Part shown: positions 1-64,000 of the stretch, one piece after another | Position numbering within the stretch: the stretch's first letter is position 1 | How the letters are laid out: every line of letters begins with the position of its first letter | Assembly: GCA_951406725.2 (NCBI GenBank) | Contig: OX597833.1 | Coordinates: forward strand, 30,504,001-30,568,000 | DNA from: Octopus vulgaris | Taxonomy: Eukaryota | Length of the DNA stretch: 64,000 bases | Reading direction: 5' to 3' | Notes under the pieces: model-generated | Databases searched by the model: none | What the model was told of the DNA's origin: nothing | What the model saw: only the letters and a program-made list of their open reading frames with translations | Made by a program: the position numbers and the translations under genes

Positions 1-45
1 ATAGGGACAAACACAGACACAAAGACACACACACATATTTGTATA

Positions 46-1100
46 TCATCATCATTTAATGTCCGCTTTCCATGCTGGCATGGGTTGGATGGTTTGACTG
101 AGGACTGGTGAGCCAGAGGCTGCACCAGGCTCAATCTAATCTGGCAAAGTTTCTACAGCTGGATGCCCTTCCTAATGCCAACCACTCCGAGAGCGTAGTG
201 CGTGCTTTTTATGTGCCACCAGCACGAGGGCCAGTCAGGCGGTTCTGGCAAAAACCACGCTCAAAAGGTTTTTTTTACATGCTACCTTCATGGGAGCTAG
301 TCCGGTGGCATTGGCAACGACCATGCTTGAATGTTGTTTTTTACATGCCACCGGCAATGATCACGCTCGAGTAGTGCTTTTCATGTGTCACCGGCACAGG
401 AGCCAATCCATGGCCCTGGCAACGATCACACTCAGATATGCTTCTTTTAACATTCCACTGGCGTGAGTGCCAATTAGGCGGTACTGTCATTGGCCACGTC
501 AGCAATTTTGATTTGTTTACACTTGCCTCAATAGGTCTTCGCAAGCAAAGTTCATTGTCCAATGAATGAAGGGTACTCATAAGTGGGCTGGTTACATCCC
601 ACGTTCGGATGTGCTTTTAACATTCCACTGGCATGAGTACCAATCAGGTGGTACTGTTGTCAGCAATTTTGATTTTGATTTTGATTTCACTTCCCTCAAA
701 ATGTCTTCACAAGCAAGGTTTATTGTCCAATGAATGAGGGGTATTCATAAATGGGCTGGTTACACCCACTGGCATAGGCCATGGGCTATGGTCTCACTTG
801 GCTTGTCAGGTCTTCTCATGCACAGCATATCTCCAAAGGTCCCGGTCACTAGTCATTGTCTAGATAAGGCCCAATGTTCAGAAGTCGTGCTTCACCACCT
901 CATCCCAAGTTTTCCTAGGTCTGCCTCTTCCACTGGTTCCCTCAACTGCTAGGGTGTGACACTTTTTCACACAGCTGTCCTCATTCATTCACAACACATG
1001 ACCATACCAGCACAGTTATCTCTCTTGCACACCACATCTGATGCTTCTTAAATCCAACTTTTCGCTCAGGGTGCTTACACTCTGTCATGTATGCACACTT
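46..1100 (-). mobile_element. RTE-clade LINE, 5'-truncated 3' fragment (end of RT plus 3' UTR and (GAT)n tail)
   Basis: Same 3' terminus (catcatcat-ttaa-gtccg-tttccatgct-gcatgggttgg) and post-RT sequence as the long copy at 7599-10976. Confidence 0.85.
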
Positions 1101-2503
1101 CCAGGAAAGAAAGACAGTGGCTGAAGTTGTTACAACCAAATTTTATTCTCTATTAATTTTTCAGAATTCCAAACCACAACAAGTAGGCATACATGTAAAC
1201 AAACAGTATTCAAACCAGTTGATTTCTTGTGGTTTGGGTTGGTTTCGTGGGTTTCAGTTGGTCTGCTAGATATTGATGTGAAAAAGGGAAAGAATGAAAG
1301 TATGTGGCTGGAAATTCATAAAGTTGATAGGGTAAAACTTATATAGACCCTGTCATTCTCAGCAGTTGATAGAGTGAAGATGCTAGTAAGTCAGTGAGAG
1401 AGTCAGAGAGTAACTGATGGGACAGCTGTATTCATTTCTGCCAAATTGTAGTTGTCGCTGTTGTCATGTTTGGTTGCAGGAGTTAGGAACAGTTCACAGT
1501 GTGGTGGTCGAGGCTCTCTCTAATTTTCTGCTTGTGGAGCACTGGTACTTATAATGGCCCATTCCAGCTAGAAAGATGGATATACCATTATAAGAGTAGC
1601 CTATACACATTTAGGTCACTTGCTGTCGATTTGAACTTTCCCTGACACAGCAAGGTCGTGGGTCAAGTGGAAACATGTGAATGTTCGCTTTGACAGGACA
1701 AAGTGATCTTCCCGCTTGGTCAGCAAATAGCAGGTTGATTTCGCGACCAAGAATTCTTAGATTCGATTTCGAATAAGCAACTCCAGGTCTTTAGCATCAC
1801 TCGGGCTCATCACAGATTTCACATGACACATGCCTGCTCGAAGAATTTCATGTTTTTCCGTAATATTTCTAGCCCCAAATGGCTATTTTTTATATCTAAC
1901 ACTATATCTTCCTCCATTTCTAAGTTAAGGGTAAAAATAAAACAAAACACAACTGACCTTTACACACAGACGCACAGCAATCAAATAATGACAGGAGTGC
2001 ACAACAAACATCACTGACCTGAGTGTTACCTGTACTCTTGACAAGAGATGCCAGTTAGTCTTTTACACCTACCAAGCTCATTCATATTAGCCCAAGTTGC
2101 TGGATAATTTTTTGTTCCTTTAAGAATATTGTAGAATGGAAACTTTTCATAGATTGGAATTTAAATCCTAATCTCTATAGAAATTTATTGTTTCAAGAAA
2201 ACATTGAATTTGAATTACTTTTAATTTTTACGATTATAGATAACAACTTGGGATGTAGCTTCTGAGCCCGAGTCCGGTGTGTGTGAACGATGTCGAGAGA
2301 ACTTCTGCTACGAAAGATGTTTTTTGACACAGGGCACCTCTAAGACGACTGCCAGACACTGAACAAAAGTAAATGAACTGCAACCAGGCTCAATAAAAGG
2401 AGCCCAAGTTATGGGCTGCAATTACATGCCTGTTCACATTACTAAATTTATACTTGGGCTAAGCCCTAACAGCCCGAGTGCTGGAGTTGTTACTGATATA
2501 TAC

Positions 2504-2538
<35 letters not shown>

Positions 2539-2544
2539 TATATC

Positions 2545-2711
2545 AATGATAGACTTCTTTCAGTTTCTGTCTACCAAATCCACTCACAAGGTTATGGTCG
2601 GCCCAAAGCTATAGTAGAAGACATTTGTTCAAGGTGCCATGCACTGGGACTGAACCTGAAACCATGTGGTTGAGAAGCAAGCTTCTTACCACATAGCCAC
2701 ACCTGTGCCTA
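2545..2711 (-). mobile_element. tRNA-derived SINE, head and core
   Basis: Reverse complement of ggcacaggtgtggct-tgtggtaag...ggttcagtcc...gtgagtggatttggtagac-gaaactgaaagaag, as in the full copy at 26412. Confidence 0.85.
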
Positions 2712-2946
2712 TCCTGTTGTTTTTAAATATTTTCTCCCCATAAACACATTTTATGGAATGATGATGTGGCAGTCCATTGCTAGTATTTAAGCAGCAGAAA
2801 AATATAAAATTTGAAATTTAAATTTTTAATCCTCCACCCCACACCAAATATACGTGTGTGTGTGTGTGCATGAGAGAGAGAGAGAGTGATTGATTGAAGG
2901 TGTGTGTTGTATTTTTTTGTGTGTATGTGTAAGTGGTACTCACTCG

Positions 2947-2977
<31 letters not shown>

Positions 2978-3983
2978 TTTTAATATACACTTACATAAAT
3001 ACATATGCATACATCTTTTTTGTAGGTGTGTGTGTGTGAGAGAGAGTGAGTGAAGGTGTGTGTTCTGATGTATGTATTTTTTTGCATGTGTGACACACAC
3101 ACACACATACTTACAAAAAAGATGTATGTATCTCTCACATATTTTTGCATGTATGTCTAAGTGGCACTTGCTCTCTCTCTCTCTCTCTCTCTGTCTTGCC
3201 CTCACACACTTCCATTTCATATGCATGTACATACATCTTTCACTTTCTGCTCTCACTTCAAAGCAAATGTCGCCTTCCACAGGTCATGAAAACAAGTAAA
3301 TAATTAAACAATTTTTATGGAAATTAACAAACAACCAGCTGGGGTTCAAATGGCATTTGTGGAAGTCAAAACAAAACATTGCCCCCTAGGTGATCAATTC
3401 TGTTTAAAACCTTGTTTACCATGTTTTCTTTCATTTTATCACAGCTATCAAGTACAAATCCTGATGAAATGCCTTTAAGCATTATGTCAGGCATGCTAAA
3501 TTTTTAATTCTCCAGCCTGCACTAAGTGTGTATGTGAGAGAGAAAAATGCATTTATTAACAGAAAAGTATGCTATTAAAATGAATTATCTTTTCCATACC
3601 TTTTTTAAATCAGCGTCGCCCTAATGAAATTATTTAAACACACACACACACACAGATAACGTGAGTTATATATGTTTATAGAGAGTGAGAGTATGTGTCA
3701 AATGTATACAGAGTATTTGTTTATGAGAAAAATATTTTACTTCTCTCTCTATTATTTACCACACACACACACACACACACTCTCTCTCTCTCTCTCTATT
3801 ATCTCTCACGCATTGCTTTCATTCTGTTTAAAATAGTAAATATTTTTTCTTAAACACACACACACATATTTGGTGCAGGATGGGGGATTAAAAATTTAAA
3901 TTACAATTTTTTTTTGTTACTTAAATCCCAGCAATGATTCCATAAAATGTGTTTATGGGGGGAAAATATTCAAAGGCATCAAT

Positions 3984-4138
3984 ATAGGCACAGTTGTGGC
4001 TGTGTGGTAAGAAGCTTGCTTCCTAACCACATGGTTCTAGGTTCAGTGCATAGCACCTTGAGTAAATGTCTTCTATAGCCTCAGACTGACCATACCTTGT
4101 AAGTGGATTTGGTAGACAGAAACTAAAAGACGCCCATC
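3984..4138 (+). mobile_element. tRNA-derived SINE, head and core
   Basis: A-box/B-box-like head plus gtggatttggtagacagaaact core. Confidence 0.85.
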
Positions 4139-4199
4139 ACACACTCACATATATATATATATATACACCTGTATATATATGTATATATCCATCATATAT

Positions 4200-4390
4200 A
4201 GGGAAAGTTTACGAAAAAACAAAAGACGAAGACAGGTGGTGTACAAAACAAACAGATGTATTAGTATAACGCTCAGGAATAGAAAAAAGTCTTTTATGTT
4301 TCGAGCCTACACTCTTCTACAGAAAGGTACACAGAAAAAACAAGGAGAGAAAAAAAATGTGTGTAGTGGCTAACGATCTATCATGGCGAC
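4200..4390 (-). repeat. ~190-bp (TA)n-flanked dispersed repeat (family A) with a minimal HHR-like motif
   Basis: Homologous copies at ~25530-25690, 39600-39803, 41510-41700 and 45310-45511. Confidence 0.75.
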
Positions 4391-4409
4391 TGATATGTAA
4401 ATAAATAAA

Positions 4410-5170
4410 TAAATGGAGTTAAATGCAGATGTCATTCAAATTCTTTTACTTCCAACACATGTTTTGAAGACAACATTGGTATAATTCCAAAGGAATAAAA
4501 TGGTGTAAAACAATGTAATCTTCTCTTCAGGGAAATGAAGAAATAAAACAAACTCATCAATAAGACATTTTAACAGAATGTGATGGATATGTATAATGAT
4601 GAATGGAACGCTATTAAGTTCTTTTTAAAAAATGTCAGAGGATATAATGTCAAAGGTAGCCTATAGAAAGAGGAGGAGTAAAGGAAAGAAAAAAGCAGAA
4701 ATCAAATAAATGGGAAATATAGAACTATATGGAAAAAGATATATCTAGTGGAAGTGAAATGTAAAAAGAAAATCAATGTTCACATTATATATAATGGTAG
4801 ATATCACTTATATGAACTAAAGATATGTTTGCATCGATAAGCACGCTCTATAACCATGTTTACAAGGGGATTCTTAGAAAAAAGAATAGAAAATAGTTCA
4901 CAATGAGAGTTTACAAAATTATTTGCCTTTATCATATGGGAATGAAATGGAGATAATCTACCAATCTAAATTAAATTGTCTTTTAGATACCAAATTTACT
5001 AAGCCCTGTACTGTTACATTTATTACTATCCCTAAATGTAGAGTAATGATTAGAAATTATTTTAGATAACTGAGAAGAACTACCTATATAAAAAAAGACA
5101 TTGGTACCTGAAGTAATTTTACACTGGTATATAGAGTTATATGGTATATAATATTAATTATAAACAAGGG
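4410..5170 (-). mobile_element. Penelope-like element 3' fragment (decayed GIY-YIG, 3' UTR, HHR relic at 4448-4536)
   Basis: Reverse-complement homologue of 58820-59590. Confidence 0.7.
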
Positions 5171-5429
5171 AGAAATACACACATCTATATATATATATAC
5201 ATATACATACATACACATATATATATATATATTACAATGGAATAATTACTATGAAGCACTGTGTAGAATATTTTGTATAAAGGATTGTGAGTAAGGCCTA
5301 AACAATGCAAAGTAAATGCAAGGTAAATCACAAGAAAACAAATATATGAATTAATGTAAACTTACCTTGAATTCAAATTTCAGGGTTATGATCCCATTTT
5401 CAAGAAAAAAAATAAATGTTGTCAATGTG

Positions 5430-6950
5430 TGTGTGTGTGGAGTTGACATGCATGGAAAAGTGTTACTATAGCAACCAGCCTGCTTCCAGTAACTCTCTTC
5501 TGTTGTTGATCTTACATTTCTTTTGGTGCATAAGGATGACCTCAGAAATTCTAAGGTTGCTCCTGTTCTGCCTTGATGTGCACTGTGAATTCCTGGGTCT
5601 GGCATTTCCATAGGTGTTTCTTCATGAAAGTGTCTGCTTGTATGTGTTCCTTAATGCATATATGCAGTTTCTTGCTGTGCTTCCTATGTAGGATGCACCA
5701 CATTTGCCTCTGGCACAATTCCAGGTCGTTCGATAATGTGCACTCCTTGGAGTAGTGAGAGGTATTGGTGTTAGACAGAGCTTTTCTCAGGGAAGGGCTA
5801 GCCATTCAGGGTTAGGTCTCTGAGGAACTGCTTGGTGTTGATGGCCTTGTCGGTCACATTGCTGCAATTGTTGTTTATATGTGATGCAGTCTATGAGGAT
5901 ATCTGGCTGGGAGAGCAGGTACAGAGGTTTAGAGGGAAACTACGTCTAAACTAAAAGGGTATTTGTTAGTTTTAAGTATGGAGGGTCGATATCTTTGAGT
6001 CTTATGAAGATTTCGTGGGAACTGCTGATGTGTCTGGGGAATGCATTTAGTAAGGGCTTGAGGAGTTTAGAGAGGAGCCAAGAAATTGTATAGAAAGGAC
6101 CGTTAATTCTTGATACTATGGTCTTAAAAAGCTTAGGTCCAGGTTGTTTGAGTCTAGCTAGTTTGGGGTTGTAAGGGGGAGGGTAGAGTGGGTTATCGAG
6201 GTGGTAGACAGGGAATCTAAGTATAGCGGAGGAGGAGGTAGAAGAAGAAGAAAGAGATGACGATGATGATGAAGGCAGTGAAGATGATGATGAGGAAGGT
6301 GGAGGGGGGAGGAGGAGATAGGAGGTAAAAGGGTAAATGATGATGATGATGGTAAGGATGGTAATGGAGAAGATGATGGTGAGGGTAATATCGGCGATGA
6401 TGTCGGTAGTGAAGATATTGGCAGCAATGACAATGAAGACGAAGATAATGAGGGGGGAGAGGGGGTTTAAGGGCCGTAATCCATTTTAGTTGGTAAGCTG
6501 TGTGACAGAAGTTGATCTCTATCTTCAGTTTCAATTTGTTATTGAGTTTTTGTGTTAGAATGAATTTGGGTCCATAGCTTAGCAGTTGTTTCTCTTCCTG
6601 TGTGAGAGAACCAGTAAGATCTGTAACCAGAGTATTGTTAGCAGCAGCAACAGTGGCCATCATAGGTATGGATATATTAGGTGGTGGTGGTAGTAGGGTG
6701 CATAGAGTTCAGTGGCTGGTCAGTCATTGCTATGGCTGTCATGGTGGTGGTGGTTGGAGCATTTAAGCTGTTATATTTTTGTTGGTCAATGTGGAGTATA
6801 TTGTTGTTGGTGTTAGTGGAGGTGTTGGGATGGTGGTAGTAATTGTTGTTGGTGGAGTTAGCGGTAGAATTTAATCTGTCTCTGTTGGTGGATGTGAGGA
6901 ATATTGTCACCAGTGTTGCTAGAAGGAGTGGAATGGTTACAGCCCTTAAA
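5430..6950 (-). mobile_element. Degenerate, internally deleted Penelope-like element
   Basis: N-terminal DLTGSLTQEEKQLLSYGPKF, RT remnant IVSRINGPFYTISWLLSKLLKPL...SLDVVSL, GIY-YIG remnant CGASYIGST...IKEH; many stops and frameshifts. Confidence 0.8.
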
Positions 6951-7510
6951 CCCCCTCTCCCCACTTCATCGTCATTGCAGCCAATATCTTCACTGTTGAC
7001 ATCATCGCCAATATTACCCTCTACATCATCTTCTCTATCACCATCCTTACCATCTTCATCAGTGTTATCGTCATCATCTACTCCTATCTCCCCTTCCCCC
7101 TCCCTACTTCTTCCTCATCGTCATCTTCGCAGTCTTCTTTATCATCATTGTCATCTCTTCTACCTCCTCCTCTGCTATACTTGGATTCCCCGTCTACCAC
7201 CTCGATAACCCACTCCACCTTCCCTCTCACAACCACGAACTAGCTATACTCAAATGTGGCAAATGTGGTGCATCCTACATAGGAAGCACAACAAGAAAAC
7301 TGTATATACGCATTAAGGAACACATGCAGGCAGACACTTCCATGAAGAAACAGGCCCAGGAATTCACAGTGCACATCAAGGCAACACAGCAGAACAGAGG
7401 CAAACCTAGGATCTCTCAGGTCATCCTCATACACCAAAAGAAACCTAAGATCAACAACAGAAGAGAGTTACTGGGAGCTAGCTGGTTGCTAAAGCAACAC
7501 TTTTCCACAC
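6933..7510 (+). mobile_element. Inverted partial copy of the adjacent Penelope-like element
   Basis: 6933-7245 mirrors 6157-6483 and 7258-7510 mirrors 5450-5707 (IKEHMQADTSMKK...KPKINNRRELL). Confidence 0.8.
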
Positions 7511-7558
7511 ATGCGAATTTCTTAAAATCTCAGCACTGCTTGAGCCTATATATATATA

Positions 7559-7598
<40 letters not shown>

Positions 7599-7601
<3 letters not shown>

Positions 7602-10600
7602 TCATCATCATCATCGTTTAACGTCCGTTTTCCATGCTAGCATGGGTTGGACGGTTCAACTGGGGTCTGGGAAGCCAGAAGGCTGCGCCAGGCCTAGTTT
7701 CATCTGGCAGTGTTTCTACAGGTGGATGCCCTTCCTAACGCCAACCACTCCAAGAGTGTAGTGGGTGCTTTTTATGTGCCACCTGCGCAGGTGCCAAATG
7801 AGGCTGGCAAACAGCCACGATCGGATGGTGCTTTTTATGTGCCACCGGCCCGGGGGCCAGACGAGGCTGGCAACGGCCACAATCAGATGGTGCTTTTTCC
7901 GTGCCACCGGTACAGAGGCCAGTCGGGGCAGCGCTGGCAACGGCCATGTTCGGATGGTTCTCTTACGTGCCACCGGTACTGGTATCTCAGCTACAATTTC
8001 CATTGATGTTGAAAGATTTCGATTTCGATTTTCACTTGCCTCAACAGGTCTTCACAAGTAGGGTTTGTGTCCCAAGAAGGAAAGGTATGCATAAGTGGGC
8101 TGGCTACATCCCAGGTAGAGGCCATGGGTTATGGTCTCACTTGTCCTGCCTGGTCTTCCCACGCACAGCATACTTCCAAAGGTCTCGGTCTTTGGTCATT
8201 TCCTCGGTGAGACCTAAAGTTCGAAGGTCGTTCTTCACCACCTCGTCCCAGGTTTTCCTGGGTCTACCTCTTCCACAGGTTCCCTCAACCGCCAGGGTAT
8301 GGCACTTTTTCACACAACTATCTTCATCCATTCTCGGTACATGACCATACCAGCGCAAACGTCTCTCTTGCACACCACAACTGATGCTTCTTAGGTCCAA
8401 TTTTTCTCTCAAGGTACTTACACACTGTCGAGTATGAACACTGACATTACACATCCATCGGAGCATACTGGCTTCATTTCTTGCGAGCTTATGCATATCC
8501 TCAGCAGTCACGGCCCATGTTTCACTGCCATGTAGCATGCTGTTCGTACACATGCGTCATACAGTCTGCCTTTTGTTCTGAGCGAGAGGCCTTTTGTCAC
8601 CAGCAGAGGTAAGAGCTCTCTGAACTTTGCCCAAGCTATTCTTACTCTAGCAGTTACACTTTCAGCACACCCGCCCCCGCTACTGACTCGGTCACCTAGG
8701 TAATGGAAGCTATCAACTACTTCTAGTTTTTCTCCCTGGAATGTGGCAGAAGTTGGTCTCTGAGCATTTTCAGTGTTTATTGCTCCTGAGCATCTGCCAC
8801 ATACAAAAACTATCTTCCCAGTTAGTTTTCCTTTGACATTGCTGGACCTCTTATGTGTCCATAGCTTACACTTGGTGCATCTTATAGAGTTTCTACCTAC
8901 GCCTTTTCTACTGATCAAGCAGGGCCATCTACCTGAAGGCGTTTATGATTTGCCTGCCTTCCTACATATTAAGACTTTGGTTTTAGCTAAGTTGATCTTA
9001 AGGCCCTTCGATTCTAATCCTTGTCTCCACACTTGAAACTTTGCCTCTAGTTCTGATAGTGACTCAGCAATTAGAGCAAGGTCATCAGCATAGAGGAGCT
9101 CCCAGGGGCATCCTGTCTTGAATTCCTCCGTTATTGCCTGGAGGACTATGATAAATAGGAGGGGGCTGAGGACTGAACTTTGGTGGACCCCTACCTCTAC
9201 TTTGAATTCTTTAGTGTACTCGTTGCCAACCCTCACCTTACTTACAGCGTCTCTGTACATGGCTTGCACAGCTCTCACTAACCATTCATCTATCCCTAGT
9301 TTCCTCATTGACCGCCAGATAAAGGATCAGAGGACCCTGTCAAAGGCTTTCTCCATGTCGACAAAAGCCAGGTACAGGGGCTTATCCTTGGCTAGGTATT
9401 TCTCCTGCAGCTGTCTCACCAGAAATATGGCATCAGTGGTGCTTTTTCCTGGCACGAAACCAAACTGCATCTCATCCAAGCAGACTCTCTCCCTAATCAG
9501 TTGGGCTATGACCCTCTCCGTAACCTTCATTACCTGATCCAACAGCTTGATACCTCTGTAATTATTTGTATCTAAAGCATCACCTTTACCTTTGTAGCAG
9601 TTGACTATTATGCTGCTACACCAGTCATTGGGTATGACTCCTTCGTGTATCACCTGGTTAACTATTTGGGTTACTAGGCTATAGCCAACACTACCAGATA
9701 TTTTAAGCATCTCTGCAGTAATTCCTGATGGGCCTGGGGCTTTCCCTGTCTTCATGCTACTAATTGCCTTAACTACTAAGGAACTGTCAACTCGGATAGC
9801 TGGTCCCTCTGTTGGGTCGACATTTGGCAGACTCTCTTTATCCCATTCATTTTCCTTATTTAGCAGCCTCTCATAATGATGTCTCCAAACCACTCTCTTT
9901 GCATCCTCATTTAGCGCAAGTGAACCATCATCCATGCGAACACATTTCTCTCCTACCACATCACGATTCTCTCTCACACACTGTCTTGCAACACAGAATA
10001 ACCTCAAGTCTTTGGTCCTCACGGTGCAGAACATTGGCAAATTTCTTCTTATCTACTTCCCTTCTGGCTAAATAAACCTGTCTTCTAGCTTCTCTTTTGG
10101 TAGTCTGATACATTTTCCTGCTACCACCATTTTTCCAGTCCTTAATGGCCCTGTCTACAACATTGTTCCACCACCACGTTATTTTGGCTCGAGAGGGGAC
10201 TTTGCACCAGCCACAGATCTGGTCCGTGGCTGTCAGCAGGTTGTCCCTTAGAGAGCTCCAGTTATCTTCTACCCCATGTGAAGCTATATCCCCTTCTACT
10301 TTGTCAAAGGCTTCAAGTAATATGTCCCTAAGTCTCTATCCATTCGCAGGATCTTTAAGCTTCCAGATCCTTCTTCTCCATGTTGGTCGTCCTCTTAGTC
10401 CTGATCCTAAAGTCACTAACTACCAGTTTATGTTGTGGGGTACATTCTTTGCCTGGGAAGGTTTTGGCATTTATAAGCAGCCATCTTTCTCTTCCTGGCA
10501 AGGATGTAGTCAATTTGGCTGGTATGTCGGCTCGGTAGGTGACTAGGTGGCTGGTAGGTTTCTTGAAGTTAGTGTTGCAAACCATAAGATCATTTGCATC

Positions 10601-10976
10601 GCAGAACTCTAGCAGCCTGGCTCCCTCCTCATTGTGGGAACCATAACCATAGCCCCCATGTACACCATGGAAGCCCCCAGCATGTCGTCCAACATGACCA
10701 TTGAAGTCACCAGCCACAAAGAGAAGGTCTCTGTCATTCGTCAACGAGGTAGTCTGCAGTAGGGTGTCATAGAATCGGTCTTTTTGTCCATCGGGTAGCC
10801 CCGGCTGAGGGGCATAGGTCAATATAATAGTTGCTAATCCATGATGTAGCACTAATCTAATCTTAAGTATTCTGTCACTTACTCTGATTACCTCTATTAC
10901 CTTATCTACCCATTTTTCAGCTAGAAGTATACCCACGCCTCCAAACCCGTCAGTGTTCCCCGCCCAGAAAATCTTG
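7599..10976 (-). mobile_element. RTE-clade LINE, near complete, frameshifted (APE + RT)
   Basis: APE motif LFVAGDFNGHVG, RT motifs QFGFVPGKSTTDAIF, VHQSSVLSPLLF, LLYADDL, C-terminal RGRPRKTW, (GAT)n tail. Confidence 0.95.
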
Positions 10977-11037
10977 TTGGATTCACAACCTCTAACTCTC
11001 CTAGAATTCCAAGAGAGTTAGAGGTTGTGAATCCAAC
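10976..11037. repeat. Near-perfect 62-bp palindrome centred on GAATTC
   Basis: gttggattcacaacctctaactctc / gagagttagaggttgtgaatccaac, 25-bp perfect arms. Confidence 0.9.
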
Positions 11038-11149
11038 CAACAAAGGGATAATATCTATCCAATATACTGCTCGTAGAATACCCAATTATCAATATACAAG
11101 TGTTTTTTCATTGCATGGAAATTACACTACTGAATGTAGTAAATGGGTA

Positions 11150-12754
11150 AGGGTAAAAAGTTTCCTCGCTAGTCTCCTGAAGGAATGTAGACACCAACTT
11201 GCAGTCCCTCTGACCAACCTCCGGAGAAATTTTTTAGATTCAGGTTATATACCGAAACAGCTCCTAACCAAGTCTGTCATCCCAGTTTTCAAGCAAGGAA
11301 ACAGATTCCTCGCAGTCAACTATTGCCCAATCTCACTCACCTCCTATATCATGAAAGTGTTTGAAAGATTGGTAAGATCAAGGATAGCTGGCTTCCTGGA
11401 GATCCACAAACTCCTAAATGCAAATCAGCATGGCTTTCACTGTGGCAGGGACTGTCTAACAGAGCTCTTATACCACATTGAGGATATACTTAAAGCCTTG
11501 GGAACAGGTTTGAACTCTGATGTCATATATTTTGACTTTGGTAAAGCATTCAACAGTGTTGACCATAATATCTTACTCTCAAAATTGGCAAATGTTGGAA
11601 TCCGTGGAAAGCTTCTACACTAGATTGAGTATTTCCTGGTGAATAGAACACAACATGTTCTGGTCAGTGGAGTCCACTCAATCCCAGCAAAAGTCAACAG
11701 TGGTGTCCCTCAGGGGACTGTCTTGGGCCTGCTTCTCTTTATAATCTACATAAATGACCTTTCCAGCGTTGTAAATCACTGCAAAGTGAAAATATTTGCT
11801 TATGACACTAAGCTCCAGCAAATCATCAATGAAGAAGACTGAACTCAACTCCAGTCTGATCTATATGCTGTGAGTGAATGGGCAGACAAAAACAAAATGC
11901 AACTAAACAAGGAAAATTTGAGCTGATGCATTTTGGAAGAAAGACTATACTAAAACAGGGAAACCACTCATAGCATCTAATAATATCAGAGACCTAGGAG
12001 TAATTGTTGGTAACAATCTCAATTGGAGTGCCAACATCAGCAATAAGGTCAATATAGCTCGTAAGATGAACTCCTGGATCTTAAGAACCTTCTGGTCCAG
12101 AGAACAAGGTGTCATTATTCCACTATTCCACTTTTCTCCTCCTTTGTACGGCCACACCTCGAATACTGTTGCCTCCTGTGGTCTCCCCATACAAAATAAA
12201 ACATCTTGAAAGTTGAATCACCCCAGAGGGCACTCACTAAACGAATTAAGGGCATAACTGATCTCAATTACTGGGACCTCCTTAAATCCTTGAAACTCTA
12301 CTCTCTCCAGCACCGCCGTGAGCGGTCCCTCATTTGCATGATGTGGAGAATATACTGCAGCATTGCCCAAACGACCTGAACATTATCTTCAAGGTTCATC
12401 CAAGGCTGGGACCATGGGCCATACATCCTCTGCCCAATTCAGGATCACAACATATAGGTACACTGCAACACAATCTCTTTTCCTCAACAGGCCCTGCCCT
12501 GTTTAACATTGTCCCATAACTGATCAAAGAGGAAAAGGATCCCATCACTTTTAAACAGAGTCTGGACAAATTTCTTCAAGGAATACCAGATAAGCCACCC
12601 ATACCTGGATACAACTCACTCAATAAGAACTCACTACTTGAATGGACCATAATACCACATAACTTGACTTAAAAAGGGATTTAGATAATCCTATCAGGTG
12701 GTGCTATTAAGTTAGACATGGTCTAGACCAATCTTTGGTCAAAACATATCTAAG
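11150..12754 (+). mobile_element. CR1-group LINE, 5'-truncated and degenerate RT
   Basis: NYCPISLTS, QHGF, YFDFGKAF, SGVPQGTVLG, FAYDTKL, GPALFNIVP. Confidence 0.85.
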
Positions 12755-12792
<38 letters not shown>

Positions 12793-12941
12793 AATATAAG
12801 AGAGTGGTCACTATATGGCTCACTCTAGCACCAGTTAATCCAAAAGGTTTCAACCACAAAAATACATGTTTCCCATGAAAGTCAGTACGATTGTTAGCTC
12901 ACACGGACAGGGCAAATAAAAAATAACAAAAATACAGATTA

Positions 12942-13023
12942 TTTTGGGACAATTGTTTCGCTATTAATGAATTAAATGTAATTTTACTTACAAAAAAATC
13001 CACTTGTAGCTCCTCAGCCAAAA
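12942..13023 (-). ncRNA. Type I hammerhead ribozyme (R1 copy 1)
   Basis: UUUUGG-CUGAGGA-GCUA[loop]UAGC-GAAA-CAAUUG-UC-CCAAAA: intact core, stems I and II, palindromic minimal stem III. Confidence 0.85.
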
Positions 13024-13476
13024 CTATCTGGATGAAATCCACTCAATCACACGCCAGATTTTACCATAACGATAAATACGCGTGTGGTTCAATTGATTAC
13101 ATCCGACGTTATAATTCAAATGCCCCAACTAACAGCGCGCCAAATTTTCACGGAAAACAAATACAGCATTTAGAAATAAATGCAGCATAATTATAATTAA
13201 TTAATAAGGGTGAGAGAATTAGATACTAATTTAATAGTATATCTATTCTACACCAAGTGGCCTAGTGCTCCGAGAAACCTGGATTATTATAATATTTTAT
13301 AATATATTATAATATTTTTACAAAATAAATATAAGAGAGTGGTCACTATATGGCTCACTCTAGCACCAGTTAATCCAAAAGGTTTCAACCACAAAAATAC
13401 ATGTTTCCCATGAAAGTCAGTACGATTGTTAGCTCACACGGACAGGGCAAATAAAAAATAACAAAAATACAGATTA

Positions 13477-13558
13477 TTTTGGGACAATTGTTTCGCTATT
13501 AATGAATTAAATGTAATTTTACTTACAAAAAAATCCACTTGTAGCTCCTCAGCCAAAA
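13477..13558 (-). ncRNA. Type I hammerhead ribozyme (R1 copy 2)
   Basis: Appears identical to copy 1, 535 nt away. Confidence 0.85.
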
Positions 13559-13875
13559 CTTACATTTAATTCATTAATAGCGAAACAATTGTCCCAAAAT
13601 AATCTGTATTTTTGTTATTTTTTATTTGCCCTGTCCGTGTGAGCTAACAATCGTACTGACTTTCATGGGAAACATGTATTTTTGTGGTTGAAACCTTTTG
13701 GATTAACTGGTGCTAGAGTGAGCCATATAGTGACCACTCTCTTATATTTATTTTGTAAAAATATTATAATATATTATAAAATATTATAATAATCCAGGTT
13801 TCTCGGAGCACTAGGCCACTTGGTGTAGAATAGATATACTATTAAATTAGTATCTAATTCTCTCACCCTTATTAA

Positions 13876-13949
<74 letters not shown>

Positions 13950-14359
13950 TGACAAAAAAGTTTGCATAGATCGGCGAAATAACCTACTGAAGTAGCAAAA
14001 CGTAAAACTCTAAGTCATAGAGATCATTACAACACATTGGTTAAAAATATATATATATATATATATATACATATATACAGTAATTTTCTTTTCGCCGAAA
14101 ACGCACATGGTGGAAAAACTCACTGAATTAATTTATCTCCTGCAAGAAGGAAAAAGAAACATCACTCCTGGAAAATAATTCCGTAAAGCACAAAAAATCT
14201 AGACCACATCGTTGGATTAAGTATCACTTTCATCTTCTATTTCATATTTTGTTTATTATCCTATTTTATCCCCCTTAACTTAAGCTTACATCTCCTTTTA
14301 AAGTTACGAACACCATTTTTGTTTACATCTCAATATCTCTTACCTTCTTATCTCTCCTC

Positions 14360-14547
14360 TTTCAGATACTCTATCCTCTAATTAGCCTTAAGATTAAATA
14401 ACGTTTTTTACCCAAACTTTAATATTGTTAATATATTTTCAGATACTCTATCTTCTAATTAGCCTTAAGATTAAATAACGTTTTTACCCACACTTTAATA
14501 TTGTTAATATATTTTCAGATACTCTATCTTCTAACTAGCCTTAAGAT
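14360..14547. repeat. ~76-bp minisatellite, left part
   Basis: Unit cagatactctatcttctaattagccttaagattaaataacgtttttacccacactttaatattgttaatatatttt starting at 14363, 14440 and 14516. Confidence 0.9.
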
Positions 14548-14964
14548 TGTAACGTGTAAGGATCTATCACCGAAGCACTGGAAGGGTGTCGAGATCCTTT
14601 CTAGTCACATACAAAATTCTTGCAGAAAACAAACAGACGAAACTCAGGTTAAGGTGAACAGACAACTTGGTTTATTGATTCATGGTTGTACGTTGTCTGA
14701 TGGGGGGAATAGACAGCCTCTGATATTCTGCTGGTGTTGGTCGTTGAGGTTGGTTGAAGTTGGTTGAAGCTGGTGTGTGGCTGTCAGAGCCAGGAAAACC
14801 GTGACCGATCGCAGTGCTGTCTTGAGCCGAAGAGGGAGATTTGAGGTTCGCGGGCTCGAGAGATGTTTTCCCGCACATGCGCATGGGGAAGACTTCCGGT
14901 GGCCACCCGGAAGTAGTCCCATTCTGCGCATGCGCGCCGAACCCTACACAGTAGCATCACTACA
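14548..14964 (-). repeat. 3' LTR (417 bp)
   Basis: tgtaacgtg...catcactaca; I see one substitution and one indel relative to the 5' LTR. Confidence 0.95.
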
Positions 14965-15093
14965 GGGCTCCCCTCCGAGTGCGAAGTACGGCAACCAGAA
15001 TATTGTGGTGGTGCTGCAGAAAACAGAAGGCTTGCCGATCCCCCAGAAGATTTGGTACATACTATTATACAATAAGAAACATTTTAAAGAAAG

Positions 15094-18000
15094 TTAAATG
15101 TAAATTGTTTTTGAAAGTTTCTTGGGCCAATGCACTGTTCTGCCCGATTTTGTAACATACGGTGTGCTCGGGGCACCCGTTGACGGCGAGGGTGGTGTTG
15201 TAGGAGCCGGTGAAGGCAAAGGCGTCTGTGCAGGTGAAGGTGTTTGTGCAGGTGAAGGCGTTTGTGCAGGTGAAAGTGTTGTTAAAGGTGCATAGGTGGG
15301 TGTGTCAAGGTTGTCATCAAAAGATGAAGACGTCTCAAAATGTGCCTTTTTTAAACGGTCCACGGAAACGGTCTCCGAACGACCATTTATCTCAATCGTG
15401 AAAACCTTTGGTGTGCGAGAAAGCACACGAAAAGGTCCTTTATAGGGAGAAACAAGTGGGCCCTTCACAGAATCGTCCCGAACAAAAACATGCGACCAGG
15501 TGTTCATATCCGGTGGAGATTGCTTTCTGGGAAGCATGGGCGGAAGGTTTGAAAAATATTCCCGCAGTCTGGTGACATAGGTCGCCGGATCATGGGGCGG
15601 GGAAGTGTCTGGCACCAACATCGTACCGGGCAATGCCAGTGTGGTACCATACAGCAGCTCTGCAGCAGAAAACCCCAGGTCTGCCTTGACAGCAGTCCGA
15701 CAGCCGAGAAGCACAATGGGCAGAAATTCGATCCAGGACTGTGGGTCTGAAGAGGCACGAAGAGCGGCCTTGAGCTGTCTATGGAACCGCTCAACCAATC
15801 CATTAGACGCTGGATGGTAGCTTGTGGTGTGGATATGGTGCATACCCAAAATTCGCGACAATTCGCGAAATAGCGAGGCCTCAAACTGTCGTCCACGATC
15901 AGTTGTCAATCGGGACGGGACTCCGAAACGAGAAATCCAGTTTGAAACGAAAGCTCGCGCAACAGTCTCAGCAGAAATGTCTGCTATCGGAATGGCTTCT
16001 GGCCAGCGAGAGAAGCGATCGACACAAGTTAATAGATAAGAGAACCCGCGACTCACAGGCCATGGTCCAACCAGATCGATGTGGACATGGCGAAAACGGG
16101 CCTCCGTGGGGGGAAATTGTCCAAGCGGGGCACGAACGTGCCGTTGAATCTTGGATCGTTGACACTTGGAGCAGGTGCGTGTCCAAGAAGTAATTGTGCG
16201 ACGCATATTCGGCCAGAAAAACCGAGCAGTGATTAGTTTGAGGGTGGCAGCGATGCCAGGATGTGATAAGGAGTGCAGTGCTTCAAACACTGAGCGTTGA
16301 TGGGTCTCAGGCACCAGTGGCCTGGGAGATCCAGTGGAAGTGTCACAAAGAATGGTGCCTTCGGCTGACGGAAGCGGAAGGTAGGAAAACTGGCAACAGG
16401 AGAACTTGGGAGAAGTTAAATCTAACGACGCCAAAGGTGGCTGCTCCTGCGATATGGCAGCTAAGTCGATAGCAGCAGGAGACGAAAGGGCGCAAACTGG
16501 AAGGCGAGAGAGAGCGTCAGCAGGAACGTTCTCTTTTCCAGGTATGTGTCGAATGTTGCTAGTAAATTGAGAGATAAAATCCAGGTGCCGAAAAGCACGG
16601 GGTGAGAGTTTGTCCGTTTTTGAAAACAGGGCAAACGTAAGGGGCTTGTGATCCGTATAGATCACAAAATCTCGCCCTTCAAGTTGATGCTGGAAATGAC
16701 GAACCGATAGATAGATCGCTAGGAGCTCACGATCAAAGGTGCTGTATCGTCGTTCAGCTGGTTGCAGTTGACGGGAAAAGAAGGCTAGAGGTCGAACATG
16801 GTCATCCACTGTGTGTTGTAACACAGCGCCAATCGCAGTGTCCGATGCGTCCACAGTCAAAGAGAAGCACCAGGAACTGGATGTGCAAGCAAAGAAACAG
16901 AAGCCAGCTCCTTCTTAATGGACTCAAAGGCTGTCACTGCCTCAACAGAGAGGGTGACTTGACTGTCCTTTCTAGGAGAGTCCTTTAACAGCCTGGTGAG
17001 AGGTAGCAGCTTATCTGCACAACCGGGAATGAAGCGTCGGTAGAAATTGACCATCCCTAGATAATGCCTGAGCTGGCGCAAGGAAGTGGGGGGTGCGATG
17101 CGTTGAATGGCATCGACTTTTGACGAGAGGGGGCTGATTCCAGTCGAATCAATATGATGCCCTAGAAAATCTAGGGAAGAGCGTCCGAAAACACACTTGT
17201 CGGGGTTTATGCGTATGCTATACGCGCGAAGACGCTGGAAGAGTTGAGAAAGGTGCCGGAGATGATTTTCTCGTGTGTCGCTCGCAATGAGTATGTCATC
17301 GACATAGGCAAATACAAAATCAAGACCGCGGACAACCTCATCAATGAAACGCTGGAAGGTGCTAGTAGCATTCCGCAAACCGAAACTCATGTACAAAAAC
17401 TCAAAACACCCAAACGGGGTAGTGATTGCAGTTTTTGGAACGTCGGCTGGGTTGACCGGTATTTGGTGGTAAGCGCGTATCAGATCGACCTTCGAAAAAA
17501 TGGTACAACCATGGAGATTTGCTGTAAAGTCCCGGAGATTTCTAATCGGATAGCGATCGGCTATTGTGACGGCATTGAGGCGTCGATAGTCTCCAACCGG
17601 GCGAAAATCAGACTCGCCCTTTCGCGCCAAATGAAGAGGAGATGCCCATAGGCTGGTGGAGGGGCGTATAAGGCCGAGTTGAAGCATGTGCTCAAACTCG
17701 GCTCTGGCCGTTTTTAGTCGGTCTGGCGCCAGGCGCCGGGGGCGTGAGAATACAGGTGGCCCATTGGTGGTGATGAAATGGAGGGTCGAGTGGGTAGGCT
17801 TTTCCGGTTTAAAGGCAATGTCCACTAGCTCCGGAAATGAAACCAAAAGAGAGTGAAAAGGGTCTCCAGAGGTGGCAACAAAGAATGTCGGGCTAAGGAC
17901 CGCAGTGGTGGAACTCCCAGTCGGTGTAGAGAGCGACGTCGTGCTATCAAGAAGCCTCCGACGCCTGACATCCACCAATAGGTTAAACCTATCCAGGAAA

Positions 18001-18330
18001 TCAGCGCCGAGAATAGGATGCGGGATGTCAGCGATGACGTAAACCCATCGAAAGTCTCGACGAAAGTTGAGGTCGAGGCGCAGCGAAATCTGACCGTAAG
18101 TGGTTATGGGAGACGAGTCAATAGCATGCAAGACAATCGAAGAGCGCTTGGGCTTGTCTGCAGCCAGACGAAGGGGCCAGATGCTGCAACAGGAGCCGGT
18201 GTCCACCATGAAGAAATTCTTCGACACCAGATCTTTTACATAGAATGCACGATGTTTGGGAAACGAGATGGAAGAAGGTGACGTGCTCACCTCCTCCGGA
18301 TTTAGTTTTCCGAGGGCTTGAAAGTGCACG
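15094..18330 (-). pseudogene. pol (protease, RT, RNase H, integrase) with a frameshift at ~16858
   Basis: VDTGS protease, YVDD RT, VDASD RNase H, HHCC and D,D35E integrase, GPF motif; split between ORFs 16857-18380 and 15094-16860. Confidence 0.9.
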
Positions 18331-19037
18331 GCTGGGTACACCGATCTGCCTTTTCGGCATATCTCGAATGGTACCAGCACCAGCTGGAACGAGAAACAGA
18401 GTCACTCCGACTGCGGGAAATAGAGCTACTGCGACTACGAGATTGGCGTCCGATCGCACGGCACAGATCATCGATCCTCCGCGTAAGCGCGTCGATGTTC
18501 TCGGCCAGTTTATCGTTCGTCGGAGGTGTCGGGGGGCTCTGTACATGCGTACAGGCCCCGCGAGGGAGATGGGCGCGAAAACTCCAACACTTTGTCGGCC
18601 ATCGTGGCGATCTGGTCCACAGACACAGCATCCAGTACCGTGGCCAACATTGTCTGCACGTGGGCAGGCAGCCTTGAGAAAAATATCTTACGTAAGAGCG
18701 GCGCGTCAGCGGCGTTGCCGCTTAGCTCTCTTAGATGGCGCAGAAATTGGGATGGAGTTCTGTCCCCTAACTGCTCGTCGGCCATCAGTTCATTAAACTG
18801 ACTTTCTTCTGAGCGCGTATTGCGACGGAGGATCTCCGCCTTTACTGACGCATATGTGGCGTCAGGATGGGGACTCACAATGAGATCCCTGACCGATGTT
18901 GCGAGCCGGGAGGGCAAACTTGAATACAGTAGATGTAACTGCTGTTGTGGCGGAATGGTATGCGCGGCAAAGTGTGATTCCACCTGTGCAAACCACAGCC
19001 CCGCATCCCCCGTAAATGAAGGCAAACCTGAAGCCAT
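18302..19037 (-). pseudogene. gag with a frameshift at ~18550
   Basis: MASGLPSFTGDAGLWFAQVE...LGDRTPSQFLRHL, then the CHCC knuckle in another frame, ending GGAAAAC-TAA (probable -1 gag-pol shift site). Confidence 0.85.
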
Positions 19038-19424
19038 GCCTTTGTCGGAAGGAATCTGTGAGAAGGGGGCAGAAGGTATGGTCGAGAAATGGAGAGAGAA
19101 CACGTGGAACCGAGAAGGCAAATCAAAATTGTGTTTGTGTGTGCACCTCGTGGGTAGCAAAAAAAAAGAGGAATAAGTGTGTACAAGGAAAACAAAATAC
19201 AGAAAAGGAAAAAATGAATGAATGTGTGTGTTTTCTTTTTTTTCTTTCTTTTTTTTTTTGTACTGTGTGCGATGAATAAGGTTATTTGACCCACCTCGCC
19301 GTGCTGAAAAGGAGAAAAATGAATCAAAATAAATATTAATTTTCCGCGCTCTTCGGCCCCCCAAAAAACCTGTTCGCTGTGTCTACTTCTATCCTGTTCT
19401 TTTTCTCATCTAGGGGTCACCAAT

Positions 19425-19840
19425 TGTAACGTGTAAGGATCTATCACCGAAGCACTGGAAGGGTGTCGAGATCCTTTCTAGTCACATACAAAATTCTTGC
19501 AGAAAACAAACAGATGAAACTCAGGTTAAGGTGAACAGACAACTTGGTTTATTGATTCATGGTTGTACGTTGTCTGATGGGGGAATAGACAGCCTCTGAT
19601 ATTCTGCTGGTGTTGGTCGTTGAGGTTGGTTGAAGTTGGTTGAAGCTGGTGTGTGGCTGTCAGAGCCAGGAAAACCGTGACCGATCGCAGTGCTGTCTTG
19701 AGCCGAAGAGGGAGATTTGAGGTTCGCGGGCTCGAGAGATGTTTTCCCGCACATGCGCATGGGGAAGACTTCCGGTGGCCACCCGGAAGTAGTCCCATTC
19801 TGCGCATGCGCGCCGAACCCTACACAGTAGCATCACTACA
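19425..19840 (-). repeat. 5' LTR (416 bp)
   Basis: Direct repeat of 14548-14964, followed on the - strand by the PBS. Confidence 0.95.
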
Positions 19841-20455
19841 AGATTAAATAACGTTTTACCCACACTTTAATATTGTTAATATATTTTCAGATACTCTATC
19901 TTCTAATCAGCCTTAAGATTAAATAACGTTTTTACCCACACTTTAATATTGTTAATATATTTTCAGATACTCTATCTTCTAATTAGCCTTAAGATTAAAT
20001 AACCTTTTTTACCCACACTTTAATATTGTTAATATATTTTCAGATACTCTATCTTCTAATTAGCCTTAAGATTACATAACGTTTTTTTACCCACACTTTA
20101 ATATTGTTAATATATTTTCAGATACTCTATCCTCTAATTAGCCTTAAGATTAAATAACGTTTTACCCACACTTTAATATTGTTAATATATTTTCAGATAC
20201 TCTATCCTCTAATTAGCCTTAAGATTAAATAACGTTTTTACCCACACTTTAATATTGTTAATATATTTTCAGATACTCTATCTTCTAATTAGCATTAAGA
20301 TTTAAATAACGTTTTTTTACTCACACTTTAATATTGTTAATATATTTTCAGATACTCTATCTTCTAATTAGCCTTAAGATTAATTAACGTTTTTACCCAC
20401 ACACTTTAATATTGTTAATATATTTTCAAATACTCTATCTTCTAATTAGCCTTAA
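19841..20455. repeat. ~76-bp minisatellite, right part (~8 units)
   Basis: Continues in register from the unit interrupted at 14547. Confidence 0.9.
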
Positions 20456-20516
20456 TATCTTCTTGTCTTCTCTCGAACATATTTAGATAGATAAATAAAT
20501 AGACAGATTATCCAGC

Positions 20517-21420
20517 ATGTCCAGAGCCTGGAGACCTGACGAACTAGCGTTATTCGTACGAGCCTGGAAATGCGCCGATGGAGATAGCCCTAGCAATTTG
20601 ATTGCGGCTGCGCTGAAGAGCAGCGGCTACAAGAGGACAGCGGCTCAGATGGAGCGAAAGAGACGGGAATTCGTAGGCTCCTATGCGCTTGTACGGTCGC
20701 ACATTGGCGCACTTGATGCCATCTTTGAGAACGAGCGGGGCAAAGATGGCAAGAATGGAGACGATGAAAGAAGTCACCCCGACCTGGTGGACGCCCGGGA
20801 GGAGGTTTTGAGTGAGAAACCTGCCCGGGAAGTGAACCCAGGTGCAAGTTCTCCAACCGGCAGCAAGGGCCATGGAGACGGAGAACCCGGGAAGAGGTAG
20901 AGGAGGAAGAAGAACTAAAAGAAGGACTGAAAGAGCTAAAGGAAAAGCTCAAGCAGGACCAAAGGGTGAAACAACCAGGAATAGAAGTGGAACCGCAAAG
21001 GATGGAAACAAGCAGCACACACGGGTGTGTAGGTTCTACCTGAGAGGTACCTGCTGACATGGAAAGGAAGTGCAGGCTGCCGCTTTGCACATCGGGGACC
21101 CTGCCGCAGAGACACGAGGCAGATGGACAAGCCATCAACACAAGGAAAAGGGAAGGACCACGCACCACCTGCCCCAAAGCGGAGGTACGCAGATGTTGTG
21201 CGTGCCACAAACTGCCAACATGATGTTGTTGAAAGGGCAGCTGCTGAGCAGCAGTCTTTTTTGTGCATGGCACAAAAGATTGTACAGCAGCTGACCTGGC
21301 TTCATCAAACCCAAGCCCGCAGGTGGGACTACCCACTATATACAAGACCACCACAGCAAACAGACCCAGGATGGACACCGTCGGCAACAACATACACCTC
21401 ACCTCGATGCTCCTACTGAA
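20517..21420 (+). pseudogene. LINE ORF1: N-terminal Myb/SANT-like (trihelix) domain plus a CCCH zinc finger, disrupted
   Basis: WRPDELALFVRAW...IAAALKSSGYKRTAAQMERKRREF; CRFYLRGTC*HGKE / GCRFAH across a stop and a frameshift. Confidence 0.65.
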
Positions 21421-24367
21421 CATCAGAGGGCTGCAAACACTCAGTAACAGGACAAAAATCCCGTTCTTGAGAGACTTTGTTGCATGCAATCACGCCTTAT
21501 GCATAGCACTTACAGAAACGCACCTGAAACCGGACATAGCAGATGCGGAGTTACACATACCACAGTATGTTGTACTACGGACCGACAGAAAAGAAAGGAG
21601 TCATGGAGGAGTAGCTATGTACATCCGTGAGGACCTCACACCCCAGGTCCTCTTGTCATACTCAAACTCGGTGTGTGACACACTAATTGTACATATAAGG
21701 CAACTTGATGTAGTTGTGTGTGCTACATATCGCCCTCCAGATGCCCCAAGCCATGTGGGCAAGTTTGAAGACTGCCTTATAAAAATAGAAGAAGTTCTAA
21801 TCACATTAGAACAACACATAAGTGTACTTCTTATGGGAGACTTCAATCTGCCCAATGTCAGATGGCCCGAGGGCCTTTCTCTCCCAGGAATGACAAGATG
21901 TGAACGAGGACAGGCAAGGTCCCTCCTGAACCTCATCAACACCCTGTACATGGAGCAGGTAATACTCCAACCAACCAGGGCAGGTAACACACTGGATCTC
22001 TGCTTCACAAATGACATGGATCTCATCCATAATGTGAAAGTGACACCGACACTACTCTCGGATCACAACATGGTAGAGCTGACCATGTTCGGGCCAAAAG
22101 AGAGCACGGACATGCAGCCTACAAGAAACCCTCAGAATCTTTCCGGCTTGAACTACCATAAGGCAAACTGGAAACAAATTGAGAAAGAGATCCTCAAACA
22201 AAACTGGCCTAAATGTCTCTCCTCGACAGACATCGACGTGAAACTTCAACAATTCATGTCTGTAATGCAAGCCATATGCAACAAATGCGTCCCAGAGAGA
22301 AAGGCCACTGTACACAAGAACAAAATCCCCAGAGAGAGGAAAATTTTATGAGACGGCGTACAAAAATTTCAAATCGCCTAAACAAACAGATTGAAAGCAG
22401 TGAAAAGTCCCGCCTAAAAATAAAACTGTTGGAAATTGAAAAATGTCTGCAACTCTCCCATGAAAAAGAAAGAGCAGACAAAGAAGCCTGGGCTATAGAC
22501 AACATAAAATCTAACCCCAGAGCTTTCTACAGGTATGCCAAAGAAACAGCTACGGTGCACTGTAGAATAGGGCCACTCCTTGAAAAGGATGGCACACTTA
22601 CAGGAAAACCAATGAGGGTAAGTGAAATACTGAATGAGCAATTCAAGAGTGTTTTCACTCCACCCCTTGGGCATCTCCAAATCACCAATCCAACTGACTT
22701 CTTTACCACTGCAGATATAAAATCAGAGGCGGCGACGATAGATTACATCGATATAAAGGAAGACGATGTAATCAAGGCTATAGATGAAATGAAAACAGAC
22801 TCAGCTACTGGCCCCGATGGATTCCCGGCAATCCTCCTAAAAGCATGTAAGAGAGTCCTAGCAAGACCACTGCAGTTCCTCTTTCAGAGCTTCCTTGCAG
22901 CTGGCAAACTTCCAAGAAAACTGAAGGAAGGTAAAATATGCCCCATTCATAAAGGAGGTAGCAGAGCGGAGGCCAAGAACTACAGACATATCTCTCTGAC
23001 CTCACACATCAGCAAGGTCATGGAACGAATAGTCAGAAGGAAACTGATCACCTTCCTTGAAGAGAATGACTTGCTGCCCGACACCCAACATGGTTTCCGA
23101 CCAGGGAGAAGCTGTTTAACTCAGCTCCTGCAGCACTATGACTGGGTGCTTAAACGGCTGCTCAACCACTCAAATGTGGAAGTGATATATCTCGACTTTG
23201 CAAAGGCCTTTGATAAAGTCGATCATGGAATGATATGTCACAAACTGCGTGATCTCAACATAGTTGGAAAACTGGGAGAATGGCTTCATGACTTTCTGAA
23301 AGATAGAAGTCAGGTGGTAGTAGCCAATGGGGCCACTTCCATTAACACGCAAATAGTGAGAGGTGTTCCGCAGGGCACTGTTCTGGGACCACTACTGTTC
23401 ATAATGGCCCTCTCAGACATGCCCTCAGCCACGCAGAGAGCCACGATCACAAGTTATGCAGATGATACAAAAGTCTCACAGGCAATACAGAACCCTATAG
23501 GACACTAAACGCCTGCAATGTGAGCTAGACAAAATATACAAGTGGGCTGAAAAGAATAGCATGCAGTTCAATGCTGAAAAGTTTCACGCTTTATACTATC
23601 AGCATGCAAAACTAAATGCAATACCCAATGAATACACTGGACCCGGAGGAATAGCAATCCCAGAGGCACAATCAGTGCGTGACCTAGGTATTTACATGAG
23701 TGATGACGCAACCTTTCGTGTACATGTTGCTAAATTGGCAATGAAATGTAGACGACTGGCCGGATGGATCCTCAGAACCTCTAGAACAAGAGAACAAGAA
23801 ACCATGATGGTCCTCTGGAGGACACTTGTCCTAAGCCACTTTGACTACTGCTCTCAGTTATGGTCACCATCCAGTGTCAAGTTGATCACAGAGCTCGAGG
23901 CGATCCAACGCAGCTACACGAAGAAGATAGCCTCTATGCAGAATGTAAGCTACTGGGAAAGACTCAAGAGATTAAAATTATATTCCTTGGAGCGTAGGCG
24001 GGAAAGATATGCCATAATATACATCTGGAAGATCCTGGAGGAACGTGTCCTAAACTTTGGCATCGAGAGTTACGCAAATGCCAGAACTGGGCGCCACTGC
24101 GTGGTGCCTAGGACTCCAAGTTTGCCATCAAGATGTAGGACAAGATTCTGTGATAGCCTGGGCTTCCGTGGCCCACAGCTCTTCAATATCCTCCCGAAGA
24201 ACCTGAGAGACCTGCATGGGGTGGATGCAGATGTCTTTAAAATGAAACTGGATCTCTTCCTGTCAGGTGTCCCAGATGAACCAACTTCACGGCAGGAGGT
24301 GCAGATGAGGGCAGCTGCATCGAACTCTCTCATGCACCAAATGGCAGTTGCTAAAAAGCTTTCGTGA
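21371..24367 (+). pseudogene. LINE ORF2 (APE endonuclease + RT), two frameshifts (~22348, ~23505)
   Basis: Three consecutive ORF segments: 21263-22351, 22213-23508 and 23561-24367. Confidence 0.9.
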
Positions 24368-24877
24368 AGTAAAACCAAGTAGCAACACCAAATGGCGGTG
24401 CCCCAGCATGGCCACAGCTCATAAGCTGAAACTAGAATCAATCAATCAATCAATCAATCATGACAACAAAAGAATTAATGAGACCTCGATATTATGTACA
24501 ATAGAGGAATTCATCTATAAATATAATGTGACAATTAGTTGTTTGTCATAATAAAATAAAATAAAGTTTTATTGGACAACCAACTAATTGTCACATATTA
24601 GATAGATAGATAGATACCCGCTTTATATTTATTTATTGCCGTGAAAGAGATAATGTAAAGCAGATAAGTTTGTGCACACTTTTATTTTGTCACTTACAGC
24701 CTTCCGTATTTCAATAACTCCTCCCTCTATCTCAGTTTTTTTATCGTTGTCATGTGGCTCAATCTCCATTCACAGCTGCTTAGAAGTTGCACTGTATTGT
24801 ACGCTGACCAGGTATAAACTACGTCTTCGGCATAAATACAAATACTTGAGCTACAGAAAAGTCACCTTTGAAACAGA

Positions 24878-25051
24878 ATGCAAAGTAAAGGCACCGGTAA
24901 GTTTCAGTTTGCAATTGACCGTGGTGGTACCTTCACCGATGTCTTTGCCCGAACACCAAATGGCTCCGTATCCGTTCTCAAGCTTCTGTCGGTCGATCCT
25001 GCCAACTATAAGGATGCCCCGACCGAAGGAATTCGAAGAATTATCGAAAAG
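24878..25051 (+). CDS. OPLAH: 5-oxoprolinase (ATP-hydrolysing), first coding exon, 58 codons
   Basis: Translates [58 protein letters not shown], matching the conserved OPLAH N-terminus; ends at the phase-0 donor AAG|GTATGA. Confidence 0.95.
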
Positions 25052-25529
25052 GTATGAGTATATACAATTCGTTTTATCGAAATCTCTTCTGTTTTGATAT
25101 CTGCAGCTTGCACCTGTGAGTATGTTTCTATCTTATAACTTTAATTCGTCGATCTTGGTATGTTTTTCACTGTCTACTTGTCTAGACTGTGACCATCATT
25201 CTAGTTGTTTTTATTTAACCTCTGGTTAACTCTGGTCAATGAAAACTATGTGCAAAGGGGTTCCTACCATGATGCAGGAACCTCTTTTTTCAGACAAAAT
25301 GTAATTAGGACTATATTGTTCAAATACCCTTTTTTAAAATATAGTCGGGTGTCATTTGAAAGAAATCTGCTGCTATTTATACCAAGTCGGACTAATACGA
25401 ACAAGCCACCTTACTAGTTCGCCTGTCATTCCCGTTAGCTCTCTCATAAATAAATTAAGAGGTGGTTTGTGGCTTTAGGTAGCAGTTCCAAAACTTTATT
25501 TTTCATGTGTACTTTTATATAGTTGAAAT

Positions 25530-25690
25530 TTATAGAAAAACGAAAGACGATGACAGGTGCAAAATAACAAACAGGTGTATGAGTTTAATGCTCGGGAAGG
25601 TGAGAAAGTTTTTTACATTTCGAGTTTACGCTCTTCAAAGAACACAAAATGAACAGAAAAAGAATTCAAAAATATTTTGGAGCTAACAGT
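25530..25690 (-). repeat. Family A dispersed repeat
   Basis: aaagacga-gacaggtg...tttcgag-ttacgctcttca, homologous to 4200-4390. Confidence 0.65.
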
Positions 25691-25698
25691 CAATCATG

Positions 25699-25734
<36 letters not shown>

Positions 25735-25737
<3 letters not shown>

Positions 25738-26121
25738 TAAACAAAACTGTCTGACAAACGGGAACATGAAACACTGAGTAACAGTTTTTGTGATATTTAT
25801 GCTGCTTTTCCATAAAGTGTATATATATAATATATATATACATACACACACGTGTGTATATATGTATATATATATATATATTATATACTTTATTTAAAGC
25901 AGCAGAAAATTCTACAAAACCTGTTACTCTGAGTTTCGCTTTGCCGTTCATCGGACAGTTTTTTCTAACAAAAACTGTCCGATGAACGGCAACACGAAAC
26001 TCAGAGTAACAGGTTTTGTAGAATTTTCTGCTGCTTTAAATAAAGCATATTACTCTACCACTGGTATTTGAGTACTCTTTTTTTCCACCTTGTTTCACAT
26101 TTATGTGTTTACTCACTCCGG
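25735..26121. mobile_element. Short HHR-bearing repeat R3: one diverged copy (25735-25820) and a head-to-head fold-back (25883-26121) in (TA)n
   Basis: HHR-like motifs at 25916-25962 (-) and 25971-26017 (+): AAAACUGU-CCGAUGA-ACGGCAACAC-GAAA-CUCAGAG-UA-ACAGGUUUU; same family at 49599-49790. Confidence 0.75.
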
Positions 26122-26129
26122 TATATATA

Positions 26130-26234
26130 TATTATATTAAATTAGAGATAAAACCACTATTAGGCAAATCAAACAGTGAAAAACATAAGCCTATTGATTT
26201 GCCTAATAGTGGTTTTATCTCTAATTTAATATAA
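26130..26234. repeat. Fold-back of a PLE-type terminus in (TA)n
   Basis: attatattaaattagagataaaaccactattaggcaaatcaa and its reverse complement; the end resembles 53770 ttagagaaaaccacc. Confidence 0.75.
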
Positions 26235-26315
26235 TATATTTATACTATAAAATTGGATTTAATCCTAAATCTAATTTTTCCCTGTAAGTTTGGATTTATT
26301 CCCTAATATTATTAT

Positions 26316-26411
<96 letters not shown>

Positions 26412-26414
<3 letters not shown>

Positions 26415-26785
26415 CGCAGGAGTGGCTGTGTGGTAAGTAGCTTGCTAACCAACCACACGGTTGCGGGTTCAGTCCCACTGCGTGGCATCTTGGGCAAGTG
26501 TCTTCTGCTATAGCCCCAGGGCCGACCAATGCCTTGTGAGTGGATTTGGTAGACGGAAACTGAAAGAAGCCTGTCGTATATATGTATATATATATGTATG
26601 CGTGTGTTTGTGTGTCTGTGTTTGTCCCCCTAGCATTGCTTGACAACCGATGCTGGTGTGTTTAGGTCCCCGTCACTTAGCGGTTCGGCAAAAAGAGACC
26701 GATAGAATAAGTACTAAAAGGTGGTGCTCCAGCATGGCCGCAGTCAAATGACTGAAACAAGTAAAAGACTAAAAAGAGTAAAAGA
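26412..26785 (+). mobile_element. Full-length tRNA-derived SINE with an internal (TA)/(TG) tract and a LINE-like tail
   Basis: A/B boxes tggctgtgtggtaag and ggttcagtccc; tail ggtggtgctccagcatggccgcagtcaaatgactgaaac. Confidence 0.9.
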
Positions 26786-26824
26786 GTATATATATTTTAT
26801 ATATATATATATATATATTTTATA

Positions 26825-27706
26825 TCATCATCATCATCATCGTTTAACGTCCGTTTTCCGCGCTAGCACCGGTTGGACGGTTCGACAGGGGTCTGGGAAG
26901 CCAGGGGCCGCTCCAGGCTCCAGTCTGATTTGGCAGAGTTTCTATGGCTGGATGCCCTTCCTAATGCCAACCACTCCGTGAGTGGATTGGGTGCTTTTTA
27001 CGTGCCACCTGCACAGGGGCCGGGGGGTCCGGCATTGGTCGCGATCGGTTCGAGCTTTTAACGTGCCAGCGGCACGGGGGCAACTGGGTCCGGGTACTTT
27101 GGGGATCCGGGGTACTTTGAATGGGTAGGGAGTATGTGGAATTGCTGCAGAAAGTAGCCCGGGTCTTTGCAGTCACAGCATATCTCCAGAGATCTCGGTC
27201 TTTCGCCATTGCCTCAGTGAGGCCCAATGCTCTGAGGTCATGCTTGACTACCTCATCCCATGTCTTCCTGGGTCTACCTCTCCCCCTGATACCTTCAACT
27301 GTTTGGGAGTGGCACTTCTTCACACATCTCTCTTCATCCATCCGCAGCACATGACCATACCATCGCAAGCGTCGCTCTTGCACACCACATCTGATGCTTC
27401 TTATATCCAGCATTTCTCTTAGGATGCTTACACTCTGTCTTGCGTGCACACTGACACTACACATCCAGCGGATCATGCTAGCTTCATTTCTTTCAAGTCT
27501 ACGCATGTCCTCTGCAGTCACTGCCCATGTTTCATTACCGTGAAGCATGGCAGTTCGCACACATGCATCATACAATCTACCTTTCGCTCTGAGGGAGAGA
27601 CCTTTTGTTGCCAGTAGGGGTAGGAGCTTTCTGAACTTTGCCCAGGCTATTCGTATTCTAGTGGTGATACTCTCTGTGCATCCACCTCCGCTACTAACTT
27701 GGTCAC
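26825..27706 (-). mobile_element. RTE LINE 3' fragment
   Basis: YDACVRTAMLHG...RGRPRKTWDEVV plus 3' UTR. Confidence 0.9.
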
Positions 27707-29258
<1,552 letters not shown>

Positions 29259-29358
29259 NNNNNNNNNNNNNNNNNNNNNNNNNNNNNNNNNNNNNNNNNN
29301 NNNNNNNNNNNNNNNNNNNNNNNNNNNNNNNNNNNNNNNNNNNNNNNNNNNNNNNNNN
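29259..29358. other. Assembly gap (100 N)
   Basis: N run. Confidence 1.
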
Positions 29359-30910
29359 GTATGTCAAATGCTTTTCTTAATGTGGTTTACACCACACGCA
29401 AACGCACACACACAGTGTGCAACGAATAAAATGAAAGTAAATAGTGACAGAGTGATTTGAGGAAGACTAAACTGAAAGTATTTAAACCACTACTCAAAAA
29501 ATAAAAAAACACAGCAAACAGAAACAAATAAATACATAACAATTTACTCCTCACACAATTTCTTCAATTAGAATTTACCTAAGATTTTTCAAAGTACTCC
29601 ATTCGCTCATGCCATAATATATTTCTGTCAGTTTCACCCCCAATTAAGACAAAATTCGAGAAAACTCAATATTTTAACATTTCACTCCAAAGCATTGTGT
29701 ATATGTGTGCGTGCGTGTGTGTGTGTGTGTGTGTGTGTGGTGTGTAAGTGAAGTGCTTTTGTTAGTTGTGTAAAGAGACAGACACAGAAAGTGTGGAGTG
29801 ACTGAGAGAGAAAGAGAGAGAGAGGTTATGTATGTATATATGTATGTATGGCTTCAGTGTGTACACCTAAAGAGACACACACACACACAAGCGGAGCGCG
29901 AACTTCAAAATTTTGGTAGTATTAATTTGACAGAAAGCGCGCGTAACTGAAAGTTTTCACTATGATATCATCACGTGCGAAAAAATTCGAAGGGTTTTGA
30001 ACAATTGAGATACAGATGTCACGCCTGTATTGAAACCATTGCTAAGCTGCCGTAATTGCTTAATTAAGACTTTGTTTAAATTGAAAGGGGCAAATATGTG
30101 ACGAGGTTGAAAAAAAATACCCCAGAAAAAAAAATGTACTGCTGGTATTTATATAATTCACTACTATTTTGCTACAATGTCATGAAAAAGAAAAAATTTA
30201 GGTATGTAAATCGAATTCGCTCAATACCCCCTTTTCTCCGTTTTCGTTAGTGTAAAAAAAATTATTATTTAAGTTTTTAAAAATTATTTACTTTGCTCAC
30301 AAAATATTATTGATTAATTAATTTTCAAGAATATTTTACTTTATTCTGTAAAATAGTAATTGAATTCATTTATCTGTAAATCCGCGAGGTTGTTACTCAG
30401 GCACCCAGAATGGTAACCTTCAATCCAACATTGTTTCCTCCGAGACCCTGCGGCGCAAGTTGACCAAAATTGAGAGTATGGTAGAAGAAGCACGTTGCTC
30501 TTCCTTCCGTAGAACATAAAATTCAAATCGACCATGTTAACACCAAAAATTATTTACATCAAAAAGATTTTTTTCTATGAAAATCTTTATTTTTTACGAT
30601 TTTTTTTTCACTGTGTGTCAATCCACTTTTCGGTGTATTTCGACCAGAAAAATGTTCACAAAATTTGTAACTTTTCAAAATTACAATTCCAGCGGGTCGA
30701 AAACAAACCCGAGCAACGCCGGGCGATACTGCTAGTATATATATGTTTGTACATATTACATGTACATCTAGATATATATATACATCTACACATATACATA
30801 CATATATCTATATGTATAGAAATAAATGTATACGTATACAGCTGTACATATACATGTATATCTATACATCCATATATATACATGTGTATGTAAGTATATA
30901 TATACACATG

Positions 30911-30975
<65 letters not shown>

Positions 30976-31057
30976 ATATATACATAAGTATATAAACACA
31001 TATATATATGTATATATATATATACATGAATATATATATATACATATACATATACAT

Positions 31058-31096
<39 letters not shown>

Positions 31097-33778
31097 CATA
31101 CATACATGTATATATATCATCATCATTATCATCATCATCTGCTTTCAATGTCCGTTTCCATGCTAGCATGGGTTGGACGATTTTGACTGAGGGCTGGTGA
31201 ACCAGATGGCTGCACCAGGCCCCAATCTTGATGTGGCAGAGTTTCTACAGCTGGATGCCCTTCCTAACGCCAACCACTCTGGTACCGGTGGTACTGGCAA
31301 CGACCTCGCTCGAATCTTTTTGCACATGCCACCAGCACAGGTGCCAGTAAGGCGATGTTGGTAATGATCATGCTCAAATGATGCCCCTTTACGTGCCACC
31401 GGCACGGAACCCAGTTGGCTGCTTTGGCGTCGATCACGCTCGGATGGTGCACTGGGGACCCTACTAGCACGGGCACAAGTGCCAGTAAGGCAATGCTGGT
31501 AATGATCACACTCGAACGGTGCATTTTATGTGCCACTGGCACAGAAGATGGTTAGACATCACGCTCGTATGGTGCTCTTTGCACACCGCTAGTACGGATG
31601 CCAGTCATCGAATGTGATTTTGATTTTGATTTTACTTGCCTCAACAGGTCTTCGCAAGTAGAGTTTAGTGTCCAAGGAAGGAAAAGGTACGCATAATCGG
31701 CTGGTTACGTGGCATGGGCCACAGGTTATGGTCTCATTTGGCTTTCCAGGTCTTCACAAAACAGCATATTTCCAAAAGTCTCGGTTGCTACCCATGGTGA
31801 GGCCAAAAGTGAGGGTTGTGCTTCACCACTTCATCCCAGGGCTTCCTGGTTACAGGTTCACCTTATATATGACATGACCATACCAAATCGTCTCCACACA
31901 TCTGATGTTTCGCATTCTGTCGAGTATGCACTGACATTACACACCCAGCGAATCATAGTGCTTGTGACATGTCCTCAGCAGTCACAGCCCATGTTTAACT
32001 ATCATGTAGCATGGCTGTTCATACACACAATCTACCTTTTACTCTGAGCGACATGTCCATTGAAATCGCCAACCACAAAGAGAAGGTCCCTGTCATTTGT
32101 CAATGTGGTAGTCAGCAAGAGGGTGTCATAGAATCGGTCTTTCTGTCCATCGGGTAGCCCTGGTTGAGGGCATAGGCCGAGATAATGGTTGCTAACCCAT
32201 GATGGAGCATTAATCTAATCTTAAGTATTCTGTCGCATACTCTAACTACCTCAATTACTTTATCTACCCATTTCTCCGCAAGAAGTATATCCACACGCCA
32301 ATCCCGTCAGTGTTCCCTGCCCAGAAAATCTTGTACCTGTGTTCTTTGACTGTGAGGAACCTAGCAGAACCTCCTCTCCACCTCACTTTGGATGCAGCAC
32401 ATATCGACACATCTCTGTTCAAGCATCTCAACAATCTCATATACCTACCTTTCAGTGTGCCGATGTTGAGAGTGCCAACCCTGAGGGTGTGGGAGGTATG
32501 GGCCCTAGAGATTCTGGGACGGGGGACAGTGGTGTCATGTACCTGAAAAGAGAGCTCGCATTTGGCAGAATATTCATAAGCAAACAATAGTCTTAAGTTC
32601 AACCTGCGTACACTACACTATCATGTTTTGCACTGTATGATCACCACCTTATATAGTAGGGGTGGGTTTGGCATAAGGCCTCTAGATGTGTTCATGGAGA
32701 CAAGCAAGGAAGACGAAATAGGGACTTCCGGCAAGGGTGGAAGGGGTGGGAGGGAGGGCAGGTGGGCGAACCGCAAACTGGCAACCATGCGCTAGGAGTT
32801 AAAAGAGACAGAGCGAAGGCCGATAGATAGATAGATAGACATATAGTGTAGGAATGAAAAGAGACAGAGTGAACGCCGATAGATGACACAGTGGGGGGGG
32901 GCACGACATATGCAGGAATGGTTCTGGGATTTGGAGAAAGACAAGACTGGAGATGAAAGGCTGTGTGATCCTGTGATAAATTTTCATGAGTGAAAGAATA
33001 TGTTGCAAATTAAGGAAATGCGTGAGCTAGGGTTTACGACGAAAACTATAGAACTATATTTACATGATGGTATGGTTTTGAAAGAGACAGAATAAGACAG
33101 AATAGCTAGAAAATAATAAGGGTTTATGATGATGATACTTGCAAAAATACAATGAAAGGTAAGTAAATAAGTTGAAGCTTAAAAATCTTATATCTGAAAT
33201 TTTTCATCCTCTGAGATTCATATTTATATAGCCAGGGCATATATATTTATATATAAGATAGATTCATATGTCTCACGTGTACACCAATCCAATGCATGAC
33301 AGTAGCACTCAACCCCCTTTGCTTGCGAATGTTGGGGCAAGAAATCAAATCTATTGAACCAGCCAGGACTTCGGTCTGGTGCCGGCAAGTACTTCTTACA
33401 TGGTGACTGGCTTCCATTGGCACATAAAATACACCGCCAACTCAGCCTGGCCTCTGTTAGTGTATGTATGCTTTTTACGTGCCACCTGCACAGGTGCCAG
33501 GCGAGGCTGGCAACGGCCACGGTTGGATTGGTGTATTTTATGTGCCAATGGCACGGAAGCCAGTCGAGGCGGCGCTGGCATCGGCCACGAGTTGGATAGT
33601 ATTTTTTACGTACCACCAGACCAGGGATCCTGGCTGGTTCAATTAGATTTCGATTTCGCTTGCCCCAACATGTCTTCGCAAGCAAAGGGGGTTGGCATGG
33701 GTGCCTGTCGTACGGTTGGATTGGTGTATTTTACGTGCCACCGGCACGGAAGCCAGTGTAGGCGGCGCTGGCATCGGC

Positions 33779-33812
<34 letters not shown>

Positions 33813-36086
33813 CTGGCTGTAAATATGAATCTCAGAGGATGAAAAATTTCAGATAAGAGATTTTTAAGCTTCAACTTGTTACTTACCTTTCATTGTATTT
33901 TTGCAAGTATCATCATCATAAACCCTTATTATTTTCTAGCTATTCTGTCTTACTTTCAAAACCATACCATCATGTAAATATAGTTCTATAGTTTTCGTCG
34001 TAAACCCTAGCTCACGCATTTCCTTAATTTGCAACATATTCTTTCACTCATGAAAATTTATCACAGGATCACACAGCCTTTCATCTCCAGTCTTGTCTTT
34101 CTCCAAATCCCAGAACCATTCCTCATGTATGTCGTGCCCCCCCCCACTGTGTCATCTATCGGCGTTCACTCTGTCTCTTTTCATTCCTACACTATATGTC
34201 TATCTATCTATCTATCGGCCTTCGCTCTGTCTCTTTTAACTCCTAGCGCATGGTTGCCAGTTTGCGGTTCGCCCACCTGCCCTCCCTCCCACCCCTTCCA
34301 CCCTTACCGGAAGTCCCTATTTCGTCTTCCTTGCTTGTCTCCCATGAACACATCTAGAGGCCTTATGCCAAACCCACCCCTACTATATAAGGTGGTGATC
34401 ATACAGTGCAAAACATGATAGTGTAGTGTACGCAGGTTGAACTTAAGACTATTGTTTGCTTATGAATTCTGCCAAATGCGAGCTCTCTTTTCAGGTACAT
34501 GACACCACTGTCCCCCGTCCCAGAATCTCTAGGGCCCATACCTCCCACACCCTCAGGGTTGGCACTCTCAACATCGGCACACTGAAAGGTAGGTCTGGTG
34601 AGATTGTTGAGATGCTTGAACAGAGATGTGTCGATATGTGCTGCATCCAAGAAGTGAGGTGGAGAGGAGGTTCTGCTAGGTTCCTCACAGTCAAAGAACA
34701 CAGGTACAAGATTTTCTGGGCAGGGAACACTGACGGGATTGGGCGTGTGGATATACTTCTTGCGGAGAAATGGGTAGATAAAGTAATTGAGGTAGTTAGA
34801 GTATGCGACAGAATACTTAAGATTAGATTAATGCTCCATCATGGGTTAGCAACCATTATCTCGGCCTATGCCTGTCAGCCAGGGCTACCCGATGGACAGA
34901 AAGACCGATTCTATGACACCCTCTTGCTGACTACCACATTGACAAATGACAGGGACCTTCTCTTTGTGGTTGGCGATTTCAATGGACATGTCGCTCAGAG
35001 TAAAAGGTAGATTGTATGACGCATGTGTATGAACAGCCATGCTACATGATAGTTAAACATGGGCTGTGACTGCTGAGGACATGCGTAAGCTCACAAGGAA
35101 TGAAGCCAGTATGATTCGCTGGGTGTGTAATGTCAGTGTGCATACTCGACAGAGTGTAGTGCCTTGAGAGAAATGTTGGAGCTAAGAAACATCAGATGTG
35201 GTGTGCAAGAGAGACGATTGCACTGGTATGGTCATGTGGCGAGAATGGAGGAGGATGCCTATATGAAAAATCGCCACACCCTAGCAGTTGAGGGAACCTG
35301 TGGAAGAGGTAGAACCAGGAAGCCCTGGGATGAAGTGGTGAAGCACAACCTTCGAACTTTTGGCCTCACCATGGAAATGACTAGCAACCGAGACTTTTGG
35401 AAATATGCTGTTTTTGTGAAGACCTGGAAAGCCAAATGAGACCATAACCTGTGGCCCATGCCAGGAGCGTAACCAGCCCGATTATGCGTACCTTTTCCTT
35501 CCTTGGACACTAAACTCTACTTGCGAAGACCTGTTGAGGCAAGTAAAATCAAAATCAAAATCACATTCGATGACTGGCATCCGTACTAGCGGTGTGCAAA
35601 GAGCACCATACGAGCGTGATCGTTGACAGAGCAGCTAACCATCTTCTGTGCCAGTGGCACATAAAATGCACCGTTCGAGTGTGATCATTACCAGCATTGC
35701 CTTACTGGCACTTGTGCCCGTGCTAGTAGGGTCCCCAGTGCACCATCCGAGCGTGATCGACGCCAAAGCAGCCAACTGGGTTCCGTGCCGGTGGCACGTA
35801 AAGGGGCATCATTTGAGCATGATCATTACCAACATCGCCTTACTGGCACCTGTGCTGGTGGCATGTGCAAAAAGATTCGAGCGAGGTCGTTGCCAGTACC
35901 ACCGGTACCGGAGTGGTTGGCGTTAGGAAGGGCATCCAGCTGTAGAAACTCTGCCACATCAAGATTGGGGCCTGGTGCAGCCATCTGGTTCACCAGCCCT
36001 CAGTCAAAATCGTCCAACCCATGCTAGCATGGAAACGGACATTAAACGATGATGATGATAATGATGATGATATATATACATGTATG

Positions 36087-36141
<55 letters not shown>

Positions 36142-37728
36142 ATGTATATGTATATGTATATATATATATTCATGTATATATATATATACATATATATATG
36201 TGTTTATATACTTATGTATATAGACATGTGTGTATATATATATATATATATATATGCATATACATGTGTGTATATATATATATATATATACATATACATG
36301 TGTATATATATACTTACATACACATGTATATATATGGATGTATAGATATACATGTATATGTACAGCTGTATACGTATACATTTATTTCTATACATATAGA
36401 TATATGTATACATGTATATGTGTAGATGTATATATATATCTAGATGTACATGTAATATGTACAAACATATATATACACACTAGCAGTATCGCCCGGCGTT
36501 GCTCGGGTTTGTTTCGACCCGCTGGAATTGTAATTTTGAAAAGTAAAAATTTTGTGAACATTTTTCTGGTCGAAATACACCGAAAAGTGGCGACACAGCA
36601 GTGAAAAAATCGTAAAAAATAGGGATTTTCATAGAAAAAAGCATCTTTTTGATGTAAATAATTTTTGGTGTTAACATGGTCCGATTTGAATTTTATGTTC
36701 TACGGAAGGAAGAGCAACCCTTCTTCTACCATACTCTCAATTTTGGTCAACTTGCGCCACAGGGTCTCGGAGGAGATAGTGTTAGTTGAAGGTTACCATT
36801 GTAGGTGCCTGAGTAACAACCTCGCGGATTTACAGATAAATGAATTAATTACTATTTTACAGAATAAAATTAAATAATTCTTGAAAATTAATTAATATTA
36901 ATATTTTGTGAACAAAGTAAATAATTTTTAAAACTTAAATAATAATTTTTTTTACACAAACGCGAACGGGGAAAAGGGGGTGGCGAATTCGATTTACATA
37001 CCTAAATTTTTTCTTTTTCATGACATTGTAGCAAAATAGTAGTGAATTATATAAATACCAGCAGTACATTTTTTTTTCTGGGGTATTTTTTTTCAACCTC
37101 GTCACATATTTGCCCCTTTCAATTTAAACAAAGTCTTAATTAAGCAATTACGGCAGCTTAGCAATGGTTTCAATACAGGCGTGACATCTGTATCTCAATT
37201 GTTCAAAACCCTTCGAATTTTTTCGCACGTGATGATATCATAGTGAAAACTTCAGTTATTTCTGTCTTTCACTCTGTCTGTCTCTTTACACACACTAACA
37301 AAAGCACTTCACTTACACACCACACTTTCTGTGTCGCACAACCCATCAAACACACACACACACACACTCACGCACGCACACATATACATCAATGCTTTCG
37401 GAGTGAAATGTTAAAATATTGAGTTTTCTCGAATTTTGTCTTAATTGGGGGTGAAACTGACAGAAATATATTATGGCATGAGCGAATGGAGTACTTTGAA
37501 AAATCTTAGGTAAATTCTAATTGAAGAAATTGTGTGAGGAGTAAATTGTTATGTATTTATTTGTTTCTGTTTGCTGTGTTTTTTTATTTTTTGAGTAGTG
37601 GTTTAAATACTTTCAGTTTAGTCTTCCTCAAATCACTCTGTCACTATTTACTTTCATTTATTCGTTGCACACTGTGTGTGTGCGTTTGCGTGTGCTGTAA
37701 ACCAGACTAAGAAAAGCATTTGACATAC
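29359..37728. repeat. ~8.4-kb fold-back palindrome centred near 33475, probably an assembly artefact
   Basis: gtatgtcaaatg at 29359 mirrors catttgacatac at 37728; all internal repeats are mirrored; the left arm is rich in small deletions. Confidence 0.9.
34300..36070 (+). mobile_element. Internally deleted RTE LINE (5' end and APE joined to post-RT and 3' UTR); mirror copy at ~31118-32720
   Basis: TLRVGTLNIGTL...GDFNGHV joins directly to LRVKGRLYDACV at ~34990. Confidence 0.85.
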
Positions 37729-37921
37729 ACACCAGAATGTGAGTTTTCTGTAAATTTTGCTTAATTGGAGTTTAAATTTTAAAAACTGGACCTGGCATGA
37801 CCCGATGCATTCTACTCTTAAAAATGCTAGGTAAATTGTAATTGAAGAAATCCTATATTGTAGATTTCTATAACTTACAAAGGGAGGCAGATAAAATCTG
37901 CCTTTTATAATAAGAGATAGA
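36480..37921 (-). mobile_element. Non-autonomous Helitron (mirror partial copy at 29359-30735)
   Basis: On the - strand: A|TCTATCTCTTATTATAAAAGG ... CCCGAGCAACGCCGGG-CGATACTG-CTAG|T, i.e. TC start, subterminal GC hairpin, CTAG end, A/T target. Confidence 0.75.
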
Positions 37922-37961
37922 TACATGTATACATATACACACCCATACACACACACATACA

Positions 37962-38290
37962 TAGCTGCAGGTGTGGCTGTATGGTAACAAACTTTGTCCC
38001 AAAACACATGGTCCTGGGTTCAGTCCCACTGTGTGGTGGTGACTTGGCATGTGTCTTTTGCTATAGCCTCAGACCAACAAAAGCCTTGTCAGTGGATTTT
38101 GTAGACAGAAACTGAAAGAAATCTATCGTATATATATGTATACATGTAAGTCTATGTGTGTGTCTTTGTGTTTCTCCCCCATCACTGCTTCACAACTGCT
38201 GTTTGTTTATTTAGAGCCCCATAACTTACTAGTTTCACAAGAAGAAACTGATAGTATAAGTACCAGGCTTATCAACATAAAAAAAGCACT
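37962..38290 (+). mobile_element. tRNA-derived SINE, diverged
   Basis: Homologous to 26412-26720. Confidence 0.85.
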
Positions 38291-38929
38291 ACGCTGTGTC
38301 TCACATTTTCGTTTGCCCACTCAGTTGTATCTATCAATTTATCATTGTGTGTTTGTGTATATATATATATATATATTACACACACATGCACACACACATG
38401 CACACACACATTTATATATTTATATACATGTATGTATATGTATACATTCATATTTATTATATCAATAGATTGTAAATTTATTCTGTCCAGTTACGTGTCA
38501 GTATAGTAGTCATTCGCAAATTCCAACTTTCATTTATCCTTAGTGTTCACGTAACACAGTTGTTAATGTTTATTTCAGTTGGGTCACGCCCTTCCGATTG
38601 TTTTAGATTCATAATGCTGTGCCTGTCACGTGCATGGTGAGGAATACTATATTGGGAGTGGTAACGACTAGGGTACTGTAGCTGGCTGCTTATTGTGATC
38701 ATTCATCTTTTGGTTTCCTGTAGCTTTGCTCTCTTTTACAAACCCAGTGAACATATATTTCCTATTTCAAAGAAATTCAAACAATAGATATAAGACCCAA
38801 GTTAAAAAGATTCTCAACAATTCATCTTCTCTGGTTGACGTTAAGATGCCCACCCCCAATAGAGTCCTTAACTCTCACATTTTAGAGCTCCATGACCTCC
38901 ATTTTTCAGCAGCAAAATCCTTTTAACAG

Positions 38930-39153
38930 GTTCTACAAGACTGGAATTTTGGAATATGTGCATAAAAATCAGTAGTATGGGATACATGTGGCACGATTAC
39001 AATTTTTTTAGGGTTCGTAAGGAGGGAGATAACCCTCATCTGCAATTTTGATGAAATTCGAAACAGATATTCCAGTTCATTAAAGAAAATATAAGAGAAA
39101 AGTCTAATTCTTCAATTGTATGTAACTAGGGCAATGCCAGGTAACTCTGCTAG
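38930..39153 (+). mobile_element. Probable Helitron 3' fragment
   Basis: Ends ctagggcaatgccagg-taactctg-CTAG|T, like the 36480 terminus; 5' limit uncertain. Confidence 0.5.
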
Positions 39154-39278
39154 TGACTCCATAAAGTAATTCAATTAATAATGAAAGATATTTATATATA
39201 TTTAAATATATTATTATTTACATTGTACTAAAATTTCTATGCTAAATAATACTCATTAAAAAAAATACACATTAAAAC

Positions 39279-39385
39279 GACAACACGCATTTCGTGGCTT
39301 TGTATACAAATCTGTAATATCAAAATCGATAATCTCAAAAATTAATATTTCTTCGATCCAATGATACATAGTCACTCTTCGGGTC
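39279..39385 (-). ncRNA. Degenerate Type I hammerhead motif (relative of 53925-54007)
   Basis: GAC-CCGAAGA-GUGACU[loop]AGCCAC-GAAA-UGCGUG-UU-GUC. Confidence 0.6.
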
Positions 39386-39427
39386 TCAATTTCATAATAT
39401 AAATAAATAAATTTACAACATAAATTT

Positions 39428-39468
<41 letters not shown>

Positions 39469-39599
39469 AATAATATATATATATATATATATAATATGTG
39501 TATCAATATTATATATATATATATAATATAAATATATATATATTTTTATATGTATATAATATATATCTTAAATATATGTACATAGATATATAATATATA

Positions 39600-39801
39600 T
39601 AGTGAGAATTTACAAAAAAACAAGACACGAAGACGGGTGTGTAAACAACAAACACATGTATTAGTTTAACTCTCGGTAATTGAGAAAATCTTTGGATACA
39701 AAGAAACAGAAATAAACAGGGAAAGAATATCATGGCGAATGCTGGACAGAAGATCACACAGGAGAGGTAGGTAGAAGGGGAGAAAATAAAGTAGTGGTGA
39801 T

Positions 39802-39803
<2 letters not shown>
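39600..39803 (-). repeat. Family A dispersed repeat, deleted copy
   Basis: tttacaaaaaaacaagacacgaagacgggtgtgtaaacaacaaac, homologous to 4200. Confidence 0.65.
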
Positions 39804-39858
<55 letters not shown>

Positions 39859-39947
39859 TATAATATACTTACATATTTAATATTTATGTATATAATATAT
39901 ACACATATATGTGTATATAATACACACACACGCACATATATATCACG

Positions 39948-41436
39948 CAATAACAAGAATTCAAGACAGGATGTTTCTGGGAGCTCCTCTATGCTGATGA
40001 CCTTGCTCTAATTGCTGAGTCACTATCAGAACTAGAGGAGAAGTTTCAATTGTGGAAACAAGGATTAGAATCGATGGACCTGAGAATCCACCTAGCTAAA
40101 ACCAAAGTCCTAATAAGTAGCAAGGCAGGCAAACCACAAACTCCTTCAGGTAGATGGCCCTGCGTGATCTGTGGAAAAGGCGTCGGTAGAAACTCTATAA
40201 GATGTACCCAGTATAAGCTATGGACACATAGGAGGTGCAGCAATATCAAAGGAAGGCTAATTGGGAAGACAGTTTTTGTATGTGGCAGATACTCAGGAGC
40301 AATAAACACTGAAAATGTGCAGAGAACAACTTCTGCCACATTCCAGGGAGAAAAACTAGAAGTAGTTGATAGCTTCCATTACTTTGATGACCAAGTCAGT
40401 AGCGGGGGAGGGGGCGATGAAAGTGTAGCGGCTAGAATAAGAATAGCCTGGGCAAAGTTCAGAGAGCTCTTACCTCTGCTGGTGACAGAGGGCCTCTCAC
40501 TCAGAGTAAAAGGTAGATTGTATGACGCATGTGTACGAACAGCCATGCTACATGGCAGTGAAACATGGGCTGTGAATGCTGAGGACATGTGTAACCTTAC
40601 AAGGAATGGAGCCAGTATATTCTGTTGGATGTGTAAATTCAGTGTGCATACTCGACAGAGCATTAGTACCTTGAGAGAAAAGTTGGACCTAAGAAGCGGT
40701 TGATGGAACCTGTGGAGGAGGTAGACCCAGGAAGACTTGGGATAAGGTAGTGAAACATGACCTTCGAACATTGGGCCTCACCGAGGTAATGACTAGTGAC
40801 CAGGACCTTTGGATATATGCTGTGCTTGAGAAGACCCGGCAAGCCAAGTGAGACCATAACCTTGTGAACTATGCCACTGGTGTAACCGGCCCACTTATGC
40901 GTACCTTTCATTGGACACTAAACTCTGCTTGCAAAGATCTGTTGAGGCAAGTGAAATCGAATACAAATTCGATGACTGGCATCAGTGCTAGTGGAGCACT
41001 AAGAGTACCATCTGAGTGTGATCTTGCCAGAGCAACAAGCTGACCTCCGTGCTGGTGGCACATAAAAATTACCATTTGAGTGTGATCATTACCTATGTCA
41101 CCTAACTGGCACTTGTGCTGGTGGCACATGAAAAAACATTCGAGCGAGTTCATTGCCAATGCCGCTGGACTGGCTCCTGTGCCGGTGGAACATAAAAAGC
41201 ACCATTTGAGCGTGTCCGTTGCCTGTACCGCCTGACTGGCCCTCGTCTCAGTGGCATGTAGAAGCACCCACTACACTCTCAGAGTGCTTGGTGTTAGGAA
41301 GGGCATTCCAGCTGTAGAAACTCTGCCAGATCACATTGGGGTCTGGTGCAGCCATCTGGTTCGTCAGACCTCAGTCAAATCGTCCAACCCATACTTGCTT
41401 GGAAAGCGGACGTTAAACAATGATGATGATGATGAT
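39948..41436 (+). mobile_element. RTE LINE 3' portion
   Basis: ELLYADDL...GRWPCVICGKGVG, 3' UTR and (GAT)n tail. Confidence 0.9.
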
Positions 41437-41443
41437 GTATATA

Positions 41444-41509
<66 letters not shown>

Positions 41510-41700
41510 GGGAAAGTTTACAAAAGGAACAAAAGATGAAGACAGATGGTGTACAAAACAAACAGATATATTAGTATAATGCTCAAGAACAGAAAAAGTC
41601 TTCTACGTTTCGAGCCTACACTCTTCTACAGAGAGGTACACAGAAAAAAAAAAGGAGAGAGAAAAAATGTCTGTAGTGGCTAACGATCTATTATGCCGAC
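41510..41700 (-). repeat. Family A dispersed repeat
   Basis: Closely similar to 4200-4390. Confidence 0.8.
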
Positions 41701-41703
41701 TAG

Positions 41704-41746
<43 letters not shown>

Positions 41747-41769
41747 TATGTACATTTATATAGATATAG

Positions 41770-41808
<39 letters not shown>

Positions 41809-41853
41809 TTTATATATATATTTCCAAACATTTATATATATATATATATATAT

Positions 41854-42263
41854 CATCATAATCATTTAGCGTCTGCTTTCCATGTTAGCATGGGTTGGAT
41901 GGTTCAACTAGGGTCTGGGAAGCCAGAAGGCTGCACCAGGCCCAATCTGATCTGGCAATGTTTCTACGACTGGATGCCCTTCCTAACACCAACCACTGCA
42001 TGAGTGTAGTGGGTGCTTTTTATGTGCCAGAGAAGGCTGGCAAACGGCCACGATTGGATGGTGCTTTTTACGTGCCACCAGCATATGTATCACAGCTACA
42101 ATTTCCATACATGTTGATCGATTTCGATTTTAATTCTGTTTCTCACTTGCTTCAACAGGTCTTCACAAGTAGAGTTTTGTGACCCATGAAGGAAAGGTAT
42201 GCATAAGTGGGCTGGCTTCATCCCAGGTAGAGGCCATGGGTTGCGGTCTCACTTGTCCTGCCG
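41854..42263 (-). mobile_element. RTE LINE 3' UTR fragment
   Basis: Homologous to 7599-8150. Confidence 0.85.
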
Positions 42264-42299
42264 ATATATATATACACATTTATATATATATATATATAT

Positions 42300-42490
42300 A
42301 AATATGAGAGAGTGACTATGTGGTTAATTCTAGCGCTAAAAATAGCTCCGTTACTGGTATAGCCACTAAAACTTGTTTCCAAGATGCTAAAAATAGCTCT
42401 GTTACTGGTATAGCCACGTGTTTCCTCTTGGAAACAAGTTTTAGTGGCTATACCAATAATGGAGCTATTTTTAGCATCTTGGAAACAATA
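42300..42490. repeat. Short tandem-plus-inverted fold-back immediately 5' of the PLE ORF
   Basis: gctaaaaatagctc-gttactggtatagccac occurs twice, then its reverse complement at 42427-42476; the left end resembles the R1 terminus. Confidence 0.75.
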
Positions 42491-42500
42491 AATTATATAT

Positions 42501-44402
42501 GATATCCCGGCACTGTATGGACTTCGCAAGGACCATAAAGTTTTTACTGACCCTATAGCAGGACCACCAACAAGACCAGTCTGTGGAGCGAATATTGCTA
42601 GCAATTACAGAATCTCCTACTTCCTCTCAATGATCATACGCCCTATAATCAGGATGTCACCTGATGTGTGTGACAGCACAGAAGATCTCCTAAGCAGGAT
42701 CAGTGACTGTAACAAAACTTGTGACTTGACAGGATGTATAGTAGGTAGCATGGATGTGGTATCCCTATACCCATCGATTGACGTAGACTTTGCAGTGGAG
42801 AAGTGCGTGGAGATGATCAACGAGAGCCAGGTGGAGTTCTGTAATGTCGACACAGAAGAACTGGGCCTCCTACTTAGACTGACATATAATAATGAATACT
42901 TAGATAAACATAATCTTAGTAGTTTCTGCCCCAGTAGATGTTTAAGAGGTAGACCGCCTACAATTACTTCTATGGCTAGGAAGACACATATAGAAAGATG
43001 GCGCGGATGGACCAGAGCCATACGGAGCCCCGCAAATGTCCATCAGGTAAAGAAAATGATCGCACATGCACTAGGAGCTAGTATAAGAGTTACCCTAAAA
43101 GGCCACACATTTAAATTTAATAATAAAATATATGCCCAGGACGAGGGGGCAGCCATCGGTGTTAGTATCGCTGGTGATGTGGCCAACCTTTTCATGGTAT
43201 GGTGGGACAGAAGGCTTAAAGAATGCCTACTGCAGAAATCCATACTCGTAAACATGTATTCTCGCTATGTTGATGATATCAACATAGTAGTAAAGGCACC
43301 CCCACAAGAGAGTAATGTTGATATAGTAATAGAAACTAATACTATGGAGAGCATCCAGCAAATAGCTAACTCCATCCACCAGAGTATTAAGGTCACAATA
43401 GACTACCCCACTAAACACCCCAACCATAGACTACCAGTACTAGACACTGAACTCTGGCTAGAAATTGTGAAAAATAAAACCCAAATCCTTCATTCATACT
43501 ATGCAAAACCTATGGCCTCAAAATACCTAATCCACCGGAACTCAGCCATTGCGGGCAATGCCAAATTCAATATTTTGATGGCAGACCTCGTCAGAATAAT
43601 GAGAAATGTGTCACGCATGTGCGAGCCTACAGAATTAAAGAGACACATACAGTATTTCATTCACCGCATGCAGTTCTCAGGTTACAGCCATAAAGAAAGG
43701 ATCAGAGTATACAAAGGAGCCATGAAGAAATTTGATAATATATTATGTAATGATAGGAATGGGATTTGCCCAATCTATAGGAACAAGTCATAGAACACTA
43801 TAGAAAGGACAAAAAAGAAAATAGGGAAGGCCAACTCTTGGTATGATAGCCATAAATACCAGAGTGTCATGTTCGTTGACACCACCCCTGGAGGTGAACT
43901 GGCGTACCGCTTTAGAAGGACCCTAGATAAACTTAAACTAAGAATTAAGGTTGTTGAAAAGCCAGGCAACCCTATCAAATCTATAATTGGTAGAACCTAT
44001 CCTTTTAGTAGAACCCTCTGTACGGATAACTATTGCACTGTATGTAGATTTAGCCCACAAACAAACTGTAAAGCCAGAAATGTAGTCTATAGTATAAGAT
44101 GTATAGAGGGACGATGCAGTAACAAGACAGTAACATACGTAGGGGAAACAGCAAGAAGCATAGGAGAGCGGGTGAATGAACATTGGAGACAACTCAAGGA
44201 AGGTAAAAGCTCATCGATTCTGTACCAACACGCCGAACAGGAACACGGGGGATCAATCAATAACATAGAGATTAAGATATTGTCCACACATAGAACAGAT
44301 GCAACAATTAGACAAATTACAGAAGCTACACATATAATAGAAAATAAACCTAGCCTGAATAGAAAACTAGAATGGAGCAATAGCACACACCACAACATAT
44401 GA
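42501..44402 (+). mobile_element. Penelope-like retroelement RT + GIY-YIG ORF, 5'-truncated, one in-frame TAG at 43791-43793
   Basis: PALYGLRKDHK, PPTRPV, GSMDVVSLYPSID, QDEGAAIG, RYVDD, LPVLD; Cys-rich linker CTDNYCTVC..C (Neptune-like); VVYSIRC...YVGETAR...R..EH. Confidence 0.93.
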
Positions 44403-44488
44403 CGATAGAGGATCCTGAAAACATAATAAATACACAGATAAATAAACAAATAGAAATTAATAACTATATATATGTATATATATCTATG

Positions 44489-44545
<57 letters not shown>

Positions 44546-44916
44546 GTGTATATATGTGTGTATATGTATATATGTATATGTATATATATATATATTTTTT
44601 TTTTCGATTAGATTTATTATTATTATTACTAATATTGTTGTTATACATACATACAAGCATATGTAATGATAATAATGGGTGGATGTAAACACATGAACAA
44701 AATTAGAACAAAAACAACAACAACAAAAACAAAATACAAATTACAAGAATGTATATAAACAGAAGATACAAATATTACAGGCATCCCCCCACCACACACT
44801 AAATAAACATAGACGCACATAGAGATATAAGCATGCGCAAATGAAGACATACAATAGAAATACAAAATGGCTGACGGTTAGTAAGGAGAGACACAAATAA
44901 GTGAGAAGAAAACAAA

Positions 44917-44961
44917 GGACCACTGATGCGGTCACAGGAATGTGACGAAAGAACTTTGGCC
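44917..44961 (+). ncRNA. Variant hammerhead motif in the PLE 3' region
   Basis: GGACCA-CUGAUGCG-GUCAC aggaau GUGAC-GAAA-GAAC-UU-UGGCC, same strand as the PLE ORF. Confidence 0.6.
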
Positions 44962-45265
44962 GAAATAAGATTAAGATTAATGTAAAAAATAAATATCACT
45001 GAAGCAAAATAACACCAAATATATAGTGCGTGTGTTTTTATTGGCTAAACTGGCAATATGACCATTCCGAAATATAACAATATCTGTTTCAACACACGAC
45101 TTCACATAAAAAATCTTGCACAACAAATATTTAAACGTATATATATATAGATATGTATATACATTTGTATATATATATATATATATATATATAGATAGAT
45201 ATGTATATACATTTGTTTTTATATATATATGTATAGATATATATATAGATATGTATATACATTTG

Positions 45266-45308
<43 letters not shown>

Positions 45309-45309
45309 A

Positions 45310-45508
45310 CGGGAAGCTTTATGAAAATAAACAAAAGACGAAGGCAGGTGGAAAACAAACGAACAATTGTATTAGTATGGCGCTCAGGAAATATAAATAA
45401 AACAAGTCTTTAACGTTTCGAGCCTACGCTCTTCAACAGAAAGATACACAGAGAGAGAAAAACACAGAAAGAAGGAGAGAAAAAAAATGCGTGCAGTAGC
45501 TAACGAAT

Positions 45509-45511
<3 letters not shown>
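45310..45511 (-). repeat. Family A dispersed repeat (best-preserved HHR-like motif at 45407-45444)
   Basis: UCUUUCUG-UUGAAGA-GCGUAGGCUC-GAAA-CG-UU-AAAGA on the - strand. Confidence 0.7.
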
Positions 45512-45545
<34 letters not shown>

Positions 45546-45569
45546 TATATATATCGATATGTATATACA

Positions 45570-47544
45570 TTATGTGGGCTATGGCCTAGTCACCCACATT
45601 GTAAACCAGGTAGTTCACAATGGAGTCATACCCAATGACTGGCGTAGCAGCACCATAGTCAACTGCTACAAGGGTAAGGGCGATGCTCTGGATAGAAATA
45701 ACTACAGGGGTATTAAACTGTTGGATCAGGTGATGAAGGTCACAGAGAGGGTCATAACCCATCTCATTAGGGAGACAATTTGCTTAGATGAGATGCAGTT
45801 CGGTTTTGTGCCGGGTAGAAGCACCACTGATGCTATATTCCTGGTCCGACAACTGCAGGAGAAGTACCTAGCTAAAGATAAACCCCTCTACATAGCTTTT
45901 GTGGAGTTGGAGAAAGCCTATGACAGGAAATTGATGAATGGCTAATAAGGGCTGTACAGGCTCTATACAGAGAGGCTGTCAGCAAAGTTAGGATTGGCAA
46001 CGCATATAGTGAAGAATTCCGGGTAGAAGTAGGTGTACACCAAGGCTCAGCCCTCAGTCCCCTTTTATTCATCATAGTCCTCCAGGCAATAACAGAGGAA
46101 TTCTAAACAGGATGTCCCTGGGAGCTCCTCTATGCTGATGACCTGGCTCTCATAGCAGAATCACTACCGGAACTAGAAAAGAAATTTTGGGTGTGGAAGC
46201 AAGGGTTAGAATCAAAGGGCCTTAGAGTAAATGTAGCAAAGACCAAAGTTATAGTAAGCAGAAAGGCGAACTCAGCACACACCCCCTCGGGCAGGTGGCC
46301 CTGCTCGATCTGTAGGAAAGGTGTAGGTAGAAACTCCATAAGATGCACCCAATGTAAGCTATGGATGCATAAGAGGTGCAGCAACATCAAAGGGAAATTA
46401 ACTGATAAGATAGCTTTCATGTGTGGCAGATTCACAGGGACAATAGACACCACAGACACTCAGAAAACTGATTCCATCACACTCCAGGGGGAGAAACTAG
46501 AAGTAGTTGATAGTTTCCGCTACCTGGGTGACCAAGTTAGTAGTGGAGGTGGATGCTCAGAGAGTATCACCACTAGAATACGAATAGCCTGTGCAAAGTT
46601 CAGAAAGCTCCTACCCCTACTGGCGACAAAAGGTCTCTCGCTCAGAGTGAAAGGTAGATTGTATGATTCATGTGTGTGAACTGCCATGCTTCACGGTAGT
46701 GAAACATGGGCTGTGACTGCAGAGGACATGCGTAGACTTGAAAGAAATGAAGCTAGCATGATCCACTGGATGTGTAATGTCAGTGTGCATGCACGACAGA
46801 GTGTAAGCAACCTGAGAGAAATGCTGGACATAAGAAGCATCAGATGTGGTGTGCAAGAGCGACGCTTGCGATGGTATGGTCATGTACTGCGGATGGATGA
46901 GGAGAGATGTGTGAAGAAGTGCCACTCCCAAAGAGTTGAAGGTATCAGGGGGAGAGGTAGACCCAGGAAGACATGGGATGAGGTAGTCAAGCATGACCTC
47001 AGAGCGTTGGGCCTCACTGACGCAATGGCGAAGGACCGAGATCTCTGGAGATATGATGTGACTGCAAAGACCCGGGCTGCTTCCTGCACCAGTTCCGCAT
47101 AGCCCACTGCCCATTTAAAATACCCTGGATCCCGGAACGTCTCGCTGTGCTTGAGGAGACCTGTTGAGTCAAGTGCATGTACATGAACATCGAAACAAAT
47201 ATCAATGGAAATAGTAGTTGTGATAGCAGTGCCGGTGGCACATAATAAGCACTATCCGAACGTGGCCGTTGCCAGCACCGCCTTGGCTGGCTTCCGTGCC
47301 GGTGGCACGTTAAAAGCTCCAACCGATCGTGGTCGATGCCGGACCCCCCTGGCACCTGTGCAGGTGGCACATAAAAAGCACCCACTACACTCGCGGAATG
47401 GTTGGCGTTAGGAAGGGCATCCAGCTGTAGAAACTCTGCCAGATCAGACTGGAGCCTGGTGCAGCCCCTGGCTTCCCAGACCCCGGTCGAACCGTCCAAC
47501 CCGTGCTAGCGCGGAAAACGGACGTTAAACGATGATGATGATGA
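45570..47544 (+). mobile_element. RTE LINE, 5'-truncated (RT and 3' UTR)
   Basis: IPNDWRSSTIVNCYKGKGDA, QFGFVPGRSTTDAIF, YADDL, tail. Confidence 0.92.
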
Positions 47545-47595
47545 TATAAAGATATATATATACATTTGTATATATATATATATATATATATATAC

Positions 47596-47626
<31 letters not shown>

Positions 47627-47693
47627 GATAGATAGATAGATAGATATATATATACATTTGTATTTATATATATATATACATTTATATATACAT

Positions 47694-47743
<50 letters not shown>

Positions 47744-47745
47744 AC

Positions 47746-49569
47746 ATCATCATCGTTAAGTGTCACTTTCCATGCTAGCATGTGTTGGACTGTTCAATTG
47801 ATTTCTGTGAAGGCCGGAGGCTGCACCAGGCCCAGTCTGATCTGGCAATGTTTCTACAGCTGGATGGCCTTCCTAACGCCAAACACTCCGTGAATGTAGT
47901 GGGTGCTTCTTACGTGCCACCGACATAGGTGCCAGACAAGGCTGGCAAATGGCCACAATTGGAGGGTGATTAATACGTGCCACCGGTACGGTGGCCAAGC
48001 AAGGCTGGCAACGGCCACGTTCGGATGGTACTCTTACGTGCCTTCGGCACTGGTATCACAGCTACAATTACCACTGATGTTGATCGATTAAGATTTTGAT
48101 TTTGATTCTGATTTCTCACTCGCCTCAACAGGTCTTCACAAGTAGAGTTTTGTGTCCCAAGAAGGAAAAGTACACATAAGTGGATCGGCTACATCCCAGG
48201 TAGAGGCCACGTGTTATGGTCTCACTAGTCATGCCGGGTCTTCTCAGGCACAGCATACTTCCATAGGTCTCGGTCTCTAGTCATTTCCTCGGTGAGACCT
48301 AAAGTTTGAAGGTTGTGCTTCACCATCTCGTCCCAGGTTTTCCTGGGTCTACCTCTTCCACAGGATCCCTCAACTGCCAGGGTGTGGCACATTTTCACAC
48401 AACTATCTTCATCCATGCCACATGTCCATACCAGCGCAAACGTCTCTCTTGCACACCACATCTGATGCTTCTTAGGTCCAACATTTCTCTCAAGGTACTT
48501 ACACTGTCGAGTATGAACACTGACATTACACATCTATCGGAGCATGCTGGCTTCATTTCTTGCGAGCTTACGCATGTCCTCAGTTGTCACAGCCCATGTT
48601 TCACTGCCATGTAGCATGGCTGTCGTACATATGCGTCATACAGTCTGCTTTTTACTCTGAGCGAGAGGCCCTTTGTCACCAGCAGAGGTAAGAGCTCTCT
48701 GAACTTTACCGAGGCTATTCTTACTCTAACAGTTACACTTTCAGCACACCCTCCCCACTACTGACTTGGTCACCTAGGTAACGGAAGCTATCAACTATTT
48801 CTTGTTTTTTTCCCTGGAATGTGGCGGAGGTTGGTTTCTGCGCATTTTTGGTGTTTACTGCTCCTGAGCATCTGCCACATACAAAAACTCTTTTCCTAGT
48901 TAGTCTTCCTTTGACATTGCTGTACCTCTTATATGTCCATAGCTTACACTTGGTGCGTCTTATAGAGTTTCTACCTACGCCTTTTCTACAGATCGAGCAG
49001 GCTATAGCCGACACTACCAGATATTTTGAGCATCGCTGCAGTAATTCCTGATGGGCCTGAGGCTTTCCCTGTCTTCATGCTTTTAATTACCTTAACTACC
49101 AAGGAACTGTCAACTCAGATAGCTGGTCCCTCTGTTGGGTCGACATTCGGAAGACTCTCTTTATCCCATTCATTTTCCTTATTCAGCAACCTTTCATAGT
49201 GGCATATCCAAACCTCTCTCTTTGCATCCTCATTTAGCGCAAGTGAACCATCATCTTCGCGAACTCATTTCTCTCCTACCACATCACGATTCTCTCTCAC
49301 ACACTGTCTTGCAACACGAAATACCTCAAGTCTTTGGTCCTCATGGTGCAGAACAATGGAAAATTTTTTCTTATCTGCTTCCCCTCTGGCTAAATACACC
49401 TGCCTCCTAGCTTCCCTTCTGGCAGTCTTGTACACTTCCCTGCTACCACCGTTCTTCCAGTCCTTCCAAGCCTGTTTCTTTTGTCTAATAGCCCTGTCAA
49501 CAACATTGTTCCACCACGGTGTTATTTTGGGTCTAGAGCGGACTTCGCACCAACCACAGATCTGGTCAG
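47746..49569 (-). mobile_element. RTE LINE fragment with an internal deletion of the RT core
   Basis: TPWWNNVVDRAI...GITAAMLKISGSVG joined to CSICRKGVG at ~49000. Confidence 0.85.
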
Positions 49570-49598
49570 TATATATATATATACATATAATATACATA

Positions 49599-49790
49599 CC
49601 GGAGTAAACACATAAATGTGAAACAAGGTGGAAAAAAGAGTACTCAAATACCAGTGGTAGAGTAATATGCTTTATTTAAAGCAGCAGAAAATTCAACAAA
49701 ACCTGTTACTGCAAAAACTGTCCGATGAACGGCAACGGGAAACTCAGAGTAACAGGTTTTGTTGAATTTTCTGCTGCTTTAAATAAAGTA
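49599..49790. mobile_element. R3 family fold-back with an HHR motif at 49714-49760 (+)
   Basis: AAAACUGU-CCGAUGA-ACGGCAACGG-GAAA-CUCAGAG-UA-ACAGG; the left arm is the reverse complement of the 26004-26121 sequence. Confidence 0.75.
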
Positions 49791-49795
49791 TTTAT

Positions 49796-50446
49796 TCTTT
49801 CAGTCATTTGACTGTGGCCATACTGGAGCACCGCTTTTAGTCGAGCAAATCAACCTCAGGATTTATTATTGGTTAAGCCTAGTACTTATTCTGTCGGTCT
49901 CTTTTCTTGCCCCACCACTAAGTTATGGGGACGTAAACACACCAGCATCGGTTGTTAAGTGATGTTGGGGCGACAAACAGAGGTGCACACACATATATAC
50001 ACACACACATATATACATACATATATACATACATACATACATATATCTCCGTGCCGGTGGCATGTAAAAAGCACCATCCGATCGTGGCTGTTTGCCAGCC
50101 TCGTCTGGCACCTGTGTCGATGGCACATAAAAAGCACCCACTACACTCACGGAGTGGTTGGCATTAGGAAGGGCATCCAGCCGTAGAAGCATTGCCAGAT
50201 CAGATTGGGCCTGGTGCAGCCTTCTGGCTTCCCAGACCCCAGTTGAACCATGCAACCCATGCTAGCATGGAAAGTGGACGCTAAACGATGATGATGATAT
50301 ATACAATGGACTTCTTCCTGTTTCCATCTACCAAATCCACTCACAAGGCTTTAGGCGGCCTGAGGCTCTAGTAGAAGACACTTATCCAAGGTGCTATGCA
50401 GTGGGACTGAACCCGGAACCGTGTGGTTGGTAAGCAAACTACTTAT
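49796..50446 (-). mobile_element. tRNA SINE interrupted by an RTE 3' fragment (50048-50297, +)
   Basis: SINE tail at 49796-49990 and head at 50306-50446, with the RTE tail between them. Confidence 0.8.
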
Positions 50447-50774
50447 GTGGACGCATGCTAACAATATTCTTAACAATTAAACTTGGAAAAGTAGGGGACA
50501 AGAAAAACTCATTAAAATTAGAGCTTAAAATATTGCTGCTAAAATCAAAATTAAAAAGTACCGCTTTGGTACTTTTTCATATTTTTAAAAAAATTCAATC
50601 AATTTCAGTTTTCCTGTTTTATTTTAATTTTATTTTTTGTACTAAATGAATTGATAAAAGAATTTAAAATTTTAATTTTAGCAGCAATATTTTATGCTCT
50701 CATTTTAATGAGTTTTTTCTTGTCCTCTACTTTTCCTGGTTTAATTTTTAAGAATATTGTTCGTATGCATCCAT
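50446..50774. mobile_element. Palindromic MITE-like element (~110-bp arms)
   Basis: ggacgcatgctaacaatattctta...attgctgctaaaat mirrored by attttagcagcaat...taagaatattgttcgtatgcatcc. Confidence 0.7.
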
Positions 50775-51009
50775 ATCTTTCATTGGCTAGTCCAGTGTTT
50801 TTTAAGATGACCATTATTTGCAGTCATTTTGAATTCAAAAATTTTCAAGAAAATTCAAAACAAAATTTTGATTTTTTTCATTTGACTAATTCCCACTTAG
50901 AAATTAAATTAAAAATGAATGATTATCATTGCAACTTTGCCTTTTCTGGACATAACGTACTGTTATTTTGATACTGTATAGAGACAAAGTTACAAATGCA
51001 TATATATAA

Positions 51010-51231
51010 CCCTTTTGTTACCAACTCGGCTGAAACCGGCTCTGGTTCTGTTGTACAAATGTCTTGTTTTCATAAGTTCTGAATTAAAATCTTCCATCAA
51101 ACCTTGGTCACAATTTATATTCCTAACACTAGCTTAATAATAATTAAGTTATTTTACTAAATTCTTTGTTATATTTAAAATTAATTGAAAGAAACACAGA
51201 GCATCTCAAAATAAATGCAGTAACGAAAGGG
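51010..51231. mobile_element. piggyBac-type MITE
   Basis: ATAA|CCCTTTTGTTAC ... GTAACGAAAGGG|TTAA. Confidence 0.7.
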
Positions 51232-51822
51232 TTAAAGAACTTTAAAAATAATGAAAAAATATGAGGATACAAATTTAATAAAGTGACTTTATTTTAAATA
51301 AATTAAATTAATATTGAATAGAATATAATTATAAGTAACATTTGCCTTTTCTGAACAGCCTTACTACAGACTTTGGTACTGCTCATAGAGAGAAAGCCAC
51401 AAATAATCATATTCTATTCACAATAAAATTAATAAATAAATTATAAATAGTAATTTTTAGATGCAAATAATTAATTCCATGTTTAAAATTTTTTAAATAG
51501 TTAAAATTGACTGTTAAAATATTTGAATTTTTGTCATTTGCCTTTTCTGAACAGCCTTACTACCTTATACAGGACTGCTGATAGAGATAAAATCAAAAAA
51601 ATAAAAATATCTATTTTAATAATATTCTTATTAAAATAATTTATTCAAAAATGGACTTTAAAAAGCCATACTACAAATATTTGAGCAAAAAAACTTTATT
51701 TCTTATAAAAAATAATTTAGATGAATGAAAATAAATATTAGAACTCTTTGTATCGATTTGTGTTGTCTTTTATCTTTTGTCATATGTTCGCGCCTAAGAA
51801 ATATAGTTCCATATATTAGTAG

Positions 51823-52931
51823 TAGGCACAACTACAGATTTCTGTCTCTCCCTTGACTTTGAATGACCATAACTTTTAGAAAAATGGATATTTTTGCATA
51901 AACTTTTCTATGATTATTTGTTATATCATGTAGATTCCGAATATACAAAATTTTGGCAGGGAAAGTGTTTTGTAGAAGGTGGATGGGGGGGGGGGGGAGA
52001 AATTTCGGAAAATTCACCGGAGTCCAATTCAATTCATCTTAACTTTCAAGAAAATAGATATTTTTAAATGAAATTCTTTACAAATATACCTCGAACTATA
52101 TTGATTCCAAGGTTATAGGAATTTGTGTGGAAAATAATTGCAGATTATTTTTGAGAACTCTTCCCCATTCAGAGGTGTTTTGGAACAATTCGTTCATATG
52201 TTTCATTTTCTCTGTTTTGTGCATTTGTGCATCCATAGATATCTATCACACACACACACGCACCTCCCCCCCACATATATATGTAACGAAAAAGTTCAAA
52301 CAGGGGATTTTTCCATTCAATATCATGTTTATTATAGAGATTATGTAACAAATCATACTTTACACCTCTATATTTAACTGTGCGTGTATATTCCTTATTT
52401 TTGCTTTGGGTGTCTTCTGCCTTTCTATTAGAAACGCTTACCTGGGAATTTACTTAAAGTGAAATAAGAATTGTATGCAACAGATAAATTGTATTAATAA
52501 CATATTTCTGTGTACCAGACCTTTAGCTGTTATTTTTAGCATAACAAGTTTTCTGGTGAGGGTTTCATTTGCCTTCATTGCCTGTTTGTTGCTTCAGTAG
52601 GAATCTACGGATGCACAAACTACATCGTCCAAGGTATATTTTCTTTTTTTCTTTTTTACTTGTTTCAGTCATTTGACTGTGGCCATGTAGAGGATTTCAT
52701 TAAAAAACATCCATTTTCTTGAAAGTTAAGACGAATTGAAGTGGACTCCAGTGAATTTACCGAAATTCCCCTCCCCACCCATCCTAAAACACTTTCTCTG
52801 CCAAAATTCTGTTTATTCAGAATCGTCGTGATATAACACATATTTGTAGAAAATTTCATTTTAAAATATCCATTTTTCTGAAAGTTATGGTCATCCAAAT
52901 ATGGAGGGGCAGAAATCTGTAGTTATGCCTG
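51823..52931. mobile_element. Non-autonomous DNA transposon with long (~250-bp) diverged TIRs
   Basis: aggcacaactacagatttctg...atgaccataacttt mirrored by aaagttatggtcat...cagaaatctgtagttatgcct; AGTAG on both flanks. Confidence 0.75.
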
Positions 52932-53924
52932 AGTAGTGTCCCTTTATCACGCAAAAGTTGATAAAAATTTGAGAATTAAAATTAAATATCGTTTTTTTCT
53001 AATGGATAAAGTTTCACGAAACCTTTATCAATGTATTCCTTCAACATTTCTCTTTCATATTAATATCAATATAATAATTCTTAATCAAAATTTTTGAAAA
53101 TGGTGTGGATTCAAAGCGTCGAAGTCGGGTGTTACTACTCATCAATCAACCACATTGGTCTATGCATTTTGTCTCTTAACTTTTGTTCTACTGCACCAGA
53201 TTTTAAGTATTTTATGTCAAAATGTAGCTTATTCACTAGTAGAACATAATTCAAAAAACTAAATTTGATTTCGATTAAAACTGAATTAGTGAGACTGCTT
53301 GAAGACGCTGACTGCAACATAAAAGCTCTGTTAAGAATATTATTCAACTACAGTAGTAGTTGAATGATATATATATATATATATATTATTAGCACAAAGC
53401 CTTAAGGATGCAGTGAGCATCAACCTACTTAGAAATGAGAGCTCAGGTCTCAATTCAGCCACCAGAAGGCACCAAAATCATAGAAAATAACAGTATGTGA
53501 GGAAATGAACAAAGAATTATAAGCATACGTATAAAGATTATGCTGTTCATATGCTCATACACCATGGTTTTGGGTGCTAGCCTGAGGACCTCAACCTTCT
53601 TCAGAATGAATTACTGGGCATGAAATTCCAGATCTGCCACGTTAATCATCCATTAGTGCTCTGGCTTCTTTTGCACCACAAACCAGCAACGGATGGTACA
53701 AAATATTTATGAGCAAAAAACAATTGAATGTTTGCTCATATATGTGTGTGTGTTTGTGTATATATATAGATTAGAGAAAAACCACCTTTTAACTATTCAA
53801 CAATGAAATAACATTGATATAATTAAATCATACCATATAGAAAAAAATTAAATATATAATAAAACATATAGCAATAATTAAGTAAAGTACAAAATAATAA
53901 ATAAAAAGTATATAATTGGTAAAA

Positions 53925-54007
53925 AGACTACATGTGTTTCGTGGCTATATTTTCAAACTTATAACAGTAAAATCAATTCAATTTAAATATAGTCACTCTT
54001 CAGGTCC
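53925..54007 (-). ncRNA. Type I hammerhead ribozyme in the PLE 3' end
   Basis: GGAC-CUGAAGA-GUGACUAUAUUU[loop]AAAUAUAGCCAC-GAAA-CACAUG-UA-GUCU. Confidence 0.8.
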
Positions 54008-54675
54008 AAGATAAAAACAATAAAATAATGAAGTAAATTGATATACATATATAATCTTGTAAGAACTAGAATAAATAGATATAAATATTTATTCTATCTA
54101 TAAAAATAAATTTTAACTTATATAAGAAACGAATAACAAACTATAATATATCATTACTAGAATATTTAAGACAAAATAAATGTATATATATATATATATA
54201 TAAATTACAAAATATACATTAAGTGAAACTAAAGTACTATAATTTAATCTATATACATTAAGTTAAATTGTTTATTTATTTAATAAACATCTAATTTAAA
54301 TCTTATCCTACTAACAAAAACTTCATGCTATGCTAACTTATATACATAATGCTACTACAAACTATGACTACAAGAATTAAAAATAGAAAATACTTCAAAT
54401 ATAAACACACCTATTAGTTAAACTTACTATATTAATAAATTTATATATAGTATTTATAGATTTAATATTTCACTCATTTATAGAATTAACCAAAATATCA
54501 ATTAATATTAAAAGTATTTACTTAAATGTAATACTATGTAACAAATAAAACTCCTAACTATTAGAGAATATTTTGTCTTACAAAACTATTTCACAAAGTA
54601 AATTATATGTAATACATTAATTCACAATATAATAATAATAAAATAATAATTACATAAATATATGTATCGTAACTA

Positions 54676-56623
54676 GGAAAGGGTCATAGCCCAACTAATT
54701 AGGGAGAGAGTCAGCTTGGATGAGATGCAGTTTGGGTTCGTGCCAGGGAAAAGCACCACTGATGCCATATTTCTGGTTAGACAGCTGCAGGAGAAATACC
54801 TAGCCATAGATAAGCCCTTATACCAGGCTTTCGTTGACATGGAGAAAGCCTTAGACAGGGTCCCCCTATCACTTATCTGGTAGTCAATGAGGAAACTAGG
54901 GAAAGATGAATGGTTAGTGAGAGCTGTGCAAGCCATGTACAGGGACGCTGTAAGTAAGGTGAGGGTTGGTAACAAGTACACTGAAGAATTCCAGGTATAG
55001 GCGGGGTCCACCAATGTTCAGTCCTCATCTCCCTCCTATTTATCATAGTCCTCCAGGCAATAACGGAGGAATTCAAGACAGGATGCCCTTGGGAGCTCCT
55101 CTATGCTGATGACCTTGCCCTAATTGCTGAGTCACTATCAGAACTAGAGGAGAAGTTTCAAGTATGGAAACAAGGATTAGAATTGAAGGGCCTTAGAGTC
55201 CACCTAGCTAAAACCAAAGTCCTAATAAGTAGGAAGGCAGGCAAACCACAAACCCCTTCAGGTAGATGGCCCTGCTCGATCTGTAGAAATGTGTAGGTAG
55301 AAACTCTATAAGATGTACCCAGTGTAAGCTATGGACACATAAGAGGTGCCGTAATATCAAAGGAAGGCTAACTGGGAGGATAGTTTTTGTATGTGGCAGA
55401 TTCTCGGGAGCAATAAATAACACTGAAAATATGCAGAGAACAACTTCCACCACATTCCAGGGAGAAAAACTAGAAGTAGTTGATAGCTTCCGTTACCTAG
55501 GTGACCAAGTCAGTTGTGGGGGAGGGTGCGCTGAATGTGTAGCGGCTTGAATAAGAATATCATGGGGTAAGTTCAGAGAGCTGTTACCTCTGCTGGTGAC
55601 AAAGGGCCTCTCGCTCAGAGTAAAAAGCAGACTGTATGACGCATGTGTACGAACAGCCATGCTACCTGGCAGTGAAACATGGGCCGTGACTGCTGAGGAC
55701 ATGCGTAAGCTCGCAAGGAATGAAGCTAGTATGCTCCACTGGATGTGTAATGTCAGTGTGCATACTCGACAAAGTGTTAGTACATTGAGAGAAATGTTGG
55801 AGCTAAGAAGCATCAGATGTGTTGTGCAAGAGAGACGACTGCACTGGTATGGTCATGTGGTGAGAATGGACGTGGATAGCTGTGTGAAAAAGTGCCACAC
55901 CCTAGCAGTTGAGGGAACCTGAGGAAGAGGTAGACCCAGGAACACCTTGGATGAGGTAGTGAAGCATGACCTTCAAACATTGGGCCTCACTGTGGCAATG
56001 ATTAGTGACTGGGAACTCGAGAAATATGCTGTGCTTCAAGACTCGGTAAGCTCAAGTGAGACCATAACCTCGTTGCCAGTCCACTTATGCATGCCTTTCC
56101 TTCATTGGACACTAAACTCTGCTTGCGAAGACTTGTTGAGGCAAGTGAATCGAAATCGAAATCAAATTTGATAACTGGCACCCGTGCTAGTGGAGTGCTA
56201 AGAGTACCATATGAGTGAGATCGTTGCCAGAGCAATAAGCTGGCTTCCATGCCGATGGCACGTTAAAAACACCATTCGAGCATGATTGTTACCTGCGTTA
56301 CCTTACTAGCACCTGTGCTAGTGGCACGTCAAAAACATTTGAAGCGAGGTCATTGCCAGTGCCGCTGGACTGGCTCTTGTGCAGGTGGTACATAAAAAGC
56401 ACTATCTGAGCATAGCTGTTGCCAGTACCACCTTACTGGCTCTCGTGCCAGTGGCACGTAAAAGCACCCACTACACTCCCGGAGTGGTTGGCGTTAGGAA
56501 GGGCATCCAGCTGTAGAAACCACCAGATCAGATTGGAGTCTGGTGCAGCCATCTGGTTCGCCAGACCTCAGTCAAATCGTAGCATGGAAAGCGGATGTTA
56601 AACGATGATGATGATGATGATGA
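54676..56623 (+). mobile_element. RTE LINE, 5'-truncated
   Basis: QFGFVPGKSTTDAIF...YADDL...(GAT)n tail. Confidence 0.9.
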
Positions 56624-57871
56624 AACAATGTATAAATTAATATTTTAACAATAATATTCAAACACAATTCAGTTCAAAAATTAAATAATATTGTCATATA
56701 AATATGTTACTTATCTTATCGAAGAACATTTTATAACTGAATTTTAAACGTAAAAACGTAGGCCTTAGTGTGTATAAGAAATTAAACTCACAAAGACGTT
56801 GTGTAAAAAGATAGAATAAATTTATTAATGAAAGCGACAAAATATATTTATTAGTGAAAATAACAAAAAATATTTAAGCTTCTAGAATCAAAGAATAAGA
56901 GAACAAAAAACTATAAATGACTATTTACTATAAATTTAAAGTCCAAATAATTATTGCGTAAAATATATTTGAATTAATTTATATTACTATAATTAACAGA
57001 TCTTAATAAATTTATATATTCATTTAATTATAAAAAAATATCCAAGTTTAAACGTATTCAAATATAATAATATAACATATAATATCATGCTAATTTATAC
57101 ACTAACACTACTACATTATATCTACAATAAATAAATAATATAAAATGGTTTTATATATATATGGAAAATTAGCTAAACCTATCATATAAGTAAATTAATT
57201 TATGTTTGCACTTAATTTTATGCTCATCTAGTGAATTATCCGATACATAATTATATATTAAATAATATTTCCTTAAATTCATTATTACAGGATTAACAAG
57301 AATAAAATTTTGCCTTACAAATTTCTCCCAAGTTAATTTATATTTAATACATTTAGATTTAAGTTCCCAAATATATTTACTGAGGCCTGTTGAATTAATT
57401 AGATTTCTGTTCCTAAAAGAATACATGTTAAGCCACTCTTAATTTAATTTTATTCGAAGTTGACCCTATATAGATAGTGTTTAAATTATAATCATTCATA
57501 TTATCATCCATTAAAGTTACCATACATTTATAAACTACATTATCCAAATTACATTTATTATTAAGTTGCATGTAGTCTTATCTCTCCATGTACAATAAAT
57601 TATATCATGGTCTTTATTATTATTTTTAGAATCATTATTTAATTTATTTTTATAGAATTTATTTAATTTAAATTCATTAAATGAAGAAATAATATTACCA
57701 ACATTATTAGTAGTTGAATAACCAACTCCAAAATTATTACTAAAAAAAATGTTATAACATTTTTTATTATCCCTAATGAACATTTCAATTATATTTAAAA
57801 TCTCTTTGATAACAATTGTTTTTACCTGAGCCCCAAAAGGAAAGTTTAACCATATTTTATTCTTATTTTTA

Positions 57872-57927
<56 letters not shown>

Positions 57928-58759
57928 TTTTTGTAATATTATTAAATTTATTATCATCATTAATTGAATCAAATTTTATCTTATTTGTATTTTTATTTTT
58001 TATTCCATTATTAAATGTATGATTTATATTATCATAATACCTATTATTATTAAGACCATAGTTACCTAAATAAAACTTAACATAATTCCGATAATTAGGT
58101 TTATTATTATAAAAATCATTTATATTATAATCCTTTAAATTATAATTATATTTACAAATATTAAAGAATTTAATATTATTATTATATCCTGCCTCATGCA
58201 GGGCTTTCTTATGATAAGGTGCATGTTTATTAAAAATCTCTAAATCATAAGAAAGTAATGATATTCTTTTACCTACGTTATTTATCAGCGATTTTTTAAC
58301 AGAAGGTGGATGATTACTATAAGCATTAATATATCTAAGATTTTCATTATTTTTATGGAATGGTTGGGTTTTACCCATTATTAAATTAAAATTAACATCT
58401 AAATAATTAACATGATAGTTCTCATTAAAAATAGTAATACTTAAACCATATCTTTTAAAGAAATTATAAAGTTTCTTCTTATATAATTCTAATTTTCTAT
58501 TTGTACAATTCTTCGTAAGTAATAATAGGTCATTTTAAATTTTCTAATTGAAGTTCTGATAATAAATAAATACCTACTAATACAGTAGCCTGTGCAGAAT
58601 CTGGTGCCCCCATAGGTATATCAAAAGAGTTCCTAGTATCCTTCCTAGCTTATAATTTATTATTATATCTGATTAACGATTTCCTAGCCATTTTAATAAC
58701 ATTAAGGTCATCAGAAGTCATTCCTATCTTATTCCCTTAGAAATATTAATAACCAGGTT

Positions 58760-59590
58760 ATTGCATCTGAAGTCAATTGCAACAGAATCAAGTTTATGTC
58801 AAGTAACTCTTAAATTAAAAATTCTATATACCAGTGTAAAATTGCTACTGGTAATGAAGTATATTTTTATATAGGAACACATCTTCTCAGTTATCTAAAA
58901 GAATTTCTAATCATTACTCTACATTTAGGGATAGGAATGAATGTAACTGTACTGGGCTTAGTAAATGATTTGGGGTTTAAAAGACCACAATAAATAATTT
59001 AGTTTAGATTGGTTGATTCTCTCAATCTTGATACCTTATGACAAAGGCAAGGAATTCTGTCTTCTCTGTAATTCTGAACTATTTTTTAATTCTTTTTTCT
59101 AAAAATCCCCATGTAAACATGGTTATAGAGCATGTATACTGATGTAAACATTGGCAGAAACACACCTTTAGTTCATATAAGTGATATATACCATTATATA
59201 TTATTTAAACATTAATTTTCTTCTTACATTTCAAATTCACTAGATATATCTTTTTCCAAATCTATATGGTTTTATTTAATATACATATAGTAATATACTT
59301 CTCATTTATTTAGTTTTTCTTTCCTTTATCCCTCCTCTTTCTATGGGCTACCTTTGACGTTATACCCTACAACGTTTTTTCTGAAACAATCTTAATAGTG
59401 TTCAGTTAATTACTATACATATCCATCATTTTCTGTTAAAATGTCTTATTGACGAGTTTCATTTCTTCACTTCCCTGAAGAGAAGATTACATTGTTTTAC
59501 ACAATTTTATTCCTTTGGAATTATACCAGTGATATCTTCGAAATGTGTCAGAAGTAAAAGAACTTGAATAACACCTGCGTTTAACTCCAT
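58760..59590 (+). mobile_element. Penelope-like element 3' fragment (GIY-YIG relic and 3' UTR)
   Basis: IYQCKIATGNEVYFYIG...SKRISNHYSTFRDR...TGLSK; homologue of 4410-5170. Confidence 0.75.
59469..59555 (+). ncRNA. Type I hammerhead motif, CpG-decayed
   Basis: ACUUCC-CUGAAGA-GAAGAU[loop]AUCUUC-GAAA-UGUG-UC-AGAAGU. Confidence 0.72.
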
Positions 59591-59623
59591 ATATGTATAT
59601 ATATATATATGTGTGTGTGTGTG

Positions 59624-59690
<67 letters not shown>

Positions 59691-59771
59691 TATATATGTT
59701 TGTGTGTCTGTGTTTGTCACACACACACCCAACATCACTTGACAACCAATGCTGGTGTGTTTATATCCCCA

Positions 59772-59836
<65 letters not shown>

Positions 59837-59852
59837 TATATATATATATGTG

Positions 59853-60131
59853 TGGAGGCACATGGCCTAGTGGTTAGAGTAGTGGACTCGCGGTCGAGGG
59901 ATCATGGGTTTGATTCTCAGACCGGGCGATGTGTGTGTTTATTAGCAAAACAGCTAAGAGCCACGCAGCTCTGGCAGAAGGTAATGGCGAACTTCTGCTG
60001 ACTCTTTTGCCACAACTTGCATCTTGCAGCTCACCTGTGATGGACCAGCATGCCATCCAGGTGGGGAACCTATATGCCAAGGAAACCGGGAAACTGGCAC
60101 TAATGAGCCAGGCATGGGTCAAGAGGGAACA

Positions 60132-60134
<3 letters not shown>
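59853..60134 (+). mobile_element. Second tRNA-derived SINE family
   Basis: ggaggcacatggcctagtggttaga (A box) ... gggtttgattctc (B box), flanked by (TA)n. Confidence 0.7.
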
Positions 60135-60198
<64 letters not shown>

Positions 60199-60214
60199 TC
60201 TGTGTGTGTGTGTA

Positions 60215-60264
<50 letters not shown>

Positions 60265-60448
60265 GAAGTAAATATATGGCACAACGAAGTACCGATATTT
60301 ACTGGAAATAGCAAACGTAATAATACAACGCCAATGTATAGCTTCACCACGTATGTACTAGCAAAAATGCGTGAGTGCAACAAACTTGAAAAAAATTGTC
60401 TTACCTCCAGGGAGAACATCTGAAAGATGAAATACCTAGAAAAGGATA

Positions 60449-60528
60449 ATGTGGGACCGGAGCCGGTTTCAGATTTTTCAAGATATACCTCCACACATAT
60501 ACTTGATCTATCTTCATCAGCCAAACAT
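60449..60528 (-). ncRNA. Type I hammerhead ribozyme (R2)
   Basis: AUGUUUGG-CUGAUGA-AGAU[ext]AUCU-GAAA-CCGGCUCCGG-UC-CCACAU. Confidence 0.85.
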
Positions 60529-61053
60529 ATACCATGACAACATTTCAGATGTTACCACATTAATGCCAATACACTCGACTGAAAGGCCGAAATGCTAACA
60601 GAACGAGAACGGTGAAGAAGCTTCAATAAAATTAGTAATACAATACGAAAGTATTGCTTTCCAGTAAAGAGTAGCCCGCGAGGGAAAATTATACATAGAA
60701 GTAAATATATGGCACAACGAAGTACCGATATTTACTAGAAATAGCGAACGTAATAATACGACGCTAATGTATAGCTTCACCGCGTATGTACTAGCAAAAA
60801 TGCGTGAGTGCAACAAACTTGAAAAAAATTGTCTTACCTCCATATCGGTACTTCGTTGTGCCATATATTTACTTCTGTGTATAATTTTCCCTCGCGGCTA
60901 CTCTTTACTGGAAAGTAATACTTTCGTATTGCATTACTAATTTTATTGAAGCTTCTTCACCGTTCTCGTTCTGTTAGCGTTTCAGTCGAGTGTATTGGCA
61001 TTAATGTGGTAACATCTGAAATGTTGTCATGGTACATGTTTGGCTGATGGTAC

Positions 61054-61133
61054 ATGTTTGGCTGATGAAGATAGATCAAGTATATGTGTGCAGGCATATC
61101 TTGAAAAATCTGAAACCGGCTCCGGTCCCACAT
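61054..61133 (+). ncRNA. Type I hammerhead ribozyme (R2)
   Basis: CTGATGA at 61062-61068, stem II AGAT/ATCT with UCAAG/CUUGA extension, GAAA at 61112-61115, stem III ACCG-GCTC-CGGT, GUC site at 61125-61127. Confidence 0.88.
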
Positions 61134-61414
61134 TATCCCTTTCTAGGTGTTTCATCTTTCAGATGTTCTCCCTGGAGGTAAGACAATTTTTTTCAAGTTT
61201 GTTGCACTCACGCATTTTTGTTAGTATATACGCGGTGAAGCTATACATTAGCGTTGTATTATTACGTTTGCTATTTCCAGTAAATATCGGTACTTCGTTG
61301 TGCCATATATTTACTTCTATGTATAATTTTCCCTCGCGGGCTACTCTTTACTGGAAAGCAATACTTTCGTATTGCATTACTAATTTTATATATATATATA
61401 TAAATATTCTTATA

Positions 61415-61617
61415 TTTGTTTCAATCATTTGACTGTGGCCATGCTAGAGCACCACCTTTAATTGAACAGATTGACCCCAGGACTTATTCTTTGTTAGCCT
61501 ACTACTTATTCTTTCTTTTGCCAAATTGCTAAGTTATGGGGATATAAACACACCAGCATTGGTTGTCAAGTGATGTTGGGTGTGTGTGTGATTAACACAG
61601 ACACACAAACATATATA

Positions 61618-61620
<3 letters not shown>
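61415..61620 (-). mobile_element. tRNA SINE 3' half
   Basis: Reverse complement of the 26590-26762 tail. Confidence 0.8.
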
Positions 61621-61654
<34 letters not shown>

Positions 61655-61657
<3 letters not shown>

Positions 61658-61826
61658 CATAGGAGTGGCTGTGTGGTAAGTAGCTTGCTTACGAACCACA
61701 TGGTTCTGGGTTCAGTCCCACTGTGTGGCACCTTGGACAAGTGTCATCTACTATAGCCTCGGGCCAACCAAAGCCTTGTGACTGGATTTGGTAGATGGAA
61801 ACTGAAAGAAGCCCATCGTATATATG

Positions 61827-61872
<46 letters not shown>

Positions 61873-61922
61873 AGTGTGTGTGTATGTGTGTGTATATGTT
61901 TGTGTGTCTGTGTTTGTCCCCA
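61655..61922 (+). mobile_element. tRNA SINE 5' half
   Basis: Homologous to 26412-26630. Confidence 0.85.
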
Positions 61923-62220
61923 CAAAACTACTAACTTTTTAGACGTAACTTTATACTTAGAAACCTCCCAATACTTCCCTTGTTACAAACCAATACCTTA
62001 AATTCTTAAACATTCATTCCAGTCACCACACATCCAGTTTTGATAACATAATTGAGGGTATCTCGATCCATATATCTGACCTCTCTTTCACTGAGGAAAT
62101 ATTCAATAACCACGCACCATATTACAACCAAGCGCTTGCTGCCAGCGGCTTCTCCCGACAAATAAAATACATCCCTAATACTAGGCTCAAGCAACGACAC
62201 ACCAACCATCAGAATTACAA
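61922..62220 (+). mobile_element. Penelope-like RT fragment
   Basis: NFLDVTLYL...YKP...HSSH...ISDLSFTEEIFNNHAPYYNQALAASGF. Confidence 0.7.
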
Positions 62221-62261
62221 GAGACACACATAGTATATTAGAACCCCAGGAGAACCTGCGT

Positions 62262-62332
62262 TAAGACAACCCAAACCCTACATACATGGTACACTGCACC
62301 ACATGCATGCATGTAGGGTTTGGGTTGTCTTA
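62262..62332. repeat. Hairpin with 22-bp perfect arms
   Basis: taagacaacccaaaccctacat / atgtagggtttgggttgtctta. Confidence 0.85.
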
Positions 62333-64000
62333 TGCAAGTTTCATATTCAGTTTCAAACGCTGGTAGCGCAGGGCTTGGAATTTTTTGGCATTGACCTGCA
62401 TATTATTATCCTCAGCCCATCTGTAAATTGAGTCCAACTCCTGCAGCAGATGTGCAACATTGCTGGGGTTCTGCATTTTCTGCAAGACTTTCGTATCGTC
62501 TGCATAGCTAGCAAGGGTCGCTATCTGGGCAGTTGAGGGCATATCTGAGAGGGCCACTATGAAAAGCAGTGGTCCCAAAACAGTGCCCTGTGGAACACCG
62601 CTCACTATTTGTGTTTTCATTGAGGTGGCTCCATTGGCCATTATTGCCTAACTTCTATCGTTCAGAAAGTCATGTAACCACTCTCCAAGTTTTACAGCTA
62701 TGCCAAGGTCACACAGTTTGTGGCATATCATACTATGATGCTCTTTGTCAAAAGCTTTTGCAAAATCAAGGTATATTACGTCCACATTTGAGTTGTTGAG
62801 TAACTGCCTCAACACCCAGTCATAATGTTGTAAGAGCTGGGTCAGGCAGCTACTACCTGGTTGAAAGCCATGCTGGCTATCACTCAGCAAGTTATTTTCT
62901 TCAAGGAATGTGATTAGTTTCCCTCTGCCTACCCGTTCCATGACTTTGCTGATGTGTGAAGTCAGAGAGATAGGCCTATAGTTTTTGGCATCTGCTCTAC
63001 TTCCCCCCTTTATGTATTGGGCATATTATTCCTCCCCTTCAGCTTGCTTGGCAGTCTGCCATTTTCAAGAAAGCTCCGGAAGAGAATCTGGAGGGATTTT
63101 GCCAGAGCATGCATACATGATTTGAGGAGGATTGCTGAGAAACCATCTGGACCAGCAGTTGAGTTTGTCTCCACCTATGGCTAGTAGTATATCTTCTTCG
63201 CTAACGTCGATGTATTCCATTGTAACTGCCTTGCTGGTTATAGGTGAGGTGGCAAAGAAATCCACTTGTTCGTTCACTTGTCTGTGATAAAGACACTTTT
63301 GAACTGGTCATTCAGTACCTCACTGATCCTGGTTGGGTTATCTGTGAGAGTGCTATCCTTTTGGAAGAGGGGTTCTATCTTGCAGCGTACTGAGGCTGTT
63401 TCTTTTGCATAATGAAAGAAGGCCTTTGAGCTTGACTTAATGTTTTTTATAACTCAGGCTTCTTTGTCTGCTCTTTTCCTCACATAGGATTGTAGCAAGC
63501 TGTTTTTGATCTCCATCAGTATTGTTTTCAGGTGGGACCTTTTGCTACTTTTGGGATGTTGGTTGAGGTGATTTGCAAACTTCATCCGTTGTCTCATGAG
63601 GATCTTCCTCTCCCTTGGAATCTTGTTCCTATTTGTTGTGGCCTTGTCCTCTGGGACATATTTCTGGCATATGACTTGCATAACAGACATGAAACATTCT
63701 AGTTTCATGTCAATGTCTGGTGTGGAGAGACATTTCGACCAGTCCTGTTTAATGATCTCTTTTTGGATCAATTTCCAGTCTGCTTTGTGGAAGTTTAGAT
63801 TGGAGAGATTTCGGGTGCTTCCTTTAGGCTGTTTGTCTCTGGCTACATTCAGCCCAAACATAGACAGCTCTATTATGTTATGATCCAAGACTAATGATGT
63901 TGATATTGTTCATTAAGCAGAGACCCAAAATGTTATTCGCCGTAGTTGGTCTGAGTACAACTTGCTCCATGAATAGGGCATTGGTGAGGTTGAGCAGGGA
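62333..64000 (-). mobile_element. CR1-group LINE ORF2 fragment, same family as 20517-24460
   Basis: LDHN, KIPRERKILM, QHGFQPG, YLDFAKAFDK, GVPQGTVLGPLLF, YADDTK. Confidence 0.92.

Follow-up and report, generated by a model that had tools for sequence, protein, structure and literature searches.

A non-LTR retrozyme of Octopus vulgaris with two head-to-head arms, probably copied into (TA)n by Penelope-type priming at two fixed sites

The window analyzed here, a 64,000-nt stretch of the Octopus vulgaris genome (contig OX597833.1), carries a 535-nt element that lies in a TA run where a LINE-like stretch ends. By direct comparison, 12787-13025 and 13322-13560 are the same 239 nt at an offset of 535, with 0 mismatches, and the 325 nt at 13560-13884 match 13516-13192 in inverted orientation, again with 0 mismatches. 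The locus therefore consists of two head-to-head arms, both with their 3′ ends directed outward into (TA)n (Table 1). The unit is numbered from C17 of the hammerhead, so that position 1 is 13483 in the window. Arm A ends at unit position 162, fixed site A, arm B ends at unit position 292, fixed site B, and the two overlap by 1 nt, at 13560. An earlier note on this DNA had described a unit repeated head to tail every 535 nt. The identical copies are there, but the locus is not a dimer: it holds 1.45 units plus an inverted arm, and this arm, its most informative part, had been overlooked. The unit is ORF-less, as the note had said, the longest ATG ORFs being 19 aa on the ribozyme strand and 52 aa on the opposite strand, and the body hairpin it had pointed out is present in the predicted fold. 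GC content is 32%, below 50%, and no LTR pair was found in the retrozyme loci mapped. Elsewhere in the window, Pfam identifies frames of Ty3-like LTR retrotransposons (RT, RNase H, integrase) and LINE fragments (APE, RT, some PHD). Tandem repeats of 76/155 nt at 14360-14548 and 19840-20455 lie at both ends of a Ty3-like element, probably inside its LTRs.

Table 1. Features of the locus, of the rest of the window, and of related families (window positions unless a locus is named)
Feature	Position	Strand	Basis
Left (TA)n target run	12756-12786	no strand	
Arm A, the 535-nt unit 1.45 times, head to tail	12787-13560	-	sequence comparison
Hairpin with AUA loop, ending ~13 nt ahead of site A	12801-12826	-	predicted fold
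Type I hammerhead, downstream copy	12942-13023	-	predicted cut 12948/12947
Predicted 535-nt monomer between both cuts (putative release and circularization)	12948-13482	-	
Long body hairpin directly 5′ of hammerhead	13030-13104	-	predicted fold
130-nt "tail," site A (internal copy 13322) to site B (internal copy 13192)	13192-13321	-	
Type I hammerhead, upstream copy	13477-13558	-	predicted cut 13483/13482
Arm B, inverted copy, unit 503-535 plus 1-292	13560-13884	+	sequence comparison
3′ half of third hammerhead in arm B, without the CUGANGA half	13565-13599	+	
Hairpin ending ~17 nt ahead of site B	13822-13867	+	predicted fold
Right (TA)n target run, then (AAT)n up to 13949	13885-13916	no strand	
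PLE-1 copy, 5′-truncated, RT and GIY-YIG, one in-frame stop, ends at B′ in (TA)n	42492-45139	+	
Ty3-like/LINE stretch	15094-19405	-	Pfam
Ty3-like/LINE stretch	21248-24367	+	Pfam
Ty3-like/LINE stretches	9330-11620; 39954-40703; 45397-46679		Pfam
Family 2, 476 nt, tail ~121 nt, same A/B layout	L082-L110		
Family 3, 534 nt, same A/B layout	L211-L234		
Further retrozyme variants	L276:694-1032; L209:8012-8089		

The element is one of many in this genome (2.8 Gb, 227 contigs searched). A search with the unit gave at least 225 matches, from 40 of 913 candidates scored. Exact patterns of an end plus TA occur 338 times for site A and 822 times for site B, and reversed controls gave 0; the genome-wide count proposed in the note thus comes to at least 822 exact ends. 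Arrays reach about 10 units per arm, and two complete hammerheads lie within one arm in 21 of the 78 loci picked by an end. The note had taken the insertion to be recent; the copies are identical over the 239 nt, and the family is young and abundant. Two more ORF-less families, 476 and 534 nt long and about 60 to 65% alike, have the same layout. The hairpin ahead of site A is retained with changed pairs in both of them, judging from predicted folds and sequences, and is a candidate start signal. Family 2 has a predicted hairpin similar to the one ahead of site B, which may also play a role there. A long hairpin like that of the body is predicted in family 3 as well, without a clear counterpart in family 2.

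Each hammerhead reads UUUUGG-CUGAGGA-GCUA..UAGC-GAAA-CAAUUG-UC/CCAAAA on the minus strand, the slash marking the cut. Stem I pairs UUUUGG with CCAAAA, the core is CUGAGGA and GAAA, the cut triplet is GUC, and stem III has 2 bp around the palindrome AAUU. The type I core (CUGANGA, GAAA, NUH), three helices, and an open stem I are all present, so the full core that the note had read in both minus-strand copies stands, with cuts predicted after 13483 and 12948. Stem II is a 51-nt extended arm closed by GCUA/UAGC rather than a short 4-bp stem-loop. A strict hammerhead descriptor finds 2 matches in the window and 0 in 100 shuffles. The Rfam check succeeded in part: Hammerhead_1 is found at 12942-13023 when 201 nt are searched, with 28.5 bits (E 2.3e-5), short of the gathering score of 34, but a scan of the whole window found none, probably because of the long stem II. 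The miRNA matches of the whole-window scan were rejected as AT-repeat and palindrome noise, all of them below gathering.

Conservation was examined in two sets. In 29 motifs from the three families, which were picked with the core pattern, both partners have changed in 5 of the 6 pairs of stem I and in 3 of the 8 of stem II, and 91% of stem cells pair, vs 32 to 46% in slid-partner controls. Stems I and II therefore covary among three families, one of the checks the note had suggested, with a support of about three or four independent lineages. The invariance of the core in this set is no evidence, because the core pattern selected the motifs and independent lineages are few. For family 1, that of the window, no core filter was applied to the alignment. 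Here C3, G5, A6, and A9 do not vary in 86/86 loci, U4 and G8 are kept in 84/86, and the 3′ core positions G12-C17 are invariant in 90/90. N7, the single free core position, has three alleles (19/31/36); only one of the 436 columns varies more. Some departures count against our best reading. All 5 units of locus L166 carry U4C, as do 9 of the 12 units of L194 and 11 of the 21 family 2 motifs. In families 2 and 3, the base of stem II has a U-U mismatch and the cut triplets are GUU/GUA. According to the available part of PMC3088659, U4C reduces activity in vitro yet supports viroid infectivity. The catalytic fold is predicted to lie 2.7 kcal/mol above the minimum, and a stem III self-duplex is predicted at -6.4 kcal/mol. 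The hammerheads are real as motifs, and their cleavage is predicted from sequence. With its tandem, ORF-less units, type I core, and covarying stems, the element holds as a dispersed, multicopy, mobile non-LTR retrozyme. The note's retrozyme reading stood on every feature examined; the circle, self-cleavage, and use of a dimer are predictions.

The rule by which the element is inserted can be counted. We fetched 40 loci by the A end and 40 by the B end, in list order, on contigs C1 and C2, and added best-match and long-array loci. After dropping 13 that overlapped or were cut by an edge, there were 117 non-redundant loci, of which 78 had been picked by a pattern that includes one end plus TA: 76 two-armed, 37 single-armed, and 4 complex. 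The two-armed loci combine A with B in 73 cases, A with A in 0, and B with B in 0, and 3 have one eroded end. Single-armed loci comprise 18 A and 19 B. Two-armed loci picked by the A end have a B partner in 26/26 (P = 2.7e-4 if the arms chose independently), and those picked by the B end have an A partner in 24/25, the other one ending at 146 (P = 1.4e-13 for independent choice). A and B ends run into TA in 194/194, and the arm junctions mostly show an overlap of 0 to 6 nt or a short fill-in. Retrozyme insertions thus carry the signature of Penelope-like elements (PLEs), an inverted 5′ arm, a one-sided tail, and an AT-rich target, and because of this two-end signature the PLE link is firmer than the earlier note had it.

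For a partner, we ran protein searches of the same genome with the window PLE, whose frame with RT and GIY-YIG and one stop spans 42492-44405, and with two distant relatives, which led to PLE-1 and PLE-2 only. PLE-1 copies are 98 to 100% identical, with several open frames of 1310 to 1312 aa and a tandem period of ~4583 nt; the closest named protein is 99% identical and labelled Octopus vulgaris. A CX4CXXC motif ahead of the endonuclease points to the Neptune/Nematis type, as the available part of PMC8557442 describes it. In intact copies, the 1312-aa frame contains a long insert rich in Asn, and its start codon is preceded by a variant minimal hammerhead-like motif; N-rich inserts like this one are described for rotifer Penelopes in the accessible part of PMC3846280. 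In all 13 loci with both ends resolved, PLE-1 (1312 aa) combines an end A′ with an end B′ in (TA)n, and its tail, between A′ and B′, is 56 nt. PLE-2 is 55 to 58% identical to PLE-1 in protein and has two fixed ends ~60 nt apart in (TA)n (one two-armed locus read); its terminal region is microsatellite-rich (L265-L267, L272-L280). The retrozyme unit gave AT-rich chance matches only against PLE-1 (best E 0.036) and no sequence match against PLE-2. Neither shares retrozyme sequence. PLE-1, which is intact and of similar age in this genome, is the best candidate partner, judged by its age, its target, and its anatomy.

Retrozymes and PLEs also meet in shared TA runs. The stretch 42296-42492 holds a two-armed family 2 relative, small and with 57 nt duplicated internally, that ends at its site A in (TA)n and adjoins the PLE-1 copy of the window. 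With TA between them, the pair may be a nested insertion or a chimera. L276 is a second place where a retrozyme relative adjoins a PLE, again with TA between, and may be a nested insertion too. Nesting of elements that share a TA run is seen at L009:2323-2895, L129, and L195; the cases include a retrozyme within the TA run of a PLE-1 terminal region and a family 3 motif beside family 1 arms.

We then considered the template. In the comparisons, 99 homopolymer or AT-only columns and 6 nt at every 5′ end were masked. The arms of one insertion diverge at 0.31% of site pairs and units in one arm at 0.26%, vs 2.56% for different loci, and arm pairs are identical in 37/56. The arms of L170 differ at 15 of 161 sites, which counts against the reading of one template. 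The 5′ ends of the two arms lie at most 35 nt apart in 14/48 loci vs 4.0 expected (0/5000 permutations), and arm lengths correlate (rho 0.53, or 0.41 without the near-coincident loci). The 70 fully covered loci hold 50 haplotypes, each of them nearly uniform. Variants private to a locus and fixed throughout its copies number 21, of which 11 are in both arms, and one 12-unit insertion is without any discordant site. The near-uniform haplotypes and fixed private variants favor passage through a single unit and then re-multimerization, as the rolling of a circle would give. A further 21 variants are common to some units only, most of them in four long arrays with block-like recurrences, and local exchange therefore acts too. 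The long arrays of mixed units are L191, L192, L193, and L194: the B arm of L193 switches back and forth between two haplotypes, and L194 mixes U4 and U4C units, with its close relative L166 fixed for U4C. Among 186 arms, a count that leaves out the 4 complex loci, 5′ truncations fall at the ribozyme cut in 4 cases vs 3.9 expected, and none of 296 unit-to-unit crossings of the cut site has an insertion. A cleaved linear monomer is excluded as the template because there is no truncation excess at the cut and the crossings are clean.

The inverted arm might also arise by self-priming, in which the first cDNA folds back and copies itself, a route proposed for Penelope in the available part of PMC3846280. 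Arms that share a haplotype, the near-coincident 5′ ends, and short inverted fill-ins at some junctions would all follow from it. However, the arm lengths fit such copying from neither arm in 27 of 74 two-armed loci, and in 10/48 the B arm lies wholly inside the tail and has no sequence in common with the A arm. Such non-overlapping arms exclude the idea that the inverted arm generally comes from fold-back; fold-back could account for a subset only, and we rate it improbable. Since it is insufficient, each target end would have had its own priming event, whether on the same RNA or on two RNAs of one source locus. Separate priming leaves room for another template, an uncleaved linear multimer from the source array, with the ribozyme trimming some transcripts and unequal exchange and conversion keeping arrays uniform. 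Several observations suit it: uncleaved RNA is the main in vitro substrate of the anole PLE, U4C copies have spread, long arrays have partly shared variants and block duplications, and the absent barrier at the cut fits a linear multimer as well as a circle. But daughters could then never be longer than their source, a new mutation fixed in all units of both arms needs extra homogenization, and yet the many haplotypes are each nearly uniform. Core and stems are, moreover, retained across three families. A register test for a mixed multimer template, uninformative to negative, found minor alleles in the same register in both arms in only 3/52. We regard the linear multimer as rather unlikely and lean modestly toward a circle as the template.

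The predicted circle would fold at -145 kcal/mol with 68% of its bases paired (z -6.2), but this stability is no evidence for the strand, because the opposite strand also folds well (z -5.3, vs -7.0 for the hammerhead strand). Back-joined contig junctions were rejected as evidence of a circle, being the same joint as the genomic tandem junction. Alternatively, the unit might be no more than a coding PLE's terminal repeat that truncation left behind and local amplification turned into a minisatellite, a route discussed in bioRxiv 10.64898/2026.07.22.740005, as far as that preprint was available. The ends, target, and hammerhead type are as in PLE terminal repeats, long arrays are locally reshuffled, and the PLE families looked at were PLE-1 and PLE-2, not all. 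Against this, arms pass from unit to unit without an ORF, and no PLE reading frame is joined to a retrozyme arm in the 110 fetched loci searched, though one insertion does sit inside the TA run of a PLE. Arrays on many contigs share fixed 3′ ends, and three ORF-less families keep the whole unit. We find this origin very improbable.

In our main reading, to which we give a probability of about 70%, a non-LTR retrozyme is copied into (TA)n by a PLE enzyme that primes two fixed sites on one template, likely a circle. The PLE-type two-site priming in it is very likely. The array would be transcribed on the hammerhead strand, self-cleave at GUC, and be ligated into a 535-nt circle. A dimer of PLE RT/GIY-YIG would bind near the hairpins ahead of A and B and cut (TA)n. 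One target end would be extended from A and the other from B, giving the products seen at the loci. Copying crosses the cut site freely, as the 296 passages show, and can go on for several turns. Two 5′-truncated arms would be joined head to head, with the small overlaps or short fill-ins seen in the products, or one arm would be kept, and long arrays may be reshuffled locally afterward. A difficulty comes from Xenopus, where 8/9 predicted retrozyme dimers showed no cleavage, which counts against this reading. A bolder and doubtful version makes every two-armed insertion the clonal record of one RNA circle and a dimeric enzyme with one subunit per target end: both subunits, at hairpin-marked sites, would roll around the same circle, always giving one A and one B. 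If true, one rule would cover how PLEs in general come to have tandem and inverted structures and a one-sided tail, and in octopus, A-to-I edits made in the circle could enter the genome through such insertions.

Octopus is known for heavy A-to-I editing. In contigs of runs X1, X2, and X7 over 12790-13290, there are 16 differences that read A>G on the hammerhead strand vs 5 that do so on the other strand. Removal of alleles present in at least two genomic loci leaves 10 vs 1, five of them clustered at unit positions 4-10 in stem I (P = 0.001 assuming independence, which clustered sites break). This pattern looks like A-to-I editing and is a lead only, the RNA origin being a guess and two of the runs being labelled as another organism. 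Private fixed variants, 5 A>G vs 6 T>C, give no support to editing written into genomic copies.

The value of the element lies more in a testable mechanism than in the ribozyme. PLE tandem and inverted insertions with a one-sided tail are named as an open problem in the available part of PMC8557442, and the movement of animal retrozymes has so far been inferred from co-occurrence and homology. The retrozyme is a short, young, abundant substrate with a countable insertion rule (A plus B, one haplotype, no stop at the cut). Since PLE-1 follows the same rule, two-end priming and circle templating could be tested in vitro with a 535-nt RNA. The family also adds hundreds of perfect inverted repeats to the octopus genome.

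The class of non-LTR retrozymes and the proposed PLE and circle route have been published (PMC7229834; PMC4209133; bioRxiv 10.64898/2026.07.22.740005, each as far as available). With the metazoan retrozymes of Cervera and de la Pena (2020, PMC7229834, in its available part), the octopus element shares the ORF-less tandem unit, low GC, type I hammerhead, 2-bp stem III with a palindromic tetraloop, highly paired predicted circle, proposed PLE partner, and circle template. It differs in its unit length (535 nt vs 170 to 400 nt), its 51-nt extended stem II, and its two-armed insertions into (TA)n, whose two ends are fixed. Circles are demonstrated there, whereas the octopus circle is predicted from sequence. 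The main text of PMC7229834, as available, has no mention of inverted, microsatellite, octopus, or cephalopod. The vertebrate retrozymes of Li, Clavereau, and Pollet (2026, bioRxiv 10.64898/2026.07.22.740005) share the PLE link, and the octopus unit is within their range of 51 to 972 bp. Their evidence, in the part of the preprint available, is co-occurrence and terminal-repeat homology (24/57 Xenopus families), whereas the octopus link comes from insertion ends, with no homologous PLE found among PLE-1 and PLE-2. That part of the preprint favors local amplification, samples no mollusc, and does not mention a "tail."

In open-access literature we found no octopus or cephalopod retrozyme, though supplements and repeat libraries may hold the family, and no report of two-armed anatomy in a retrozyme or count of A plus B pairing or same-haplotype arms. 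The main text of the O. vulgaris repeat annotation (PMC13282606), in its available part, has no hammerhead, ribozyme, or retrozyme; its repeat library may contain the family. For PLEs, an inverted arm and a tail on one side only have been described (Craig et al., 2021, PMC8557442; Arkhipova et al., 2013, PMC3846280). Compared with the available parts of those papers, the octopus tail is 130 nt vs 30 to 40 in endonuclease-bearing PLEs, the RNA is non-coding and would be moved in trans, the one-tail rule is counted (73/73 resolved), and the arms are tied to one haplotype. The Poseidon PLE of Anolis cuts and extends both strands in vitro (Frangieh et al., 2024, PMC11167929). It has a predicted dimer and, like the octopus retrozyme, AT-rich targets and two internal start sites or ends that define the tail. 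No difference in start site was seen between its two target strands, and no pairing of sites within one insertion is reported; it inserts uncleaved RNA, and hammerhead cleavage is dispensable in vitro (PMC11167929). The class, the PLE link, and the one-sided tail are thus known; the papers searched contained no octopus example, no strict A plus B count, and no same-template arms.

What the first reader, a model, noticed from the sequence alone, without database searches (positions are those of the whole stretch)
60261..61388. R2: an unrelated 433-nt tandem element with a fully canonical hammerhead
Seen: a 433-nt monomer in partial tandem on both arms of a fold-back. Its HHR has CUGAUGA, an extended stem II (AGAU/AUCU, UCAAG/CUUGA, AUAUG/CAUAU), GAAA, a real 4-bp stem III (ACCG-GCUC-CGGU) and a GUC site. 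I see no sequence similarity to R1. The outer ends of the two arms lie at different points of the monomer (circular permutation), as expected if RT ran around a circular or multimeric RNA template. Inference: a second independent retrozyme family, possibly active as a monomer because stem III is stable.
Basis: partly seen in the sequence, partly recalled or inferred. Interest (0 to 1): 0.85.

Follow-up and report, generated by a model that had tools for sequence, protein, structure and literature searches.

The report
Retrozyme whose hammerhead gained a stem
This is one of several hundred copies of a small protein-free repeat with a predicted self-cutting RNA; its copies end at two fixed points inside TA repeats, so a Penelope-type enzyme likely pastes them in, and its youngest branch has a longer ribozyme stem, likely made by a six-letter duplication, that would let one molecule cut itself alone.

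Summary
Sequence observation confirmed; the 'circular permutation' inference is refuted. 60257-61389 is one insertion of a dispersed 433-nt type I hammerhead repeat (653 exact hits of one 29-nt motif). Ends are not permuted: 178 of 195 arms in 122 loci stop at one of two fixed 3' points 64 nt apart, mostly in (TA)n, and head-to-head arm pairs are one of each (53 of 54 classifiable). That is the Penelope-like element (PLE) 'tail' footprint, so this is a non-autonomous PLE-type retrozyme. No autonomous partner was found. The hammerhead covaries across subfamilies. Older copies carry a 2-bp, then a 1-bp palindromic helix III; the 4-bp helix III marks one young nested branch whose basal members show an exact 6-nt tandem duplication, later a compensatory G-C to U-A change. 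Cleavage, circles and expression are untested; circle versus linear template is unresolved. The window copy has one ribozyme per arm and could not release a monomer. The scan noted the same two-armed footprint before in other repeat families of this genome, not in this one. New member of a known kind, with a useful natural series of ribozyme variants.

The parts
60257..60842 (-). Left arm, 1.35 monomers; its 3' (RNA-sense) end is fixed site A at 60257, fused to a (TA)n tract
   Evidence: site A ends 100 of 195 arms
60842..61389 (+). Right arm, 1.26 monomers; its 3' end is fixed site B at 61389, fused to (TA)n
   Evidence: site B ends 78 of 195 arms
60840..60845 (.). Inversion joint where the 5' ends of the two arms meet (monomer positions 153 and 42, 1-nt overlap); joint position varies from locus to locus
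61049..61138 (+). Type I hammerhead, right arm: C3 61062, long interrupted stem II 61069-61111, predicted cut after 61127
   Evidence: activity untested
60444..60533 (-). Type I hammerhead, left arm: C3 60520, C17 60455
61115..61127 (+). 4-bp helix III; descends from a 6-nt tandem duplication in a 1-bp helix III ancestor (inferred from tree)
61326..61389 (+). 64-nt tail between sites A and B, present only on the B arm (PLE-type tail)
   Evidence: PMC8557442, PMC11167929
61274..61375 (+). Predicted structured domain around site A: 11-bp helix (61274-61284 with 61347-61357) followed by a 7-bp hairpin (61358-61375) whose variation is confined to the loop; candidate RT-binding site (inferred)
61029..61067 (+). 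18-nt tandem duplication private to this arm, just upstream of and into the ribozyme core
61174..61183 (+). Splice-donor-like motif about 50 nt after the cut site, kept in middle and young subfamilies; use not shown
   Evidence: no matching joint
60227..60256 (.). (TA)n target tract, left
61390..61402 (.). (TA)n target tract, right

Best explanation
This is one dispersed insertion of a 433-nt non-coding hammerhead repeat whose copies end at two fixed points in TA repeats, and it was likely written into the genome by a Penelope-like reverse transcriptase/endonuclease acting in trans. Shown: anatomy, copy dispersal, two fixed 3' ends, one-of-each arm pairing, shared variants between the arms of a locus, covarying ribozyme, order of subfamilies. 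Inferred mechanism: a PLE protein binds the structured region around sites A and B, cuts both strands of a (TA)n tract, and each cut strand primes reverse transcription on the same RNA, one at A and one at B, 64 nt further 3'. The two cDNAs grow toward the RNA 5' side, stop at variable points and are joined, which gives two head-to-head arms with a tail on one. The template is not a cut linear monomer; I take a monomer circle, made from the rare loci with two ribozymes in a row, as the likelier template (about 55:35 over an uncut linear multimer). In the latest branch a 6-nt duplication turned a 1-bp, dimer-type helix III into a 4-bp helix, predicted to allow cutting by a single ribozyme.
For: Fixed ends: 121 of 146 arms in 88 loci; 59 of 62 arms in 40 loci picked only by the tail motif; 178 of 195 after dropping 6 suspected duplicate loci and widening B to positions 366-381, where about 13 would be expected by chance (expectation is my arithmetic, 29 of 433 positions). 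Pairing: 53 A+B, 0 B+B, 1 A+A (a SINE-interrupted arm), 11 with one unassigned end. (TA)-rich 20-nt flank at 97 of 121 and 48 of 59 A/B ends. PLE insertions are described as partial tandems with an inverted 5'-truncated copy, a 30-40-bp tail and microsatellite bias (PMC8557442, passages); a purified PLE protein cuts and extends both strands of AT-rich DNA and starts at two internal RNA sites that bound the tail (PMC11167929, parts 1-2 of 4). A young intact PLE family in this genome shows two ends 56 nt apart in (TA)n. One source per locus: subfamily alleles differ at 5 of 182 sites between in-register arms, 18 of 238 out of register, versus 38% between loci; rare variants shared at 2.3-4.1 per kb versus 0.18. 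No pile-up of 5' ends at the cut site (4 of 195) and 6 of 29 B arms in the tail-picked sample run past it. Ribozyme: 94.5% of cells paired, 11 of 25 pairs with double changes, slid controls 26-43%; helix III pair G-C in 84, U-A in 19, unpaired in 1 of 104 units. Tree without helix III columns: 4-bp copies form one side of a branch (94/90) inside the 1-bp copies, whose monophyly is rejected (p-AU 1.5e-8). Circular monomer folds at z = -4.5 against 60 shuffles.
Against: No autonomous partner found: no DNA likeness of young, middle or old monomers to 90 PLE loci or 3 longer ones, and none of 40 tail-picked loci joins a PLE ORF. The tail (64 nt) is longer than the 30-40 bp in print. Only 3 of 195 arms hold two ribozymes, so circle sources are scarce. 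In-register arms are slightly more alike than out-of-register units (p 0.05-0.10, pairs not independent), and in L025 adjacent units differ at 3 of 3 subfamily sites, which a single circle does not explain without template switching or conversion. Gene conversion between arms could also make arms alike. The active fold is not the predicted minimum. The U-A change is one event, not 19. The 4-bp branch is not starred (94/90) and rows for the alignment and tree were picked by a pattern that demands the core.
Confidence: 0.75

Rival explanations
1. Same PLE-driven insertion, but the template is an uncut linear read-through transcript of a partial-tandem copy; the hammerhead acts elsewhere in the cycle or needs protein, and no circle is needed.
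For: Longest arms are only about 2.1 units; slight excess likeness of in-register arms and mixed units in L025; in the anole PLE, ribozyme cleavage was not needed for insertion in vitro and uncut RNA was the main substrate (PMC11167929).
Against: Units out of register still share rare variants 13-15 times more often than different loci, and new subfamily alleles appear in all units of a locus, as expected if one monomer is copied repeatedly; linear copying alone can only shorten arms.
Confidence: 0.35
2. One reading: RT starts anywhere on a circle, so genomic copies are circularly permuted.
For: Inner (5') ends are scattered over the monomer, and arms cross the monomer junction.
Against: Outer ends sit at two fixed sites in 178 of 195 arms, including a sample not chosen by its ends.
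Confidence: 0.03
3. The second arm comes from snap-back: one cDNA started at B folds on itself and copies itself back to A.
For: Arms share variants; joints often overlap by 1-5 nt.
Against: In the window copy the A arm (586 nt) is longer than the part of the B arm that could template it (484 nt); likewise L004, L005, L011. Lone A arms and lone B arms both occur.
Confidence: 0.1
4. The unit is only the pseudo-LTR of an unseen autonomous PLE, and the copies are its 5'-truncated insertions.
For: Architecture is identical to that of truncated PLEs; Xenopus retrozymes are homologous to pLTRs (10.64898/2026.07.22.740005).
Against: Units join head to tail with no ORF between them; 0 of 40 tail-picked loci have a PLE ORF attached within about 5 kb; none of 30 best matches of the old subfamily is joined in sense to a PLE ORF as far as inspected.
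Confidence: 0.07
5. The hammerhead is a dead relic and the repeat spreads as DNA (satellite-like duplication, conversion).
For: No activity data; active fold not the predicted minimum.
Against: Double changes in stems I, II and III across subfamilies up to about 30% apart; dispersal on most chromosomes with 5' truncation and fixed 3' ends, typical of reverse transcription.
Confidence: 0.05

Closest known systems
Metazoan non-LTR retrozymes (Cervera and de la Pena 2020, PMC7229834: passages, sections 15 and 17; Li, Clavereau and Pollet 2026, 10.64898/2026.07.22.740005: parts 1-3 of 5)
   Same: Type I hammerhead in a 150-450-bp low-GC (37%) non-coding unit, head-to-tail joins, strongly self-paired predicted monomer, co-occurrence with PLEs.
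   Different: Mostly dispersed, short, two-armed insertions rather than arrays (3 of 195 arms with two ribozymes); two fixed ends mapped; no pLTR relative found; circles and cleavage not shown.
Penelope-like elements, EN+ clades (Craig et al. 2021, PMC8557442: passages; Frangieh et al. 2024, PMC11167929: parts 1-2 of 4)
   Same: Partial tandem, inverted 5'-truncated arm, tail on one side, (TA)n targets, ribozyme upstream of the two end points.
   Different: No ORF; tail 64 nt rather than 30-40; ribozyme is full-size with a long stem II, not a minimal PLE motif.
Axolotl HHR_Amex1 and HHR_Amex2 (PMC7229834, section 15) and the usual metazoan 1-2-bp palindromic helix III (PMC4209133, passages)
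   Same: The old and middle subfamilies have exactly these forms: 2 bp plus palindromic tetraloop, and 1 bp plus palindromic tetraloop, which in axolotl cut poorly alone (22% and 6% in an hour) and well as dimers.
   Different: Here both forms and a 4-bp form follow each other in one lineage; the window copy belongs to the 4-bp branch.
Non-autonomous Chlamys elements such as MRC1 (PMC8557442, passage)
   Same: Non-autonomous PLE-type elements with pLTRs and head-to-tail copies.
   Different: Those resemble their autonomous family at the 3' end and belong to a clade described as lacking canonical hammerheads; no such partner likeness was found here.

Membership tests
Non-LTR retrozyme | Type I hammerhead with intact core and three stems | tested here: met
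Non-LTR retrozyme | Short unit (150-450 bp), GC under 45-50%, non-coding | tested here: met
   433 nt, 37% GC; one 96-codon stop-free frame, no Pfam hit
Non-LTR retrozyme | Head-to-tail repeats with at least two complete ribozymes (the 'active' criterion of Li et al.) | tested here: inconclusive
   Window locus: one ribozyme per arm, not met for this copy; family: 3 of 195 sampled arms meet it; long arrays not seen but only about 150 loci were read
Non-LTR retrozyme | Self-cleavage of the transcript | not testable with these tools
   folding predictions only
Non-LTR retrozyme | Expressed as linear and circular monomer RNA | tested here: inconclusive
   no run on record as RNA was listed; contigs of four guessed-RNA runs cover the unit but cannot show circles or expression
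Non-autonomous Penelope-like element | Partial tandem plus inverted 5'-truncated arm | tested here: met
Non-autonomous Penelope-like element | Tail between two fixed 3' end points | tested here: met
   64 nt; 178 of 195 arms at A or B
Non-autonomous Penelope-like element | Microsatellite (AT-rich) target | tested here: met
Non-autonomous Penelope-like element | Sequence homology to the pLTR or 3' end of an autonomous PLE | tested here: inconclusive
   none among 93 PLE loci from three searches; the genome holds thousands of GIY-YIG candidates, of which 150 were scored
Autonomous PLE | RT plus GIY-YIG ORF | tested here: not met
LTR retrozyme (plant type) | Type III hammerhead in direct LTRs | tested here: not met
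   ribozyme is type I; arms are inverted

The most novel reading that the evidence does not exclude
One retrozyme lineage records a ribozyme upgrade: a 6-nt slippage duplication turned a dimer-dependent hammerhead into a monomer-competent one, selection then kept the new helix by compensatory change and rebuilt a 12-nt palindrome in its loop, and this branch became the latest to amplify, each insertion being written from one RNA circle by a PLE enzyme primed at two fixed sites on both cut strands.
Probability: 0.3. Interest if true: 0.72.

Novelty: new member of a known kind. Interest (0 to 1): 0.45.

Why it matters
PLE mobilisation of animal retrozymes has been argued from co-occurrence and pLTR homology; the one-A-one-B rule in 53 of 54 arm pairs is a direct genomic footprint of the two start sites seen in vitro for a PLE protein, on an RNA that encodes nothing. 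The role of the hammerhead in this cycle is open (dispensable in vitro for the anole PLE). This family offers natural 2-bp, 1-bp and 4-bp helix III variants in one background and in known order, so one can test whether monomer versus dimer cleavage matters for circle formation and spread.

Tried and rejected
Rfam: no hit at gathering score in the window, no hammerhead family down to E 10 at the locus; probably due to the long stem II, not evidence against. Shuffle z-scores of the isolated ribozyme are near zero, so stability alone is no evidence. Sequencing runs: no RNA holder listed; contigs of X1, X2, X4, X6 (RNA only guessed) cover the unit, include the 1-bp and U-A variants and one head-to-tail joint, which fits tandem DNA as well as a circle; not used as evidence of expression. 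A comparison with likely DNA runs was not obtained, so that control is open. Splicing or back-splicing between the donor-like site and a possible acceptor: no such joint; dropped. Coding role of a 96-codon frame across the ribozyme: no Pfam hit; dropped. An antisense hammerhead-like string near 60580: absent from the scan and private to one arm; dropped. Partner search with the window's Neptune-like RT, a GIY-YIG piece beside an old copy and Pfam GIY-YIG: no DNA likeness. Register test for circle versus linear template: inconclusive. First tree had rows with unrelated flank and was redone. Target-site duplications cannot be read inside (TA)n. Literature: seven searches; none of the listings names a cephalopod retrozyme, a two-site footprint for a retrozyme, or a helix III gain by duplication; subscription papers, Repbase and Dfam were not searchable, and supplements of the cited papers were not read (those of PMC7229834 and of the bioRxiv preprint may list related motifs).

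Full report
OBSERVATION. The locus is 60257-61389, between two (TA)n tracts. It consists of two head-to-head arms of one 433-nt unit: left 60257-60842 (433 + 153 nt, RNA sense on the minus strand) and right 60842-61389 (548 nt, sense on plus, with a private 18-nt duplication). A strict descriptor finds these 2 sites in the window and 1 site in 100 shuffled windows. There is no likeness to R1. Rfam does not detect the motif. The host is a 2.8-Gb animal genome; I take it for a cephalopod from recalled SINE sequence and from earlier scan notes, not from a call.

FAMILY. A 29-nt motif of the unit has 653 exact matches in the genome, control 0; a strict ribozyme pattern has 63. Copies lie on most large contigs. 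Young copies differ from their majority by 1.2% on average (82 units); older subfamilies reach 64-88% identity to the window copy.

ENDS ARE FIXED, NOT PERMUTED. I mapped loci against a tetramer of the unit. In 88 loci found by monomer, ribozyme or pattern searches, 121 of 146 arms end 3' at site A (monomer position 1, window 60257) or site B (position 370-373, window 61389). Because two of those searches favour copies that start at A, I took 40 further loci from the first 100 listed hits of the tail motif: 59 of 62 arms end at A or B, and many are only 20-150 nt long. Pooled, without 6 suspected duplicate loci and with B widened to 366-381: 100 A, 78 B, 17 other of 195 arms. The inner 5' ends are scattered. 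Where two arms meet head to head, 53 pairs are A+B, none B+B, one A+A (an arm broken by a SINE), and 11 have one unassigned end. Flanks are TA-rich at 97 of 121 and 48 of 59 A/B ends. This is the anatomy described for PLEs: partial tandem, inverted truncated copy, tail on one side, microsatellite bias (PMC8557442, passages). A purified PLE protein cuts and extends both strands of AT-rich DNA and starts at two internal RNA sites that bound the tail (PMC11167929). A young PLE family with intact 1312-aa frames in this genome ends at two points 56 nt apart in (TA)n.

TEMPLATE. Arms and units of a locus come from one source: subfamily alleles differ at 3-9% of sites within a locus and 38% between loci; rare variants are shared at 2.3-4.1 per kb against 0.18 (7 loci left out as duplicated or rearranged; pairs are not independent, and conversion could add to this). 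A cut linear monomer would stop cDNA 198 nt from A or 262 nt from B; only 4 of 195 inner ends lie there, and 6 of 29 B arms in the tail-picked sample run past it. So the template was a circle or an uncut multimer. A test by register did not decide: in-register arms are a little more alike (5 of 182 versus 18 of 238 allele mismatches, p 0.05; shared rare variants p 0.10), and L025 has unlike neighbouring units. Only 3 of 195 arms hold two ribozymes (L004, L129, L131), and the window copy holds one per arm, so it could not itself release a monomer. I lean to a circle because new alleles appear in all units of a locus and because linear copying cannot restore arm length; this is inference. Snap-back copying cannot give the window copy, whose A arm is longer than its possible template in the B arm.

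RIBOZYME. Across 28 copies from all subfamilies 94.5% of cells pair (shuffles 87.9 +/- 0.6, 0 of 500 as high), 11 of 25 pairs show double changes (23 of 500 as high), and slid structures pair at 26-43%. The rows were picked by a core pattern and are related, so core invariance is not evidence and the counts are not events; six young rows are out of register in distal stem I because of a 2-nt bulge. Helix III comes in three forms: 2 bp with a palindromic tetraloop in the oldest copies, 1 bp with a palindromic tetraloop in middle copies, 4 bp in young copies. In a tree of 49 of 82 usable rows (young rows thinned to at most five per variant), built without the helix III interior and rooted on two 2-bp copies, the 1-bp copies form a ladder (one clade rejected, p-AU 1.5e-8) and the 4-bp copies are one side of a branch at its tip (94/90, not starred) (same result with the columns kept). 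Nearest-neighbour identity rises from 0.86 to 0.97 to 0.98, in line with that order. The sister of the 4-bp group (L203) has the 6-nt word once, and the basal 4-bp copies have it twice in exact tandem; later copies change the loop, one group to a perfect 12-nt palindrome, and one sub-branch swaps the outer G-C pair for U-A (84, 19 and 1 discordant of 104 units; one event). In print, metazoan helix III is usually 1-2 bp and needs a dimer (PMC4209133, passages); axolotl 1-bp and 2-bp motifs cut 6% and 22% in an hour as monomers and far better as dimers (PMC7229834, section 15). Folding predictions agree in part: helix III closes only in 4-bp copies; the active fold of the bare ribozyme costs 1.2-3.4 kcal/mol in five 4-bp copies, 7.9-11.5 in four 1-bp copies and 3.9 in one 2-bp copy; with flanks the gap is 3.7-9.8 versus 8.6-11.5, because an upstream stretch competes for stem I. 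Monomer activity is therefore plausible and unproven. The circularised unit folds at -109 kcal/mol, z = -4.5 against 60 shuffles, with an 11-bp helix enclosing site A and a 7-bp hairpin before site B.

PARTNER AND EXPRESSION. No autonomous partner was identified: no DNA likeness to 93 PLE loci, no ORF joined to 40 tail-picked loci. No run on record as RNA was listed, and the contigs laid cannot show expression or circles.

COMPARISON AND VERDICT. It works like, and by the testable features belongs to, the metazoan non-LTR retrozymes, now proposed to be non-autonomous PLE derivatives (PMC7229834; 10.64898/2026.07.22.740005). My reading was recorded before I opened the scan's notes; eight listed notes describe the same two-armed footprint in other families (360 and 485-495 nt) of this genome, and a look-up by sequence found none on this family. 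They are unchecked notes and add no evidence. What this family adds is the ordered series of helix III forms and a clean one-A-one-B count. New member of a known kind; interest 0.45.

Noticed in passing
window 12760-13884: R1 has the same two-armed anatomy in (TA)n with about 106 nt between its two outer end points and a short palindromic helix III (ribozyme cores at 13017 and 13552, minus strand). Its end resembles, at 77-80% over 40-65 nt, short pieces beside two PLE copies, one at window ~42295-42335.
   Followed up: partly
window 42492-44402 (+): 5'-truncated PLE (RT plus GIY-YIG, Neptune-like by recalled motifs) with one in-frame stop between the domains; member of a very young family (145 scored matches at 97-100% identity, several 1312-aa open frames). 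Its pLTR holds a variant minimal hammerhead read by eye, a donor-like site and two end points 56 nt apart.
   Followed up: partly
window 57869-58534 (-): AT-rich decayed frame that looks like a PLE RT C-terminal part (Naiad-like by recall); no Pfam hit.
   Followed up: no
window 59653-59776 and 61532-61655: 124-nt inverted pair, 98% complementary, of SINE-tail-like sequence on both sides of the element; local duplication or conversion.
   Followed up: no
window 15094-19400 (-): Gypsy-like gag/pol frames (named from recalled motifs).
   Followed up: no
window 5946-7761: Broken PLE-like pieces on both strands (RT start and GIY-YIG motifs by recall).
   Followed up: no
L186:156-264, L212:2818-2925, L222:2282-2390, L249, L277, L280: Hammerheads of at least three further unrelated repeat families turned up by chance in fetched flanks.
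   Followed up: no
L299-L301: A second young PLE family with a 781-aa RT-EN frame preceded by a separate upstream frame and a repeat-rich pLTR with a variant minimal hammerhead read by eye.
   Followed up: partly
L027, L029, L126-L128 (contig C31); L118 and L136 (contig C18): Near-identical copies with shared joints and flanks, probably segmental duplications; all but one of each set were dropped from counts.
   Followed up: partly
L188 and L189: Two loci 2.4 Mb apart share the same arm joint but differ by exactly one monomer in the B arm (514 versus 85 nt).
   Followed up: no
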